From assembly GCA_963702425.1 (NCBI GenBank), contig CAVPCQ010000037.1:96001-160000 (forward strand): a stretch of 64,000 bases of DNA, written 5' to 3'. Under the pieces are notes generated by a model that saw only the letters and a list, made by a program, of their open reading frames with translations, was not told the DNA's origin and made no database searches. Below are positions 1-64,000 of the stretch, piece by piece; within the stretch, counting starts at the first letter, position 1; every line of letters begins with the position of its first letter. The position numbers were made by a program, and so were the translations under genes. The stretch comes from an uncultured Acidobacteriota bacterium. GTDB lineage: Bacteria; Acidobacteriota; Polarisedimenticolia; J045.

Positions 1-582
1 GACAACGATATCAGATCGGGAGCACTCTGCGTGCGATCGAACATGCCGTGGACAGCGGCAGAAAGGACGATCCCCATGGATGACCACCCCAGACTTGAAT
101 CAGAAGCTGAGGCCCTTGCACGGTTCCGCGCGGCTTTCGGCACCCCCGAGGAGATGTTCGCGCTAGGGCCTGGCGTCGGTCTGCGCGATCATGGACGCGG
201 AGGAGCGGGGCGAGACCACCGCGTCACCGTCGGAGTTCCTGGCAAGGCACCCGGAAGTCGTGCGCGTGATCGCCCGCAAGGCCCGCGAGGCCGCGGCTGA
301 GTTCCACGCGCGACGAGTGCCGGTCCGTCCCCCGATAGTGCGCCGGATGATTCGCTGCGCTCCCCGCCGGCTAGCTGTCAGGAGTCACCGAAGGGCCGCC
401 CGGGCGCTCCAGAAGACCGGCACCGACGACGACGGCCCCGAACCTGACCCAGCCGCTCGGCTGGGGTTCTTTCCTGACAACCTGTCCCCGGTAGCCGCGG
501 CCGTCGTCGTCGTCTATCTGGCCGCGTCCCTGGTGGGCTTCGCTGTCGGCTCCGCGCTGGCCTGGTGTTGCAGTGACGGCAG

Positions 583-746
583 CCTGTTGAACCTGGCGAA
601 GCCGCGGAGCGGCTGCGGTGTTAGGTCTCCTGGTACGCAAGCTGTCGCGGGTCGGGCAGCTAGAAACGGTACTGATAGGGCGCCTGCCGCGCTACACAGA
701 AGCCGCGCTAGACGACTACGTACAGCGCAGCACGAAGCGCGTCTAG
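583..746 (+). pseudogene. Excisionase/AlpA-like HTH DNA-binding protein, disrupted
   Basis: Reading across frameshifts gives LLNLA-EAAERLRC*VS-LVRKLSRVGQLETVLIGRLPRYTEAALDDYV, an HTH_17-like pattern; in-frame TAG at 622-624; boundaries approximate. Confidence 0.6.
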
Positions 747-1149
747 ACCTGGCAGTCGCGCGGCGCAGAGGTGCGAGGTGAGCGCGGCCGCGTCTAGTCC
801 ACGCGCCCCCGCCCCGTCTTCCAGCTGGTCCACTCTTCCAGCGGGCAGCAGATCTAGGAGCTGCGCGTGGCAGATGCGAGGCTAGCTGGCGTAGAGGCAG
901 CGCTGGCAGGCGGCGATCTGGCTCTCGCGCAACGGCTGGTTCGCTAGGCGCTAGACGACTGGCAGCGGTGTCGCGATGACGGCACTCGCCGCGGACAGCG
1001 TGCACGAAGTCGGCAGGGCGGTACTGGCTAGCGTACTGGTAGGCGAGCGAGCGCGGCTGGACAAGATCTAGAGTAGCACTTCTCGCGCGAGCTGGCAGCA
1101 GTCTGGTAGACAGACGTAACCTGCAACGGGCAGACGGGGAAATAGACAA

Positions 1150-2392
1150 GTGGCTCTGATGACCTGCGCGAACCTGAACGAGGAATAAGTCGCCGCCCTG
1201 GTAGGCGCAGACGAGCGCCACCTGATACTGTCCGCGGCGGCGGGCGTGGAGAAGCTGGCAGAGTACTTGCGCAGAAGAGAGGTAGCTAGGCTGGCAGAGA
1301 CGTTCCGCGAGCGATTCCTAGACGGCGACGGAGAAGAGACGTGGACGCGCTGCTGGCCGCTCACGATGCCGCCGTCCGCCGGCCGGACACGCTCGCGCTC
1401 GTCTCACCGGCAGAGCTGGCGCCGCCACGAGCCGGTACAGTGGATCATACCGCACTACGTCGCCACGGGCAGACGTGACGCTACTCGCCGGCGACGCGGG
1501 CAGCGGGAAGACATGGCTCACAGAGAACTGGGCTCTAGAGGTAGCTCTGCGCGGTGAGAAGGTACTGGAGTGGCAGGCAGAGCACGAGCTCCGGCTGGCG
1601 TCTCTGCGGGTACACAAGCTGCTAGGCGGCGCTGGCGCCGCTACGGAGGCAGTCGCTTAGTGGCGGTTACTGATACAGCCTGACCTCGACTCTCGACAGA
1701 TGCCGGCCTCGCGGCTCTCCGCGCTCTGATAGAACGCGAGCGCTCCGCTCTGGTAGTCTTCGATTCTCTGGTATGCGTCATGGGCAGCGCTAACGAGGAC
1801 AAGGCAGAGGAGGTCTCGGCGTTCTTAGGCAGCGTGTTCGTTCAGATCGCTAGGGACTACGGCTGCGGCGTCCTGGTACTGCACCACTTGCGGAAGCAGT
1901 CCGGGTCAGACGATAGCGGCAGCCTCCAGCACAAGGTCCGCGGCTCCTCCGATCTGCGCGCCGCCGTCGGGTACGTCCTGGTACTAGACCGCAACGGCGA
2001 GACGAGCACCTCTGGCAGACGAAATGCCGCTGGCAGCCAGAACAGCCGCTCGTCGGAATCCAGATCGAGGAGTGGACCACGGCGTCCGGGTCTCTGTCAA
2101 GGGCGCTGCAGACGCAGAGGTACTGATACTGAACAGCCTCGCAGATGCCGGACGGGCAGGGATGCTGCGCACGGAGCTGCGAGACCTGCTGGCAGAGCAC
2201 GGCGTCCGGGATACAGATAAGGCAGCGACGAGGACTCTCGGCTCTCTGAAGCGTAAGCGTCGCGTTGCGTGCACGGATACGGCAAGGCCGGGACAGCTAC
2301 TGGCTCCGCGACCACGCTCCGAAAGAAGCGCTGGAGGCGTCCGAGTGAGCTCAGAATACGGACACAACACGGACACTTTCACGGACAGATAA
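1150..2392 (+). pseudogene. AAA_25/RecA-like replication ATPase (primase-helicase type), fragmented
   Basis: PVQWII, Walker A GDAGSGKT (about 1490-1513), Walker B LVVFDSL, VLVLHHLRK and RGSS motifs spread over several frames with stops. Confidence 0.75.
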
Positions 2393-2459
2393 GAATACGG
2401 ACAGCTACTAGGCATAGCCGTATACACGCACGGACAGAGTACGGACAGATAAAAGGACA
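2358..2459 (+). repeat. Iteron array, probable replication origin
   Basis: ACGGACA at 2358, 2369, 2381, 2397, 2430, 2441 plus AAGGACA at 2453; mostly 11-12 bp spacing; at the 3' end of the replication ATPase. Confidence 0.7.
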
Positions 2460-2655
2460 TACGCTCGGAGGCGGGAGGCTCGCTGCCGCTCGCGCCGTCC
2501 CGCCACCGGGCAGACGTTATGTCGGGCGAATAGTGATCGTCTACAGGCACCGCGAGGCAGGGCGCATGACAGTCCCTTTCAATGCAGAAACACCCAATAG
2601 ATATAACGGTTCAGTGTAGATTTGGGTGGGCGCGGGCTTCTACATCGCCGCCCCT

Positions 2656-2704
2656 GAAAAAACGAACCTGTCCGCGGCCGCTGTTTTTTCTGAACCTGTC
2701 CGCG
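2656..2704. promoter_or_regulatory. Candidate packaging (cos/pac-like) or regulatory site upstream of terS
   Basis: Direct repeat GAACCTGTCCGCG at 2664-2676 and 2692-2704; inverted GAAAAAA (2656-2662) / TTTTTTC (2684-2690). Confidence 0.35.
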
Positions 2705-2771
2705 AGCAACGGCAGACGACACATTTGCACGCGCGGGTAAGTAAGGATACAGCTCTGAGAGGAGGCACCAC

Positions 2772-3190
2772 ATGAGCACGAGAGGTCAGATCGCGAAGTC
2801 TCACGCCGCGGCTCGCTGCGGCCACTACGGGCTCGCCAGCAAGGTAGCGCAGGTGTCGCAGAGCGATAGGCAGTTGCAGACGACGGCGCAGTCCTGGCTG
2901 CCAGAGGAGGCTCGGGCGATCTACCTCGCAGCGCTCGAGGCGCTGGTAGGTAGGGCAGGTGTAGAGGCGGTAGAGGTACTGTGCGGGTACGCGCTGGCGG
3001 TGGCAGAGCTGCGCCGGCAGACGGCGGCGGCGCGACAGAACAGGGCGGCGATCAGGGCAGAGCACGCGTGGTGCTGGCCTACGCGACGGCGCTCGGGCTA
3101 AGCTCTGCCGGCAGGGCTAGTCTACGAGAGCTGAAACAGGTTGATCAGATGACAGAGCGCGAGGCGACGATCGCCTCGCTGATTAGATGA
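2772..3190 (+). pseudogene. Phage terminase small subunit (P27-like), frameshifted
   Basis: GGAGG RBS; AQSWLPEEARAIY resembles P-x-WL-x-x-EA; C-terminal ALGLSSAGRASL resembles LGLTPxxRA; frameshift near 3063. Confidence 0.6.
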
Positions 3191-3202
3191 AAGGAGACGG
3201 AA

Positions 3203-3613
3203 ATGCAGATAGGGTTGAATGTGACAGAGAGCCGCAGTACGGTGCGCCACACGGAGAAGACGCACTGATTCAAAGACGCCGCTCTGAGCGCGGCTGTACG
3301 ACTGGGCGCAGATTCGCTGTGCCGCTGTGGCAGGCCGGACAAGCCGGGTCACGAACAATGCCTAGTCGCGCTCGCGACGCTGGCGATAACGCACCTCAAG
3401 CTGTTGCGGGGGGTGCTGGCGGCCGGCGACGCGGACGCGGTGCGGCGAGACTACACAGAGACGGCGACGGTACTGAAGCTCGAGGCGGAGCTGCTAGAGG
3501 AGTTGGTGCGGACGCGGGTGAACGCGCCGCAGGGCTAGACCGCGCAGAAGGTGACGAAAGAGATTCGCCGTCTCGACGACGGTAGTTTCATCATAGAGGA
3601 ACGGACCGCGTGA
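3203..3613 (+). pseudogene. Hypothetical protein with two in-frame stops
   Basis: AAGGAG RBS, ATG 3203, coherent 136-codon frame interrupted by one TGA and one TAG. Confidence 0.5.
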
Positions 3614-3700
3614 ACCTGACCACGAACACCCAACGAGGGGCGTCTGCGAAATCTCTGTCGGCCCCGACACCGCGCCAGAGGGCGCACGAAGGGACAGACC

Positions 3701-4968
3701 ATGAGTGACGCACGAATCAGCGAGCTGGTACAGGAAGAGGTAGCGGCCTACTGGAGCAAGCAGAAGTACAGGAGGCCGGACGAGGTGAGCGAGGCGGTGG
3801 CAGCGTAGAAGCGGGTAGTGACGCGGCGGGCTACCGGGGCAGGGCGGGGTCGGCGAAGATGGAGGCGATCTTCCCGGCGCTAGAATCCGGGATGACAGGT
3901 AGGCCGCTGCCGGTGAAGCCGCTGGCGCAGCGCGGGGCGGAGGCGGCCCGGCACGCCGGGGACTTCTGGAGTGACCTGCGAGCGGCGGCGCTGGACCATC
4001 TGTCCGGTCAGAGGGTAGCGCAGGGGCTGCTGGCGGCGGCCACGGGGCTCGGTCAGCAGGTTCAGAGCGAGGGCGGCTACCTGACGCCCCCGCAGCAGGC
4101 GTCCGCGATCTGGGACGCGCTGAACAGCAGTGTCAACGCGCTGTCGACGCTGTGCGACAACCACACCGTCACCGGCGAGTCGCTGAGCCTGCCGGCGAAC
4201 GCGGAGACGAGCCGAGTGCAAGGCAGCCTGTACGGCGGTCTGACGACCTACTGGGTAAACGAGGCAGACCAGATCACGGCGAGCAAGCAGAAGTTCCGGC
4301 TGCTGAAGCTAGAGCCGCAAGAGCTGATCGCTCTGTGCTACGTGAAGGACAAGGTACTGAACAACAGCGGCGAGGCGCTGGGCGCGTACCTGGAAGTCGC
4401 GGCAGGGATAGCGCTCGGGCACAGGCTAGACGCGGCGATAGCGGGAGGGATAGGGACAGGCCAGCGGCTAGGGCTCCTCAACGCGGCGTACACGGTGTCG
4501 GTAGCTAAGGAAGGCGGTCAGGCGGCGGCAACGGTAGTGCCGCAGAACGTCGCGAAGATGGTAGCGCGGCTGCATCACGGGGCGCACGGGACGGCGCGGT
4601 GGATCATGCACCCGACGGTGTACGCGCAGCTGCTACAGTTGGTGACCACGACGGCGGTCGGGAAGGGCGGGTACAACCTGTTAGATCCGGCGACGCGGAC
4701 GCTGGCTGGCTTCCCGCTCACGGTGACAGACGTGCTGCCGGTGCTCGGGAAGGTAGGAGACCTGATACTGTGGGATCAGACGAGCTACGCGGTCGGGAAG
4801 CGCGGGACTGAGCAGGCGGTGAGCATCCACGTCCGCTTCGACTACGGGGAGAGCGCCTACCGCTTCAAGCTCTCAGTAGACGGCCAGCAGTGGCTAGACT
4901 ACGAGATCACGCCGGCGGTGGGGTAAGACACTCTGAGCACGGCAGTGACGCTGGCGACGAGGACCTAG
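3701..4968 (+). pseudogene. HK97-family major capsid protein; open core 3859-4926, N- and C-termini cut by stops and a frameshift
   Basis: SEGGYL, ETSR..GSLYGG..YWVNEA, ARWIMHP, LG.VGDLIL, SIHVRFDY, VDGQ motifs; frame continues past TAA 4924-4926 as DTLSTAVTLATRT to TAG 4968; ATG 3701 frame has TAG at 3806. Confidence 0.8.
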
Positions 4969-4971
4969 GCC

Positions 4972-5451
4972 ATGTTAGCGAAGCAGAAGAAACGAGAAGT
5001 GATAGTGCGCACGTCGCGCGGGACGCTGGCAGAGCAGTTGGCAGCGCTCCGCGCGGCGCGGCGAGGCAGTCTGGCTGGGGTAGAGCAGAAGCGGCACGCG
5101 GCGGCGGTAGAGGCGGCGCGTCTGATGGACGCGTCTTTCCTCGCGATGCAGAAGCTCAGAGCGGTAGATTCAGAGGCGCACGGGGTAGAGTACGGTCTCG
5201 ACCTGGAGGAGCACGAGCTCTCGTGCAGGCTGGCAGACACGGCGTCGCCGGTGATAGACGAGTATCTCGAAGCGCTCGACGCGTGGTGGCAGAAGCACCG
5301 CCACGAAGTGCCGGAGGCAGGGCCGGACGAGACAGACGCAGAGGCGAGGGCGGCGCACCGCCGGCGGGTAGCACGGTTCCACGAGGTACGGCGCGAGGTG
5401 CTCGAGCTGCGCGTCGCCGAAGTTCCAGACCTGCATGACCGGCTCGGATAG
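4972..5451 (+). CDS. Hypothetical helical/coiled-coil protein of the element
   Basis: 159-aa ORF starting 4 nt after the extended capsid frame. Confidence 0.5.
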   Translation: MLAKQKKREVIVRTSRGTLAEQLAALRAARRGSLAGVEQKRHAAAVEAARLMDASFLAMQKLRAVDSEAHGVEYGLDLEEHELSCRLADTASPVIDEYLEALDAWWQKHRHEVPEAGPDETDAEARAAHRRRVARFHEVRREVLELRVAEVPDLHDRLG

Positions 5452-5647
5452 TTCGCGCGGGAGATCGGTCTCGCGTGGATGCCGCCGCTGCCGGTGGCCT
5501 GACGAGGGGGCGGTAGTGACAGCGCGGGCCGCTCTGCTGGGTACCGGTCTCCTGGTAGAGCCGGTCCCGGTTGTACGACCCGCGCGGATTCTCTCCGGGG
5601 GACCTGGTCGCATCGCGCGGCAGGGCCCCGCAGTTACGGAGGTGTTC

Positions 5648-5863
5648 ATGCGTGACGTGAGCGAGGCGCAGCGCCGGACGGCCGAACGGGCGGCGGCGCG
5701 GATCTTGGCGGACCTGCCGGGGATCATCGCGGCCGGCCGCGCCATGGGCGGCGACGTGGGCGCGGTGGCGGCGCTGGCGCTGCTGTTCGGGGAGTTGAGC
5801 AGGCGCGGCGTGCTGCCGGCGGAGCTACGAGACCCGGGACCGACGCCGGAGGTGCTGGCGTGA
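5648..5863 (+). CDS. Small hypothetical protein
   Basis: GGAGG RBS before ATG 5648; stop overlaps next GTG. Confidence 0.45.
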   Translation: MRDVSEAQRRTAERAAARILADLPGIIAAGRAMGGDVGAVAALALLFGELSRRGVLPAELRDPGPTPEVLA

Positions 5864-6389
5864 GCACGCTCGACAAGGTTCTCAGGGTGCAAGAGTTGTA
5901 CCGGACCGGGGTGTCCCGCTTCACTCTGCCGTCGCTGGACCGGCCGTTGAGCGACGCCGACCCGGACGGGCTGGCGCTGATCGACGTACTGCGGTCGCCC
6001 GACCCGTCACGGAGGCCGAGGCCGTAGACGCCGACCTGCGGCGCCGGCTGGCCGACCGGATGATGGCGCGGCTCGACGATCGGCAGCGGGCAGTGCTGTT
6101 CGCCCGGTTCAGCGGCTGGACGCTGGAAGATACCGGACGGTACTGCGGGCTGTAGCGCGAGCGAGTGCGCCAAGTCGAGCGCGAAGCCGGCGCGAAGTTG
6201 GCGGCCGAGGACTGGCCGCCCCCGGAGCCGATGCCGCTCGGCCGGCCGCGTAGCGAGCACCCCGAGGCCGACCCGCGGCACGCCCGGATGCGCGAGCTGT
6301 GGGATCGGCTGCGCAGCCTTCGCTGCTATCGAACGAACGCGAGCGGCTGGAGGCCGAGCACCGGGAGCTGGCCGCGGCGCTCCGGGTAG
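5860..6389 (+). pseudogene. Sigma-70 region 3/4-like HTH protein, disrupted
   Basis: SLDRPL, LDDRQRAVLFARF, WTLEDTGRYCGL*RERVRQVE matches the sigma region 4 GLSRERVRQIE motif; TAG at 6153-6155; frameshift near 6010; 3' end uncertain. Confidence 0.7.
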
Positions 6390-6847
6390 AGGGACCGCGC
6401 CGGTGACGAACCTCCGCAGGATCTACGCGCTGCCCCGCAGCCTGCGGTGCGGGATCGACGCGATCGCTTGGAGAGAACGGCACGCATTCCCGATCCCGCC
6501 CGAGCGCGTCGAGCTGACGGCCCCTATCGGCAGCGAGCCGGCCGAGATTCTGGGCGGCATCGCCGAACGGATGGCGCAATGACGGCCGCCGCTCGGAGCG
6601 GCTGTCAATACGGTTCCTCTTCCTTCTTCTCAGGTTTTTCCAGGCGCAGCTTCACTTTCAAGGCAGCGCACTCGGTGGCATTGAAACCGACTTTTTCAAG
6701 GAACCTCGACTCACCCATCGCATCCGCTTTGACTAGCAGTTCCTCCGGTGTTTCAGATTCCGTAATAACCATAGCGCCGGCAGTTCGAAACTCCAGCAAT
6801 GGACTCAATGCGAGCACATCTAAGCGCTTTCTGGCCTTCTTGAGGTC

Positions 6848-7563
6848 TTAGAACGGATGCGTCGCGGAACAGACGTCGCCCAAGTCAACTTCATCTGTCG
6901 CGGAACCGTATTTGAGGAACTCCGGTGTATAGAGCACTGTCGGGGTTGACGCTCTATACGGCAATTCGATATTCGTGGTCAGATACTCTGCTCGTGTGAT
7001 AGCGCGGACTCGTTCTAGAATCTCCTCTGCGATTTCCCTAAGATCTCGTTGCGATTTCCCACCCCCTGCTTTCGGAAGTTCCGCAGCGATCGCACTGAGA
7101 CTCTTCTCCAGTTCAGGCCACCAGACACGAGCAATGTGTCTTATCACTTCCTCGGGCTTCCTGGATTCATCTGGCTGTGCCCTGTTTAGGGCGAGTAACA
7201 GGTCGCGGGTTCCATCCTTGTCCGCATCTACTGCCTGGAACTGCCCGAGAGGCGCGGACAGGTCCGCCTTGTTGATGCCGATTAGGTACGGACAAACAAG
7301 CGAACCGGCGAGGTCTCTGGCGATCGCGCCGGCCTCGAAGTGCACCCATGGCGCGTCCTTGTTCTCCGGCGTGAGACATACAACCGCGATCCTAGAACTC
7401 GCGAGTCGATCTGCGAGCGCTACCGCTCATCGGCTGCTCGCAGAAATATCACTGGAAGAAACCGTCTCAAGTTTAGCATCGCTCGTTCGAGCTATTTCGC
7501 GAGCGCTTGTGCCACTAACTTGCTTCGGTTGCAGGACCACGAGATGAAGACGCTCACGCTCAT
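6848..7563 (-). pseudogene. TIR-domain protein (TIR_2 type), probable defence cargo, inactivated
   Basis: MSVSVFISWSCNRSKLVAQALAK*L...SSDISASSR*...VVCLTPENKDAPWVHFEAGAI...PLGQFQ; stops at 7492-7494 and 7427-7429 plus a frameshift; may continue into ORF 6605-6817. Confidence 0.8.
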
Positions 7564-8059
7564 TCGCACACCTCGCAACGTCGTAACGGAGCGATCGGGG
7601 CTGTGACACACACTTGTGCAAGGGGTTGGGCTCTGGCTCGCACGTCACGTCGCTGGCTTGTCTGCAAGGGAGATGCTTGCGAAATGAGGGTTGGCGGTCA
7701 AGGGGTCGCGGGGAACGTCTGTACAGACATGTATAGAGCTCTGGCGCTGCTCTGACTGGGTTGGGTATGGCGCTGATCTCGCTGGTTGGTTGGGGCGCTG
7801 CTCTACAGTTGTCTCGGGGGTGGCGTCTAGAACGGGTGAGGTACGCGGTTTATAGAGCGACATAGATCTGGACGGAGCGAACGCATTATTCTTTGTGCGC
7901 TCACTTACAGAAAGGAACATCAGTCTCTTCTGCTCGCCTCTTTGTTCTCTCTATTGCGCTGAGAATGTAATAGACAGATAGCTCAAGCACCACAAGGGTG
8001 ACGTAGCAACAGACGGCAAAGGAATGTCGATATAAGAATGTAGTGGCTTGGCTCATGAT

Positions 8060-8310
8060 CTAGAGAGCGAGGTAGGGAAAAAATAGAAACATAAAGGTAC
8101 GAATGAGTATCGTACACGGGACTAGCACGATCATGCGAAGCACATACGAAGTTTTCTCGGAGCGGCTCATGTCAGGCCAGAACTTCATGATAGTGTAAAT
8201 GGTGCGCTGGCAAGATGGGCATCGGACAATAGGCGGGATAATCACTCTTTGGCGTAGAAGGACGTCTCGAGGACGTGGTTACAGTGGGGACACGTGTAGT
8301 TCGAGTTCGT
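8060..8310 (-). pseudogene. Zn-ribbon membrane protein remnant
   Basis: YTCPHC and VRCPSC in adjacent frames followed by a hydrophobic segment. Confidence 0.3.
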
Positions 8311-9167
8311 ATCTGATCTTCTCTAGGCAACTAGACAGGAACGTTCTACAAAACTATTTGTGAGCAGGGCTATGCTCTTTCGCTCGTCACTCGCTGGAGA
8401 GGTATGCTCGCGCTGTCAGCTCACTAAGACGGTGACGGGGTTATCGGACATCGCAGCGTCTACTAGACGGTGCATTTTTTGATATTGATAGCGTTAGGCT
8501 TCGTAGCTGCTTGATCTCGCAAGGATGGACGATTGCAATAGCTAATAGAAGAAGAGGGCCATCTAGAACAGCATCTCAATAGAAAACAATAGTAGTCTGA
8601 GAGCGGTGCTTACAGAAGATAGAGATTGCACAACAAGTGATCAGCGAGGTTTGGAACGCAAACATCAGGGAGTTGCTTTCTTGGGTGCGTCGTATAGGAG
8701 TAGAAGAACATATACGGCGCTGCTGCGACTCTGTATGCTCACATCGTGGCGGCTCAACTGGGATTGATGCTGGGGTGTCGGTCAGAGAGATAAAAACGGC
8801 TCAGACAGAGACGACAATCAACACGAATTTGTAGGCGATTTCTAAGAAGATAAGGACGAGCGCAGTCTCTCACGCTCGCGGGCTGCCGCATACTGGGATG
8901 CGGACCCAGGAGGTATGACGGCACATGGCTAGAGTAAGGGCTGGGACGCTGCTGAGTAGGAAGGCGATTACAACGAAGATTAAGTGCACTTCGCTTGCAG
9001 GAAAAGTGAGATTGCTGATATCGGCACGGACAAGAATGCAGCTGCGAGGATCACTACAGGATGTTCGCGACGAGGGGGGGAATACTAGGGGGATATAGAT
9101 TGGGGACGCGTCTTATGACTATACACGTTCAGCTTATGATGTGCTACGCATGTCGAACAGACAATAC

Positions 9168-9617
9168 TCAGCTCGATGATGCGGGTTCGTAGATGTTGGT
9201 GCTGCACAGTGACATCTCAGGGCTCCCATCTCTTGCGCAGGTTCTCGTGCTGCTGACGACTCGCGTTATCTCGACGGTTTTCAAACTCTTGGTCTGAGGC
9301 GCGTTCTGGCAGTTCGGGCAGGAACGATAGCTGTTCGTCTTGACAATCAGGTGAACGAGTTTCCGCTGCGTGTAGAGACAGTTGGAACAGAAGGGCTCTC
9401 GGTTGTCGTTAGTACAGATGGCGTTGTCTTCGAATAGAGTGGTCGCGCGAATCTCAAGGTGCTCTTTGAGTGTCAGATTCTCGGCCTCCAATTCGGCGAT
9501 CTTCTTCTGTGCGTCGCTCAGATCGTCCACGACCACAAGGAGCGCCTGTTTGGGTTCGAGGTTGGCAATCCCCTTACTGACCTCGAGGATCGTCTTTATC
9601 GAGTCAATGAGCTCTAT
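9168..9617 (-). pseudogene. Coiled-coil plus Zn-ribbon protein; start codon reads ATA
   Basis: GGAGG RBS then ATA GAG in frame with ORF 9168-9536; IAELEAEN coiled coil; PFCSNC and CPNC. Confidence 0.55.
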
Positions 9618-9810
9618 GTGGCCTCCCGAATGTTAGACCGCATGGTACGATCTTACTCGAAGCGGGACCGCCGAGCGTTGATAGCGCGCGACGGCCCCTA
9701 ACGCAAGGCGTGAAAGGCCACGCGATGCGCTGTCCCGATTGTAACCAACTTCACCGCAAACGGGGACCGCTTGCGCCGTCGTGCGCTGCCCGCGCGCGGA
9801 GGGCGTCTTA

Positions 9811-10932
9811 ATGTCCAAGCGAAAGGTGCGGCGGTACGGAAGCGGCGCGGTGCAGCAACTCCCGTCCGGCTCGTGGCGGGCGCGGTTGCGCGCGGCCGGG
9901 CAGACCGTCGGCCGGACGTTTGCGACCCGCGAAAAGGCCGAAGAGTGGCTTCGGCAGTCGTCGCCGGGGGTCGCGGTCGCGAACGTGTTCGGGCTTCCGG
10001 ACCGGGGCGAGAGGCCAGACTGCACCTTCGCCGAGGCGGCCGAGTTGCTGCCGGCGGCGTGGGCGGCGCGCGGTCGGACGGCGGACAGTATCCGCGGTTA
10101 CCGCTCGCACCTGACGGCGGCGATGAAGGACTGGGGGCCGCGGCGGATCGCCGACACCCGACCGGCAGCAGTTTCACGTCTGGATCGCCGCCGAGCAGAA
10201 TGCCGGCCGGGCCAACCGAACGATCCTGCAACGGCTGGTGCAGTTGTCACAGTGCGATGAAGGCCGCCGTTGACGCCGGCTGGCTTCCCGGCGGTGCCCT
10301 GCGCGGTTCCGCGGCCCCGCGTCGTGGCGAAGTCGGAGCGCACCTGCACCCCGGAGCCGCAGTTCGAGAAGCTGCTCAAGGCCGCCACGAAGACGAAGGA
10401 CCCCCGGCACCTGGCGCTGCTGCTGCTGGCCGCGGACGCCGGGCTGCGCCGCGGAGAAATCGGCCGCGTGCTCGGCCGGCACGTCCGGCTCGGGGGCGAC
10501 GGGATCACGTCGTGGGGCACGATCCACGTCGCGGTGATCTCGGAGACCAGCCGCACCAAGTCGGGGAAGGGGCGGACGGTCCCGATCCTCTCGGCCCGGC
10601 TGGCGGACGCGCTCCGGGCCGTCTTCCCGCCAGCAGACGAGACGGTCCTGCGGCTGACGGCGCACGGCGTCCGGCTGCTGTCCGATGATCTCTGGACGGC
10701 GGCCAAGCTAGGGCCCGGCTCCCGGCTCCACGAGCTGCGGCACCGATGGGTGACCCGGCTGCTGGACGCCGGGGTCCCGGCGGTCACGGTCCAGTCGTGG
10801 GCCGGGCACGCGAGCGTGACCACGACGGAGAAGTATCATCACGGGGCCGCGGAACCGACCGCGGTAGCCGCGGCCGCGGTCGTTTCTGGAAAACGTGACA
10901 CGAAAGGACACGCGGTCAAGCTAAGTCGTTGA
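9811..10932 (+). CDS. int: Tyrosine recombinase/integrase; frameshifts at about 10170-10290
   Basis: N-terminal arm-binding YGSGAVQQLPSGSWRAR; catalytic AGLRRGE, TKSGK, HELRH, WAGH, TEKY all intact. Confidence 0.9.
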
Positions 10933-10933
10933 T

Positions 10934-11009
10934 GGGCCGTTAGCTCAGTCGGTAGAGCAGCGGACTTTTAATCCGCCGGTCGCTGGTTCGAGTCCAGCAC
11001 GGCTCACCA
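10934..11009 (+). tRNA. tRNA-Lys (anticodon UUU)
   Basis: 76-nt cloverleaf: acceptor GGGCCGT/ACGGCTC, D-arm, GCGGA-CTTTTAA-TCCGC anticodon arm, GGTTCGAGTCC T-loop, encoded CCA. Confidence 0.97.
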
Positions 11010-11158
11010 CACCGCGCCGCCGGGCGCCATACAGGGAGCGGTTGCCCCGTTCGTAAGGCCCCCGTCCGACCTCGCGGCCGTTTGTCCAACTTGACAGCGG
11101 ACGCAGGGCCGATTAACTCCTGTGACACCGCGGCCGGCAGGTCCGCACGGAGAGAACC

Positions 11159-11872
11159 ATGTATTTCGATCCGCTCTACTGGGTCGTCATCGGCGTCGGG
11201 ATGGCGTTCAGCCTCTGGGCCCAGTTCCGCGTCAAGTCGACCTTCGCCAAGTACTCCCAGCTCCCGACCCGGGCCGGCCTCAGCGGAGCCGACGTCGCGA
11301 GGAACATCCTGCAGGCGAACGGCATCCACGACGTCACCGTGGAACCGGTCCCGGGCGCGCTCACCGACCACTACGACCCGCGGGCGAAGGTGCTCCGCCT
11401 GTCGGAGCCCGTCTTCGGCGGCCGCAGCATGGCGGCGGCGGGGATCGCCGCGCACGAAGTCGGCCACGCGATCCAGCACGCGACGGGGAACGCCTTCCTC
11501 AAGTTCCGCTCGGCGTGGGTGCCGGTGGCAAACCTCGGCGGCGGGATCTCGATGTTCGTCATCATCGCGGCGCTCTTCTTGGGCGGCACCGCGACCGCCC
11601 TGGGCGGCAAGCTCGCGATCCTCGGCGTCGCGCTGTTCGCCACCACGACGGTCTTCACGCTCGTCACGCTGCCGGTCGAGTTCGACGCCAGCCGGCGCGC
11701 GCTGGCCACGCTGCAGCAGGGCGGCATGATGTCCGGCGAGGAGCTGGGGGGGGCGAAGAAGGTGCTCGACGCGGCGGCCATGACCTACATCGCGGCGGCC
11801 GCGACGTCGCTCGTCACGCTGCTCTACTACGCCTTCCAGCTCGGTCTTTTCGGCGGGCGACGGAGCGACTAG
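11159..11872 (+). CDS. Zinc metallopeptidase, YugP-like membrane protein
   Basis: LTDHYDP, AAHEVGHAIQ, TLPVEFDAS motifs. Confidence 0.92.
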   Translation: MYFDPLYWVVIGVGMAFSLWAQFRVKSTFAKYSQLPTRAGLSGADVARNILQANGIHDVTVEPVPGALTDHYDPRAKVLRLSEPVFGGRSMAAAGIAAHEVGHAIQHATGNAFLKFRSAWVPVANLGGGISMFVIIAALFLGGTATALGGKLAILGVALFATTTVFTLVTLPVEFDASRRALATLQQGGMMSGEELGGAKKVLDAAAMTYIAAAATSLVTLLYYAFQLGLFGGRRSD

Positions 11873-12068
11873 CTCGGCAGCGAATCCCGCTGCCCGTCGA
11901 CACCGCGAGACCGTCGCTCAACGCGGCGGCCCGGCGTAGCCGCTCGCCGCCACACGCGGACGGGGCGGTGTCGCGTCCCAGCGGTCGTCGCCACCGACCG
12001 CCACGCGACACCCGTCGACGCCCGGGCCGCCCGCCCCGTATGATCCGCGCGCTTCCGCGGAGGAACGC

Positions 12069-13166
12069 ATGGCCCCGACAGAGACCGACCTCGGCCGCTT
12101 CCGGCGCTGGACGATGCTGCTCTACGTCGTCGGCATCACCGCTCTCTTCGTGGCGATGATCCGCGGCTACCTCGTGGCGCTGATCATGGCGGCGGTGCTG
12201 GCGGCGGTCTCGATGCCGGTTTTCCGGCGCCTTTCGCGCTGGTTCGGCGGCCGGCAGTCCCTCGCGGCGGCGCTCACCGTGGTGGTCATGCTGCTGGTCG
12301 TCGTGATCCCGCTGCTCGTGCTGCTGGGGATGATCGTGGCGCAGGGAGCGGAGGTGGCGGCCGACGTCACCCCCTGGATCCAGCGCCTCATCGACGACCC
12401 GGGGCCGACCGAGCAGGAGTTGATCCGCACCCTCGGGCTCCCCGATCGCTGGGGCCCGCAGATCCACCAGGGACTGACCAAGATCGGCCAGGTTTCGGAC
12501 CAGATCGGGAAGTTCGCGTTCGACGCGCTCTCGGGCGCGGCGGCGGGCGCGGCCGGCTTCCTGTTGCAGGTGTTCGTGGCGCTCTACGCCATGTTCTTCT
12601 TCCTGCTCGGCGGCCGGGCGCTGATCGAGCAGTTCATGCACTACCTGCCGGTCCCGCCGGAGGCGAAGAACCAGCTGATCGACCGCTTCGCGCTCGCGGC
12701 GCACGCGGTGATCAAAGGGACCTTCCTGATCGGGCTGATCCAGGGCGCACTCGGCGGCCTCGCGATCTGGGCCGCGGGGGTCCCCGGCGCCGTGTTCTGG
12801 GGCGCGGTGATGGCCGTGCTCTCGGTCCTTCCCGGCGTCGGGGCGACGCTCGTCTGGATCCCGGTCGCGATCTACCTGTTCGCCACCGGCCCACTCCTGC
12901 CCGGCGTGCTCTACGTTCTTTGGAACGCGGGCGTCGTCGGCAGCATCGACAACGTCCTGCGCCCGCGGCTGGTCGGGAAGGACATCCAGCTGCCCGACCT
13001 GATGATCCTGCTCGGTACGCTCGGCGGTCTGAAGGTCTTCGGCGCCGCGGGGCTGATCGTCGGCCCGATCGTCGCCGCGCTCTTCGTGACGATCTGGGAG
13101 ATCTACGGCACCGCCTTCGCGGACTACCTCGCGCCAGGGCCGCCGGATGCGGCGCCGCCCGCCTGA
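12069..13166 (+). CDS. AI-2E family transporter
   Basis: Multi-TM; IDNVLRPRLVG and FG..GLIVGP motifs. Confidence 0.9.
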   Translation: MAPTETDLGRFRRWTMLLYVVGITALFVAMIRGYLVALIMAAVLAAVSMPVFRRLSRWFGGRQSLAAALTVVVMLLVVVIPLLVLLGMIVAQGAEVAADVTPWIQRLIDDPGPTEQELIRTLGLPDRWGPQIHQGLTKIGQVSDQIGKFAFDALSGAAAGAAGFLLQVFVALYAMFFFLLGGRALIEQFMHYLPVPPEAKNQLIDRFALAAHAVIKGTFLIGLIQGALGGLAIWAAGVPGAVFWGAVMAVLSVLPGVGATLVWIPVAIYLFATGPLLPGVLYVLWNAGVVGSIDNVLRPRLVGKDIQLPDLMILLGTLGGLKVFGAAGLIVGPIVAALFVTIWEIYGTAFADYLAPGPPDAAPPA

Positions 13167-13182
13167 TAGAATCCCGCGCACC

Positions 13183-13767
13183 ATGACCGACGACGGCAAG
13201 ACGCGCTGCGGCTGGGGCCTCGGGGACCCGCTCTACGTCGCCTACCACGACCGCGAGTGGGGGGTCCCGGTCCACGACGACCGGCTGATCTTCGAGTTCC
13301 TCGTGCTCGAGGGGGCGCAGGCCGGCCTCTCCTGGCTGACGATCCTGAAGAAGCGCGACGCCTACCGCCGCGCCTTCGCCGGCTTCCACCCCGAGAAGGT
13401 CGCGCGCTTCGACGCCCGGCAGAAAGCGGCGCTGCTCGGCAACGCGGGGATCGTGCGCAACCGGATGAAGATCGAGTCCGCGGTCGGGAATGCCCGCGTG
13501 TTCCTCAAGGTCCAGGAGGAGTTCGGCTCGTTCGACGCCTACGCCTGGCGCTTCGTCGGCGGCAAGCCGATCCAGAACGCCTGGCGCACGCTGTCCGAGA
13601 TGCCGGCCGAGACCGCCGAGTCGAAGGCGATGAGCAAGGACCTGAAGCAGCGCGGCTTCCGCTTCGTCGGGCCGACGATCGTCCATTCCCACATGCAGGC
13701 GACGGGGATGGTCAACGATCACCTCGTCGGCTGCTTCCGGCACCGCCAGGTCGCGCGGCTGCGGTAG
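13183..13767 (+). CDS. tag: DNA-3-methyladenine glycosylase I
   Basis: RCGW, YHDREWG, LEGAQAGLSW, FVGPT, MQATGMVNDH..C. Confidence 0.95.
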   Translation: MTDDGKTRCGWGLGDPLYVAYHDREWGVPVHDDRLIFEFLVLEGAQAGLSWLTILKKRDAYRRAFAGFHPEKVARFDARQKAALLGNAGIVRNRMKIESAVGNARVFLKVQEEFGSFDAYAWRFVGGKPIQNAWRTLSEMPAETAESKAMSKDLKQRGFRFVGPTIVHSHMQATGMVNDHLVGCFRHRQVARLR

Positions 13768-13794
13768 GGAAGGGGAGCGGGCCCTGCGGCCCGC

Positions 13795-14139
13795 TCAGGC
13801 CGGCGGCTCCCCGTGGCGGTAGATCAGCACCTGCACCCGCTCGAGCGTCACCAGCCCCTCGCTCACCATCGCGTCGAGCCGCGGCAGGAAGGCCGCGATC
13901 CGCTCCTCGCTGTCGACGATCTCGACCACGATCGGCAGATCCTCGGACAGCCGCAGGATCCGCGCGGTGTGGATCCGGCTGTGCGCGCCGAACCCCTCGA
14001 GACCGCGCAGCACGGTCGCGCCGGCGAGGCCCGCCTCGCGCGCCGCGAGCACGATCGCCTCGTAGAGCGGCTTGCCGGCCGAGCGGTCGCTCTCGCCGAT
14101 GAAGATCCGGAGCAGCTGGGCCTGGCCTTCGAGCTTCAT
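13795..14139 (-). CDS. DUF190 protein
   Basis: LRIFIGESD, GATVLRG.EGFG, LSEDLPIVVEIVD; coupled to crcB. Confidence 0.92.
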   Translation of the reverse strand: MKLEGQAQLLRIFIGESDRSAGKPLYEAIVLAAREAGLAGATVLRGLEGFGAHSRIHTARILRLSEDLPIVVEIVDSEERIAAFLPRLDAMVSEGLVTLERVQVLIYRHGEPPA

Positions 14140-14149
14140 GGGGACCTCC

Positions 14150-14530
14150 TCAGGAGAACGCGAGCCGCGCCGCGGCGTCGCCGAGCCAGACCGCCACGAG
14201 GCCGCCGAGCACGCTGGCGGCCGCGTTTCCGAGCGCCGGCCCGAGGCTGCCGTTGCGGACCAGCTCGAGCGTCTCGTAGCCGAAGGCGGAGAAGGTGGTG
14301 AAGCCGCCCAGGAAGCCGACGATGAGAACCGTGCGCGCCTCCGGCGACAGCAGCTGGCGGTCGCGCACGAGGGCCATCACCGCGCCGATCAGGAAGCAGC
14401 CGACGAGGTTGACCGCCAGCGTGCCGAACGGGAAGGTCTCGCGCGCCAGGCGCTGGACCCAGCCCGAGAGGCCGTAGCGGGCGAGCGTGCCGGCGGCGCC
14501 GGCGGCAGCGAGGGCGAGGAGCTTCAGCAT
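14150..14530 (-). CDS. crcB: Fluoride efflux channel Fluc/CrcB
   Basis: GTLARY, FPFGTLAVNLVGC, GFLGGFTTFSAF. Confidence 0.95.
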   Translation of the reverse strand: MLKLLALAAAGAAGTLARYGLSGWVQRLARETFPFGTLAVNLVGCFLIGAVMALVRDRQLLSPEARTVLIVGFLGGFTTFSAFGYETLELVRNGSLGPALGNAAASVLGGLVAVWLGDAAARLAFS

Positions 14531-14643
14531 CGAGCCTCCAGGCGCGATTCTCGCGGCCAGCGGGCCCGCGTGTCCAACGCGATTCCCCTTCCGGGCGCGC
14601 GCGGGGTGGATCGCGGCGGCCGCGGCGGGCAACATGGCACGGC

Positions 14644-15651
14644 ATGGGCACGGCAGCGACGCAGCACGGCAGGAGCGGTTCCGGCGGGGGTGCGACGATC
14701 ACGCCCCGCCTGCGGCCGGCCGCGGTCGTCATCCGCCCCGAAGCGACGGTTGCCGACGCCTTGGCCCTGCTGCGCGCTGCGGGGGAGGCCGAGCCGATCC
14801 TCTACGCCTACGCGGTCGAGGCCAATGGCCGGCTGGCTGGCGTCGTACCGGTGCGGCGCCTCGCGGTGGCCAGCCCCGGCGAGCGGCTCGAGCCGCTGCT
14901 GGTGCGTCACCCGGTGACGGTCGCGGAGGACGCGCCGCTGGACGAGGCCCTGGCGCTGTTCCAGAAGCACCGCTTCCTGGCGCTGCCCGCGGTCGACCGG
15001 GCCGGGCGGCTGGTCGGTGTGCTCGGTCTCGACGCGGTCTCGCAGGAGTTCGAGGAACTGGTCCGGCGCCAGGCCTTCGACGACGCGTTCCAGCTCGTCG
15101 GCGTGCACGTCGCGCTCGGCCGGCAGGCCGGTGCCTGGGCCTCGTTCCGGGACCGCTTTCCCTGGCTGCTCTTCAATATCGGCGGCGGACTGGCCTGCGC
15201 CCTGCTGGCCGGGCTCTTCACACCGTTGTTCGAGCGGGTCGTGGTGCTGGCGCTGTTCGTGCCGGTCGTGCTGGCGGTCTCCGAGAGCGTCGGGATGCAG
15301 TCCCTGGGGCTGACGCTCGAGACGCTGCACGGAACGGCCGGCGCGCGTCCCGGATTCGCGCGCGCGCTGGCCCGCGAGCTGGCGGTGGCGCTGCTGCTCG
15401 GTGCGGGGACCGGGGCGCTGGTCGGGGCGATCGCCGCGCTCTGGCACGGCCTGCCAGCGCTCTTCCCGGTGCTCGGGATCGCGATCGCGGCCGCCGTCGT
15501 GACCGCCAGCCTGCTCGGTGTCGCCCTGCCTTTCACGCTGCGGGCGCTGTCCCAGGACCCGCGGATCGCCGCCGGGCCGGTCGTGCTCGCGGCGGCCGAC
15601 CTGGTCGCGCTGACGCTCTACCTGGTGTTGGCGGCCCGGCTGCTCGGCTGA
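14644..15651 (+). CDS. MgtE-like magnesium transporter (CBS pair plus TM domain, short N-terminus)
   Basis: CBS repeats, RFPWL, DPRIAAGPVV motifs. Confidence 0.8.
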   Translation: MGTAATQHGRSGSGGGATITPRLRPAAVVIRPEATVADALALLRAAGEAEPILYAYAVEANGRLAGVVPVRRLAVASPGERLEPLLVRHPVTVAEDAPLDEALALFQKHRFLALPAVDRAGRLVGVLGLDAVSQEFEELVRRQAFDDAFQLVGVHVALGRQAGAWASFRDRFPWLLFNIGGGLACALLAGLFTPLFERVVVLALFVPVVLAVSESVGMQSLGLTLETLHGTAGARPGFARALARELAVALLLGAGTGALVGAIAALWHGLPALFPVLGIAIAAAVVTASLLGVALPFTLRALSQDPRIAAGPVVLAAADLVALTLYLVLAARLLG

Positions 15652-15667
15652 CCGTGCGCGCTGCGCC

Positions 15668-17407
15668 TCACGGGCAGGCCGCGGGGGAGGCGGCGATCCC
15701 GGCGTCGCGTGGCGCGGCCAGCCCGTCCGCATCGTCGTCGTAGCTGCCGGGATCGCCCGGCGGCCCGTTCGGCCGCACCAGCAGGTACGAGCCGCTGCCG
15801 GGGGCCGGGACGAAGGGGTCGTCGGCCGCGGTGTCCGGTCGGTCGTTCGCGAGGCAGAGCGCCAGCGACGACGCGAAGCTTCCGCCGGCGGCACGCAACG
15901 CGGCCAGGTCGCCGCGCACGGCGTCGTACGAGAGGGCGTCGGGCCGCGGCGACCAGGCCAGCGTCCGCCGGTCCGGACTCACGGAGAGGCCCGCGACGCG
16001 GAAGGCGAACTCGTACGCACCGATGTCGAGCACGGCGTCCTTCCGCCGCGGATCCGACGCCCGGTGCCGACGGTAGACGCGCGTGGGCTCGTGGGCCGGC
16101 AGCTCGGCCGGGTCGAGCGCGCGCCCGGCGTCGCGGCAGGCCGAATCGCGCCGCGGCCGGAAGTCCTCGCCGGCCTCGTCGAGGAAACCGGGCGTCGTCC
16201 CGGTCACCGTCGTCCCGTCGTCGTGCAGCACCGCTTCCGGCGCGCCGTCGAACGACAGCCGCCAGCCGGGCTTCGTCCAGTTGTGCGACCAGTCGAGCAC
16301 CCCCGAGAAGTCGAGCAGTGAGAGCGTGGTCCCGGCCGCGACCGCGGTGGTGACGACGTTGTTGCGCGCGTCGGCCCGTTCGTCGTTGGTCGACAGCCGG
16401 AACAGCGTCGTCCGGTCGGTGCGGCGCGAGACGACCGTGTTGTTGTGGAAGTAGAGCGTCCCCTTGCGGTAACCGGCGGTGTTGCCGGAATCGCCGCCGT
16501 AGTGCGCGATCTGGCGGTTCCCCGCGCCGGCGGGCTCGATCAGCACGTTGCCGTAGACGTGCGTCGCGCGGTAGGCCGGGTCGCTCTCGATCACCGAGCT
16601 GTCCTCGGCGTCGACGAGGTCGAGCTGGCGGTTCCCGCCCTCGATCCAGTTGGCGCGCACGACCAGGCCGGCCGAGCGGTCCTTGAGGCCGTTCCCGGAC
16701 GCCCCCGGCGTCGGCGGGCCATAGCGGTTGAACTGGAAGGTGATCCCGATCGCGGCGGTGTAGCTGTTGTGCTCGTACGCGCTGCCGGCGTTGCCGTTGT
16801 CGTGGATGAAGTTCCCTTCGATCAGGATGTCGCGCGACACCGTCGTCCCTGACGAGGCCACGAACAGCCCGTTGCCGCCGTCGTGCAGCTCGCAGTTGCG
16901 GATCACCAGGTGCTCGGCCTTCTCGACGTAGATCGGCGCCGCGTTGGCGGCGTAGCTCGAGGCCGCACCGGCGTCGTTGCTGAAGGCGTAGGGGGGCCGC
17001 GCACCGCGCACGTCGAGGTTCTCGATGACGATGTAGCGCGGCATCGTGTCGGCGGGGATACTCGCGCCGCCGACCTTGATCACGCCGCGCTCCTCGTTCC
17101 AGTAGTCGAGGGCGAGCCGCGTCACGGCGCCGTTGCCGTCGATCACCGGGAGCTGCCCTGCAGGGCCGGGCACGCCGCGCACGGTGATCGGAGCGGTCGC
17201 GGTCCCCTGCCGGCAGATCACCCACTTCTCCTTGTAGGGCGCCTCGCGCCAGTGGATCAGGACGAGGTCGCCGGGCTGCAGCGCTTCCCAGGGGACGGCG
17301 CCGATCGAAGCGAAGGCGCGGCCGGGACCGACCTCGAAGGTCGCGGCGGCTGCGGGGAAGAGCGCGAGCGCGGCCAGGCCCGCGGCGAGGAGCAGGAAAC
17401 GCGACAC
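15668..17407 (-). CDS. Secreted right-handed beta-helix protein (polysaccharide-lyase-like) with C-terminal Cys domain
   Basis: Signal peptide from GTG 17407; LQPGDLVLIH, beta-helix repeats, DIGAYE; C-terminal domain ends AACP. Confidence 0.75.
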   Translation of the reverse strand: MSRFLLLAAGLAALALFPAAAATFEVGPGRAFASIGAVPWEALQPGDLVLIHWREAPYKEKWVICRQGTATAPITVRGVPGPAGQLPVIDGNGAVTRLALDYWNEERGVIKVGGASIPADTMPRYIVIENLDVRGARPPYAFSNDAGAASSYAANAAPIYVEKAEHLVIRNCELHDGGNGLFVASSGTTVSRDILIEGNFIHDNGNAGSAYEHNSYTAAIGITFQFNRYGPPTPGASGNGLKDRSAGLVVRANWIEGGNRQLDLVDAEDSSVIESDPAYRATHVYGNVLIEPAGAGNRQIAHYGGDSGNTAGYRKGTLYFHNNTVVSRRTDRTTLFRLSTNDERADARNNVVTTAVAAGTTLSLLDFSGVLDWSHNWTKPGWRLSFDGAPEAVLHDDGTTVTGTTPGFLDEAGEDFRPRRDSACRDAGRALDPAELPAHEPTRVYRRHRASDPRRKDAVLDIGAYEFAFRVAGLSVSPDRRTLAWSPRPDALSYDAVRGDLAALRAAGGSFASSLALCLANDRPDTAADDPFVPAPGSGSYLLVRPNGPPGDPGSYDDDADGLAAPRDAGIAASPAACP

Positions 17408-17574
17408 GGCAGACTCCGGGCTCCCCACCTGAGAAGGTGGGTCCGGCGCGGCCGCCTCGCCAGCCCGGGTTACCATGCGGGAAGGAGGTCCGATGGCAGG
17501 CTCGCGGCGCGCAGGCATCGACGGGACGGTCGACGCCAAGCCGCAGTCCGAGGAGTTCCGCTGGAGTCACCCCG

Positions 17575-18111
17575 GTGGCTAGGCGCGAGCCGCCGTCTGG
17601 TCCGGACGACGCGGACGCCTGGGCGCGGGCGATGGAAGGGGTGAAGCCGGTGGCACCGGTCGCCCCGCGGGTTGTTCCCGCGCGCCGTCCTCCGCGCGTT
17701 CCGCCGGCGGACCCCGATGTCGATGAGCCTGCCGCGACGGGAGGGCCATTCGAGGTTCTCGTCGAGGACGAGCGGGTCACGGGCCGCGCGTCCGACGCTC
17801 CCCGCGCGCTGCTGAAGGCGCTCGGCCGCGGCGAGCCGCCGCCCGAGGCGCGGCTCGACCTCCACGGCTTCACGCGCGACACGGCGCTCCGCGAGGTGAG
17901 CGGCTTCGTCACCCGCTCGCGAGTCGCGGGACTGCGCTCGGTGCTGATCATCACCGGGCGTGGCGAGGTGCTGCGAGCGGCGGTCGCGGAGTGGCTGGCG
18001 CGGTCCCCCTGCGCGGTGCACCTGCTCGCCTTCTCCAGCGCGCCGCCGCGCCTCGGGGGGCCGGGAGCGGTCGCGGTCCTGCTGAGGCGGAGCGGACGCA
18101 AGGGGACGTAG
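17575..18111 (+). CDS. Smr domain protein
   Basis: LDLHG, VLIITGRG, GGPGAVAVLL; start uncertain. Confidence 0.85.
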   Translation: MARREPPSGPDDADAWARAMEGVKPVAPVAPRVVPARRPPRVPPADPDVDEPAATGGPFEVLVEDERVTGRASDAPRALLKALGRGEPPPEARLDLHGFTRDTALREVSGFVTRSRVAGLRSVLIITGRGEVLRAAVAEWLARSPCAVHLLAFSSAPPRLGGPGAVAVLLRRSGRKGT

Positions 18112-18196
18112 CCCGCCGGGCCGGAGCCGCTGCCTCGCGGGGGTCGTAGCGATCGCGCCCCCGCGGCAACCAACCGGTCGAAAGGGGCAGGACGGC

Positions 18197-18736
18197 ATGC
18201 GCCAGGATCCGGAGCGGCAGGCCCGATTCGTCGACCTGGTCCACGCCCACCAGGGAGCGATCCGCAAGGTGGCCGCGCTCTACGCTCGCGATCCCGCCGA
18301 TCGCGAGGACCTGTTCCAGGAGATCGTGCTCCAGCTCTGGCGCTCGTTCGACGCGTTCCGCGGCGACGCGGCCTTCTCGACCTTCCTCTACCGCGTCGCC
18401 CTCAATACGGCCCTGATGCGGCTTCGCCGCTCGTACCGCCGGCCCGAGATCGAGCCCGGCCGCACGCTTGACGACGTTGCCGCCCCGGTCCCGGCGCCGG
18501 AGCGCAGCGACGAGGAGGTCGAACGGCTCTACGCCGCGATCCGCCAGCTCGGCCCGCTCGATCGAGCGATCGTGCTGCTCGTGCTCGAGGAGCGCAGCTA
18601 CGAGGAGATCGCCGCCGTGACGGGCCTCACCCGGGGGAACGTCAGCGTGCGGATCGTCCGGATCAAGGAGCGCCTGCGCCGCCTGATGGGCGTCGCCGAG
18701 GACGGAAAGGACGCGAAGTCATGTTCGACGAGATGA
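18197..18736 (+). CDS. ECF RNA polymerase sigma factor
   Basis: DLFQEI..QLWRS, FSTFLYRVALNT, SYEEIA. Confidence 0.92.
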   Translation: MRQDPERQARFVDLVHAHQGAIRKVAALYARDPADREDLFQEIVLQLWRSFDAFRGDAAFSTFLYRVALNTALMRLRRSYRRPEIEPGRTLDDVAAPVPAPERSDEEVERLYAAIRQLGPLDRAIVLLVLEERSYEEIAAVTGLTRGNVSVRIVRIKERLRRLMGVAEDGKDAKSCSTR

Positions 18737-19428
18737 TCAAGGGGGCCTGGAGCCGGGCCGGGGCGGGCGCGCCGCCGCTCTCGCGCGCTGCGATCGAGCA
18801 GCTGCTGCGCCCGGCCGCGCGCCGGAGCGGCCGCGCGCTCGAGTTCCTCGCCGTGAGCTACGTCGTGATGCTCGCCGTGGCCGCGCTCCTGGCGACGGCG
18901 AGCCTCTACGGCTACCGCGGCAACCCGACGATGCTGGCGGTGGAGGGCGGAGTGCTCGTCGTCTCGGCCGCCTTCGCCGCGTTCGGCGTGCGGATCTACT
19001 CGGAACTGCGCCGGATCGGGCGGGCCGACCTGGCGCTGGCCGAGGCGGTCGAGCGCCGGCTGGTGTTCATCAAGCAGCGGTTTGACCCGTGGCTGGCGAT
19101 GGCCGCGGCGACCCCCTGGCTGCTCAGCTTCGCGATCAACACGCTGGTCGACAACGAGGGCGGGACTTACCGCATCAACCACCCAGTCGAGTTCGGCCTC
19201 GTCACGGCGGCGATGCTGATCGGGACGTACGTGGTACTGAGGCTCTCGCTGGTCCCGATCGTGGTCGAGATGCGCGCGGTGCTGCACGACCTGCGCGCCC
19301 AGGTCATCGAAGAGCTGCCGCGGGCCGAGGCGACCCGCCGGCGCTCGCGCGCCTGGAACGCGGTCGGGGTCGTGGCCCTGGCGCTCGCCGTCCTGTTCTC
19401 GCTCTGGCTCTGGCTCAGGGCAGTATGA
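18721..19428 (+). CDS. Membrane protein, possible anti-sigma factor
   Basis: Overlaps ECF sigma stop; about five TM segments. Confidence 0.65.
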   Translation: MFDEMIKGAWSRAGAGAPPLSRAAIEQLLRPAARRSGRALEFLAVSYVVMLAVAALLATASLYGYRGNPTMLAVEGGVLVVSAAFAAFGVRIYSELRRIGRADLALAEAVERRLVFIKQRFDPWLAMAAATPWLLSFAINTLVDNEGGTYRINHPVEFGLVTAAMLIGTYVVLRLSLVPIVVEMRAVLHDLRAQVIEELPRAEATRRRSRAWNAVGVVALALAVLFSLWLWLRAV

Positions 19429-19460
19429 GGCCGGGAGCGACTCGTCTATACTCCCCGCCC

Positions 19461-20348
19461 ATGGTGCGCAGGACGCGGGTCCACCCCGCTCTGCCCGTCC
19501 TCGCGCTTCTCGCTTTCGCCTGTTCCGGTCCGCGCGACGCGGCGCCGGGGGCGTCTGCGGACGCGCAGCGGGTCATCACGGACATCGGCTCGGACACGAT
19601 GGTCAACCTGGCCCTCGCCTGGGCGGAAGCCTACGCGGTCAGCCGGCCGGAGATCCGCCTGTCGGTGACCGGCGGCGGGACGGGGACCGGCATCACGGCG
19701 CTGATCAACGGCACGGCCGACATCGCCAACGCCTCGCGGGAGATGAAGAAGGAGGAACTCGAAGCGGCCCGTGGCAAGGGGGTCGAGGCGATCGAGCACG
19801 TCGTGGCCCGCGACGCGATCGCGGTCATCGTCCACAAGAGCAACCCGATTTCGCGGCTGACGATCCGCCAGCTCTCCGACATCTACTCCGGGAAGATCTC
19901 GAACTGGCGCGAAGTCGGCGGGGAGGACCGCCCGATCGTGCGGCTCTCGCGCGAGACGAACTCGGGCACGCACGTCTTCTTCCTCGAGGCGGTCGTTCGC
20001 CGCGGCGAAAAGAAGGACAAGACGCTGCTCTCGACCGACACGCTGCTGCTGTCGTCGTCGGAGGGCGTGACCGCGGAGGTGGTCCAGAACCCGAATGCGC
20101 TCGGCTACGAGGGGCTCGGCTACGTGACCGACGAGATGAAGGTCGTGGCCGTCTCCAAAGGGGACAACGGTCCCTACGTCATGCCTTCCGCCGACACCGT
20201 CGACGACGGCAGCTACCCGATCGCGCGCGACCTGTATTTCTACACCCGCGGCGAGCCCCAGGGCGCGCTGGGCGACTATATCCGCTGGGTCACGGGCGGA
20301 GAAGCCCAGCGGATCGTCCGGCAACTCGGCTTCGTTCCGGTCAACTGA
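19461..20348 (+). CDS. pstS: Phosphate ABC transporter substrate-binding lipoprotein
   Basis: Lipobox AFAC; GSDTM, GGGTGTG, NSGT, YPIAR motifs. Confidence 0.93.
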   Translation: MVRRTRVHPALPVLALLAFACSGPRDAAPGASADAQRVITDIGSDTMVNLALAWAEAYAVSRPEIRLSVTGGGTGTGITALINGTADIANASREMKKEELEAARGKGVEAIEHVVARDAIAVIVHKSNPISRLTIRQLSDIYSGKISNWREVGGEDRPIVRLSRETNSGTHVFFLEAVVRRGEKKDKTLLSTDTLLLSSSEGVTAEVVQNPNALGYEGLGYVTDEMKVVAVSKGDNGPYVMPSADTVDDGSYPIARDLYFYTRGEPQGALGDYIRWVTGGEAQRIVRQLGFVPVN

Positions 20349-20367
20349 AGCGATCCGGAACAGGCCC

Positions 20368-21264
20368 GTGGCGCGCACCCGGCACCCTCTCGAAGCGGCG
20401 ATCGAAGCGGTCATCCGACTGTCCGGCTACTCGGCGATCATCTTCGTCGCGCTGATCTCGCTCTTCCTGCTGCGCGAGGGGCTGCCGGCGTTCAGCGAGG
20501 TCCCGCTGGCCTCGCTCTTCGGCTCGCGCTGGTACCCGATCGAGGGCTACTTCGCACTCGGACCGCTGATCTGGGGCTCGCTCGTCGTGACGGTCGGCGC
20601 GGCGCTGTTCGCGGTCCCGCTCGGCGTGGCGGCAGCGATGTTCATCGCCGAGGTGGCGCCGCGCTGGCTGCGCGAGGTCCTCAAGCCGCTGGTCGAGATC
20701 CTCGCCGGCCTGCCGTCGGTGGTCCTGGGGTTCCTGGGGATCGTCGTGCTCGTGCCGATGATCCGCGAGACGCTCGGCCTGGCGACCGGGCTGACGGCGC
20801 TCACCGGCTCGTTGCTGCTGGCCGGGATGGCGCTGCCGACGATCGTCAGCGTCGCCGAGGACGCGCTCGACGCGGTCCCCGCGGCCTACAAGATCGGCTC
20901 GCTCGCGCTCGGCGCCTCGCGCTGGCAGACGCTCTGGCGCGTCACGCTCCCGGCCGCGCGGACCGGCGTGCTGACCGCGATCATGCTCGGGATCGGGCGG
21001 GCGGTCGGCGAGACGATGGCCGTCATGATGGTCACCGGCAACGCGCCGGTCGTGATCTTCGGTCCGCAGGCGCTCGTCTCACCGGTGCGGACGATGACCG
21101 CGACGGTCGCCGCCGAGATGGGCGAGGTCGCGCGCGGCAGCGTCCACTACCACGTGCTCTTCACCGTCGGCCTGGTGCTGTTCGTGATCAGCTTCGCGGT
21201 CAACGTGCTGGCCTCGATGGTCCTGCTGAAGCGGCGCGCCGCCGCCGGGAGGATGCTCTCGTGA
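20368..21264 (+). CDS. pstC: Phosphate ABC transporter permease
   Basis: LAGLPSVV.G, RAVGETMAV. Confidence 0.93.
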   Translation: MARTRHPLEAAIEAVIRLSGYSAIIFVALISLFLLREGLPAFSEVPLASLFGSRWYPIEGYFALGPLIWGSLVVTVGAALFAVPLGVAAAMFIAEVAPRWLREVLKPLVEILAGLPSVVLGFLGIVVLVPMIRETLGLATGLTALTGSLLLAGMALPTIVSVAEDALDAVPAAYKIGSLALGASRWQTLWRVTLPAARTGVLTAIMLGIGRAVGETMAVMMVTGNAPVVIFGPQALVSPVRTMTATVAAEMGEVARGSVHYHVLFTVGLVLFVISFAVNVLASMVLLKRRAAAGRMLS

Positions 21265-22118
21265 CGCCCGGCGAACGCCGGCTCCTCGTGCAGCGCGTCG
21301 CGTTCTCGATGCTCGGGCTCGCGACCGCGCTGACCGTGCTGCCGATCATCCTGATCGTCGGCGTGATCGCGTGGAAGGGCGCGCCCGCCCTGAGCGCCGC
21401 CTTCCTGTTCGAGGCCCCGCGCGAAGGCCTGCGGGCGGGCGGGATCTGGCCGGCCCTGGTCGGCACGATCTACCTCACGATCGGCACCGGGCTGATCGCG
21501 GTCCCGGTCGGCCTCGCGGCGGCGATCTACCTGTCGGAGTACGCCCGCGAGAACGTCTTCACGCGCGCGATCCGGATCGCGATCATCAACCTCGCCGGGA
21601 TCCCTTCGGTCGTCTACGGGCTGTTCGGGCTGGCGCTGTTCGTGCTGTTCCTGGGCCTCGGCACCTCGATCGTCGCCGCCTCGCTGACGCTCTCGATCAT
21701 GACCCTGCCAGTGATCATCAGCACCGCCGAGGAGGCGCTGCGCGCGGTGCCGCAGAGCTTCCGGCTGGTTTCGCAGGGGATGGGCGGGACGAAGTGGCAG
21801 ACGATCCGGCGGATCGTGCTGCCGCAGGCGCTCCCGGGGATTCTCACCGGCGTGATCCTCGGGCTCGAGCGCGCGGCGGGGGAGACGGCGCCGATCCTGT
21901 TCACCGGAGCCGCGCTCTTCCTGCCTCAGCTCCCGGCCTCGATCTTCGACGAGACGATGGCCCTCCCGTACCACCTTTTCGTCATCTCGACGCAGGTTCC
22001 GGGGATGCCGGTCAAGGTCCAGTTCGGGACCGCGCTCGTGCTGCTCGCCTTCGTCCTGTCGATGAACGTCCTGGCGACCTTCATCCGCAGCACCTACCGC
22101 CGGCGGAGGCAGTGGTGA
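21261..22118 (+). CDS. pstA: Phosphate ABC transporter permease
   Basis: AIYLSEY, NLAGIPSVVYGLFG, RAAGETAP. Confidence 0.93.
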   Translation: MTPGERRLLVQRVAFSMLGLATALTVLPIILIVGVIAWKGAPALSAAFLFEAPREGLRAGGIWPALVGTIYLTIGTGLIAVPVGLAAAIYLSEYARENVFTRAIRIAIINLAGIPSVVYGLFGLALFVLFLGLGTSIVAASLTLSIMTLPVIISTAEEALRAVPQSFRLVSQGMGGTKWQTIRRIVLPQALPGILTGVILGLERAAGETAPILFTGAALFLPQLPASIFDETMALPYHLFVISTQVPGMPVKVQFGTALVLLAFVLSMNVLATFIRSTYRRRRQW

Positions 22119-22906
22119 TCATTCCGGGCAGCCCCGCTCAACCGGCCTTCGAGCCGAAGATCGAGATCGAGAACCTGCGGGTCTCGTACGGCGACGAGCC
22201 GCCGTCGCTCGACGGCGTGTCGCTGACGGTCCCGGCTAACCAGATCAGTGTCTTCTTCGGGCCGGCCGGCGGCGGGAAGAGCACGCTGCTGCGCACGATC
22301 AACCGGCTCAACGATCTCGTCGACAACGCCCGCACCGAGGGGCGGGTGCGGCTCGACGGGGAGGACATCCTCGGTCCGGACGTCGACATCACGCGTCTCC
22401 GACGGCGGATCGGAATCGTGTTCGCGCTGCCGGTGCCGCTGCCGATGTCGATCCGCCGGAACCTGTGGTACGGGCTGGAGCTGGCCGGCGAGCGCAACCG
22501 TCGCGTCCTCGACGAGGCGATGGAGCAGGCCCTGGCCGCCGCCGCGCTGTGGGACGAGGTCAAGGACCGGCTCGACGAGCCCGCGATCGCGCTCTCCGGC
22601 GGGCAGCAGCAGCGGCTCTGCCTGGCCCGCGTGCTGGCGCTCGAGCCCGAGGTGATCATGCTCGACGAGCCGTCGTCCGGGCTCGACCCGATCTCGACCG
22701 CGAAGGTCGAGGCCTCGCTGCAGGAGCTCAAGAAGCAGTACACGGTGATCATCGTCCCCAGCAGCGTGCAGCAGGCCAGCCGGCTCGCCGACTGGGCCGG
22801 GTTCTTCCTGCAGGGCGAGCTGGTCGAGTGGGCGTCGGGCCGGGAGCTGTTCCTCGCGCCGAAGGACCGGCGGACCGAGGATTACCTGACGGGACGATTC
22901 GGCTAG
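22115..22906 (+). CDS. pstB: Phosphate ABC transporter ATP-binding protein, divergent motifs
   Basis: GPAGGGKST, LSGGQQQRLC, MLDEP, RTEDYLTGRFG. Confidence 0.9.
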   Translation: MIIPGSPAQPAFEPKIEIENLRVSYGDEPPSLDGVSLTVPANQISVFFGPAGGGKSTLLRTINRLNDLVDNARTEGRVRLDGEDILGPDVDITRLRRRIGIVFALPVPLPMSIRRNLWYGLELAGERNRRVLDEAMEQALAAAALWDEVKDRLDEPAIALSGGQQQRLCLARVLALEPEVIMLDEPSSGLDPISTAKVEASLQELKKQYTVIIVPSSVQQASRLADWAGFFLQGELVEWASGRELFLAPKDRRTEDYLTGRFG

Positions 22907-22999
22907 CCGGGGCCTCGCGCCCTGGTGACTGCGTCACCACCGCCGCGGGACTGGAGGGCCGATCAGCGTATTCTCCCTCCGGAATCCCGGGGAGGTCCC

Positions 23000-25635
23000 A
23001 TGCGCCGCACCGCCGCCGCCGTTCTCGTCGCCCTCGTCGTGCTGCTCGCTCCGAGCGCTCCCGGGCCGTTCGCGGCTCCGCCGGAACTCGGCCCGCTGCA
23101 GTTCCTACCCGGCGACGACGCGCTCGCCGGCGCCTGGGGCGATCAATCGCCGCCCGACATCGCCCGCGGCGGCGACGGGATTCCTGGCGGTGTGGGGCGA
23201 CGCCCGCGCCGACGAAGGGAAAGAACGACGTCTACGGCGCCCGGCTCGACGCGGCGGGGAATCCGGTCGGCGCGTCGTTCGCCATCAATCAGGACGACGG
23301 CTCGCAGACGGGACCGAAGGTCGCGTGGAACGGCCAGAACTGGCTCGTCGTCTTCCTGAGCGATGGACTTCTCAAGGCGGCGCGCGTCGCGCCGGACGGG
23401 ACGGTGCTCGACGCGGCGCCGATCCAGCTCGCGAACCCGGGTGCGGGTGCCGGCTACACGATCGCGAGCGACGGCTCGTCGTGGGCCGTCCTGTGGGCCG
23501 GGACGTCGGCAGGGAAGGCCGACCTCCGCGGGGCGCGGATCTCCCGAGCGGGCGTCGTGCTCGATCCGGGCGGGGTCCAGATCCTCCCCGAGACGTACTA
23601 CATCCGAAGCGTCGGCCCGATGGCGTTCTGCCAGAGCCGCTACGTCATGGTCTGGGCCGACGATTCGGGCGTCGTGGCGCTGCGACTGACCCCGACGCTG
23701 CAGAAGATGGACGCCGGGCCGATCACGATCGCGGGCAGTACGGCCTACGCCGAGACCTCCGCCAACATCGCGGCCAGCGCGAGCGAGTTCTACGTCACGT
23801 GGACCGAGACCGACAACAGCTACTGGGTCGAGCAGATCAAGGGCAGCCGGGTCAGCGTCGGCGGCGTGGCAACGACGCCCGCGGGCCTGCCGATCAACGA
23901 GAACAAGTCCGGCGGAAACGGCGCCGACGTCGCGTGGGACGGGACGCAGTGGATCGTCGCCTGGACCGGTGCGGGCGCCTTCGCCAACCGGATCTCGGCC
24001 GCCGGCAGCGTCCTCGACGGGACGGGCTTCCAGCTCGCGTCGGCGACGGCGTTCTTCGACGCGCGCAGCGCCGCGGTCGCCGGCGCTCCCGGCGGCGGGG
24101 CGAAGGTGGTCTGGATGGACTACCGCTCGCACCTCGAGAACGACATCTGGGGCGCGTCCGTGCGGCCGGCCGGCGGCGCGAACGGTCCCGACGCGCTCGT
24201 CAGCGTCAGCGCACCCTCACAGCAGAACCCGAGGATCGTCTGGAACGGCAGCGGCTACACGGTCGCCTGGCTCAGCCAGACGTCGACCGTCTCGCGCGTC
24301 CTCGTCCAGCGTCTCGACGCCAGCGGCGTGCCGATCGACCAACAGCCGGTCGAGGTCGTCGCCGGGCCGAACCTCGTCGAGCCCTGGATCGCGTGGAGCG
24401 GGACGCGCTACCTCGTAACCTGGAAGTCGCGCACGAACGTCCGGGTCTATGCCCGCCGCCTTGCGCCCGACCTCTCGTTCCAGGACGCCGCGCCGATCGA
24501 CGTGATGACCGGCGACGGCCCGGCCGTCGCGGCGCTGGGTGACGTCTTCCTGGTCGCGGTCCAGAACTCGCCGTCGTACTGGCAGTGGCGCGACACCTAT
24601 GCACAGCGGATCGACGGCGCGACCGGCGCGAAGCTCGGCGGCCTGATCGGGATCGCGGGCGGATTCGCCTGGGCGGGGACGGTCGGCACGGTGGGGAACC
24701 GCTGGCTGCTGTCGTGGGAGGCGCACTACTCGCACAACGAGTCGCCCTACACGCTGGTTGCGGCCTGGGTCAACGCCGACGGGACGGCCAGCACCAGCTT
24801 CGGCCTCGTCTCCGGCTCGGGCTTCGGCACCGCCGGGGTCGAGATCGCGAGCCACCCGCAGCTCGGCGCGATCGTCTACTCGACCACCCGCGCCCCGTCA
24901 GCGTCGAACGGCGAGATCTACCTGCTGCGCGTGCAGGCGGACGGCACCTTTCCGGACGGCTACACCGGCCGGCTCGTCACGGGGAATGCCGACGGCAACC
25001 AGTACGCCCCCGGCGCGGCCTGGAACGGCGCCGAGTTCGTCACCGCCTTCCAGGACGACCGGGCGAGCACGCCCTACGTCTCCTTCCCCGAGAGCGACCT
25101 CTACGGCGCGCGCGTCAGCGCGGCCGGGGCCGTGCTCGATGGCGCCGGCGGCTTCCCGATCGCGACCGCGCCGGTGCCCGAGTGGCAGCCGGCGGTTGCG
25201 GGCTCAGGTGGCGATACGCTCGTCGCCGCCTCCTACCTGCGCGCCGGCGCGTACGGCGCGCTGCGGATCGGCGTGCGCCGGCTGATCCCGGCCGGCGCGG
25301 CCCCCCCGGCGGTCGAAGGGCTGCGCTTCCAGGGCGGGGTGAGCCTGGCCTGGAACGCCTCGAAGGCGGCGACCGTCTACGACCTGCTGCGCGGCGACCT
25401 GGCTCGGCTGTCGGCCGACCGCTCGATCGCGGCCGCGGCCTGCCTGGCGAACGACCTCCCCACCACGCTCCACGACGACGCGTCGCGGCCCGCGGCGGGG
25501 AACGGCTTCTACTACCTGGTACGGGCCGACCGCGGCGGTTCGGCGCCCGGCACCTACGACGACCCGGTCACGACCGGGCTCGCCCACGGCCGGGACGACG
25601 ACGCCGGCCCCGCCGCCTGCCTGCACCTCCCCTAG
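23000..25635 (+). CDS. Large secreted beta-repeat protein with C-terminal Cys domain; frameshift near 23180
   Basis: GGAGG RBS, signal peptide; repeated P.VAWNG..YLVVW and D.YGARV...G.VLD units. Confidence 0.75.
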
Positions 25636-27914
25636 CCGGCGCTCCGCTCGTACGCGGCGACGGGCGGGGTGGTCCGCTCCAGCGACCACCCGCCCTTCAG
25701 CCCGAAGACGAACCAACCGAGGACCAGCATCCCGGCCGCGAAGATCGAGTCGCCGACGACGCGCATCCAGCGCAGCGTCTCCATCGGGCCGGTCTGCATG
25801 AACTCCGCCGAGCGCGCGTACCACAGCCCGTGCTCGACCGAGGCCCAGGTCTGCAGCAGCCCGATCGGCAGCAGGCTCAGGAGGACCATCAGCGAGAGGC
25901 CGATGTTCATCGCCCAGAAGGAGAAGGCCAGGGGTCTCGTCTTCCAGGCCGCGGTGACGTCGAGCCCGCGCAGGCAGAACAGCATCAGCCCGATCCCGAG
26001 CATCCCGTAGACGCCGAACAGCGCGGTGTGGCCGTGGACCGCGGTCGTGTTCAGGCCCTGCATGTAGTAGAGCGCGATCGGCGGATTGATCAGGAACCCG
26101 AACAGGCCCGCGCCGACGAGGTTCCAGAAGGCGACTGCGACGAAGAAGTAGATCGGCCAGCGGTAGGCCGCGACCCAGCTCCGGACGCGGGCCAGCCGGA
26201 GGTTCCCGGTCGCCTCGAAGCCGATCAGGACGAGCGGGACGATCTCGAGCGCCGAGAAGACCGCGCCGAAGGCCAGCACGCCGGTCGGGGTCCCGGTGAA
26301 GTAGAGGTGGTGCATCGTGCCGATGATCCCGCCCGTGAGGTAGATCACGCTCGAGAAGAGCGCGGCGCGCGTGGCGGAAGCGACGCTGACCAGGCCCAGG
26401 CGCGTGAACAGGAACGCGATCGCCACGGTCGCGAAGACCTCGAAGAACCCTTCGACCCAGAGGTGGACGACCCACCAGCGCCAGTACTCGGCGATCGCGA
26501 GGTTGGTGTGACGGCCCCACATCAGTCCGGCGCCGTAGAACAGCCCGATCGCGGCCGCGGCGATCACGAAGAGGCCCAGCAACTGGCGACCCTGCAGGTC
26601 GCGCCTGAAGGCGGGCGCGAGCGCCCGGCCGACGAGGAAGAGCCAGATCAGGAGCCCGGCGAAGAGCAGGATCTGCCAGAAACGCCCGAGATCGACGTAT
26701 TCGTAGCCCATGTGGCCGAACCAGAAGTTCTGCGTCAGGCCCAGCTTCTGCATCACGCCCAGCCATTCGCCGGCGAACGAGCCGCCGACCACGACGAGCA
26801 GCGCGCCGAAGAGCAGGTTGACGCCGAAGCGCTGGCCCCGGGGCTCGGCCCCCGCGACCGCCGGGGCGATGAACAGGCCGGTCGCCAGCCACGCCGTCGC
26901 GATCCAGAAGATGCCCGACTGGACGTGCCAGGTCCGGGCGACGGAGTAGGGGAGCCAGTCGGCGAGCGGGATCCCGTAGAACCCGGAGCCCTCCACGCCG
27001 TAGTGCGCCGTGATTGCGCCGACCGCCATCTGCACCACGATCAGCAGCGCCACGACCCAGAAGTACTTCAGGGTGGCGAGCATCGACGGTGTCGGACGCA
27101 GCGCCAGGAACGGATCGGTGGCCGGGGCGCCCGCGCCGGGCGGATCCTCGTCGCGCCGGCCCCCCTGGTACCAGACCAGGGCGCCGACGCCGGCCAGCAG
27201 CGCGATGAAGCTGATCACCGACCAGACCACGATCGAGCCCGACGGGCGGTTGTCGATCAGCGCCTCGGCCGGCCAGTTGGTGGTGTAGGTGATCGCCTGT
27301 CCCGGGCGCTCCGTTCCGGCGGCCCAGGCGGTCCAGAAGACGAAGGCCCCGAGCAGGCGGCGGCGTTCCGGGTCGGGAATCGTGTCGGTCCTGATCGCGT
27401 ACGCGTCGCGCAGCGCGGCGAGCGCGGGATCGTGGCCGAAGAGCGCGTCGTAATGGCCCGCGACGGCGGCGATCGAGGCTGCCCGGTCGTCGCTGATCGT
27501 GACGGTGCGGGTGACCGGGTCGTAGGTGTTGGTCCGGATCTCCTGCTTGAGGCGCGCCCTGAGCGCCGCCTGCTGCGCGAGGTCGAGGCCGGAGAAGGCC
27601 CCGCCGTGCGCCGCGGCGGCCCAGCGGTCGAGCAGGAAGACGAGCTCGCGGTGGAGCCAGTCGGCGGTCCAGTCGGGCGCGACGTAGGCCCCGTGGCCCC
27701 AGATCGACCCGACCTCATGCCCCCCCATCGACTGCCAGACGTTCTGCCCCGACCGGATGTCGTCGCCCGTGAAGAGGACGGTCCCCGACGCGGTCGCGAC
27801 CCGGTCCGGAATCGGCGGCGCCTGCCGGTAGATCTCGACGCCGAAGTAGCCCAGCGTCGCGAAGGAAAGCCCCACGACGAGGGCGAATGCGATCCAGAGT
27901 CGCCTGTTGGTCAT
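25632..27914 (-). CDS. norB: Quinol-dependent nitric oxide reductase (qNor, NorZ/NorB long form)
   Basis: GSIWGHGAYVAPDWTAD, WWVVHLWVEGFFE, GTMHHLY, VHGHTALFGVYG. Confidence 0.95.
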   Translation of the reverse strand: MTNRRLWIAFALVVGLSFATLGYFGVEIYRQAPPIPDRVATASGTVLFTGDDIRSGQNVWQSMGGHEVGSIWGHGAYVAPDWTADWLHRELVFLLDRWAAAAHGGAFSGLDLAQQAALRARLKQEIRTNTYDPVTRTVTISDDRAASIAAVAGHYDALFGHDPALAALRDAYAIRTDTIPDPERRRLLGAFVFWTAWAAGTERPGQAITYTTNWPAEALIDNRPSGSIVVWSVISFIALLAGVGALVWYQGGRRDEDPPGAGAPATDPFLALRPTPSMLATLKYFWVVALLIVVQMAVGAITAHYGVEGSGFYGIPLADWLPYSVARTWHVQSGIFWIATAWLATGLFIAPAVAGAEPRGQRFGVNLLFGALLVVVGGSFAGEWLGVMQKLGLTQNFWFGHMGYEYVDLGRFWQILLFAGLLIWLFLVGRALAPAFRRDLQGRQLLGLFVIAAAAIGLFYGAGLMWGRHTNLAIAEYWRWWVVHLWVEGFFEVFATVAIAFLFTRLGLVSVASATRAALFSSVIYLTGGIIGTMHHLYFTGTPTGVLAFGAVFSALEIVPLVLIGFEATGNLRLARVRSWVAAYRWPIYFFVAVAFWNLVGAGLFGFLINPPIALYYMQGLNTTAVHGHTALFGVYGMLGIGLMLFCLRGLDVTAAWKTRPLAFSFWAMNIGLSLMVLLSLLPIGLLQTWASVEHGLWYARSAEFMQTGPMETLRWMRVVGDSIFAAGMLVLGWFVFGLKGGWSLERTTPPVAAYERSAG

Positions 27915-27978
27915 CGAAACTCCTCCATGCGGTCCGGTGAATAGGGAATTACGGACCGTCATATCCGTTATGGAGGAG

Positions 27979-28006
27979 AGAATACATCCGGATATTCGGA
28001 TGTCAA
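27979..28006 (-). promoter_or_regulatory. Sigma70-type promoter of qNor overlapped by a palindromic operator
   Basis: Minus strand TTGACA (28006-28001), 16 bp, TATTCT (27984-27979); inverted repeat ACATCCG-N6-CGGATGT at 27984-28003. Confidence 0.7.
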
Positions 28007-28059
28007 GATCCCAATTCAAACCGCAGAACCCCCGGAACTCCGCTCGCCAGGCCCTGCCC

Positions 28060-30627
28060 TCAGACCGCCGCGGAGCCGGGCCCGGCCGGGCGAGGCGACG
28101 AGCCCGGCCTGCCCGGATCGAGCGGCTCCGCCCCGAGCGCCTCCCGAACCCCCGGATCGACCGAGCGCAGGTGGAGGTCCCGCTGCGGGAAGGGGATCTC
28201 GACTCCGGCCTCGCGGAGCGCCCGCTCGACCGCCGCGAGCACGTCGCTCTGGACGTTCATCCAGTCGTCGAAGTCGCCGGTCCAGAATCGGAGCGAGAAA
28301 TCGAGCGTGCTGTCCCCGAAGCCGAGGAAGAGCGGGTTCGGCGGCGGGTGGGCCAGGACCTTGGAGTGGCCCGCCGTCGCGCCGCGCAGCAGTTCGAGTA
28401 CCCGCCTCGGTTCCGTGCCGTAGGCCACGCCGACTCGGACGTCGATCCGGCGGAGCTTGTCGCTGTGGGTCCAGTTGACGACCTGGTCGGAGATCAGGTT
28501 GCTGTTCGGCACGATCACGGACGCGCCGTCGAAGGTCCGAACGACGCTCGAGCGGATGCCGATCCGCCGCACCGTCCCGGTCAGTTGCCCCAGCTCGACG
28601 ACGTCGCCGATCTCGATCGGTCGCTCCAGGATCAGGATCAGCCCGGCAACGAAGTTGCTGATGATGTTCTGCAGCCCGAAGCCGACGCCGATGCTGAAGG
28701 CGCTGACGAGCAGCGTCAGCCGGTTGAGCTCGAAGCCCGACATCGAGAGGGCGACCAGGAAGCCGGCCGCCAGCAGCAGGTAGCGGGTGATGGTGACGAT
28801 CGCGTTGGCGTGGCCGCGGGCGATCCGGGTCCGCGGGAGAAACTCCTCCGCGAGCAGGAACGAGACGAGCCGGGCGAAAAGGACCGCGGCCGCGAGGCCC
28901 AGCACGAAGGCCGCGATGTCGCCCAGCGAGATGTCGAGGGCGCCGAGGACGAAGCGGTGCGAGAGGCTCCGGCCGATCCAGCCGGAGACGGCCGGCACCA
29001 CGGTGAAGGTGTGCAGCGTGAAGAGCATCCAGCCGGCGGTGGCCAGGCCCACCAGGAGCCGCGTGCCGCCGGCGACGAACTGCTGCCCGTGAGTGGCCGC
29101 GGTGCGAAGGTGGGAGTGGGGACGGCTCACCCAGGCGCGGAGCAGAATCGCGGCGAGGGCAACCAGCAGATACAGGAACAACGCGGCCATTCCGGTCGTC
29201 AGGGTCGCTGAGGTCAGGAGTTCGGCCAGCGAGAGGTTGCCGGCGACGTTCGAGGCGATCGCGGCGCCGAACAGCGTGGCCGCCACGCCCGCGAGGACGA
29301 GCGCGGCATCCCACCAGCGGCCGGCCAGCGCCCGGCGCGCCGGGCTGCGGGGGCGGAATCCCCAGGCGAGTCCGGCGAACGCGAGCAGCCCGATCAGCAG
29401 CAGGAGCAGGCGCGAGCCGAGCGAGGCCGCGACCGCCAGGGGCTGCAGCCGATCTGCCAGGCCGAGCACCAGCAGGCCGGCCAGGTAGGGTCGCAGCGCG
29501 GTCGCGACGATGGGGCCGGCGAGCGAGCCGATCACCACGATTGCGGCGATCGACAGCAGGTCGTAGAACGCTGCCGGAGCGCGCGGGAACAGCGGCACCT
29601 GCAGCGCCAACACGCACAGGATCGCAGAACGGGCCGGGCGCCGCAGCAACTCGAGCCCGACGGCAGCCAGCCGGTCCGGGGGCGAGAAGCCCGCGAGTTC
29701 CCGGCGCGCGGTGGTCAGCAGCAGCCAGAGCGCCACGAGGACCACGACGCTGAAGGCGATCCGGCGGGGGGACCGGAGCACCGTCGCGAACAGGCGCAGG
29801 CTTTCTCGCCAGGGTTCTTCGCCCGGTGCCGCTGACGGCGGCCCCGCGGCGCGGGCGGTGAGCGCGGTCCACAGCGGCGGGCTGTCGACCCGGAGCAGTT
29901 TCTCCCGCTCGGCGCTCGTCGTCTCCTCGATCCACGCCGAGCCCTCGTCGATGATGAGTTGGAGCTCGGTGAGCCTCGCTTGCAGTTCGAGCGCCCGCTC
30001 GAGTTCGGCGCGCGCTCTCCCGTTCACATCGTCGATCGCCCCGGCCAGCTCCTCGATCGCCTTGCGCGGCACCGCCTCCGAATCCGCTGCACCAAGGGCG
30101 CGTCCCGTCAGGATCCAGCGTTCGCCGAGCAGGGTGAGCTCGGCCTGCAGCGCCTGCAGCGCCTTGATCCGTCGCTGGATCGCCTCGGCGGCCACCTCCG
30201 CTTGCAGTCGCGCGATTCGCCACTCGTTCTCCGCGCTGAACAGGGCGCGGAAGGTGCGCTGGGCGGCCGGAATGTCCCGTTCGGTGCTTGCCAGCTCCTG
30301 GGCCGCCGCCAGCCGCCCCTCGATCTCGCCGTCCAGTTCGGCCATGTAGCGGGGGCGGCGCAGTGTGAGCTCCGCGAGGCGCAACGCCTGCCGCGACTCG
30401 AGCAGCGCGGTCGAGATCGAGACGAGCGGGTACGGGGCGGGCGGGCGGTCCGCGTCCGCGGCGGCGTTGGCGACGGGGCCCGCGCCCGCCGTCGGACCGG
30501 TCGCTGCGGCCGGCTGGGCGTCGCGGGAGGGAAGGCCGGGGAACGGGATCTGCGCCGTGGCCGGCGGCGCGCCGGCGGACAGCAGCAGCGCGACCAGCGC
30601 GCCGGGGATTCGGGCAGGGGACAGCAC
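28060..30627 (-). CDS. Mechanosensitive channel, MscS/MscK-like
   Basis: Periplasmic coiled coil, many TMs, GVGFGLQNIISNFVAGLILILERP, IVPNS. Confidence 0.92.
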   Translation of the reverse strand: MLSPARIPGALVALLLSAGAPPATAQIPFPGLPSRDAQPAAATGPTAGAGPVANAAADADRPPAPYPLVSISTALLESRQALRLAELTLRRPRYMAELDGEIEGRLAAAQELASTERDIPAAQRTFRALFSAENEWRIARLQAEVAAEAIQRRIKALQALQAELTLLGERWILTGRALGAADSEAVPRKAIEELAGAIDDVNGRARAELERALELQARLTELQLIIDEGSAWIEETTSAEREKLLRVDSPPLWTALTARAAGPPSAAPGEEPWRESLRLFATVLRSPRRIAFSVVVLVALWLLLTTARRELAGFSPPDRLAAVGLELLRRPARSAILCVLALQVPLFPRAPAAFYDLLSIAAIVVIGSLAGPIVATALRPYLAGLLVLGLADRLQPLAVAASLGSRLLLLLIGLLAFAGLAWGFRPRSPARRALAGRWWDAALVLAGVAATLFGAAIASNVAGNLSLAELLTSATLTTGMAALFLYLLVALAAILLRAWVSRPHSHLRTAATHGQQFVAGGTRLLVGLATAGWMLFTLHTFTVVPAVSGWIGRSLSHRFVLGALDISLGDIAAFVLGLAAAVLFARLVSFLLAEEFLPRTRIARGHANAIVTITRYLLLAAGFLVALSMSGFELNRLTLLVSAFSIGVGFGLQNIISNFVAGLILILERPIEIGDVVELGQLTGTVRRIGIRSSVVRTFDGASVIVPNSNLISDQVVNWTHSDKLRRIDVRVGVAYGTEPRRVLELLRGATAGHSKVLAHPPPNPLFLGFGDSTLDFSLRFWTGDFDDWMNVQSDVLAAVERALREAGVEIPFPQRDLHLRSVDPGVREALGAEPLDPGRPGSSPRPAGPGSAAV

Positions 30628-30648
30628 GGGCAGGGCTCCCCGTGGAGT

Positions 30649-33561
30649 CTAGTCCAGGTGCGGGACCGACTCGCGCGCCTGCGGCGAGGAAACCCCGGCC
30701 GAATCCGTCCAGCGGGCGACGGCGGCCAGCAGCGCGTCGCGCTCGATCGGCTTGGTCAGGTAGTCGTTCATGCCGGCCGCCAGGCAGGCCTCGCGGTCGG
30801 AGGCCTGCGCGTGAGCGGTCAAAGCGACCACCGGAAGCATCGCCCAGCGCGGTTCGCGGCGCAGGCGCAGCGTGGCCTCGAGTCCGTCCATCACCGGCAT
30901 CTGGACGTCCATCAGCACCAGGCTGGGCTCGGCCTCGGCCAGACGTGCCAGCGCGTCGGCGCCGTTCTCGGCGGCGATCACCCGGTAGCCCGCCCGCTCC
31001 AGGATCGTCGTCACGAGGCGCCGGTTCACGTGGTTGTCCTCCACCACGAGCACCGGGCCTTCGCGGCGAGTCTCCGGCGCCAGGGCGTCGGCCGGCGGCG
31101 CGATCGCGGCCAGCAGTCGCGCGCTCAGTTCGGCCGAAGAGAACGGCACGACGAGCGGGGGCGCGGCCCCGGCCGGCGCGTGGGTGGGGGCCGCTGCCGG
31201 CACGATCGGGATCAGGCGCGCCGGCGTGGCGGCGCCCGAGAGCCACGCCATGCAGAGCGCCTGCGTCTCCGGCGCAGCGAGCAGCGCGTCGTCGATCAGC
31301 ACCGTCGCGAAGAGGCTGCCGTCGCGGCGCGCGTCGAACGCGGCCCGCGCGGCCTCGCCGGGATGCGCGGCGGCGCGGGCCCGCATCCCCAGGGTCAGGA
31401 GCGCTTCGGCGAGGCTGGCCCGCACCGCGGCGCTCGGGTGGACCACGAGGGCGGCCCGGCCGACCAGCGAGTCACAGGGCGGCGGTACCGCGGCGCGCGG
31501 TCCGGGCCACACCCCCAGCACGAACCGGAACGTCGCCCCCTCACCCGGAGGGCTCTCGACCTCGAGCCGGCCGCCGAGTGCGGCGGCGAGCTGTCGCGAC
31601 AGCGCCAGGCCGATCCCGGTCCCGCCCTGCGGGCGGGTGCGGGACGCGTTGGCCTGATGGAACGGCTGGAAGATCTCGTCGCGCCACTCCTCGGGGATAC
31701 CCGGGCCGGTATCGCGCACCGCGAGGATCAGCTCGAAGCCGCCCCCCGGCTGGGCGGCGCCGGGCTGGGCCAGGATCTCGACCTCGCCTTCCGGCGTGAA
31801 CTTGATCGCGTTGCCGACCAGCTGCTCGAGCACGCGGCGCACGCGCCCGGCGTCCAGCATGAGCGGCGCGGGAAGGTCGCGGCGGACGACGGTGGCGAGC
31901 GTCAGGCCCTTGGCGCGGGCCCGTGGGGCGAAGTGGGACGCCACGTCGTGCACCAGCGCACCGACGTCGGTCGGGACCTGCGACAGCTCGAGCTGGCCGG
32001 CTTCCAGGCGCGAGAAGTCGAGCACGTCGTCGACGATCTGGAGCAGGTCGCGGGCGCAACGCCGGATCGTCTCCACCTGCTCCCTGACCGCGGGGGTGAG
32101 CTCGTGCTCGAGCGCCAGCTCGGCCATCCCGAGCACGCCGTTCAAGGGGGTGCGGATCTCGTGGCTGACGTTGGCCAGGAAGAGGTTCTTGGCCTCGCTC
32201 GCCGCTTCGGCGGCGCGGCGGGCGTGTTCGATCGTCGAGACGTCGCGCACCAGGAGGACGCTCGCCGCGCGTCCGTGGACCGCGGCCTGGGCGACGCTGG
32301 CTTCGGCCTCGAGCAGCCGGCCGCTGGTGTGGCGGAAGGCCAGGAAGCGCGTTCCGCCGGCGCCCGGGTCGAGCGTCGCGCGGACCATCTCGGCGGGAGT
32401 CTGCCCCGCGGCCGCGGCCAGGAGTTCCGCGAGCGGGGTGCCAACGAGACGGTCGTGCGCACGCCCCAGCCAGGCTCCCGCGAACGGGTTCGCGTCGAGC
32501 ACCGTACCGTCGCCGGGCGCGACCACCAGGATCGCCTCGGGGGCCGCCTCGACGATCGAGGCCACCGCGCGCTCGCTCTCCGCGAGTTCGCGGCCGCGGC
32601 GGTCAGCGACCTCGCGCAGCGAGCGCTGGCGGCGCTCCGTACCGTCGAAGAACCAGCCGCCGAGCAGTGCGAGCGCGACGCCGAGCTGAAGCACGAGCAT
32701 CGGGCCGAAGCCGATGAACCCGCTGTCGAGTGCTTCCGAGCCCCAGGCGGCGAGACGGAGCCGCTGGCCGCCGGCCTCGATCTCCGCGACGTGCACGGTC
32801 GCGGGCGTGGGCTTCCCGGCGCCCTCGTCGTAGACGACCTCGCTGCCGCGCTCGCCCGGCGCCTCGATGCGGCAGCCGAGCAACCGCGGGTGCCGCGCGA
32901 TGGCCGTGCTCAGGACGACGGCCGGGTCGACGACGACGGCGACGAGCCGCGGGCGCGGTCCCGGATCGCTCCCGGCGCGCGTCACGACCATGGTGCGTTG
33001 CGCTCCGTCGAGGTCGGAGAAGAGCGGAGAGACCCGCGGGCTGTCCGATCGGGTGGCGCCGTCGAGGAACGATCTCAGCGCGGGGCCTGCGCCGCGAGCG
33101 TCCCCCTCCAGCCAGCCGCGCCGACCGGACCCGGCGCGCACGATCCGGTACACGAACCGGCCGCCTGCCGGCTCCGGCACGATCAACACGACATCGACGA
33201 CGCCGGGGAAGGCCGAGCCGGCCGCGTGCGCGACGCCCGCCACTCGTTCCGCTGGCGGAATCGCCGGTCCGGCCAGCGAGGCTCCGGCCAGTCGCGCGGC
33301 CTGCTCCGGCCCGGCCAGCGCCGCGGTGACGTCGCGGGCGAGATCCTCCGCTTCGCGGCGCAACCGGCGCTGCTCCTCCTCGCGTGCCCAGCCGCGTGCC
33401 GCACCGAAGGCCAGCGCGGTGACGGCCACACCGGCGAGCGCCGCGGCGAGGCCCCATCGCGAGAGCAGGCCGCCCTCCCCGCGGCGTGCGCGGAAAGCGG
33501 CCACGAGGCCGATCGTGATTGCGATCGCCGCGAGCCCTGGCTCGATCCACTCCACGCCCAA
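30649..33561 (-). CDS. Hybrid PAS sensor histidine kinase/response regulator
   Basis: FLANVSHEIRTPLNG, GNAIKFT, GTGIGL, receiver LMDVQMPVMDG. Confidence 0.92.
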   Translation of the reverse strand: MGVEWIEPGLAAIAITIGLVAAFRARRGEGGLLSRWGLAAALAGVAVTALAFGAARGWAREEEQRRLRREAEDLARDVTAALAGPEQAARLAGASLAGPAIPPAERVAGVAHAAGSAFPGVVDVVLIVPEPAGGRFVYRIVRAGSGRRGWLEGDARGAGPALRSFLDGATRSDSPRVSPLFSDLDGAQRTMVVTRAGSDPGPRPRLVAVVVDPAVVLSTAIARHPRLLGCRIEAPGERGSEVVYDEGAGKPTPATVHVAEIEAGGQRLRLAAWGSEALDSGFIGFGPMLVLQLGVALALLGGWFFDGTERRQRSLREVADRRGRELAESERAVASIVEAAPEAILVVAPGDGTVLDANPFAGAWLGRAHDRLVGTPLAELLAAAAGQTPAEMVRATLDPGAGGTRFLAFRHTSGRLLEAEASVAQAAVHGRAASVLLVRDVSTIEHARRAAEAASEAKNLFLANVSHEIRTPLNGVLGMAELALEHELTPAVREQVETIRRCARDLLQIVDDVLDFSRLEAGQLELSQVPTDVGALVHDVASHFAPRARAKGLTLATVVRRDLPAPLMLDAGRVRRVLEQLVGNAIKFTPEGEVEILAQPGAAQPGGGFELILAVRDTGPGIPEEWRDEIFQPFHQANASRTRPQGGTGIGLALSRQLAAALGGRLEVESPPGEGATFRFVLGVWPGPRAAVPPPCDSLVGRAALVVHPSAAVRASLAEALLTLGMRARAAAHPGEAARAAFDARRDGSLFATVLIDDALLAAPETQALCMAWLSGAATPARLIPIVPAAAPTHAPAGAAPPLVVPFSSAELSARLLAAIAPPADALAPETRREGPVLVVEDNHVNRRLVTTILERAGYRVIAAENGADALARLAEAEPSLVLMDVQMPVMDGLEATLRLRREPRWAMLPVVALTAHAQASDREACLAAGMNDYLTKPIERDALLAAVARWTDSAGVSSPQARESVPHLD

Positions 33562-33651
33562 AAGGTAGGCTCCGCGCCCGCTCGGGCGCCGCTTCCGAGT
33601 TCCCGATCGACCTATCGGCCGGGAGGGGGGGAACTGCAGGGGGGGCGGGGG

Positions 33652-36600
33652 TCAGGGACAGCCGGAGGCCGGGCCGTCCTGAACCAGGTAGAAATACGAG
33701 ACCCCGTCCCGGAGGACCGGGTGGCGAGCCTCCGGGGCGGCCGACTCGAGGGCCGACGGAAGCGACCCGACCGTCGCGGCCTCGAGCGACCAGGGGAAGC
33801 GGTAGCGCGCCGCGCCCGGGATCGGGGCGCAGCGCAGGACCACCTGGTCCCCGTCCGGCGAGCGGTCGACGGTCAACCTCGCCGCTGCCAGCCGCGCGGG
33901 GTCGACGCTGCCGCAGTCCCGCGCGGTCAGCGTCGCCGAGGAGGCAGACGGCAGGGCGCATCCGCTCCCCGAGCGGGCGAGGACCTGATAGCGGTGGTCA
34001 CGGTTCGGCTCGGCGTCGTGGTCGTCGAAGCCGCGCGCGGAGGCGTCGACCGTGGCGACGAGCCGGCCGTCGCGCCAGATCTCGAAGACCCCGGTCCCGC
34101 CTCCGCCCCAGTCGACGACCTCGCCCCAGGAGAGGCGCACTCCGCCGGCCGCCGCGGGATCGAGGTCCTCCGCCGACAGCAGGCCGATGAACTGCGGGGG
34201 GGGCCAGCACGTCCCGGCCGAGCAGGCCGACGCGAGGCGCACGCCGCTCACTGCGAGGTCGTCGATCACCGCGCCGCCGTCGGTGCCGCAGTCGCTCGAC
34301 AGGTTGATCCGGAAGCGGACGGTCCGCCCCGCCCAGGGCTGGAGGTTGAACTCGAACCTCCGCCAGCCCGAGAGGGTTCCCGAGGCGGGTCCCGTGATGC
34401 AGCCCTGCGTCGGCGGGTAGTCGCAGCCGTTGATCCACGCCCCGTTGCCGCCCCCGTCGCCGGCGCAGGGGGGCGGGGTGGTATTGGCGAAGGTGTTCGG
34501 GTAGCCGCCGATCGGGGCGATCGGCGCGAACGGCCCGCCGTCGGCCGACAGCTCGACGACCATCCCGTCCCACCTGTGCTCGATGCTGTAGTCGGCGAAG
34601 AACGAGAGCCGCGGCGAGGCTGCGGAGTCGAGCGGCAACCCGGGACCCACGAGACCGAAGCAGGCCAGCGGCGGATAGCGCCCGGTGCCGAGCGGTTCGT
34701 CGTCCGACCAGTAGGACCAGCTCCCGCCATGGTGCAGGGCGATCGGGCTGCGCGACCAACCGGCGCCGGCGGCGGTCTCGTCTTCGGTCGTCTCGCTGGT
34801 CATCTTCGCCGGCCGGGCGTCACCGGCGTCGTCGATCCAGCTCCCCGACTGCCGCGGGCCGCCGGCGCGTACCGTGGCCCGGGTGCCGGGGCCCTCGAGC
34901 CCGCTCGCGGCGTCGAACGCGCGGACCTCGTAGGTCCAGCTGTCCCCCGCCGGCTCTCCCAACCCGTCCCAGCCGGTGGTGAGGGCCGAGTCGGCGTAGG
35001 CAGTGGCGCCAGTTTCGACCCTGAGGGTGGCCGGGCCGGGGACGAAGGCCGGGTCGGTCGAGCGGAAGACGCGATACGAGAGCGGGTCGCCGCACGGGGA
35101 GGTGACGGCGCTCCAGGCGAGCCCGACACCGCACTGCGCCGACTCGGCATCGGCGGCCGCGAGAGCGGCGGGCGCCGCGGGCGCGACCAGGCAGGTCGCC
35201 GAGGGGACGAGCGGATTCGAGGTGGCCGCCGGCGCCGCGCAGAGCCCCGACGCGTCCAGCGCCTCGACCTCGTAGGTGAAGGGGCCGGCTCCCGCCGGGT
35301 GGTCGAGCAGGGCGCCCTCGGATCCGGCGACCCGGCCCACGAACCGGCGCACGGCGCCTTCGATGCGCCAGACGTCGTAGTGATGGGCAGCGGCGGACCG
35401 GTTCCAGCCGACCACGACGGCGTCGCCGACGACGGTGGCGCTGACGCCGGTCGGTGCCGCAGGGGCGCTGCAGGCCGGAGCGCAGACGGTCGCGTCCGCG
35501 CTGCGGCGGATGTTCTCCCAGGTCAGCTCGACGTCGTCGACCCGCCAGCGGATCTCGTCGCCGCTGCTGCTGGTGCAGGACACCGCGCCGTCGGCGGAGT
35601 CGGCGATGTCGGCCCGGAACAGGAGCTGCAGCGTCGTCGCGTCGGCCGCCGGGGGGAGCGTCCACTCCGTGACCCGCGACGGGTCGAGGTCGGCGGTCAG
35701 GTTGGTCCCGTCGGCCGAACGGTCGCGATAGTAGCCGGAGGGGAGGGTGCGGCCGTCGCGGTTGGTGAAGACCTCGACCAGGGTCCTCTCGCAGGGCTTG
35801 CCGTCCTCGTTCAGCTTGAGGTGGAAGCTCTCGCGGAAGCGCACGCGCTCGAGGATCGTGGTCGTTCCCGGTTCGCCGGTGACGACCGACGGACTGACCA
35901 GGCGGTGGTTGACCTTCGACGCGGTGCTGAGCAGCTGGCCCGAGCAGGAGGGGATCAGGGCCTGCCGCGAACCGAAGCACAGCCCGATGTTCCAGGTCGG
36001 TTCCGAGGTGCTGCAGTTCTTGTTGGGGTCGAACCAGTACCAGGATCCCGGGGTCGGCGCGGGGTCGCCGTCGTAGCACTCCCCGAGGCTGCTGGTGAAG
36101 GAGTCGGTCCAGGAGCCCGGGGTGCGCGTCTCGTCGGTCTCGAGCGCGAGCGAGACCGGGACGATCCGCGGTTCGGTCCAGCCGTCGGCGTTTACGACCA
36201 ACTCGAGCGTCGCCGTCGTCGCGGTCGCGTCGCCGCGCAGCGAGACCTGGAACGGGACGGCGACGGGGGCCGCCCCGCCGGTCGCGAGGTCGCCGAACGC
36301 GCCCTCGGCGGAGGCGACGTAGAGCTGCGGGTCGGTCGAGCGCAGCGTGGCGGTGACGCCGCGCAGGTCCGCCGGCCCGGGATTCACGAGCGTCAGCGAG
36401 AGCGCGCCGGTCTCGCCGGCGTCCAGGAAGCCGTCCCCGTCGCAGCCGCCCGCGAACGTGGGCGGGCCGACGGACAGGTCCTGTCCGCAGCCGGTGAGCG
36501 CCCGCGCGGTGGCCGCGTGCGCCGGGCTCACATCCTGGTAGACGGCGCGGAGCTCGTCGCCGCTGGCCAGCTCCAGCCGGCCGTTACCGAGCACAATCGG

Positions 36601-39492
36601 CTGGCCCGACACCAGCGCGACGCCACCGGTGTAGCGTCCCCCGCCGAGCGCGGAGAGGGTCGCCGTTTCCTGGTCTCCTGACGAGGTCCGCACCGTCACG
36701 ACGATCGAGGCGCCGGCGTTCGCATCGAGCGCTTCCAGCCCGGCCACGCCGTCGCAGCCGAAGCGCGGGCGGGCGAAGCGCAACGATCCGCCCGCGGCCG
36801 AGACGGGCCCGACCGCGACGACCGCGAAATCCTGGCGCGCACCGCCGTCGACGAAGGGCGTGCCCGGGACGCTCTCCCCGACGACCTCGACCCGCCACAC
36901 TCCGGCCGGTGCGCCGCCGATCGGCAGCCGCACCACCTCGACGTTGTCGTTGTCGCTCACCGGGAACGCGTTCGGCGCCGTCGCTTCGCGCGTCGTCGCG
37001 TTGCGGTCGCGGGCGGACCACGCATTGCCGCGGTAGACCGTCCCGTTCGGCGCCGTGACGACGAGGTCGAGGTCGTTCACGAGGTACGACGGGGAGGCCA
37101 CGAGGGCCGGCGGATCGGGCCAGGTCAGCACGATCTTCAGCTCCTCGGCGCGGCCGTCGAGGTAGACCTCACTCGACCAGGACTCGCCGGTCGCGATCCC
37201 GCGGTCGCGCGCCACGTCCCAGACCGCGAGCCCGCGCGCGTCCCCGCCGAAGAACAGCGCGTCGTCGAGCTGGAGCCGCCCCCAGCCCTGCTCGTTCGTC
37301 GGCGCGTCGTCCTGCAGCAGCGCGAGGTTGCAGTCGCGGTCGCCGGTGCAGGTGAGCTGCGACTTCCCGCTGCACGTCCAGCAGTCGGCGTCCTCGGAGC
37401 AGGCGCCGAAGCCGTTCGTGCACAGGCCCACCGACAGGTCGCAGGTGTCGGGCAGGCAGGGCCCGTAGTCGGCGCCCCCGCGCCCGGTCATGTTGCGCGC
37501 GCCGGCGAGCAGCGTCGCCTTGAGCAGAGCCGCGGAAGGGACGAGCGCATCGCCTGCGCGCGCCGCGCCGGAGGGGTAGAACCCCTTCCGGAAGTACTCC
37601 CGCGCCAGCGCCGCGTAGCCCGCGACGAGCGGCGCCGCGAACGACGTGCCGTTCACCTCGAAGGTCGAGCAGGTGCGGCCGACTTCCTTGCGGTCCGAGG
37701 TGCCGGTGACGAGCGAGCGGCCCGAGATCACGATGTCGGGCTTGAGCCGCCCGTCCGTCGTCGGACCGCGGGAGGAGAACTCGGCGACGTTCTCCGGGTC
37801 GAGCGCCTTGGTCGGGTCGGGATCGGCTTGGACCCGCGCGTCCGACGCGCCGACGGTGAGCACGTTCTTGGCCGTTCCGGGGGAGGCGAGCGAGCCCGGG
37901 TAGGGCCCGCCGTTTCCGGCGCTGAAGACGATCAGGAAGTCGGGGTGATTCCACGCCATCCGGTCGGTGAAGAAGGCCAGCGTGTCGTACTGGTTCCGCG
38001 CCACGCCCCACGAGTTGGTCGAGATCCGGGCGCCGGCGTCACGCATCTGCTCGAACATCCGGTCGACGATCAGCGGGACCGGCAGCCCGAGCCCGACGAG
38101 CTGCCCCTGGTCGTCGCCGAGGTCCTCGACCACCAGCTTCGCCATCGGCGCGACCCCGTCGCCCGGGTCGTGGTGCGGGCCGAGCGGGTTCGCCTCGGTT
38201 GCCGGATCGGTCGGGTCGTCGCCGGCGGCCGAGACCGCGGTCCAGGTCCCGTGCGGGTCGCCGGAGCGCACGTCGTATGCGGTGGCCTTGGCCTGGAACG
38301 AGCCGAGCAGGTTGTAGGCGACGATCTTGCGCCGCGAGAGGTCGACCGGGATCGGGCCGGCCAGTGCGCCGTCGGCGGGAACGCTCGAGACCGGCGGCAA
38401 CCCGTGCAGGTCGTCGATCATCCAGCAGGTGTCGGGGTCGACGCCGCTGTCGGCGATCCCGATGAGCTCTCCGTCTCCGAGGAGTCCCCGCTTCCAGACC
38501 GTCGCAGACCTGGTGTAGTTGCGCTTCCAGAACCGGTCGTAGGACTGACCGATCCAGACCGCGTCGTCGTTGAGCAGTTCCACCGCGCCGCTCGGCTCGA
38601 GCGCAACCACCTCCTCGAGCGCCGCGACGCGCGACAGCGCGACACGCAGGCCCGAGCGCGGGACCGAGAGCGCGAGCAGCGCGACCGGGCCATCGCCGGC
38701 GACGCCGTCGAGGACGAGGCCCGGGAAAACCGAGGCGACGTCGTTCGCCAGGTCCTCCGCGGTCCGTCCCGGTCCGAGCAGCGCGAGCGCGTGGACCCGG
38801 AACGCGTCGAGCCCTTCGCCCGGCAGCGCACCCCGGGTCGGCTGGCCGGCCGCGACCCGGGCGAGCGAGCGATCGTACTTGTACCCGGGACGGTACCGGC
38901 CGACCCAGCGCACTCCCGGCAGTCCGGCCGCCCGGCCGAGCGCCAGGGCGTCGGCCCGCACCAGGTAGGCTTCGCGCGGCACGGCGAAGAGCGGCTGGAC
39001 CCCGGCCTCCGCCAGCGCGGCCCGCTCTCCCGGACCCGGGGGAGCGGCGAACTGGACCAGGGCGAGCCGTGGCGCGGCCGAGGAGAGGTTCTCGAATCCC
39101 GCGGGCTCGGGAGCGATCTCCGAGAGGTCCGGCTCCCCGTCCGCCAGCGGTTCGAAGGCCGTGGTGTCGAACAGGATCGCATGGGGCCGGGCCAGCAGAT
39201 CGTCCGGCGAGGGGTCCCCCCCGCGGCCGTCCAGGGCGCCCAGCCCCAGCAGGAGCGGGCCCCGCCAGCTACCGGGGAGCCGAGCGTCCGCCCCCGGCCC
39301 GGCCCCCGGACCGGCCCCTTCCGCGACCGCCGGAGGATCGGTCGAAAGGGGGACGGACGGGCCGAACGGCCCGCGGAAGGGGGCGGGCGGGCGCGTCGCG
39401 TCGCCGGCGAAGGCCGGGACGGCGGCTGCCGAAAAAAGGCCCGCGATAACAAAAAGGCGGGCCCGTCCGGCGCCCGCGGTCCACCCTGCCAT
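33652..39492 (-). CDS. Large secreted S8 subtilase with accessory domains
   Basis: IADSGVD, HGT, SAGNGG, SSRGPT.DGRLKPD, NGTSFAAP. Confidence 0.9.
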   Translation of the reverse strand: MAGWTAGAGRARLFVIAGLFSAAAVPAFAGDATRPPAPFRGPFGPSVPLSTDPPAVAEGAGPGAGPGADARLPGSWRGPLLLGLGALDGRGGDPSPDDLLARPHAILFDTTAFEPLADGEPDLSEIAPEPAGFENLSSAAPRLALVQFAAPPGPGERAALAEAGVQPLFAVPREAYLVRADALALGRAAGLPGVRWVGRYRPGYKYDRSLARVAAGQPTRGALPGEGLDAFRVHALALLGPGRTAEDLANDVASVFPGLVLDGVAGDGPVALLALSVPRSGLRVALSRVAALEEVVALEPSGAVELLNDDAVWIGQSYDRFWKRNYTRSATVWKRGLLGDGELIGIADSGVDPDTCWMIDDLHGLPPVSSVPADGALAGPIPVDLSRRKIVAYNLLGSFQAKATAYDVRSGDPHGTWTAVSAAGDDPTDPATEANPLGPHHDPGDGVAPMAKLVVEDLGDDQGQLVGLGLPVPLIVDRMFEQMRDAGARISTNSWGVARNQYDTLAFFTDRMAWNHPDFLIVFSAGNGGPYPGSLASPGTAKNVLTVGASDARVQADPDPTKALDPENVAEFSSRGPTTDGRLKPDIVISGRSLVTGTSDRKEVGRTCSTFEVNGTSFAAPLVAGYAALAREYFRKGFYPSGAARAGDALVPSAALLKATLLAGARNMTGRGGADYGPCLPDTCDLSVGLCTNGFGACSEDADCWTCSGKSQLTCTGDRDCNLALLQDDAPTNEQGWGRLQLDDALFFGGDARGLAVWDVARDRGIATGESWSSEVYLDGRAEELKIVLTWPDPPALVASPSYLVNDLDLVVTAPNGTVYRGNAWSARDRNATTREATAPNAFPVSDNDNVEVVRLPIGGAPAGVWRVEVVGESVPGTPFVDGGARQDFAVVAVGPVSAAGGSLRFARPRFGCDGVAGLEALDANAGASIVVTVRTSSGDQETATLSALGGGRYTGGVALVSGQPIVLGNGRLELASGDELRAVYQDVSPAHAATARALTGCGQDLSVGPPTFAGGCDGDGFLDAGETGALSLTLVNPGPADLRGVTATLRSTDPQLYVASAEGAFGDLATGGAAPVAVPFQVSLRGDATATTATLELVVNADGWTEPRIVPVSLALETDETRTPGSWTDSFTSSLGECYDGDPAPTPGSWYWFDPNKNCSTSEPTWNIGLCFGSRQALIPSCSGQLLSTASKVNHRLVSPSVVTGEPGTTTILERVRFRESFHLKLNEDGKPCERTLVEVFTNRDGRTLPSGYYRDRSADGTNLTADLDPSRVTEWTLPPAADATTLQLLFRADIADSADGAVSCTSSSGDEIRWRVDDVELTWENIRRSADATVCAPACSAPAAPTGVSATVVGDAVVVGWNRSAAAHHYDVWRIEGAVRRFVGRVAGSEGALLDHPAGAGPFTYEVEALDASGLCAAPAATSNPLVPSATCLVAPAAPAALAAADAESAQCGVGLAWSAVTSPCGDPLSYRVFRSTDPAFVPGPATLRVETGATAYADSALTTGWDGLGEPAGDSWTYEVRAFDAASGLEGPGTRATVRAGGPRQSGSWIDDAGDARPAKMTSETTEDETAAGAGWSRSPIALHHGGSWSYWSDDEPLGTGRYPPLACFGLVGPGLPLDSAASPRLSFFADYSIEHRWDGMVVELSADGGPFAPIAPIGGYPNTFANTTPPPCAGDGGGNGAWINGCDYPPTQGCITGPASGTLSGWRRFEFNLQPWAGRTVRFRINLSSDCGTDGGAVIDDLAVSGVRLASACSAGTCWPPPQFIGLLSAEDLDPAAAGGVRLSWGEVVDWGGGGTGVFEIWRDGRLVATVDASARGFDDHDAEPNRDHRYQVLARSGSGCALPSASSATLTARDCGSVDPARLAAARLTVDRSPDGDQVVLRCAPIPGAARYRFPWSLEAATVGSLPSALESAAPEARHPVLRDGVSYFYLVQDGPASGCP

Positions 39493-39746
39493 GCCAAGCA
39501 GGTACGGTCAGCCGGCCCGGGGTGCAAGCCGGACCGGCCCCGCGCCGCCGCGCGACCCGGCTCCGGCCCGGGCCGTCGGAGCGGGGACCGGACCAACGGT
39601 CCCGGCCGCCGGCCGACGAGCGTTGACACCCGTTGGGCGCGGCTCTTAGCATCGACTCCGTTCCCCCCTGGTGTGCCTTCTTTTCGGATCCTGCCGTCGA
39701 CGAGCCGCGCTGTCGCGCCGTCGCACGGGGCGGTGGAGGCCTGCGC

Positions 39747-40673
39747 ATGGCGTTCGAAGGTGTCAGCTCGATCTGGATGAACGGCCGGCTGGTTCCCTAC
39801 GCGGAGGCCAACATCCACATCTGTTCCCACGTCATCCACTACGGCTCGTCGGTCTTCGAGGGGGCGCGCTGCTACAAGACGCCCTACGGCTCGTCGTGCT
39901 TCCGGCTGCGTGAGCACATCCGGCGCCTGATCGACTCGGCGAAGATCTACCGCATGCAGGGGGCCTTCACCGAGGAGCAGCTGGTCGACGCGTGCCTCGA
40001 GACGATCCGCGCCAACCGCTTCGAGGAGTGCTACATCAGGCCCGTGATTTACCGCGGCTACGGCACGCTCGGCGTCAATCCGTCGAACTGCCCGGTCGAC
40101 ACCGCCATCGTCGTCTGGTCGTGGGGCGCCTACCTGGGGGAGGAGGCCCTGTCCAACGGGGTCGACGTCACGATCTCGACCTGGAACCGGATGGCACCCA
40201 ACACGCTCCCCGCGCTCGCCAAGTGCGGCGCCAACTACATGAACTCGCAGCTGATCAACCTCGAGGCCCGGGCGCGCGGCTTCACCGAGGGGATCGCGCT
40301 CACGACCGACGGCCTGATCAGCGAGGGCTCCGGCGAGAACGTGTTCGTCATCTGGCGCGGGAAGATCTTCACCCCCGGCCTGCAGCATTCGATCCTCGCC
40401 GGCATCACGCGCGACTCGGTGATCACGCTGGCGAAGGAGCTGGGATACGAGGTGGTCGAGAGCGCGCTCCCGCGCGAAGCGCTCTACGTCGCGGACGAAA
40501 TCTTCTTCACCGGCACCGCGGCCGAGGTGACGCCGATCCGTGCGGTGGACGGGGTGCCGATCGGGAACGGCGCGCGGGGCGAGGTCACCCGCCGGATCCA
40601 GGAGGCCTACTTCAACGAAGTCAAGGGGGCGCAGCCCCGGCACCCCGAGTGGCACCTGAAGGTCCAACCCTGA
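39747..40673 (+). CDS. ilvE: Branched-chain amino acid aminotransferase
   Basis: HYGSSVFEG, AKCGANY, SEGSGEN, ILAGITR, FFTGTAAEV. Confidence 0.96.
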   Translation: MAFEGVSSIWMNGRLVPYAEANIHICSHVIHYGSSVFEGARCYKTPYGSSCFRLREHIRRLIDSAKIYRMQGAFTEEQLVDACLETIRANRFEECYIRPVIYRGYGTLGVNPSNCPVDTAIVVWSWGAYLGEEALSNGVDVTISTWNRMAPNTLPALAKCGANYMNSQLINLEARARGFTEGIALTTDGLISEGSGENVFVIWRGKIFTPGLQHSILAGITRDSVITLAKELGYEVVESALPREALYVADEIFFTGTAAEVTPIRAVDGVPIGNGARGEVTRRIQEAYFNEVKGAQPRHPEWHLKVQP

Positions 40674-40683
40674 GGGGAAGAAG

Positions 40684-41073
40684 CTAGCCGGGCGGGATCG
40701 GGATCGCCGCGAGACAGGCCGCCAACCGGCCGGCGCCGTGCGGGGGAAGCAGCGCCACCGCGCCCCAGCGTCGGGCCTGGTCCCCGGCGCCGGCGAGCTG
40801 CTCCGGAAGCAGGGCTACGGCCGAGGCGTGGCGGGACAGGGTCCGGATCACCTCCAGCCCTTCCTCCTCGAGCGAGACGAGGTCGACCACGACGAGCCCC
40901 GGCCGGTTCTGGGCGGCCACCGCTCCGGAGCCGCCCGGGGGCAGGCCCAGCAGCGACCAGGCGCGCTGCAGGTCGGGTACCCGCCGCGGCGAGAAGCCGG
41001 CCATCCGGATCCCCTCCTCGAGTTCCGGCAGACGGACCAGGTCGCGTGACACCAGCATCGCCCAGCGCAGCAC
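40684..41073 (-). CDS. Small receiver-like hypothetical protein
   Basis: PGLVVVDL..EEEGLEVIRTL resembles a degenerate CheY fold. Confidence 0.45.
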   Translation of the reverse strand: MLRWAMLVSRDLVRLPELEEGIRMAGFSPRRVPDLQRAWSLLGLPPGGSGAVAAQNRPGLVVVDLVSLEEEGLEVIRTLSRHASAVALLPEQLAGAGDQARRWGAVALLPPHGAGRLAACLAAIPIPPG

Positions 41074-41271
41074 CGTGCCTCCGGAAGGTGACGGCCCCGC
41101 CGGGAGCCGGGCTCCCGGGGGGGCGGTTGTCCCCGCCGGCGCCGGAAACCTAGATTCCCGGGCGGGGGCCGAGCGCCCCGCCGTGGTCCGTCGGCGACCG
41201 GCCCGGCCCGGGGATTATCTCCCGAGTCGCGTGCGGCGCCGGGCGCGGCGTTGTCATCCCGGGAGACGGCC

Positions 41272-42489
41272 GTGCACATCAACGATCTCTTGAAGGCCGC
41301 GTCCGACAAGGGCGCTTCCGACCTCCACCTGAAGGTCGGCTCGTACCCGATCATCCGCGTCGACGGCCACCTGCTGGCGATGACCGAGCACCCGCGGCTG
41401 ATGCAGGAGGACGCGGTGGCGATGGCGTTCTCGATCATGAGCGCGCGCCAGAAGCAGAAGTTCAAGGAGAACCTCGAGATCGACATGGCCTACTCGGTTC
41501 CGGGGCTCGGCCGCTTCCGTGTCAACTGCTTCCAGCAGCGCGGCGCGGTCGGCATGGTCTTCCGCGTGGTCCCGGTGAAGATCCCGACCGTGCGCGAGCT
41601 GACGCTGCCGACGGTGCTCGAGCAGATCGCGTCGGAGGCCCGCGGGCTGATCCTCGTGACCGGGACGACCGGCTCCGGAAAGTCGACGACGCTCGCCGCG
41701 ATGATCGACTACATCAACGCGACGCGCTGCGAGCACATCATGACGATCGAGGACCCGATCGAGTTCCTGCACCGCGACAAGAAGTCGCTGATCAATCAGC
41801 GCGAGGTGGAGGTCGACACGAAGTCGTTCGCCGATGCGCTGCGCTCCGCGCTGCGGCAGGACCCGGACGTGATCCTGGTCGGCGAAATGCGCGACTACGA
41901 GACGATCGAGACGGCGCTGCTCGCGGCCGAGACCGGCCACCTGGTGCTCTCCACGCTGCACACCCTCGACGCCACCGAGACGATCAACCGGATCATCTCC
42001 GTCTTCCCGCCGCACCAGCAGAAGCAGATCCGGCTGCAGCTGGCGGCGGTCTTCCGCGCCTGCATCTCGATGCGGCTCGTGACCCGCGCCGACGGCCAGG
42101 GCCGCGCCCCGGCGGTCGAAGTGCTCCGCGTGACGCCGTACATCCGCGAGTGCGTCGAGAACAAGGACAAGACGAAGATGATCCGCGACGCGATCGCGCA
42201 GGGAACCTCGCAGTACGGGATGCAGACCTTCGACCAGTCGCTGCACCAGCTCTGGCAGGCCAAGGTCATCACCAAGGACGAGGCGCTCCTCCGGGCCACC
42301 AACCGCGACGAGCTGCGGCTGCGGATGGAGGGGATCGAGTCGACGTCCCAGTCGACCCAGGCGGCGATGCAGGAGGCGCTGGTCGGTGCGCCCGCTCCTG
42401 CCGGCGATGCCGGATCGTCCGGGCCGGCGCCCCGGCTGAACCGTTCCTCGCGCGAGGACGACTTCCCGCCGCTGCCGCGCACGCGCTAG
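41272..42489 (+). CDS. pilT: Type IV pilus retraction ATPase PilT/PilU
   Basis: ASDLHL, GTTGSGKST, TIEDPIE, LRQDPD, GMQTFDQ. Confidence 0.93.
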   Translation: MHINDLLKAASDKGASDLHLKVGSYPIIRVDGHLLAMTEHPRLMQEDAVAMAFSIMSARQKQKFKENLEIDMAYSVPGLGRFRVNCFQQRGAVGMVFRVVPVKIPTVRELTLPTVLEQIASEARGLILVTGTTGSGKSTTLAAMIDYINATRCEHIMTIEDPIEFLHRDKKSLINQREVEVDTKSFADALRSALRQDPDVILVGEMRDYETIETALLAAETGHLVLSTLHTLDATETINRIISVFPPHQQKQIRLQLAAVFRACISMRLVTRADGQGRAPAVEVLRVTPYIRECVENKDKTKMIRDAIAQGTSQYGMQTFDQSLHQLWQAKVITKDEALLRATNRDELRLRMEGIESTSQSTQAAMQEALVGAPAPAGDAGSSGPAPRLNRSSREDDFPPLPRTR

Positions 42490-42556
42490 ACCGCGCACCG
42501 CGCGGGGCCGCGATCCGCCGCCGGTCCGGGCCGCGGGGCGCGTGTATCCTCAGCGG

Positions 42557-43153
42557 ATGTCCCGCTCGAACAAGCCGGCCTTCGACCGCGCCGTGGCGGC
42601 GCTCGCGCACCGGGCGCTGAGCCTCGACGAGCTGCGCCAACGCCTGGCGCGGGCCGGCCACCCGCGCGAAGAGATCGACGCCGCACTGAACCGCCTGGCG
42701 GAACTGCAGCTCGTGGACGACCGGGCGGTTGCCTATGATCACGCCCGCTCGCGCGCCGCCGCCGGACGAAAGGGCCCGGCGCGCGTGCGGGCCGAGCTCG
42801 CAGCGCGCGGGATCCGGGGCGCCGACGCCGAGGGGGCGGTCGCCGCGGCGTTCGGCGAGGAGGGAGTTGCCGCCGCCGCCGCGCAGGCGTTCGCACGCTT
42901 CTCGCGCGGGATGCCGCGGCCGCTCGCGGCACCGGAACGCGCCCGGGTCGCGGCCCGCCTCGCGCGGGCCGGCTTCCCGGCGGCGATCATCCGGTCGCTC
43001 CTGGCATCGGACGGTGCCGGCGCCGCTGCCGCTGCCGCCGACGACGGCGCCGAGCACGGCGGCGACCCCGCGGTCGACGAACTGCTCCTCGACGGCTTCG
43101 ACGAGGAGTCGGGCGAGGATGAACCGGGCGTCCTGCGCGACGCCGAGGACTGA
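42557..43153 (+). CDS. recX: Regulatory protein RecX
   Basis: ELRQRL, LVDDRA, KGPARVRAELAARGI, LARAGF; upstream of alaS. Confidence 0.8.
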   Translation: MSRSNKPAFDRAVAALAHRALSLDELRQRLARAGHPREEIDAALNRLAELQLVDDRAVAYDHARSRAAAGRKGPARVRAELAARGIRGADAEGAVAAAFGEEGVAAAAAQAFARFSRGMPRPLAAPERARVAARLARAGFPAAIIRSLLASDGAGAAAAAADDGAEHGGDPAVDELLLDGFDEESGEDEPGVLRDAED

Positions 43154-43158
43154 CCACC

Positions 43159-45810
43159 ATGCATTCCCGTGACGTGCGCCGGACGTTCCTCGATTTCTTT
43201 GCCCGGCAGGGCCACCAGGTCGTGCCCTCCTCGCCGCTCGTGCTCCCGACGGACCCGTCGCTGCTCTTCGCGAACGCCGGGATGAACCAGTTCAAGGAGG
43301 TCTTCCGCGGGCACGACCACCGCCCCTACCGCCGCGCGGCCTCGTCGCAGAAATGCCTGCGCGTCTCCGGCAAGCACAACGACCTCGAGGAGGTGGGCCG
43401 CACCCCGCGGCACCACACCTTCTTCGAGATGCTCGGGAACTTCTCCTTCGGCGACTACTTCAAGCGCGAGGCGATCGCCTGGGGCTGGCAGCTGATGACG
43501 GAGGTCTACGGCCTGCCCGCCGAGCGCCTCCACGCGACGGTCTTCGCCGGCGACGACGATTTTCCCGGGGACGAGGAGGCGGCGCGCTTCTGGGAGAGCG
43601 AGGCCGGTGTCCCGGCGTCCCGGGTCACGGCCATGGGGCGCAAGGACAACTTCTGGCAGATGGGGGACACCGGTCCCGCCGGGCCGTGCAGCGAGATTCA
43701 CATCGACCTCCGCCCGCACGACCCGGTGCCGGCCACGCCGGCGACCGATCCCGAGCGCTTCATGGAGCTCTGGAACCTGGTCTTCATGCAGTTCGACCTG
43801 CAGCCGGGCGGGAAGGTCGGGACACTCCCCGCCCCGTCGGTCGACACCGGCGCGGGGCTCGAGCGCGTGACGGCGGTGCTGCAGGGGGTCTCTTCGAACT
43901 ACGACACCGACCTGTTCCAGCCGATCATCCGGAGCGTGGCGGCGGAGGCCGGGGTCGAGTACGGCGCCGGCGGCGACGCGGACGTCTCGCTGCGCGTGAT
44001 CGCCGACCACCTGCGCGCGATCGCCTTCCTCGTTGCCGAGGGGATCATCCCCGGCCCGGAGAAGCGCGGTGCGGTGCTGCGCCGGATCATGCGCCGCGCG
44101 CTGCGCCACGGGCGGCTGCTCGGAGCGCCATCGCCCTTCCTGGCGCCGCACCTCGAGGATGTGGCCGCCGTGCTGGGCGACCAGTACCCCGAGTTGCGGG
44201 AGCACATGGGGACGATGCAGAAGGTCGTACGCCGCGAGGAGCAGCGGTTCGAGCGCACGCTGGCCGACGGCTTCGCGCTGCTCGACGGGCGGATCGACGC
44301 CGTGCTGCGGGAGAGCGGCCGGCGTTTCCCCGGCGACGAGGCGTTCCAGCTCGAGAGCGAGCGCGGGCTGCCGATGGACCTCGTGCGCGATGCGCTGGAG
44401 GAACGCGGGCTCGTGCTGGACGAGGCGGCCTACGAGGCGGCCCGGGCCCGCCACGTCGCGACCTCCCGCGTGCTCAAGGCGGACGACGGGGATCGCGTCG
44501 AGCTCGAGGTCCTGGCCCCGTGGCGCGGGCAGGGCTCGCGCTTCGTCGGGCGCGAGACGCTGCGGGTCGACGCCGCGCGCGTCGTCGGGCTGCTGAAGGA
44601 CGGGCGGCCGGTCGATCGGCTCGCCGTCGGCGAGACGGGCGACGCGATCTTCGACGAGTCGCCCTTCTACCCCGAGGCCGGCGGCCAGGTGGGCGATCAC
44701 GGCCTGCTCGTGGGCGGCGAGGCCCGGGCACGCGTGACCGGCGCCCACGCGCCGATCAGCGGCGTCACGCTGCACCGGGTGGACGTGGGGGAGGGGACGC
44801 TCGTCCCGGGTGCCGTCGTGGTGCTGGAGGTCGACGCCGCCCGGCGGCGCGCGATCATGCGCCACCACACCGCCACGCACCTGCTGCACGCCGCGTTGCG
44901 GCGGCAGCTCGGGACACACGTCCGGCAGGCCGGCTCGCTCGTCGAGCCGGAGCGGCTGCGCTTCGACTTCGCCCACTACGAGCCGGTGGAGCCCGAGGTG
45001 CTGCGCGACATCGAGGCCGAGATCAACGAGGCGGTGCTGGCCGACACCCCGGTCGAAACGGTCGAGATGCCGATCGACGAGGCCCTGGCGAGCGGCGCGA
45101 TGGCCTTCTTCGGCGATCGCTACGGCGACCGGGTGCGCGTCGTCCGGATCGGGGAGGTCAGCCTCGAGCTGTGCGGCGGGACCCACGTCCTGCGGACCGG
45201 CGAGATCGGGACCACGGTGCTGGGGAGCGAGCGCGGCGTGGCGGCCGGGGTGCGGCGGATCGAAGCGCTCTCCGGGATGGCGGCGCTGGCCCGGGCGCGC
45301 GAGGAGTTCGACCGCACGCGGGACATGGCGCAGGCGATGGGAGTCGCCTCGGACGCGATCGCCGAGGAACTCGGGCGCCGGCTCGAGGCCCTGCGTCGGC
45401 TGCGGCGCGAAAACGAGGACCTGCGGCTCGAGCTGGCCCACGGCGGAGCGGCGACCGACGCGCCGCCGGAGGAGGTCGACGGCCTCCAGGTCATCGCGCG
45501 CCGGGCCGACGGCCTGGCCAAGGGTCAGCGGCGCGACCTGCTCGATACGCTGCGCCAGCAGAACCCGCGGGCGGTCGTGGTGCTGGCCGCCGCCGACGAG
45601 GGGAAGGTCGCCCTGCTCGTCGGCACCGGGCGCGAGGTCGGGGATGCGGTCGATGCGCGGCTGGTCGTGAAGGCGCTGGCTGCGATCGCCGGCGGAGCGG
45701 GCGGCGGCGGCCGCCCCGACCTGGCCGAGGCTGGAGGTCGCAACCCGGAGTCGCTGCCCGAGGTGCTCGCGCGAGCGGCCGAGGCGGTGCGGGGGGCTCG
45801 CCACGGCTGA
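43159..45810 (+). CDS. alaS: Alanine--tRNA ligase
   Basis: LLFANAGMNQFK, HHTFFEMLGNFSFGDYFK, HTATHLLH, ELCGGTH. Confidence 0.98.
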   Translation: MHSRDVRRTFLDFFARQGHQVVPSSPLVLPTDPSLLFANAGMNQFKEVFRGHDHRPYRRAASSQKCLRVSGKHNDLEEVGRTPRHHTFFEMLGNFSFGDYFKREAIAWGWQLMTEVYGLPAERLHATVFAGDDDFPGDEEAARFWESEAGVPASRVTAMGRKDNFWQMGDTGPAGPCSEIHIDLRPHDPVPATPATDPERFMELWNLVFMQFDLQPGGKVGTLPAPSVDTGAGLERVTAVLQGVSSNYDTDLFQPIIRSVAAEAGVEYGAGGDADVSLRVIADHLRAIAFLVAEGIIPGPEKRGAVLRRIMRRALRHGRLLGAPSPFLAPHLEDVAAVLGDQYPELREHMGTMQKVVRREEQRFERTLADGFALLDGRIDAVLRESGRRFPGDEAFQLESERGLPMDLVRDALEERGLVLDEAAYEAARARHVATSRVLKADDGDRVELEVLAPWRGQGSRFVGRETLRVDAARVVGLLKDGRPVDRLAVGETGDAIFDESPFYPEAGGQVGDHGLLVGGEARARVTGAHAPISGVTLHRVDVGEGTLVPGAVVVLEVDAARRRAIMRHHTATHLLHAALRRQLGTHVRQAGSLVEPERLRFDFAHYEPVEPEVLRDIEAEINEAVLADTPVETVEMPIDEALASGAMAFFGDRYGDRVRVVRIGEVSLELCGGTHVLRTGEIGTTVLGSERGVAAGVRRIEALSGMAALARAREEFDRTRDMAQAMGVASDAIAEELGRRLEALRRLRRENEDLRLELAHGGAATDAPPEEVDGLQVIARRADGLAKGQRRDLLDTLRQQNPRAVVVLAAADEGKVALLVGTGREVGDAVDARLVVKALAAIAGGAGGGGRPDLAEAGGRNPESLPEVLARAAEAVRGARHG

Positions 45811-45876
45811 GCGCCCCCGGCCGAGCGCTGCGACCGGACGGCCTGCCGTCTCGGAACCTACATTCGATCCCGGGAC

Positions 45877-46473
45877 ATGGGACTCCGGGACTCTGCAAGG
45901 CTCCGCGCCGTTCGGCGCGTGTCGGCGGCGTTCGCCGCGGCCTGTGGCGTGCTGTTCGTCTTCGCCACGGCGTTCGCGTCTCCCGCCGCTACGCGGTCGG
46001 CGGCGATCGGAAAGCCCTACCAGCTGCTCATCGAACGGACCGCCGAGCGCCACCAACTCGATCCGCTGCTGCTGGCGGCGCTGGTCGAGGTCGAGTCGGG
46101 GCGCGACGCGGAAGCCGTCTCGCCCAAGGGGGCGCGCGGACTGGGCCAGCTGATGCCGGCCACGGCCCGCCGCTTCGACGTCGGCGACGTTCACGATCCG
46201 GCGGAGAACCTCGACGGCGCGGCGCGCTATCTGGCCTGGTTGATCGAGCGCTATCAGGGCGATCTGACCCTCGCGCTCGCCGCGTACAACGCAGGGGAGG
46301 GTGCGGTCGACCGGCACCTCGGCGTCCCCCCTTACCCCGAGACGAAGGCGTACGTGCGGAAGGTGCTCGTCCGGGCCGGCCTCCGGGAGGGGGCGACGCG
46401 GCGCAGGGGTCCCGACCCGGTGCGGCTCTTTCGGCAGCCCGACGGGACCGTCCTCATCTCCAACCTCAAGTAG
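45877..46473 (+). CDS. Lytic transglycosylase (SLT)
   Basis: VES, AVSPKGARGLGQLMP, ALAAYNAG, PPYPET..YV. Confidence 0.92.
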   Translation: MGLRDSARLRAVRRVSAAFAAACGVLFVFATAFASPAATRSAAIGKPYQLLIERTAERHQLDPLLLAALVEVESGRDAEAVSPKGARGLGQLMPATARRFDVGDVHDPAENLDGAARYLAWLIERYQGDLTLALAAYNAGEGAVDRHLGVPPYPETKAYVRKVLVRAGLREGATRRRGPDPVRLFRQPDGTVLISNLK

Positions 46474-46581
46474 GCGCGGAGCCCGACCGGAGCCCCGACA
46501 GCCCGCATGACGCTCCTGTAAGTCCAGCCGCCCGCGCACCCCCGCAGTCCGCCGTCTCCGGCCTGGCACAAGGAGTTTTCC

Positions 46582-46609
46582 TTGCCGCCCCGCGCCGCCA
46601 GCGTACTTT
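46582..46609 (+). promoter_or_regulatory. Putative sigma70 promoter of lipoprotein pair 1
   Basis: TTGCCG-N16-TACTTT; same architecture as 48632-48659. Confidence 0.5.
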
Positions 46610-46774
46610 TCCGGCCGGACCGGGGGGGACCGCAAGGTCCCCTCTAGGCGTTTTCTCTCAGTCCGGAAAGGGGGTCGGTCGTCGGTCGGAGCGCGTGTCA
46701 TGAACCAGGAGAAAAACCGAGAGAGCTGATAGAGGAGTTCAGATCAGGAACCCAAGGGAAAAGGAGTCGAGTTC

Positions 46775-47614
46775 ATGAAGAAGCTTCTCTTCATCGCGCT
46801 ACTGGCGGCATTCTCGCTGGGCTGCGCGATCACCAACTACCCGGTGATCACGGATAGCAGCGGCGCCGTCGACAACGGGGTGATGACCGGCCAGTACGAT
46901 CTGGCCTACATCATTCCGACCAGCCAGATCGCGACGATCTGGGACGACGGCACCGACGAGCTGTTCACCCTCGTGTCCCAGGACTGGAAGGGTGACCAGT
47001 GGCTGAAGACCTACAACAACTACGATTCGACGGGTGCCGTCGTCTTCCTCGACCAGACCTACTGCGATCCGACGTTCGACAGCAGCTACTGTGCGATCGC
47101 CACGGCCTGGAACCCGGACCTCCCGGACGCCTACGTCCACGGCGATCAGGGCGCCGGATACAACAATCTCGACAATCCGTTCGACTACACCGCTGACCTC
47201 AGCTGCAACGGCGCCCGCTCGCTGTCGGTGCTCGTCTCCTACACGAGCCGGATCGGCGAGTGCGGCAGCGGCGTCTGGGCCGACAAGCAGGGCGCTGCCT
47301 ACGAGTTCAGCATCCTGGGGCGGACCAACTTCCGCGGCCGGAGCCTGTACCATATCCCGCTGGACAACACCGTGGCCTCGTTCTCGGTCAACGGCACGGA
47401 GATGCCGGTCTACGGCCGGTTCAACCTCTACGTCGACGATTACATGCGCACGGTGATCCCGGTGACCCCCAACGCCCGGTACCAGCTCAACGCGCTGGAC
47501 CGTGCGGTGCGGCGGGACGGCCACTTCCTCGACGTGGACATGACGTACGGCTCGCTGACCGCGAATTTCAAGATCTATGTCAGCACCGTCCAGAACGCGC
47601 TCGACCGGCTCTGA
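46775..47614 (+). CDS. Uncharacterised lipoprotein, type A copy 1
   Basis: AAGGAG RBS, lipobox SLGC, FLDQTYCD motif; paralog of next three genes. Confidence 0.88.
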   Translation: MKKLLFIALLAAFSLGCAITNYPVITDSSGAVDNGVMTGQYDLAYIIPTSQIATIWDDGTDELFTLVSQDWKGDQWLKTYNNYDSTGAVVFLDQTYCDPTFDSSYCAIATAWNPDLPDAYVHGDQGAGYNNLDNPFDYTADLSCNGARSLSVLVSYTSRIGECGSGVWADKQGAAYEFSILGRTNFRGRSLYHIPLDNTVASFSVNGTEMPVYGRFNLYVDDYMRTVIPVTPNARYQLNALDRAVRRDGHFLDVDMTYGSLTANFKIYVSTVQNALDRL

Positions 47615-47632
47615 GCGGGAAAAGGAGAACTG

Positions 47633-48433
47633 ATGAAAAAGCTCCTGCTCAGCGCCCTCGTACTCGCCCTCGCAGCCGCCGGCTGCGCGGTGACCGACTA
47701 CCCCGTCATCACCGATGACCGGGGCAGCTACAGCGGCATCATCCGGACCGGCCACAAGGCCTACGTCGTGCCGACCTCGCAGATCGCGACGATCTGGGAC
47801 GACGGTTCGGACGAGCTCTTCTCGATGGTCTACCAGAACCAGTACGGAGACCAGAAGCTCTACACCTTCAACAACTTCGATCCGACGGCGTCGGTCCTGT
47901 TCCTGGACCAGACCTACTGCGACTGGCGCTACGATGATTGCGAAATCGTCCGCGCGTGGAATCCGGCCAACTCCAACATCGACAACCCGTTCGACTACGA
48001 GTTCTTCCCGGACTGCTCCGGGGCGCGCTCGCTGTCGCTGCTGATCAGCCAGAGCAGCCGTCTCGCCGAGTGCGGCGACAAGCTCCCGATGGCCGACAAG
48101 CAGGGCGTCATGGCCGAGTTCGCCAACCTCGCGACCACCACGTGGCGCGGCGGGGTGGCCTACGTGCTGCCGATCAACGCCGAGAACACCTCGGTCAGCC
48201 TGAACGGGGTGAGCATGCCGCTCTACGGGCAGTTCACGACGATCGTCACCGGCAGGATGGACCTGGTCGTTCCGGCCACCCCGAACCTCCGCCACGAGCT
48301 GCGCTGGCTGGCGGATTACGTCGCGAAGAACGGCAACCAGGCGAGCGTGTCGCTGACTTACGGTTCGGTCAGCGCCAACCTCGACATGGCGTTCTCCGCG
48401 AGCGGGATCAACTACAACCTCAATCGCTTCTGA
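47633..48433 (+). CDS. Uncharacterised lipoprotein, type B copy 1
   Basis: AAGGAG RBS, lipobox AAGC, FLDQTYCD motif. Confidence 0.88.
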   Translation: MKKLLLSALVLALAAAGCAVTDYPVITDDRGSYSGIIRTGHKAYVVPTSQIATIWDDGSDELFSMVYQNQYGDQKLYTFNNFDPTASVLFLDQTYCDWRYDDCEIVRAWNPANSNIDNPFDYEFFPDCSGARSLSLLISQSSRLAECGDKLPMADKQGVMAEFANLATTTWRGGVAYVLPINAENTSVSLNGVSMPLYGQFTTIVTGRMDLVVPATPNLRHELRWLADYVAKNGNQASVSLTYGSVSANLDMAFSASGINYNLNRF

Positions 48434-48457
48434 CCCTGTCCGACGCGCCGATCGACG

Positions 48458-48492
48458 GGGGCGGCTCCGCGAGGAGCCGCCCCTTTTTCTTT
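48458..48492 (+). terminator. Rho-independent terminator
   Basis: GGGGCGGCTCC-GCGA-GGAGCCGCCCC followed by T-tract. Confidence 0.88.
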
Positions 48493-48631
48493 GGTCCGAG
48501 GCCGTTCCGGCAGAACCGGGACCGGGCTGGACCACCGTTGGGGCCCGAAAACTAACTAACAGTTACCGATTGAGAAGTAAACGCGATGGCCGTCCGGGTG
48601 AAACCCCGCGAGTGGCGCGGGAAAAAACTGC

Positions 48632-48659
48632 TTGCCGAGCCCCCGGGTCGGCGTAGATT
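48632..48659 (+). promoter_or_regulatory. Putative sigma70 promoter of lipoprotein pair 2
   Basis: TTGCCG-N16-TAGATT. Confidence 0.5.
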
Positions 48660-48800
48660 CCGCTCGGTTCAGTTGATCGAGTCGCAATCCAGGGAGACGC
48701 ATACTGGAGAAAGGGGGTAGTTAGTCGGGTTGAGCGCGCACGTTGAACTGGTAGAGAGACGGAAACCAAGTCAGGTAACCAAGGGAAAAGGAGTCAATCC

Positions 48801-49637
48801 ATGAAGAAGCTTCTCTTGATCGCCCTGCTCGCGGCTTTCTCGCTGGGCTGCGCGATCACGAACTATCCGGTGATCTTCGACAGCCGGGGCGCCGATGACG
48901 GCGGGGTGATGACCGGTCAGTACGATCTCGCTTACATCAGCACCTCCCAGATCGCGACGATTTGGGATGACGGCACGGACGAGCTGTTCACCCTCGTGTC
49001 GCAGGACTGGAAGGGCGACCAGTGGCTGAAGACCTATAACAACTACGATCCGACGGGCGCGGTCACCTTCCTCGACCAGACCTACTGCGATCCGACGTTC
49101 GACAGCAGCTACTGCGCGATCGTCACCGCCTGGAATCCGGACCTTCCGGAGGCCTACGTGCACGGCGACCAGGGTGCTGGCTACAACAACATCGACAACG
49201 TCTTTGACTATACGTTCGACACGAGCTGCAACGGCGCCCGCTCGCTCTCCCTGCTGGTCTCCTACACCACCCGCTACGGCGAGTGCGGCAGCAGCGTCTG
49301 GGCCGACCGGCAGGGTGCGGCCTACGAGTTCAGCCTGCTCGACAAGGTCAACTTCCGCGGCAAGAGCGTTTACCACATCCCGGTCGACAGCACCGTGGCT
49401 TCCTTCACGGTCAACGGGACCGAGATGCCGATCTACGGCCGGTTCAACATGTACATGAACGACAAGCTCCAGGTCGCCATGCCCATGACCCCGAATGCTC
49501 GCTACCAGCTCAACGCGATCAACCGGATCATCGAGCGCGACGGCCACTTCATGGACGTGAACATGACCTACGGCTCGCTGAATGCGAACTTCAAGGTCAA
49601 CGTGACCACCGTCCAGAATGCGCTCGACCGGCTGTGA
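48801..49637 (+). CDS. Uncharacterised lipoprotein, type A copy 2
   Basis: Close paralog of 46775-47614. Confidence 0.88.
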   Translation: MKKLLLIALLAAFSLGCAITNYPVIFDSRGADDGGVMTGQYDLAYISTSQIATIWDDGTDELFTLVSQDWKGDQWLKTYNNYDPTGAVTFLDQTYCDPTFDSSYCAIVTAWNPDLPEAYVHGDQGAGYNNIDNVFDYTFDTSCNGARSLSLLVSYTTRYGECGSSVWADRQGAAYEFSLLDKVNFRGKSVYHIPVDSTVASFTVNGTEMPIYGRFNMYMNDKLQVAMPMTPNARYQLNAINRIIERDGHFMDVNMTYGSLNANFKVNVTTVQNALDRL

Positions 49638-49674
49638 TAGACGGAACCTTGAGCAGGATAAAAGGAGCGAGACC

Positions 49675-50466
49675 ATGAAGAAGCTGATTCTTTGCGCGGT
49701 CGTCCTCGCGTTCTTGGCGGCGGGCTGCGCGGTCACTGATTACCCGATCATCACCGATGACCGGGGCAGCTACAGCGGCATCATCCGCACGGGCCACAAG
49801 GCCTGGATCCAGATCTCTCAGATTGGAACGATCTGGGACGACGGAACGGACGAGATCTTCAACATGGTTTACCAGAATCAGTATGGTGACCAGAAGCTCT
49901 ACTCGTTCAACAATTTCGATCCGACCGGGTCGGTGATCTTCCTCGACCAGACCTACTGCGACTGGCGCTACGAGGGCTGCGAGATCACCCGTTCCTGGAA
50001 CCCCGCGAACCCCAACGTCGACGTCATCTTCGACTACGAGTTCTTCCCGGATTGCTCCGGTGCCCGTTCGCTCTCCCTCCTGGTCTCCTACACGACCCGG
50101 TACGGCGAGTGTGGTGACAAGTGGTCCAACATCCAGGACAAGGCCGCCGAGTTCGCCAACCTCGCCACGACCACCTGGCGCGGTGGCACGGCCTACGTGA
50201 TCCCGATCAACGCCGAGACCACGTCGGTGTCGCTGAATGGCGTGACCATGCCGATCTACGGCCAGTTCACCGCCTTCATCACCGACAAGAACAACACCGT
50301 CTTCCCGATGACTCCGAATGCCCGTCACGAGATCGCCTGGCTGAGCAACTACGTTGCCGAGAACGGCAATCAGGCCAACGCGACGATCACCTTCGGATCG
50401 GTCAGCGCCAACTTCAACATGGCGTTCGCGACGGACGGTCTCACCAACAACCTGAACCGGTTCTGA
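49675..50466 (+). CDS. Uncharacterised lipoprotein, type B copy 2
   Basis: Close paralog of 47633-48433; AAGGAG RBS before ATG 49675. Confidence 0.88.
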   Translation: MKKLILCAVVLAFLAAGCAVTDYPIITDDRGSYSGIIRTGHKAWIQISQIGTIWDDGTDEIFNMVYQNQYGDQKLYSFNNFDPTGSVIFLDQTYCDWRYEGCEITRSWNPANPNVDVIFDYEFFPDCSGARSLSLLVSYTTRYGECGDKWSNIQDKAAEFANLATTTWRGGTAYVIPINAETTSVSLNGVTMPIYGQFTAFITDKNNTVFPMTPNARHEIAWLSNYVAENGNQANATITFGSVSANFNMAFATDGLTNNLNRF

Positions 50467-50492
50467 TCTAGCACCGCGCGCTCAAACTGACG

Positions 50493-50521
50493 GGGGCGGC
50501 CCTTCGGGGCCGCCCCTTTTT
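50493..50521 (+). terminator. Rho-independent terminator
   Basis: GGGGCGGCCC-TTCG-GGGCCGCCCC followed by TTTTT. Confidence 0.88.
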
Positions 50522-52108
50522 ATCTTCCGGAGGAGAGCGCCGGCTGGCGGCGCGCCGCCGCCACCGCGGCGGCCGGATCGACGAGACCGAACCCCGATGC
50601 GTCATCCGGTCCAGCCGGGCCGAGGTCTCGGGCCGTTGCGCGGAGGATCGCCTCGACCGCCGGCACGGGAAGCTCGGGGCGGACCTGCATGACGAGCGCG
50701 GCGACGCCGCCGACCCACCCGACCGCGAACGAGGTCCCCGACTCGAGCGTGAGCGACGTGGGATGGGGCGCACCAGGGACCGGGACCTGCCACCCCGGGG
50801 CCGAGAGGTCCGGAAAGACCCCGGTCCGTCCGCCGCACGGGGAGGGCCCGCGCGAGGAGGGACCGATCACCGCGAGCGCCTGGTCGACGGCTGCGATCGC
50901 CAGCGGGCCGCCGGCCCCCGGCACGAACCCCCCGAGGGCCGCGGGAGCCTGGCCGCTCGCCGCGTCGGGGCCGTCGTTGCCGGCGGCGAAGACCGGGACG
51001 ATGCCGGCCGCGCGGGCCGCCGAGACGAACGCGCGGTCGCGCGGATCGCAGTCGGACTTCCCGTGCCCCCACGCGCCGAGCACCACGTCCGGTCGGGCCT
51101 CGAAGATCATCCAGTCGGCGGCGAGCGCCATGTCGATGTTGTTGTAGCTGTTGAAACGGTTGGCGAGCGCGGCCACCCAGGTCGCCCCCGGGGCGGCCCC
51201 GAAGTCGTGCCCCTCGTACGGCCGTGCCACGGCGCAGGCCAGGACCTGGGAGCCGTGCGGCTTGGTGTCGATCGGCTCGCTGCGCTCGCCGCGCGGGTCG
51301 TACCACGACCGCTCGGGCCGGCGCCCGCCGGCGAGCAGCACGTGGTCCCCCATGACCCCGCTGTCGAGGCTCCCCACCACGATGCCGCGCCCGTCGACCC
51401 CGGCCTCCCAGAGCGGGCGCAGGCCGAGCGCCCCGACGCCCCAACTGTCGCCGGGCGGGATCGGCGGCGCCGCCCGGATCGCCGAGCTCGACTCGCGCCG
51501 CTTGTCGCGCACCGAGTCGTATTCGGGAATCAGTTCCGCCACCGCGGGGTGCGCGCGCAGCGGGTCGAGCGCGGCCGGCTTCGCGGAGAGGTAGACCCGG
51601 TTCCTGTACCGGAGGTAGCGGACGAACTCCACCCGCCCGTCCGCCACCAGGTCGTCGAGCAGGGGGGCGATCGCGGCGCGGCCCCGGTCGGCGACGGCAT
51701 CGAGGGCTTCGAGCGATTCGGTGCGGCTGGCCTGGCGGGTCAGGCCGCGTTCGAGCTGGCCGGCCAGCAGGGCCTCGGTGTCGACCTGCTCGCGCAGGTC
51801 GACGAGGAGGCGCAGATAGCCCTCGGACGACAGCTTCCGGCGATCGGAGAACCCGGGATCGAGCGGTCGCAGGGCTGCCGGGCCGGGGTCGGGAGCGAGG
51901 GGGACCCGGTGTGGCGGAAGCGGCCGCCGGGCCCGCACTGGACGCGGGCGGGGGAAGAGACGGGGTCCGGCAGCCGGAAACGGAGACGAGCGCGGCGAGC
52001 GCCGCGAGCGCCCCGAGCGCCGCGAGCCCGGTCCCGGGGATCCCGCGGGCCCCGGACCGCGCGGCCGACCCACCGTCGCGGCGCGCGCCCGGGAAGCCTG
52101 CCGTTCAT
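50520..52108 (-). CDS. S8 family serine peptidase, probable lipoprotein; 5' end frameshifted
   Basis: LDSGV, HGS, FAAGNDG, SSRGP, SGTSFA; LVSVSGC lipobox in an adjacent frame. Confidence 0.8.
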
Positions 52109-52410
52109 CGGTTCGGTTCCCGGGTGTTCGCCGTGCCCGCCCGCCGGTGGGGGATGCCTGGTCGCGTCGTCGTCATGCGGGGAGTGTAGGTCGCGGGGCG
52201 ATGCCGGTCGAAATCCCGTCCGTGCGGGGTGGCTGCTTTCGTCGTACATTGCGACGGCAATCGGGGCACTTTCGGGGCGACGGACGTTGAGGAGGAGCTG
52301 ATGCGGGCCCATACCCCGCCCTTCGCCTCGGCGAGGCCTCGCCTCGCCGTCCGGCGCCCCGGTCCCGTCCCCAGAAACCCGTTCTCGTTCCGTTCTCCGG
52401 AGGTATTCGC

Positions 52411-59489
<7,079 letters not shown>

Positions 59490-59527
59490 TTCCCGTCGTC
59501 GCTCACCGCGGCGAACGCGGACCAGGG

Positions 59528-59562
59528 GCGCCGCCCCTCCTCGTGGGGGGCGGCGCTTTTTT
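59528..59562 (+). terminator. Rho-independent terminator
   Basis: GCGCCGCCCC-N8-GGGGCGGCGC followed by 7 T. Confidence 0.8.
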
Positions 59563-60567
59563 GCGCCGCGGCGCCGGCGCCGGCGCGGGCGCCGGCGGTT
59601 CCTTCGGCTGCGGCCCGTCCCGTCCGGACGCGGAAGAGCCGTCGGTCGAGCCGCACGAGGTCCGCGGGCCAGGGGCTCTCGAAGGTCATCGGCTCGCGGT
59701 TCCGGGGGTGGAGGAAGGCGAGGCGCATCGCGTGCAATGCGACCCGGCCCGGACCGTCGTCGGTCGCGCCGTAGAAGCGGTCCCCGAGGATCGGCCAGCC
59801 CGACGCCCCGAACTGCGCGCGGATCTGGTTGCGGCGGCCGGAGACCAGGCGGACGCGGACCCGCGCGCGCGGCGCCGGGGACTCGGTCATCGCCTCGGTC
59901 TCGTAGGTCAGCTCGGCGTCGCGCGCGTCCCGCGGGCGGATGGCCTGCGCCGGGGCGACGAGCATCCGCAGCGAGCGCGGGTCCTCGCGCAGCAGGTGGT
60001 GCAGCCGGCCGCTCGCCGGCCGCGGCAGCCCCTCCGTCCAGGCGACGTACTCGCGCTGGGGCTGGCGCGCGCGGAACTGGTCGCGCAGCGCATCGGCCGC
60101 GGCGCGGGAGCGGGTGAAGACGACCAGCCCGGAGGTGTCGCGGTCGATCCGGTGGACGACGTGCAGCTCGGGGACGCGGTGGCCGGCGACCTGCAGCGCG
60201 GAGAGCAGGCGCGCGACCAGCGGCGGGTCGTTGGCGTCGGGCTTACCGGTCGGGATCGTGACGATGCCCGGGGCCTTCTCGACGACGACGAGCTCGCCGT
60301 CGAGGTGGATCACGCGGAAACCCGGCCCCTCGATCGGCCGCTCGCGCCGCGGGCGCGGCCCCCGCGCCGCGGTCCCGCCCGGCGCCTCGATCCGCACGCC
60401 GCCGGGCGGCCGCCGCACGGGATCGGCGACGACGGAGCCGTCCACGGTGACACCGCCGGTCTCGATCAGTTCCTTGCCGGCACGGTGGGACAGGCCGAAG
60501 TGCTCGTGCACCAGCGCCGCGAGGGTCCGCCGGTTCCCGGCCGGGACGAGGAAGGACGGCGCGGGGG

Positions 60568-61602
60568 TCACAGCGCGCCGCGACGCTCCTGGTCGCGCTC
60601 GATCGAGCGGAACAGGGCGCCGAAGTTCCCCTCGCCGAACGAGAGGTGGTTCTTGCGCTGGATCAGCTCGATGAAGATCGGGCCGATCAGGTTCTTCGTG
60701 AAGATCTGCAGCAGGTAACCGTCCTCGTCGCCGTCCACCAGCACCTTGTGCCGGCGGATCCGCGCGCGGTCCTCGGTGACGCGCGGCACGCGGTCGAAAA
60801 CGGTCTCGTAGTACGACGGATCGATGTCGAGAGTCTCGATCCCCGAGCCCTCGAGGCGGTCGAGGCTGGCGAGCAGGTCGTGGGTCAGGAAGGCCAGGTG
60901 CTGGATCCCGGGACCGTTGTACTCGCGCAGGTACTCCTCGATCTGCGACCGCTCCTCGCTCCCCTCGTTGATCGGGATGCAGAACGAGCCGTCGGGCGAG
61001 CGCAGCGCGTACGAGGTGAGGCCGGTCTTGACGCCCCGGATGTCGAAGTAGCGGACTTCCGTGAAGCCGAACACGTCGCGATAGAACGACGCCCACTGCT
61101 GCATCGTTCCCTGGCGGACGTTGTTGGTCAGGTGATCGATCGCGACGAACCCCTTGTCGGGGACGAGGGCCGGGTCGTCGTGCGGCCGGAATTCGGCGAG
61201 CCAGGCCGGCGGTTCGCCCGGTTCGACGAAGTGGATCAGGGAGTCGCCGATCCCGTAGATCGCGGGTGCGCCGCCGTAGGCCGGCGGCCCCTCGTACGGC
61301 TTCGCACCGCGCCGCACCGCTTCGGCGAGGGCGGCCGGTGCGCTCTCTACCCGCCATCCCATCGCCGAGATCGACGGGCCGTGGAGCGTGCCGAAGCGGT
61401 GGGCGAACGACGCCGGGTCGCGGTCGAGCAGGAAGTGGATCCCGTGCTGGCGGTAGTGCGCGACGTCGCGCGAGCGGTGGCGCGCGAGCCGCGAGAACCC
61501 GAACGCGCGGAAGAGCGCATCGAGGCGCTCGGGCCCCGGGGAGGTGAACTCGACGAACTCGATGCCGAGCAGGCCGCAGGGGTTGGCAGGGGGGGGAGGC
61601 AT
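60568..61602 (-). CDS. hppD: 4-hydroxyphenylpyruvate dioxygenase
   Basis: IDHLTNNV, GIQHLA, LLQIFT, FIELIQRK, FGEGNF. Confidence 0.95.
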   Translation of the reverse strand: MPPPPANPCGLLGIEFVEFTSPGPERLDALFRAFGFSRLARHRSRDVAHYRQHGIHFLLDRDPASFAHRFGTLHGPSISAMGWRVESAPAALAEAVRRGAKPYEGPPAYGGAPAIYGIGDSLIHFVEPGEPPAWLAEFRPHDDPALVPDKGFVAIDHLTNNVRQGTMQQWASFYRDVFGFTEVRYFDIRGVKTGLTSYALRSPDGSFCIPINEGSEERSQIEEYLREYNGPGIQHLAFLTHDLLASLDRLEGSGIETLDIDPSYYETVFDRVPRVTEDRARIRRHKVLVDGDEDGYLLQIFTKNLIGPIFIELIQRKNHLSFGEGNFGALFRSIERDQERRGAL

Positions 61603-61679
61603 GGGAATCAGGATACCAAGCCGCGCCGCGGTTGGTATCCTCTCCCGTCGCCGCCGCCTCCGGCGGGAGGGGAGGACCG

Positions 61680-62329
61680 GTGCTCGTCTTCTACCAGGCG
61701 CCGTACAGCCATTGGTGCGTCAAGGTCGAGCGGATCCTGCGCGCCAAGGGGATTCCGTTCGAGTCCCGCCGCGTCGGGTACCACGACAAGCAGGCGCTGA
61801 TCGCCGCGACCGGCCAGGACTACGTCCCCGCCCTGGTGGACGGGGGGGAGGTCGTGCTCTGGGCCGCGATCCCGGACTGGTCGAGGCGAGGGCCCCGCAC
61901 CCGACGCTCTATCCCGGCGGCGACCCGGGCCTCCACCGCGTGCTCGAGGACTGGGCGCACGGCCGGCTCGAGGAGATGGTCTGGCGGGTCGTCGTGCCGG
62001 ACATGCCGGCGACGTTCGAAGACCCGCGCGAGCGCTGGGTCTTCGAGGAGATCCAGTTGCTCAAGCGCGGGCCGCTCGAGGTCCTGCGCGCGCGCCGGCC
62101 GGAATTCGAGCGCGACCTCGCCGGGCACCTGGCCCCGCTCGAGCAGATGCTCGCGCCCCGGCCGTTCCTGCTCGCGGACGCGCCCGGGCTGGCCGACTTC
62201 GCGGTCTTCGGGGCACTCGCCCCGCTGGAGTACGCCGGCCACCCGGTCCCGGCCCCGTTCCCGCGTCTCGTCGCCTGGCAGCGCCGGATCGCGGGGATCG
62301 GCGCGGGAGCAAGCGGCGTGGGCTCGTAG
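61680..62329 (+). CDS. Glutathione S-transferase-like protein; frameshift near 61885
   Basis: SHWCVKV, GQDYVPAL, PFLL...PGLADFAVFG. Confidence 0.75.
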
Positions 62330-62369
62330 CCGCCGGGGCGCCTGTAACATGGGCCGTCCGGGAGCCCCG

Positions 62370-63155
62370 ATGCGAAACCTCACCCTCGACCGTCCCCTCG
62401 CCGTCTTCGACCTGGAGACCACCGGGATCGACCCGGCCCGGGACCGCATCGTCGAGATCGCGATCCTGCGGGTCGAGCCGGGAGGCGGGGTCCGGACCCT
62501 GTCGTCCCTGGTCGATCCCGAGATGCCGATCCCGCCGGAGGCCAGTGCGATCCACGGGATCACCGACCTGGCCGTTCGCGAGCAACCGACGCTCGCCGCC
62601 CTCGCGCCCGACATCCTGCGCCAGTTCGAAGGAGCGGACCTGGGCGGCTACAACACGATCAAGTTCGATCTGCCGCTGCTGGTCGCGGACCTGGCGCGGG
62701 CCGGATTCCTGTTCGACGCTGCCGGCCGGCGCCACGTCGACGCGATGCGGATCTTCCACGAGATGGAGCGCCGCGACCTGGCCGCGGCGCTGCGGTTCTA
62801 CTGCGGGCAGGAACTCGAGCAGGCGCACTCCGCGCTCGCCGACGCGTCGGCGACGCTGGCGATCCTCGACGCGCAGCTCGCGCGCTACCCTCAGCTGCCG
62901 CGCGAGCTCGACGGCCTGCACCGGCTCTGCAACCCGGACGAGGGGCGCTTCGTCGACGCGACGCGCAAGCTGGAGTGGGCCGCGGGCGGCGAGGTCGCGC
63001 TGGCCTTCGGCAAACACCGCGGCCGTACGCTGCGCGAGCTCGCGGTCCGCGAACGCTCGTACCTGGAGTGGATCGCCGGGAGCGACTTCACCCCCGAGGT
63101 GAAGGGGATCGTGGCCGAGGCGCTGCGCGGGGTCTTTCCCGGCAAGTCGGGATAG
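62370..63155 (+). CDS. DnaQ-like 3'-5' exonuclease
   Basis: FDLETTG, GYN..KFD, AHSALAD, FGKHRG. Confidence 0.9.
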   Translation: MRNLTLDRPLAVFDLETTGIDPARDRIVEIAILRVEPGGGVRTLSSLVDPEMPIPPEASAIHGITDLAVREQPTLAALAPDILRQFEGADLGGYNTIKFDLPLLVADLARAGFLFDAAGRRHVDAMRIFHEMERRDLAAALRFYCGQELEQAHSALADASATLAILDAQLARYPQLPRELDGLHRLCNPDEGRFVDATRKLEWAAGGEVALAFGKHRGRTLRELAVRERSYLEWIAGSDFTPEVKGIVAEALRGVFPGKSG

Positions 63156-63179
63156 CGGCCCTGGAGGCTCCCCGCGGGC

Positions 63180-64000
63180 TCAGGAGCGCTCGGCGGCCTC
63201 GTTGGCTTCGCGCTGCGTCCGGTGGCCGAGCGCCACGTTCTGCGCCACGAAGCCCATTCCCGCGGCGTTGAGGGCCTGCACGAAGGGGATCTCCTCGAAC
63301 GGTACGACCTCCTCGACGAGCGCGACCACGACCCGCGCCAGGGCGGTATTCTCGCGGCGACGCGCACGGCCGGCGCGGGCCTCGACCTCCAGGTTCGTCG
63401 CGAGGCGCCGCGCCAAGAGGTCCCGCTCGGCGGCGGCGATCTCGGCCAGGTAGACGCGGAAGGCCGGCTCGTCGACGTCGAAGTGGACGCGCGACACGCT
63501 GTCCCGTCGCATGCGGGAGGCGAGGAACGCGTACGCCGCGTCCGATGCGCAGTAGAGCTCTTCGCAGAGCGGGAGCTTCGCGAGCAGTTCCGAACCGTCG
63601 ACCAGCGCGCCCGAGCGCGGCCAGCGGTCCAGCGCGTACGCGGAGAGGTCGGGCTCCCGGCGTTGCGCCGCGAGCGGCTCCTCGCCCAGGAGGTGGCGAT
63701 AGAGCAGGCACGGCGCCGGCGCAGGGCGACCCGCCGCAGCGTGGAAGGCAAAGGAGTCGGCGACGATCGAGCGCGCGAACGGCAGGTCGGCCGGCGCGAT
63801 CGAGACGCCCCCCGCGAGCTCGAGGCCGCGCACCAGCCGGGAACCGCCTTCCGGGACGAAGAAGACGTCCTTGACCCCTTCGACGTCGTTCACGAGCAGG
63901 CAGAGCGCGGAGCGATCGCGGCCCGCGCGGAAGAGCAGGCCGATCTGCCGCGAGCCCGCGCCGTCGACGATCGTCGCCCAGCCCCGCGTGAAGGCCGGGC
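63180..64000 (-). CDS. Hypothetical protein, 5' end outside window
   Basis: Open frame with host-like codon use running to the window edge. Confidence 0.55.
   Translation of the reverse strand, partial: PAFTRGWATIVDGAGSRQIGLLFRAGRDRSALCLLVNDVEGVKDVFFVPEGGSRLVRGLELAGGVSIAPADLPFARSIVADSFAFHAAAGRPAPAPCLLYRHLLGEEPLAAQRREPDLSAYALDRWPRSGALVDGSELLAKLPLCEELYCASDAAYAFLASRMRRDSVSRVHFDVDEPAFRVYLAEIAAAERDLLARRLATNLEVEARAGRARRRENTALARVVVALVEEVVPFEEIPFVQALNAAGMGFVAQNVALGHRTQREANEAAERS

Follow-up and report, generated by a model that had tools for sequence, protein, structure and literature searches.

The window (the whole stretch of DNA that was analysed, 64,000 nucleotides) contains an acquired island with a hypermutated tract of ~4.9 kb, in which ~7% of positions carry a plus-strand C-to-A change, chiefly in a YCG context. 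The explanation we tentatively favour, at slightly less than even confidence, takes the sequence as real and attributes it to a one-strand burst of mutagenesis at C:G pairs, via abasic intermediates, in acquired DNA.

Architecture of the island

The host is an uncultured high-GC bacterium and its genome is a MAG of 42 contigs with 91% completeness and 5.85% contamination. Host genes are uninterrupted, with ORFs of up to 1951 aa. The island occupies 11.2 kb at a tRNA-Lys gene between 40-bp repeats (40/40 identical). Two sister genomes (G001:C124 and G002:C3) lack any insertion at this position, showing that the island DNA was acquired. Its features, in window coordinates, are as follows.

-304 to -265 (C37:95696-95735), outside the window: left 40-bp att repeat
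1-560, plus strand: left arm, not hypermutated, with the N-terminal part of an excisionase/HTH-like gene starting at 191
560-5450, plus strand: hypermutated tract with a weak tail to ~5640; plus-strand C>A, chiefly at YCG
600-745, plus strand: C-terminal HTH part of the excisionase-like gene, with TAG at 621-623, frame changes and GTA/CTA/ATA/ACA codons (frame assigned by eye)
1246-2300, plus strand: AAA_25 ATPase (replication module) in two reading frames, with in-frame stops
2358-2447, plus strand: six ACGGACA copies starting at 2358, 2369, 2381, 2397, 2430 and 2441 (regex search)
2772-3190, plus strand: small ORF 5' of the capsid gene, with a frameshift near 3060
3701-4965, plus strand: HK97-type major capsid gene, broken (PF05065, 84.9 bits)
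Within 5500-6600, plus strand: sigma-70 region-4-like gene in three frames (tblastn), with TAG at 6151-6153; host-like composition
6600-7650, minus strand: TIR-like gene with one frame change and stops
7650-9650, no strand assigned: low-GC (0.49-0.58) cargo with few ORFs and no demonstrable hypermutation
9811-10932, plus strand: tyrosine integrase (PF00589, 57.9 bits on the C-terminal ORF), host-like GC
10933-10972, plus strand: right 40-bp att repeat, identical to the left copy
10934-11009, plus strand: tRNA-Lys(ttt) (ARAGORN)

At the left end, positions 170-439 are matched by xis209 (HTH_17) of G001, the closest relative (tblastn). The ATPase matched AAA_25 (Pfam PF13481) with 42.2 bits over profile positions 121-194 in one frame and 25.3 bits over positions 29-65 in another. 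The primase-polymerase of G001 has no match in the island, and the replication modules of the two differ. The ACGGACA repeats resemble iterons and may mark a replication origin. No other segment is as well conserved with G001 as the small ORF at 2772-3190 (78% nucleotide identity). An earlier sequence-only reading had labelled this ORF TerS, a label without support, as neither the ORF nor its G001 homologue gave a family match in Pfam or PHROGs. The TIR-like gene has a weak match to TIR_2 (21.1 bits, E = 4.7e-4, under the 28-bit cut-off) and matches phrog_13899 with E = 7e-22. The damage that had been described in this minus-strand gene is there, since it reads ISWSC and has a stop within its AKxLE stretch; it also changes frame. 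Stops that had been placed at 622, 4924 and 6153 are likewise all present, but the codon at 4924-4926 is TAA, not TAG; those at 621-623 and 6151-6153 are TAG.

The integrase carries three frame changes within ~10130-10330 (three-frame translation). Because both the integrase and the sigma-like gene are frameshifted outside the tract, the entire island is dead, and every recognisable gene on it is broken. Judged by its gene content, the island is a dead, phage-satellite-like element. It shares with PICI-like phage satellites a tRNA site, an integrase, an excisionase-like HTH protein, an ATPase beside iteron-like repeats and an HK97-type capsid, but differs from them in its broken genes, in a capsid with ≤33% identity to any deposited phage capsid, and in having no recognisable portal, protease or terminase.

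Substitution spectrum and sequence context

G001 was used as a stand-in for the ancestor at the DNA level; the ancestral states are approximate because this nearest DNA comparator is only 65-78% identical. Over window positions 2683-4969, C>A changes numbered 89 against 19 A>C (p = 5e-12) and C>G, a minor product, was also raised (71 vs 42, p = 0.008). C>T was not raised (25 against 27 T>C), and G>A and A>G numbered 34 and 28. The earlier description of mainly C>A with some C>T and C>G holds for C>A and C>G but is not confirmed for C>T. The proposal that both strands were affected is only weakly supported, as G>T reached 21 against 15 T>G (p = 0.41). Composition agrees with this spectrum, with the tract 6.4 points richer in A and 7.0 points poorer in C than G001, and G and T the same.

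The conversion depends on the neighbouring bases. The CAGA/CCGA counts were 70/7 in the tract and 16/82 in G001 (Fisher p = 9e-25), and those of TAGA/TCGA were 32/13 and 2/33, respectively, while AAGA/ACGA showed no shift (15/42 in the tract, 12/28 in G001). With G001 as ancestor, its cytosines read A in the tract at 30/64 CCG and 12/38 TCG sites compared to 12/74 GCG and 5/40 ACG sites, which bears out the YC bias that had been noted earlier. The order of preference was CCGA > TCGA, CCGT > TCGG > CCGG > YCGC. Among codons one base away from G001, the C>A counts at codon positions 1/2/3 were 6/13/10 (17 of these changes nonsynonymous, 12 synonymous), compared to 3/1/10 for T>C and 3/6/25 for C>G. 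This spread indicates that the C>A changes were unfiltered by selection, in line with the earlier view of them as directional and unselected. A three-way parsimony analysis of the capsid gave a weaker signal, with C>A making up 26/140 changes here compared to 11/145 and 21/205 in the other lineages.

An ordinary history, in which the module came from a satellite of a lower-GC host or decayed slowly and neutrally under AT-biased host mutation, is very improbable. Satellites are mosaic, the replication module is unlike that of G001, the CTAG observed/expected ratio in the tract (~1-3) is like that of other foreign islands, and AT-ward drift is expected of dead DNA in GC-rich genomes. However, among C>A, C>T, T content and transitions the excess lies in C>A only, with T the same and transitions balanced; invariant residues were altered and stops created; the 40-bp att repeats remain identical; and a GC of 0.71-0.73 with host-like motif counts persists at 5500-6500 and in the integrase, although these parts of the island are just as dead.

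Extent of the tract and genome-wide distribution

Positions 1-9650 contain 41 copies of CTAG and the remaining 54 kb of the window 11, very close to the ~40 and ~10 first estimated by eye. By segment the counts were 2 (1-560), 27 (561-5500), 0 (5501-6600), 12 (6601-9650) and 11 (9651-64000). Genome-wide, CTAG averages 0.2 per kb, and the 2-kb segment richest in it (n = 18) falls here. The rare codons that had been pointed out are also real, with GTA/CTA/ATA/ACA used 8/6/4/3 times in the capsid ORF compared to 0/0/0/0 in the G001 homologue.

Across the genome, 10,135 windows of 1 kb were scanned with a motif index, and 14 exceeded the threshold of 0.6, 12 of them in the island and two in C39 at an Rhs locus. 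The residual of the index after adjustment for GC was 0.32-0.60 in the tract and ≤0.26 elsewhere in the genome (SD ~0.08). Hypermutation had been said to extend over 560-9650. This stands for ~560-5450; the 5501-6500 segment, by contrast, is host-like (YCGR 20 and 27, YAGR 4 and 3 per 500 nt), and 6600-9650 fits its low GC (0.49-0.58), with no motif-index outlier for that GC and residuals ≤0.20. Positions 1-500 had a YCGR/YAGR ratio of 18/7. Nor does the signature track mobile elements in general, since the CTAG-rich low-GC islands C11, C20, C29, C17 and C34 were unremarkable after GC adjustment.

The suggested confinement to acquired DNA was upheld by the empty tRNA-Lys site in the sisters. 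The host flanks, compared to the sister genome G004, had no C>A excess (C>A 1 / A>C 9; G>T 3 / T>G 14). These flanks, together with the MutY-like and Fpg genes that the genome encodes, show that the changes do not stem from a genome-wide repair defect.

The second tract, at the Rhs locus (C39:86068-87039), has a plus-strand C content of 0.10 and G of 0.33. At its alignable end, C was changed at 15/27 positions relative to a sister genome (7 to A, 7 to T, 1 to G), compared to 4/38 for G, 2/30 for A and 0/29 for T. C>A affected 6/14 cytosines in CpG and 1/14 in other contexts. Given their different spectra, the Rhs and island tracts may not share a cause.

The capsid gene and the question of an artefact

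The changes in the tract are substitutions without indels. In the capsid gene, the N-terminal part lies in a different frame with a TAG near 3806, and the main ORF (3859-4926) ends at the premature TAA, after which conserved residues resume in the same frame. Residues 31-355 (~975 nt, dense in C>A) are free of frameshifts, and the protein, which is on record from a single contig, the present one, is 65% identical to P0009. The replacements of conserved proline noted earlier were recovered, with Pro>Gln at 4063, 4288 and 4888 as well as Pro>Arg at 4465. Thr>Lys changes at 4345, 4663 and 4750 came to light in addition, and every one of these sites is a column that is conserved across 80 homologues or relative to P0009. 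In the comparison with P0009, Pro>Gln was seen five times and Thr>Lys three times, with no change the opposite way.

These observations also bear on whether the tract is an artefact, produced by a consensus of few long reads over a strain-variable region, by DNA damaged or modified on one strand and then read or amplified (e.g., from very few templates), or by a local assembly fault, a reading that we consider somewhat unlikely. The genome is a MAG of 42 contigs with the tract sequence on one contig only, and the anomalous tracts all lie in accessory DNA that is absent or different in sister genomes, the kind of place with the least coverage per variant. The assembly also contains a poly-A run of 65 nt, a poly-C run of ~75 nt and an 833-bp insertion bordered by C-less, G-rich tracts, so that local assembly faults are plausible in places, and the three integrase frame changes cluster within 200 nt. 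An artefact would, however, need nearly pure C>A errors with very few indels, as the ~975 nt of intact capsid frame attests, whereas long-read noise is indel-rich. The remaining genome is clean, and identical contexts were converted only part of the time; nine copies of CTCGA are left unconverted inside the tract, which argues against a deterministic k-mer miscall. Short-read damage, we reason, could not keep to one strand across 5 kb. The methylation-linked nanopore bias found in the literature is A<->G (bioRxiv 10.64898/2026.01.14.699587).

A cytosine-side or guanine-side origin

The same data fit equally well a lesion of guanine on the minus strand at 5'-CGR-3' (oxidation, depurination or ADP-ribosylation), with A inserted to give C>A and sometimes G to give C>G. 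A guanine lesion had been the original proposal and survives as one of two equivalent readings, though we judge it distinctly unlikely. Oxidation classically favours the 5' G of GG or GA, the CpG dependence in both tracts puts a C 5' of the damaged G, and simple deamination accounts less well for C>A with C>G and no C>T excess than an abasic site or a blocking lesion on a purine does. However, guanine lesions leave unexplained the Rhs tract, where C>T equals C>A (7 and 7 of 15), the genome has MutY-like and Fpg genes, and no candidate enzyme of the DarT or pierisin type came to notice. In the Rhs tract C>A is about as frequent as C>T and C>G is rare, as is reported for an E. coli deaminase editor without a uracil-glycosylase inhibitor (UGI), where C>A and C>T predominate with little C>G (PMC13454841), and we therefore lean towards a process on the cytosine side.

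For the favoured cytosine-side burst, the most likely mechanism would begin with one strand of the tract being single-stranded, or the sole template available, during the attack. An enzyme would strike cytosines in a YC(G) context, possibly a deaminase with uracil-DNA glycosylase acting after it, possibly a glycosylase that targets a modified cytosine. The abasic sites would be copied by translesion synthesis and fixed as C>A or C>G, and the resulting nonsense and missense changes would inactivate the element in place. The genome encodes UDG-family genes. Earlier reports describe bacterial deaminase toxins that mutagenise surviving cells (PMC7901873) and antiviral DNA glycosylases that make abasic sites in phage DNA (PMC11078745). 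The complete lack of a C>T excess in the window tract is unusual for the deaminase route and counts against it. We know of no deaminase preference that accounts for the CpG dependence. The DddA-like and YwqJ deaminase toxin families gave no hits in the genome. Four MafB19-deam hits were rejected as deaminase toxins, as they resemble ordinary housekeeping genes with a CDA fold and the model also matches 12/14 control genomes.

Comparison with known systems

The fungal process RIP, to which the tract had been likened, converts C to T at CpA sites of both strands, and only where sequence is duplicated. Both share dense point mutation that creates stops and permanently inactivates selfish DNA in place. 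The likeness goes no further, as the tract differs in spectrum (C>A at YCG), in strand pattern (mostly one strand) and in repeat dependence, its sole paralogue in the genome being 64-84% identical over ≤~500 nt. No prokaryotic counterpart of RIP was found in a literature search.

Comparable strand-coordinated, cytosine-directed hypermutation is produced by APOBEC3 on retroviral cDNA. Both APOBEC3 and the deaminase toxins yield C>T, however, while the tract yields C>A (with C>G), is confined to 4.9 kb and has a strong need for a following G. Among the toxins, DddA acts on double-stranded DNA at 5'-TC and SsdA on single-stranded DNA (PMC7901873, PMC10442228, PMC12494967). Their reported effects resemble the tract in being cytosine-directed with a preference for a preceding pyrimidine, in that dense mutation can inactivate an element, and in the strand-coordinated changes that a single-stranded substrate gives. 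The reported bacterial cases are genome-wide, in cells without uracil-DNA glycosylase, whereas the tract is local.

Cytosine base editing in E. coli without UGI resembles the Rhs tract and illustrates how attack on cytosine can finish as C>A (PMC13454841). That system is engineered and Cas9-guided with a window of a few bases, while the island tract covers kilobases with no known targeting and no C>T component. Brig1 and the base-excision restriction enzymes defend by base removal, which creates abasic sites at particular bases or motifs (PMC11078745, PMC10273834). They are reported to block replication and not to leave fixed, hypermutated survivors, and their targets are hydroxymethylcytosine, or adenine in a recognition site, compared to C at YCG in the tract. 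No gene for an enzyme of this kind was identified here.

The tract represents either a previously undescribed kind of mutagenesis that targets acquired DNA or a sequencing fault that has escaped recognition.

Island and its genes

The genome under study (G000) is metagenome-assembled, with 5.1 Mb in 42 contigs, 71% GC, a completeness of 91% and a contamination of 5.85%. The window opens with 11 kb of an integrated island, which is flanked by a perfect 40-bp direct repeat with one copy at 10933-10972 and the second at -304 to -265, left of the window. The right copy is the 5' part of a tRNA-Lys(ttt) gene (10934-11009). In the sister genomes G001 (contig C124) and G002 (contig C3) the left flank abuts the tRNA directly, the site being empty, and the 11.2 kb are thus an acquisition. 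All recognisable genes of the island were found to be broken. From left to right it carries:

Excisionase/HTH-like gene, leftmost; first 370 nt clean, the left edge of the altered tract falling inside it
AAA_25 ATPase gene, in two frames
Six iteron-like ACGGACA repeats
Small ORF, no family matches
HK97-type capsid gene (PF05065, 84.9 bits)
Sigma-70 region-4-like gene, across three frames
Low-GC cargo, including a minus-strand TIR-like gene that is broken
Tyrosine integrase gene, rightmost, with three frame changes inside ~200 nt

As predicted from these genes, the order is that of a phage satellite, and the island combines features of PICI-like elements: an integrase and att repeats at a conserved site, a replication module, packaging/capsid genes and a size of ~10-15 kb. 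The sequence-only reading had called the small ORF a small terminase (TerS), a label that no family match supported. The two att repeats are fully identical despite island genes riddled with stops and frameshifts, which argues for fast inactivation and not slow decay. No DNA relative near enough to locate the integrase frameshifts was found.

Plus-strand C-to-A change at YCG

The sequence-only reading had proposed a two-strand, RIP-like hypermutation over 560-9650, pointing among other signs to an excess of CTAG. The assembly does contain the anomaly, although over a narrower stretch than that interval. The CTAG excess was borne out by counting (41 in 1-9650 vs 11 in 9651-64000), and the start of the island is the richest 2-kb CTAG window of the whole genome. 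CTAG is nevertheless a weak index, because the host avoids it (observed/expected ~0.08) and any foreign DNA therefore scores high. A GC-adjusted index of YCG motifs took the place of the CTAG count; a simple index of YAGR/YCTR was dropped because GC confounded it. The specific signal was YAG in place of YCG on the plus strand, as seen when paired 4-mers were counted in 561-5450 and on the sense strand of the related element in G001, the closest DNA comparator.

Paired 4-mer counts in the tract (561-5450) and in the G001 element (sense strand)
CAGA/CCGA: tract 70/7; G001 16/82
TAGA/TCGA: tract 32/13; G001 2/33
CAGT/CCGT: tract 18/7; G001 11/33
TAGG/TCGG: tract 20/19; G001 2/47
AAGA/ACGA: tract 15/42; G001 12/28 (unchanged)

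Compared to G001 the composition shifted by +6.4 points for A and -7.0 points for C with G and T unchanged, which, for an ancestor like G001, corresponds to roughly 300 C>A changes or more over the 4.9 kb. Over the 1.4 kb that could be aligned to G001 (65-78% identity), C>A outnumbered A>C by 89 to 19, with 21 G>T vs 15 T>G, 25 C>T vs 27 T>C and 71 C>G vs 42 G>C. With G001 as ancestor, C had become A at 30/64 CCG, 12/38 TCG, 12/74 GCG and 5/40 ACG, in agreement with the 5' pyrimidine preference noticed earlier from the sequence. The anomaly is statistically extreme and unique in the genome, and a change from C to A at YCG on the plus strand, across ~4.9 kb of a dead satellite island, describes it well.

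The RIP-like reading was not upheld, as product, strand pattern and the absence of a duplicated partner all differ. RIP gives C>T at CpA on both strands, whereas here C>T and T>C were balanced and the excess was plus-strand C>A. A search of the genome for a duplicated partner of 560-6600 returned only pieces of 56-469 nt on contig C34, with 67-84% identity.

Extent of the tract and genome-wide scan

Counted per 500 nt, YCGR/YAGR ran from 2/14 to 13/17 across 501-5500, then reached 20/4 and 27/3 in 5501-6500, with 23/4.8 in the remaining window. The cargo at 6600-9650, also claimed as hypermutated, has low GC only and was no outlier once the motif index was regressed on GC. The affected stretch is 560-5450, and the remainder of the first interval is not demonstrably so. 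Across the genome, the index exceeded 0.6 in 14 of 10,135 1-kb windows, 12 of them in the island and two in contig C39. The idea that the signature tracks other mobile elements found no support, since the CTAG-rich islands on contigs C11, C20, C29, C17 and C34 stayed under 0.6; the signature is therefore not general to mobile elements.

Two other stretches were noted. C34:49323-54634 is a second, distantly related island in G000 with short pieces 64-84% identical, mildly raised CTAG and normal GC; the same contig has a G-poor stretch with short tandem repeats at 57451-57774. Window 46000-50500 holds four same-strand ORFs with a GC of 0.60-0.68, high at the third codon position and low at the first and second.

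Coding effects

In codons differing from G001 at one base, C>A fell 6, 13 and 10 times at positions 1, 2 and 3, and was nonsynonymous in 17 cases vs synonymous in 12. The ordinary divergence classes displayed a third-position bias (T>C 3/1/10; C>G 3/6/25). The capsid departs from 80 homologues at 52 of 182 conserved columns, among which the previously noted Pro>Gln at 4288 and 4888 and Pro>Arg at 4465 were recovered, together with Thr>Lys at 4345, 4663 and 4750. Against the closest capsid protein (P0009; 65% identical) there were five Pro>Gln and three Thr>Lys with none in the reverse direction. The three stops that had been read as former serine codons are present at 621-623, 4924-4926 and 6151-6153, with conserved residues going on beyond each; the first and last are TAG and that at 4924-4926 is TAA. 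In a three-way capsid parsimony, C>A made up 26/140 changes on this lineage compared to 11/145 and 21/205 on the other two, a weaker test because the comparators are ~50% identical.

Further readings were rejected. A lower-GC codon dialect does not fit, as T was not raised and stops were created. Stop-codon recoding does not account for the missense changes that also hit invariant Pro and Thr. Selection for loss of restriction sites is at odds with changes that are one-directional and stop-creating.

Other mutational processes

A genome-wide mutator was rejected on host flanks of an unrelated locus, where 2.96 kb of G000 and its sister G004 (~93% identical) differed by C>A 1/A>C 9 and G>T 3/T>G 14. 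Failure of the GO system with an 8-oxoG mutator was likewise rejected, since a MutY-like frame is open (284 bits) and two Fpg matches were found. Gradual decay would not spare equally dead parts of the island, which hold a GC of 0.71-0.73 and host-like motif counts, and transitions were without excess. A diversity-generating retroelement was discarded because A sites are not the mutated class and a search of the genome yielded no repeat pair.

Other C-poor tracts in the genome

The tract on contig C39 (86068-87039) spans 970 nt, and its plus strand is A 0.34, C 0.10, G 0.33 and T 0.23. The tract starts directly after an Rhs core-end motif, where a toxin tip would be expected to start. Its last 125 nt align with G004, and in these 15/27 C were changed (7 to A, 7 to T, 1 to G) compared to 4/38 G, 2/30 A and 0/29 T; divergence from G004 was normal in the 645 nt after the tract. 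C>A affected 6/14 cytosines with a 3' G vs 1/14 others, and C>T displayed the opposite trend (2/14 at CpG vs 5/14 others). The surrounding Rhs array (C39:84040-95848) contains four ~0.9-kb core-end segments and three 1.2-kb segments at 81-94% identity, and three tips located by motif, one open over 294 aa and two cut after 6 and 18 aa.

On contig C31 (17551-18383), an 833-bp insertion relative to G004 lies between adjacent same-strand genes. By eye it holds a nucleotidyltransferase/HEPN-like pair, and on both sides it is bordered by G-rich tracts without C (~50 nt and ~120 nt). In these two places and in the island alike, it is the coding strand of the resident genes that is poor in C (orientations partly by eye). 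A transcription-strand rule was rejected, as the minus-strand TIR-like gene of the island seemed by eye to be changed on its template strand (1-2 sites).

C-less runs of at least 55 nt were present in 8 of 23 family genomes, mostly in G000, so some such tracts are natural in the lineage. A near-identical GAAGGAG-type polypurine tract is common to G001 (C212:6957-7015) and G003 (C24:12117-12175), and G-rich tandem repeats were seen in G002 and G009 near the ends of the fetched stretches.

Real sequence or artefact

We consider it possible, but doubtful, that the tract is an artefact such as a sequencing fault. G000 is a MAG, a search for sequencing runs with 560-9650 found none, and a single contig is the sole record of the capsid. 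The anomalous places are all accessory DNA, with the lowest coverage per variant. Elsewhere the assembly contains odd filler tracts and, inside contigs, ~65 A at C36:77523-77592 and ~75 C at C21:~160030-160103 (with a pyrimidine-rich left flank), which could be either extreme homopolymer tracts or artefacts of assembly. A search for contig-end overlaps in G000, a clue to the assembler, returned none.

Against a fault, the change is of one substitution type with very few indels, and ~975 nt of the capsid run without a frameshift. The genes of the host are intact, with ORFs reaching 1951 codons. Identical 5-mer contexts were converted only partially, CTCGA being retained nine times within the tract, and persistence on one strand over 5 kb should be impossible for short-read damage. 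A methylation-linked nanopore miscall was rejected because the spectrum is C>A and identical motifs are intact outside the island; the bias of this kind described in one preprint (bioRxiv 10.64898/2026.01.14.699587) is A<->G. If the tract were nevertheless an artefact, it would still be worth knowing, as an error mode that is substitution-only, strand-coherent and motif-bound, is let through by MAG quality checks and looks like pseudogenisation.

Searches for relatives

The window capsid had no match among genome contigs, where P0009 found two loci (42-43%). With a three-capsid alignment as query, metagenome contigs gave 80 loci with identities of no more than 43%, and with P0009 viral contigs gave 21 loci at up to 52%. 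For the host itself, an Atlas look-up with a PilT protein pointed to no one phylum. Among the 23 family genomes, capsid relatives occurred only in G001 (51%), G017 (50%) and G012 (35%).

Proposed mechanism

As the change is one-stranded, context-bound and near-saturating, one strand would have been single-stranded, or the sole template, at the time of attack, and the lesion would have been beyond repair from the partner strand. Two chemistries could yield plus-strand C>A: an attack on plus-strand cytosine or on minus-strand guanine.

We lean towards the cytosine. The 5' pyrimidine preference matches known DNA deaminases and is shared by DNA deaminases other than DddA. DddA itself is described as acting at 5'-TC (PMC10442228, PMC12494967). 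The 7:7:1 spectrum in C39 resembles that of an E. coli deaminase editor lacking a uracil-glycosylase inhibitor, reported to give C>A and C>T as its main products and few C>G (PMC13454841), and known antiviral glycosylases are reported to leave abasic sites in phage DNA (PMC11078745). UDG-family genes, present in G000, also favour this side. The tract shares with deaminase hypermutation of the APOBEC/DddA/SsdA type a mutated C, a 5' pyrimidine preference and strand coordination, but the window tract has no C>T excess, and C>T as a product was seen only in C39 (7/15 changes).

The guanine lesion suggested by the sequence-only reading remains a live alternative, because the tract lacks a C>T excess and has a C>G excess, both of which count against the cytosine side; because of the CpG dependence, which to our knowledge is no trait of any known deaminase; and because a deaminase toxin was not found with the three families searched in the 91%-complete genome. 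PF14428 and PF14431 gave no matches, but PF14428 matched no control genome either. The four matches to PF14437 resemble generic genes of the CDA fold. Any such enzyme could also have come from another cell or a phage. On contig C24 (110528-110758), a CDA-fold nucleoside deaminase-like gene is seemingly split over two frames.

Returning to attack on cytosine, we tentatively propose, as a conjecture that may well fail, that the lineage, its competitors or phages possess an enzyme that hits YCG cytosines in one strand of mobile DNA, either incoming or induced, and that the abasic sites it leaves end up as C>A. Prokaryotes would then have their own equivalent of APOBEC3 restriction or RIP, one that disables acquired elements for good instead of cutting them, and the satellite island, the Rhs toxin-tip cassette and the small toxin-antitoxin-like insert would be three of its scars.

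Significance

Literature searches returned no case of a bacterial mobile element inactivated by dense strand-specific and motif-specific point mutation, and we know of no earlier natural record of such inactivation. If real, the chemistry is close to deaminase or glycosylase mutagenesis, and what is new is its confinement to a tract, its specificity for one strand and its occurrence in acquired DNA. It would imply an enzyme that prefers YCG and gives C>A, either a glycosylase by itself or a deaminase acting together with one. The island would then be a natural instance of a bacterial mobile element inactivated by dense strand- and motif-specific point mutation and not by cleavage, deletion or slow decay. 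Such an enzyme would be relevant to defence biology and to the fate of horizontally acquired DNA, and might serve for C-to-A editing.
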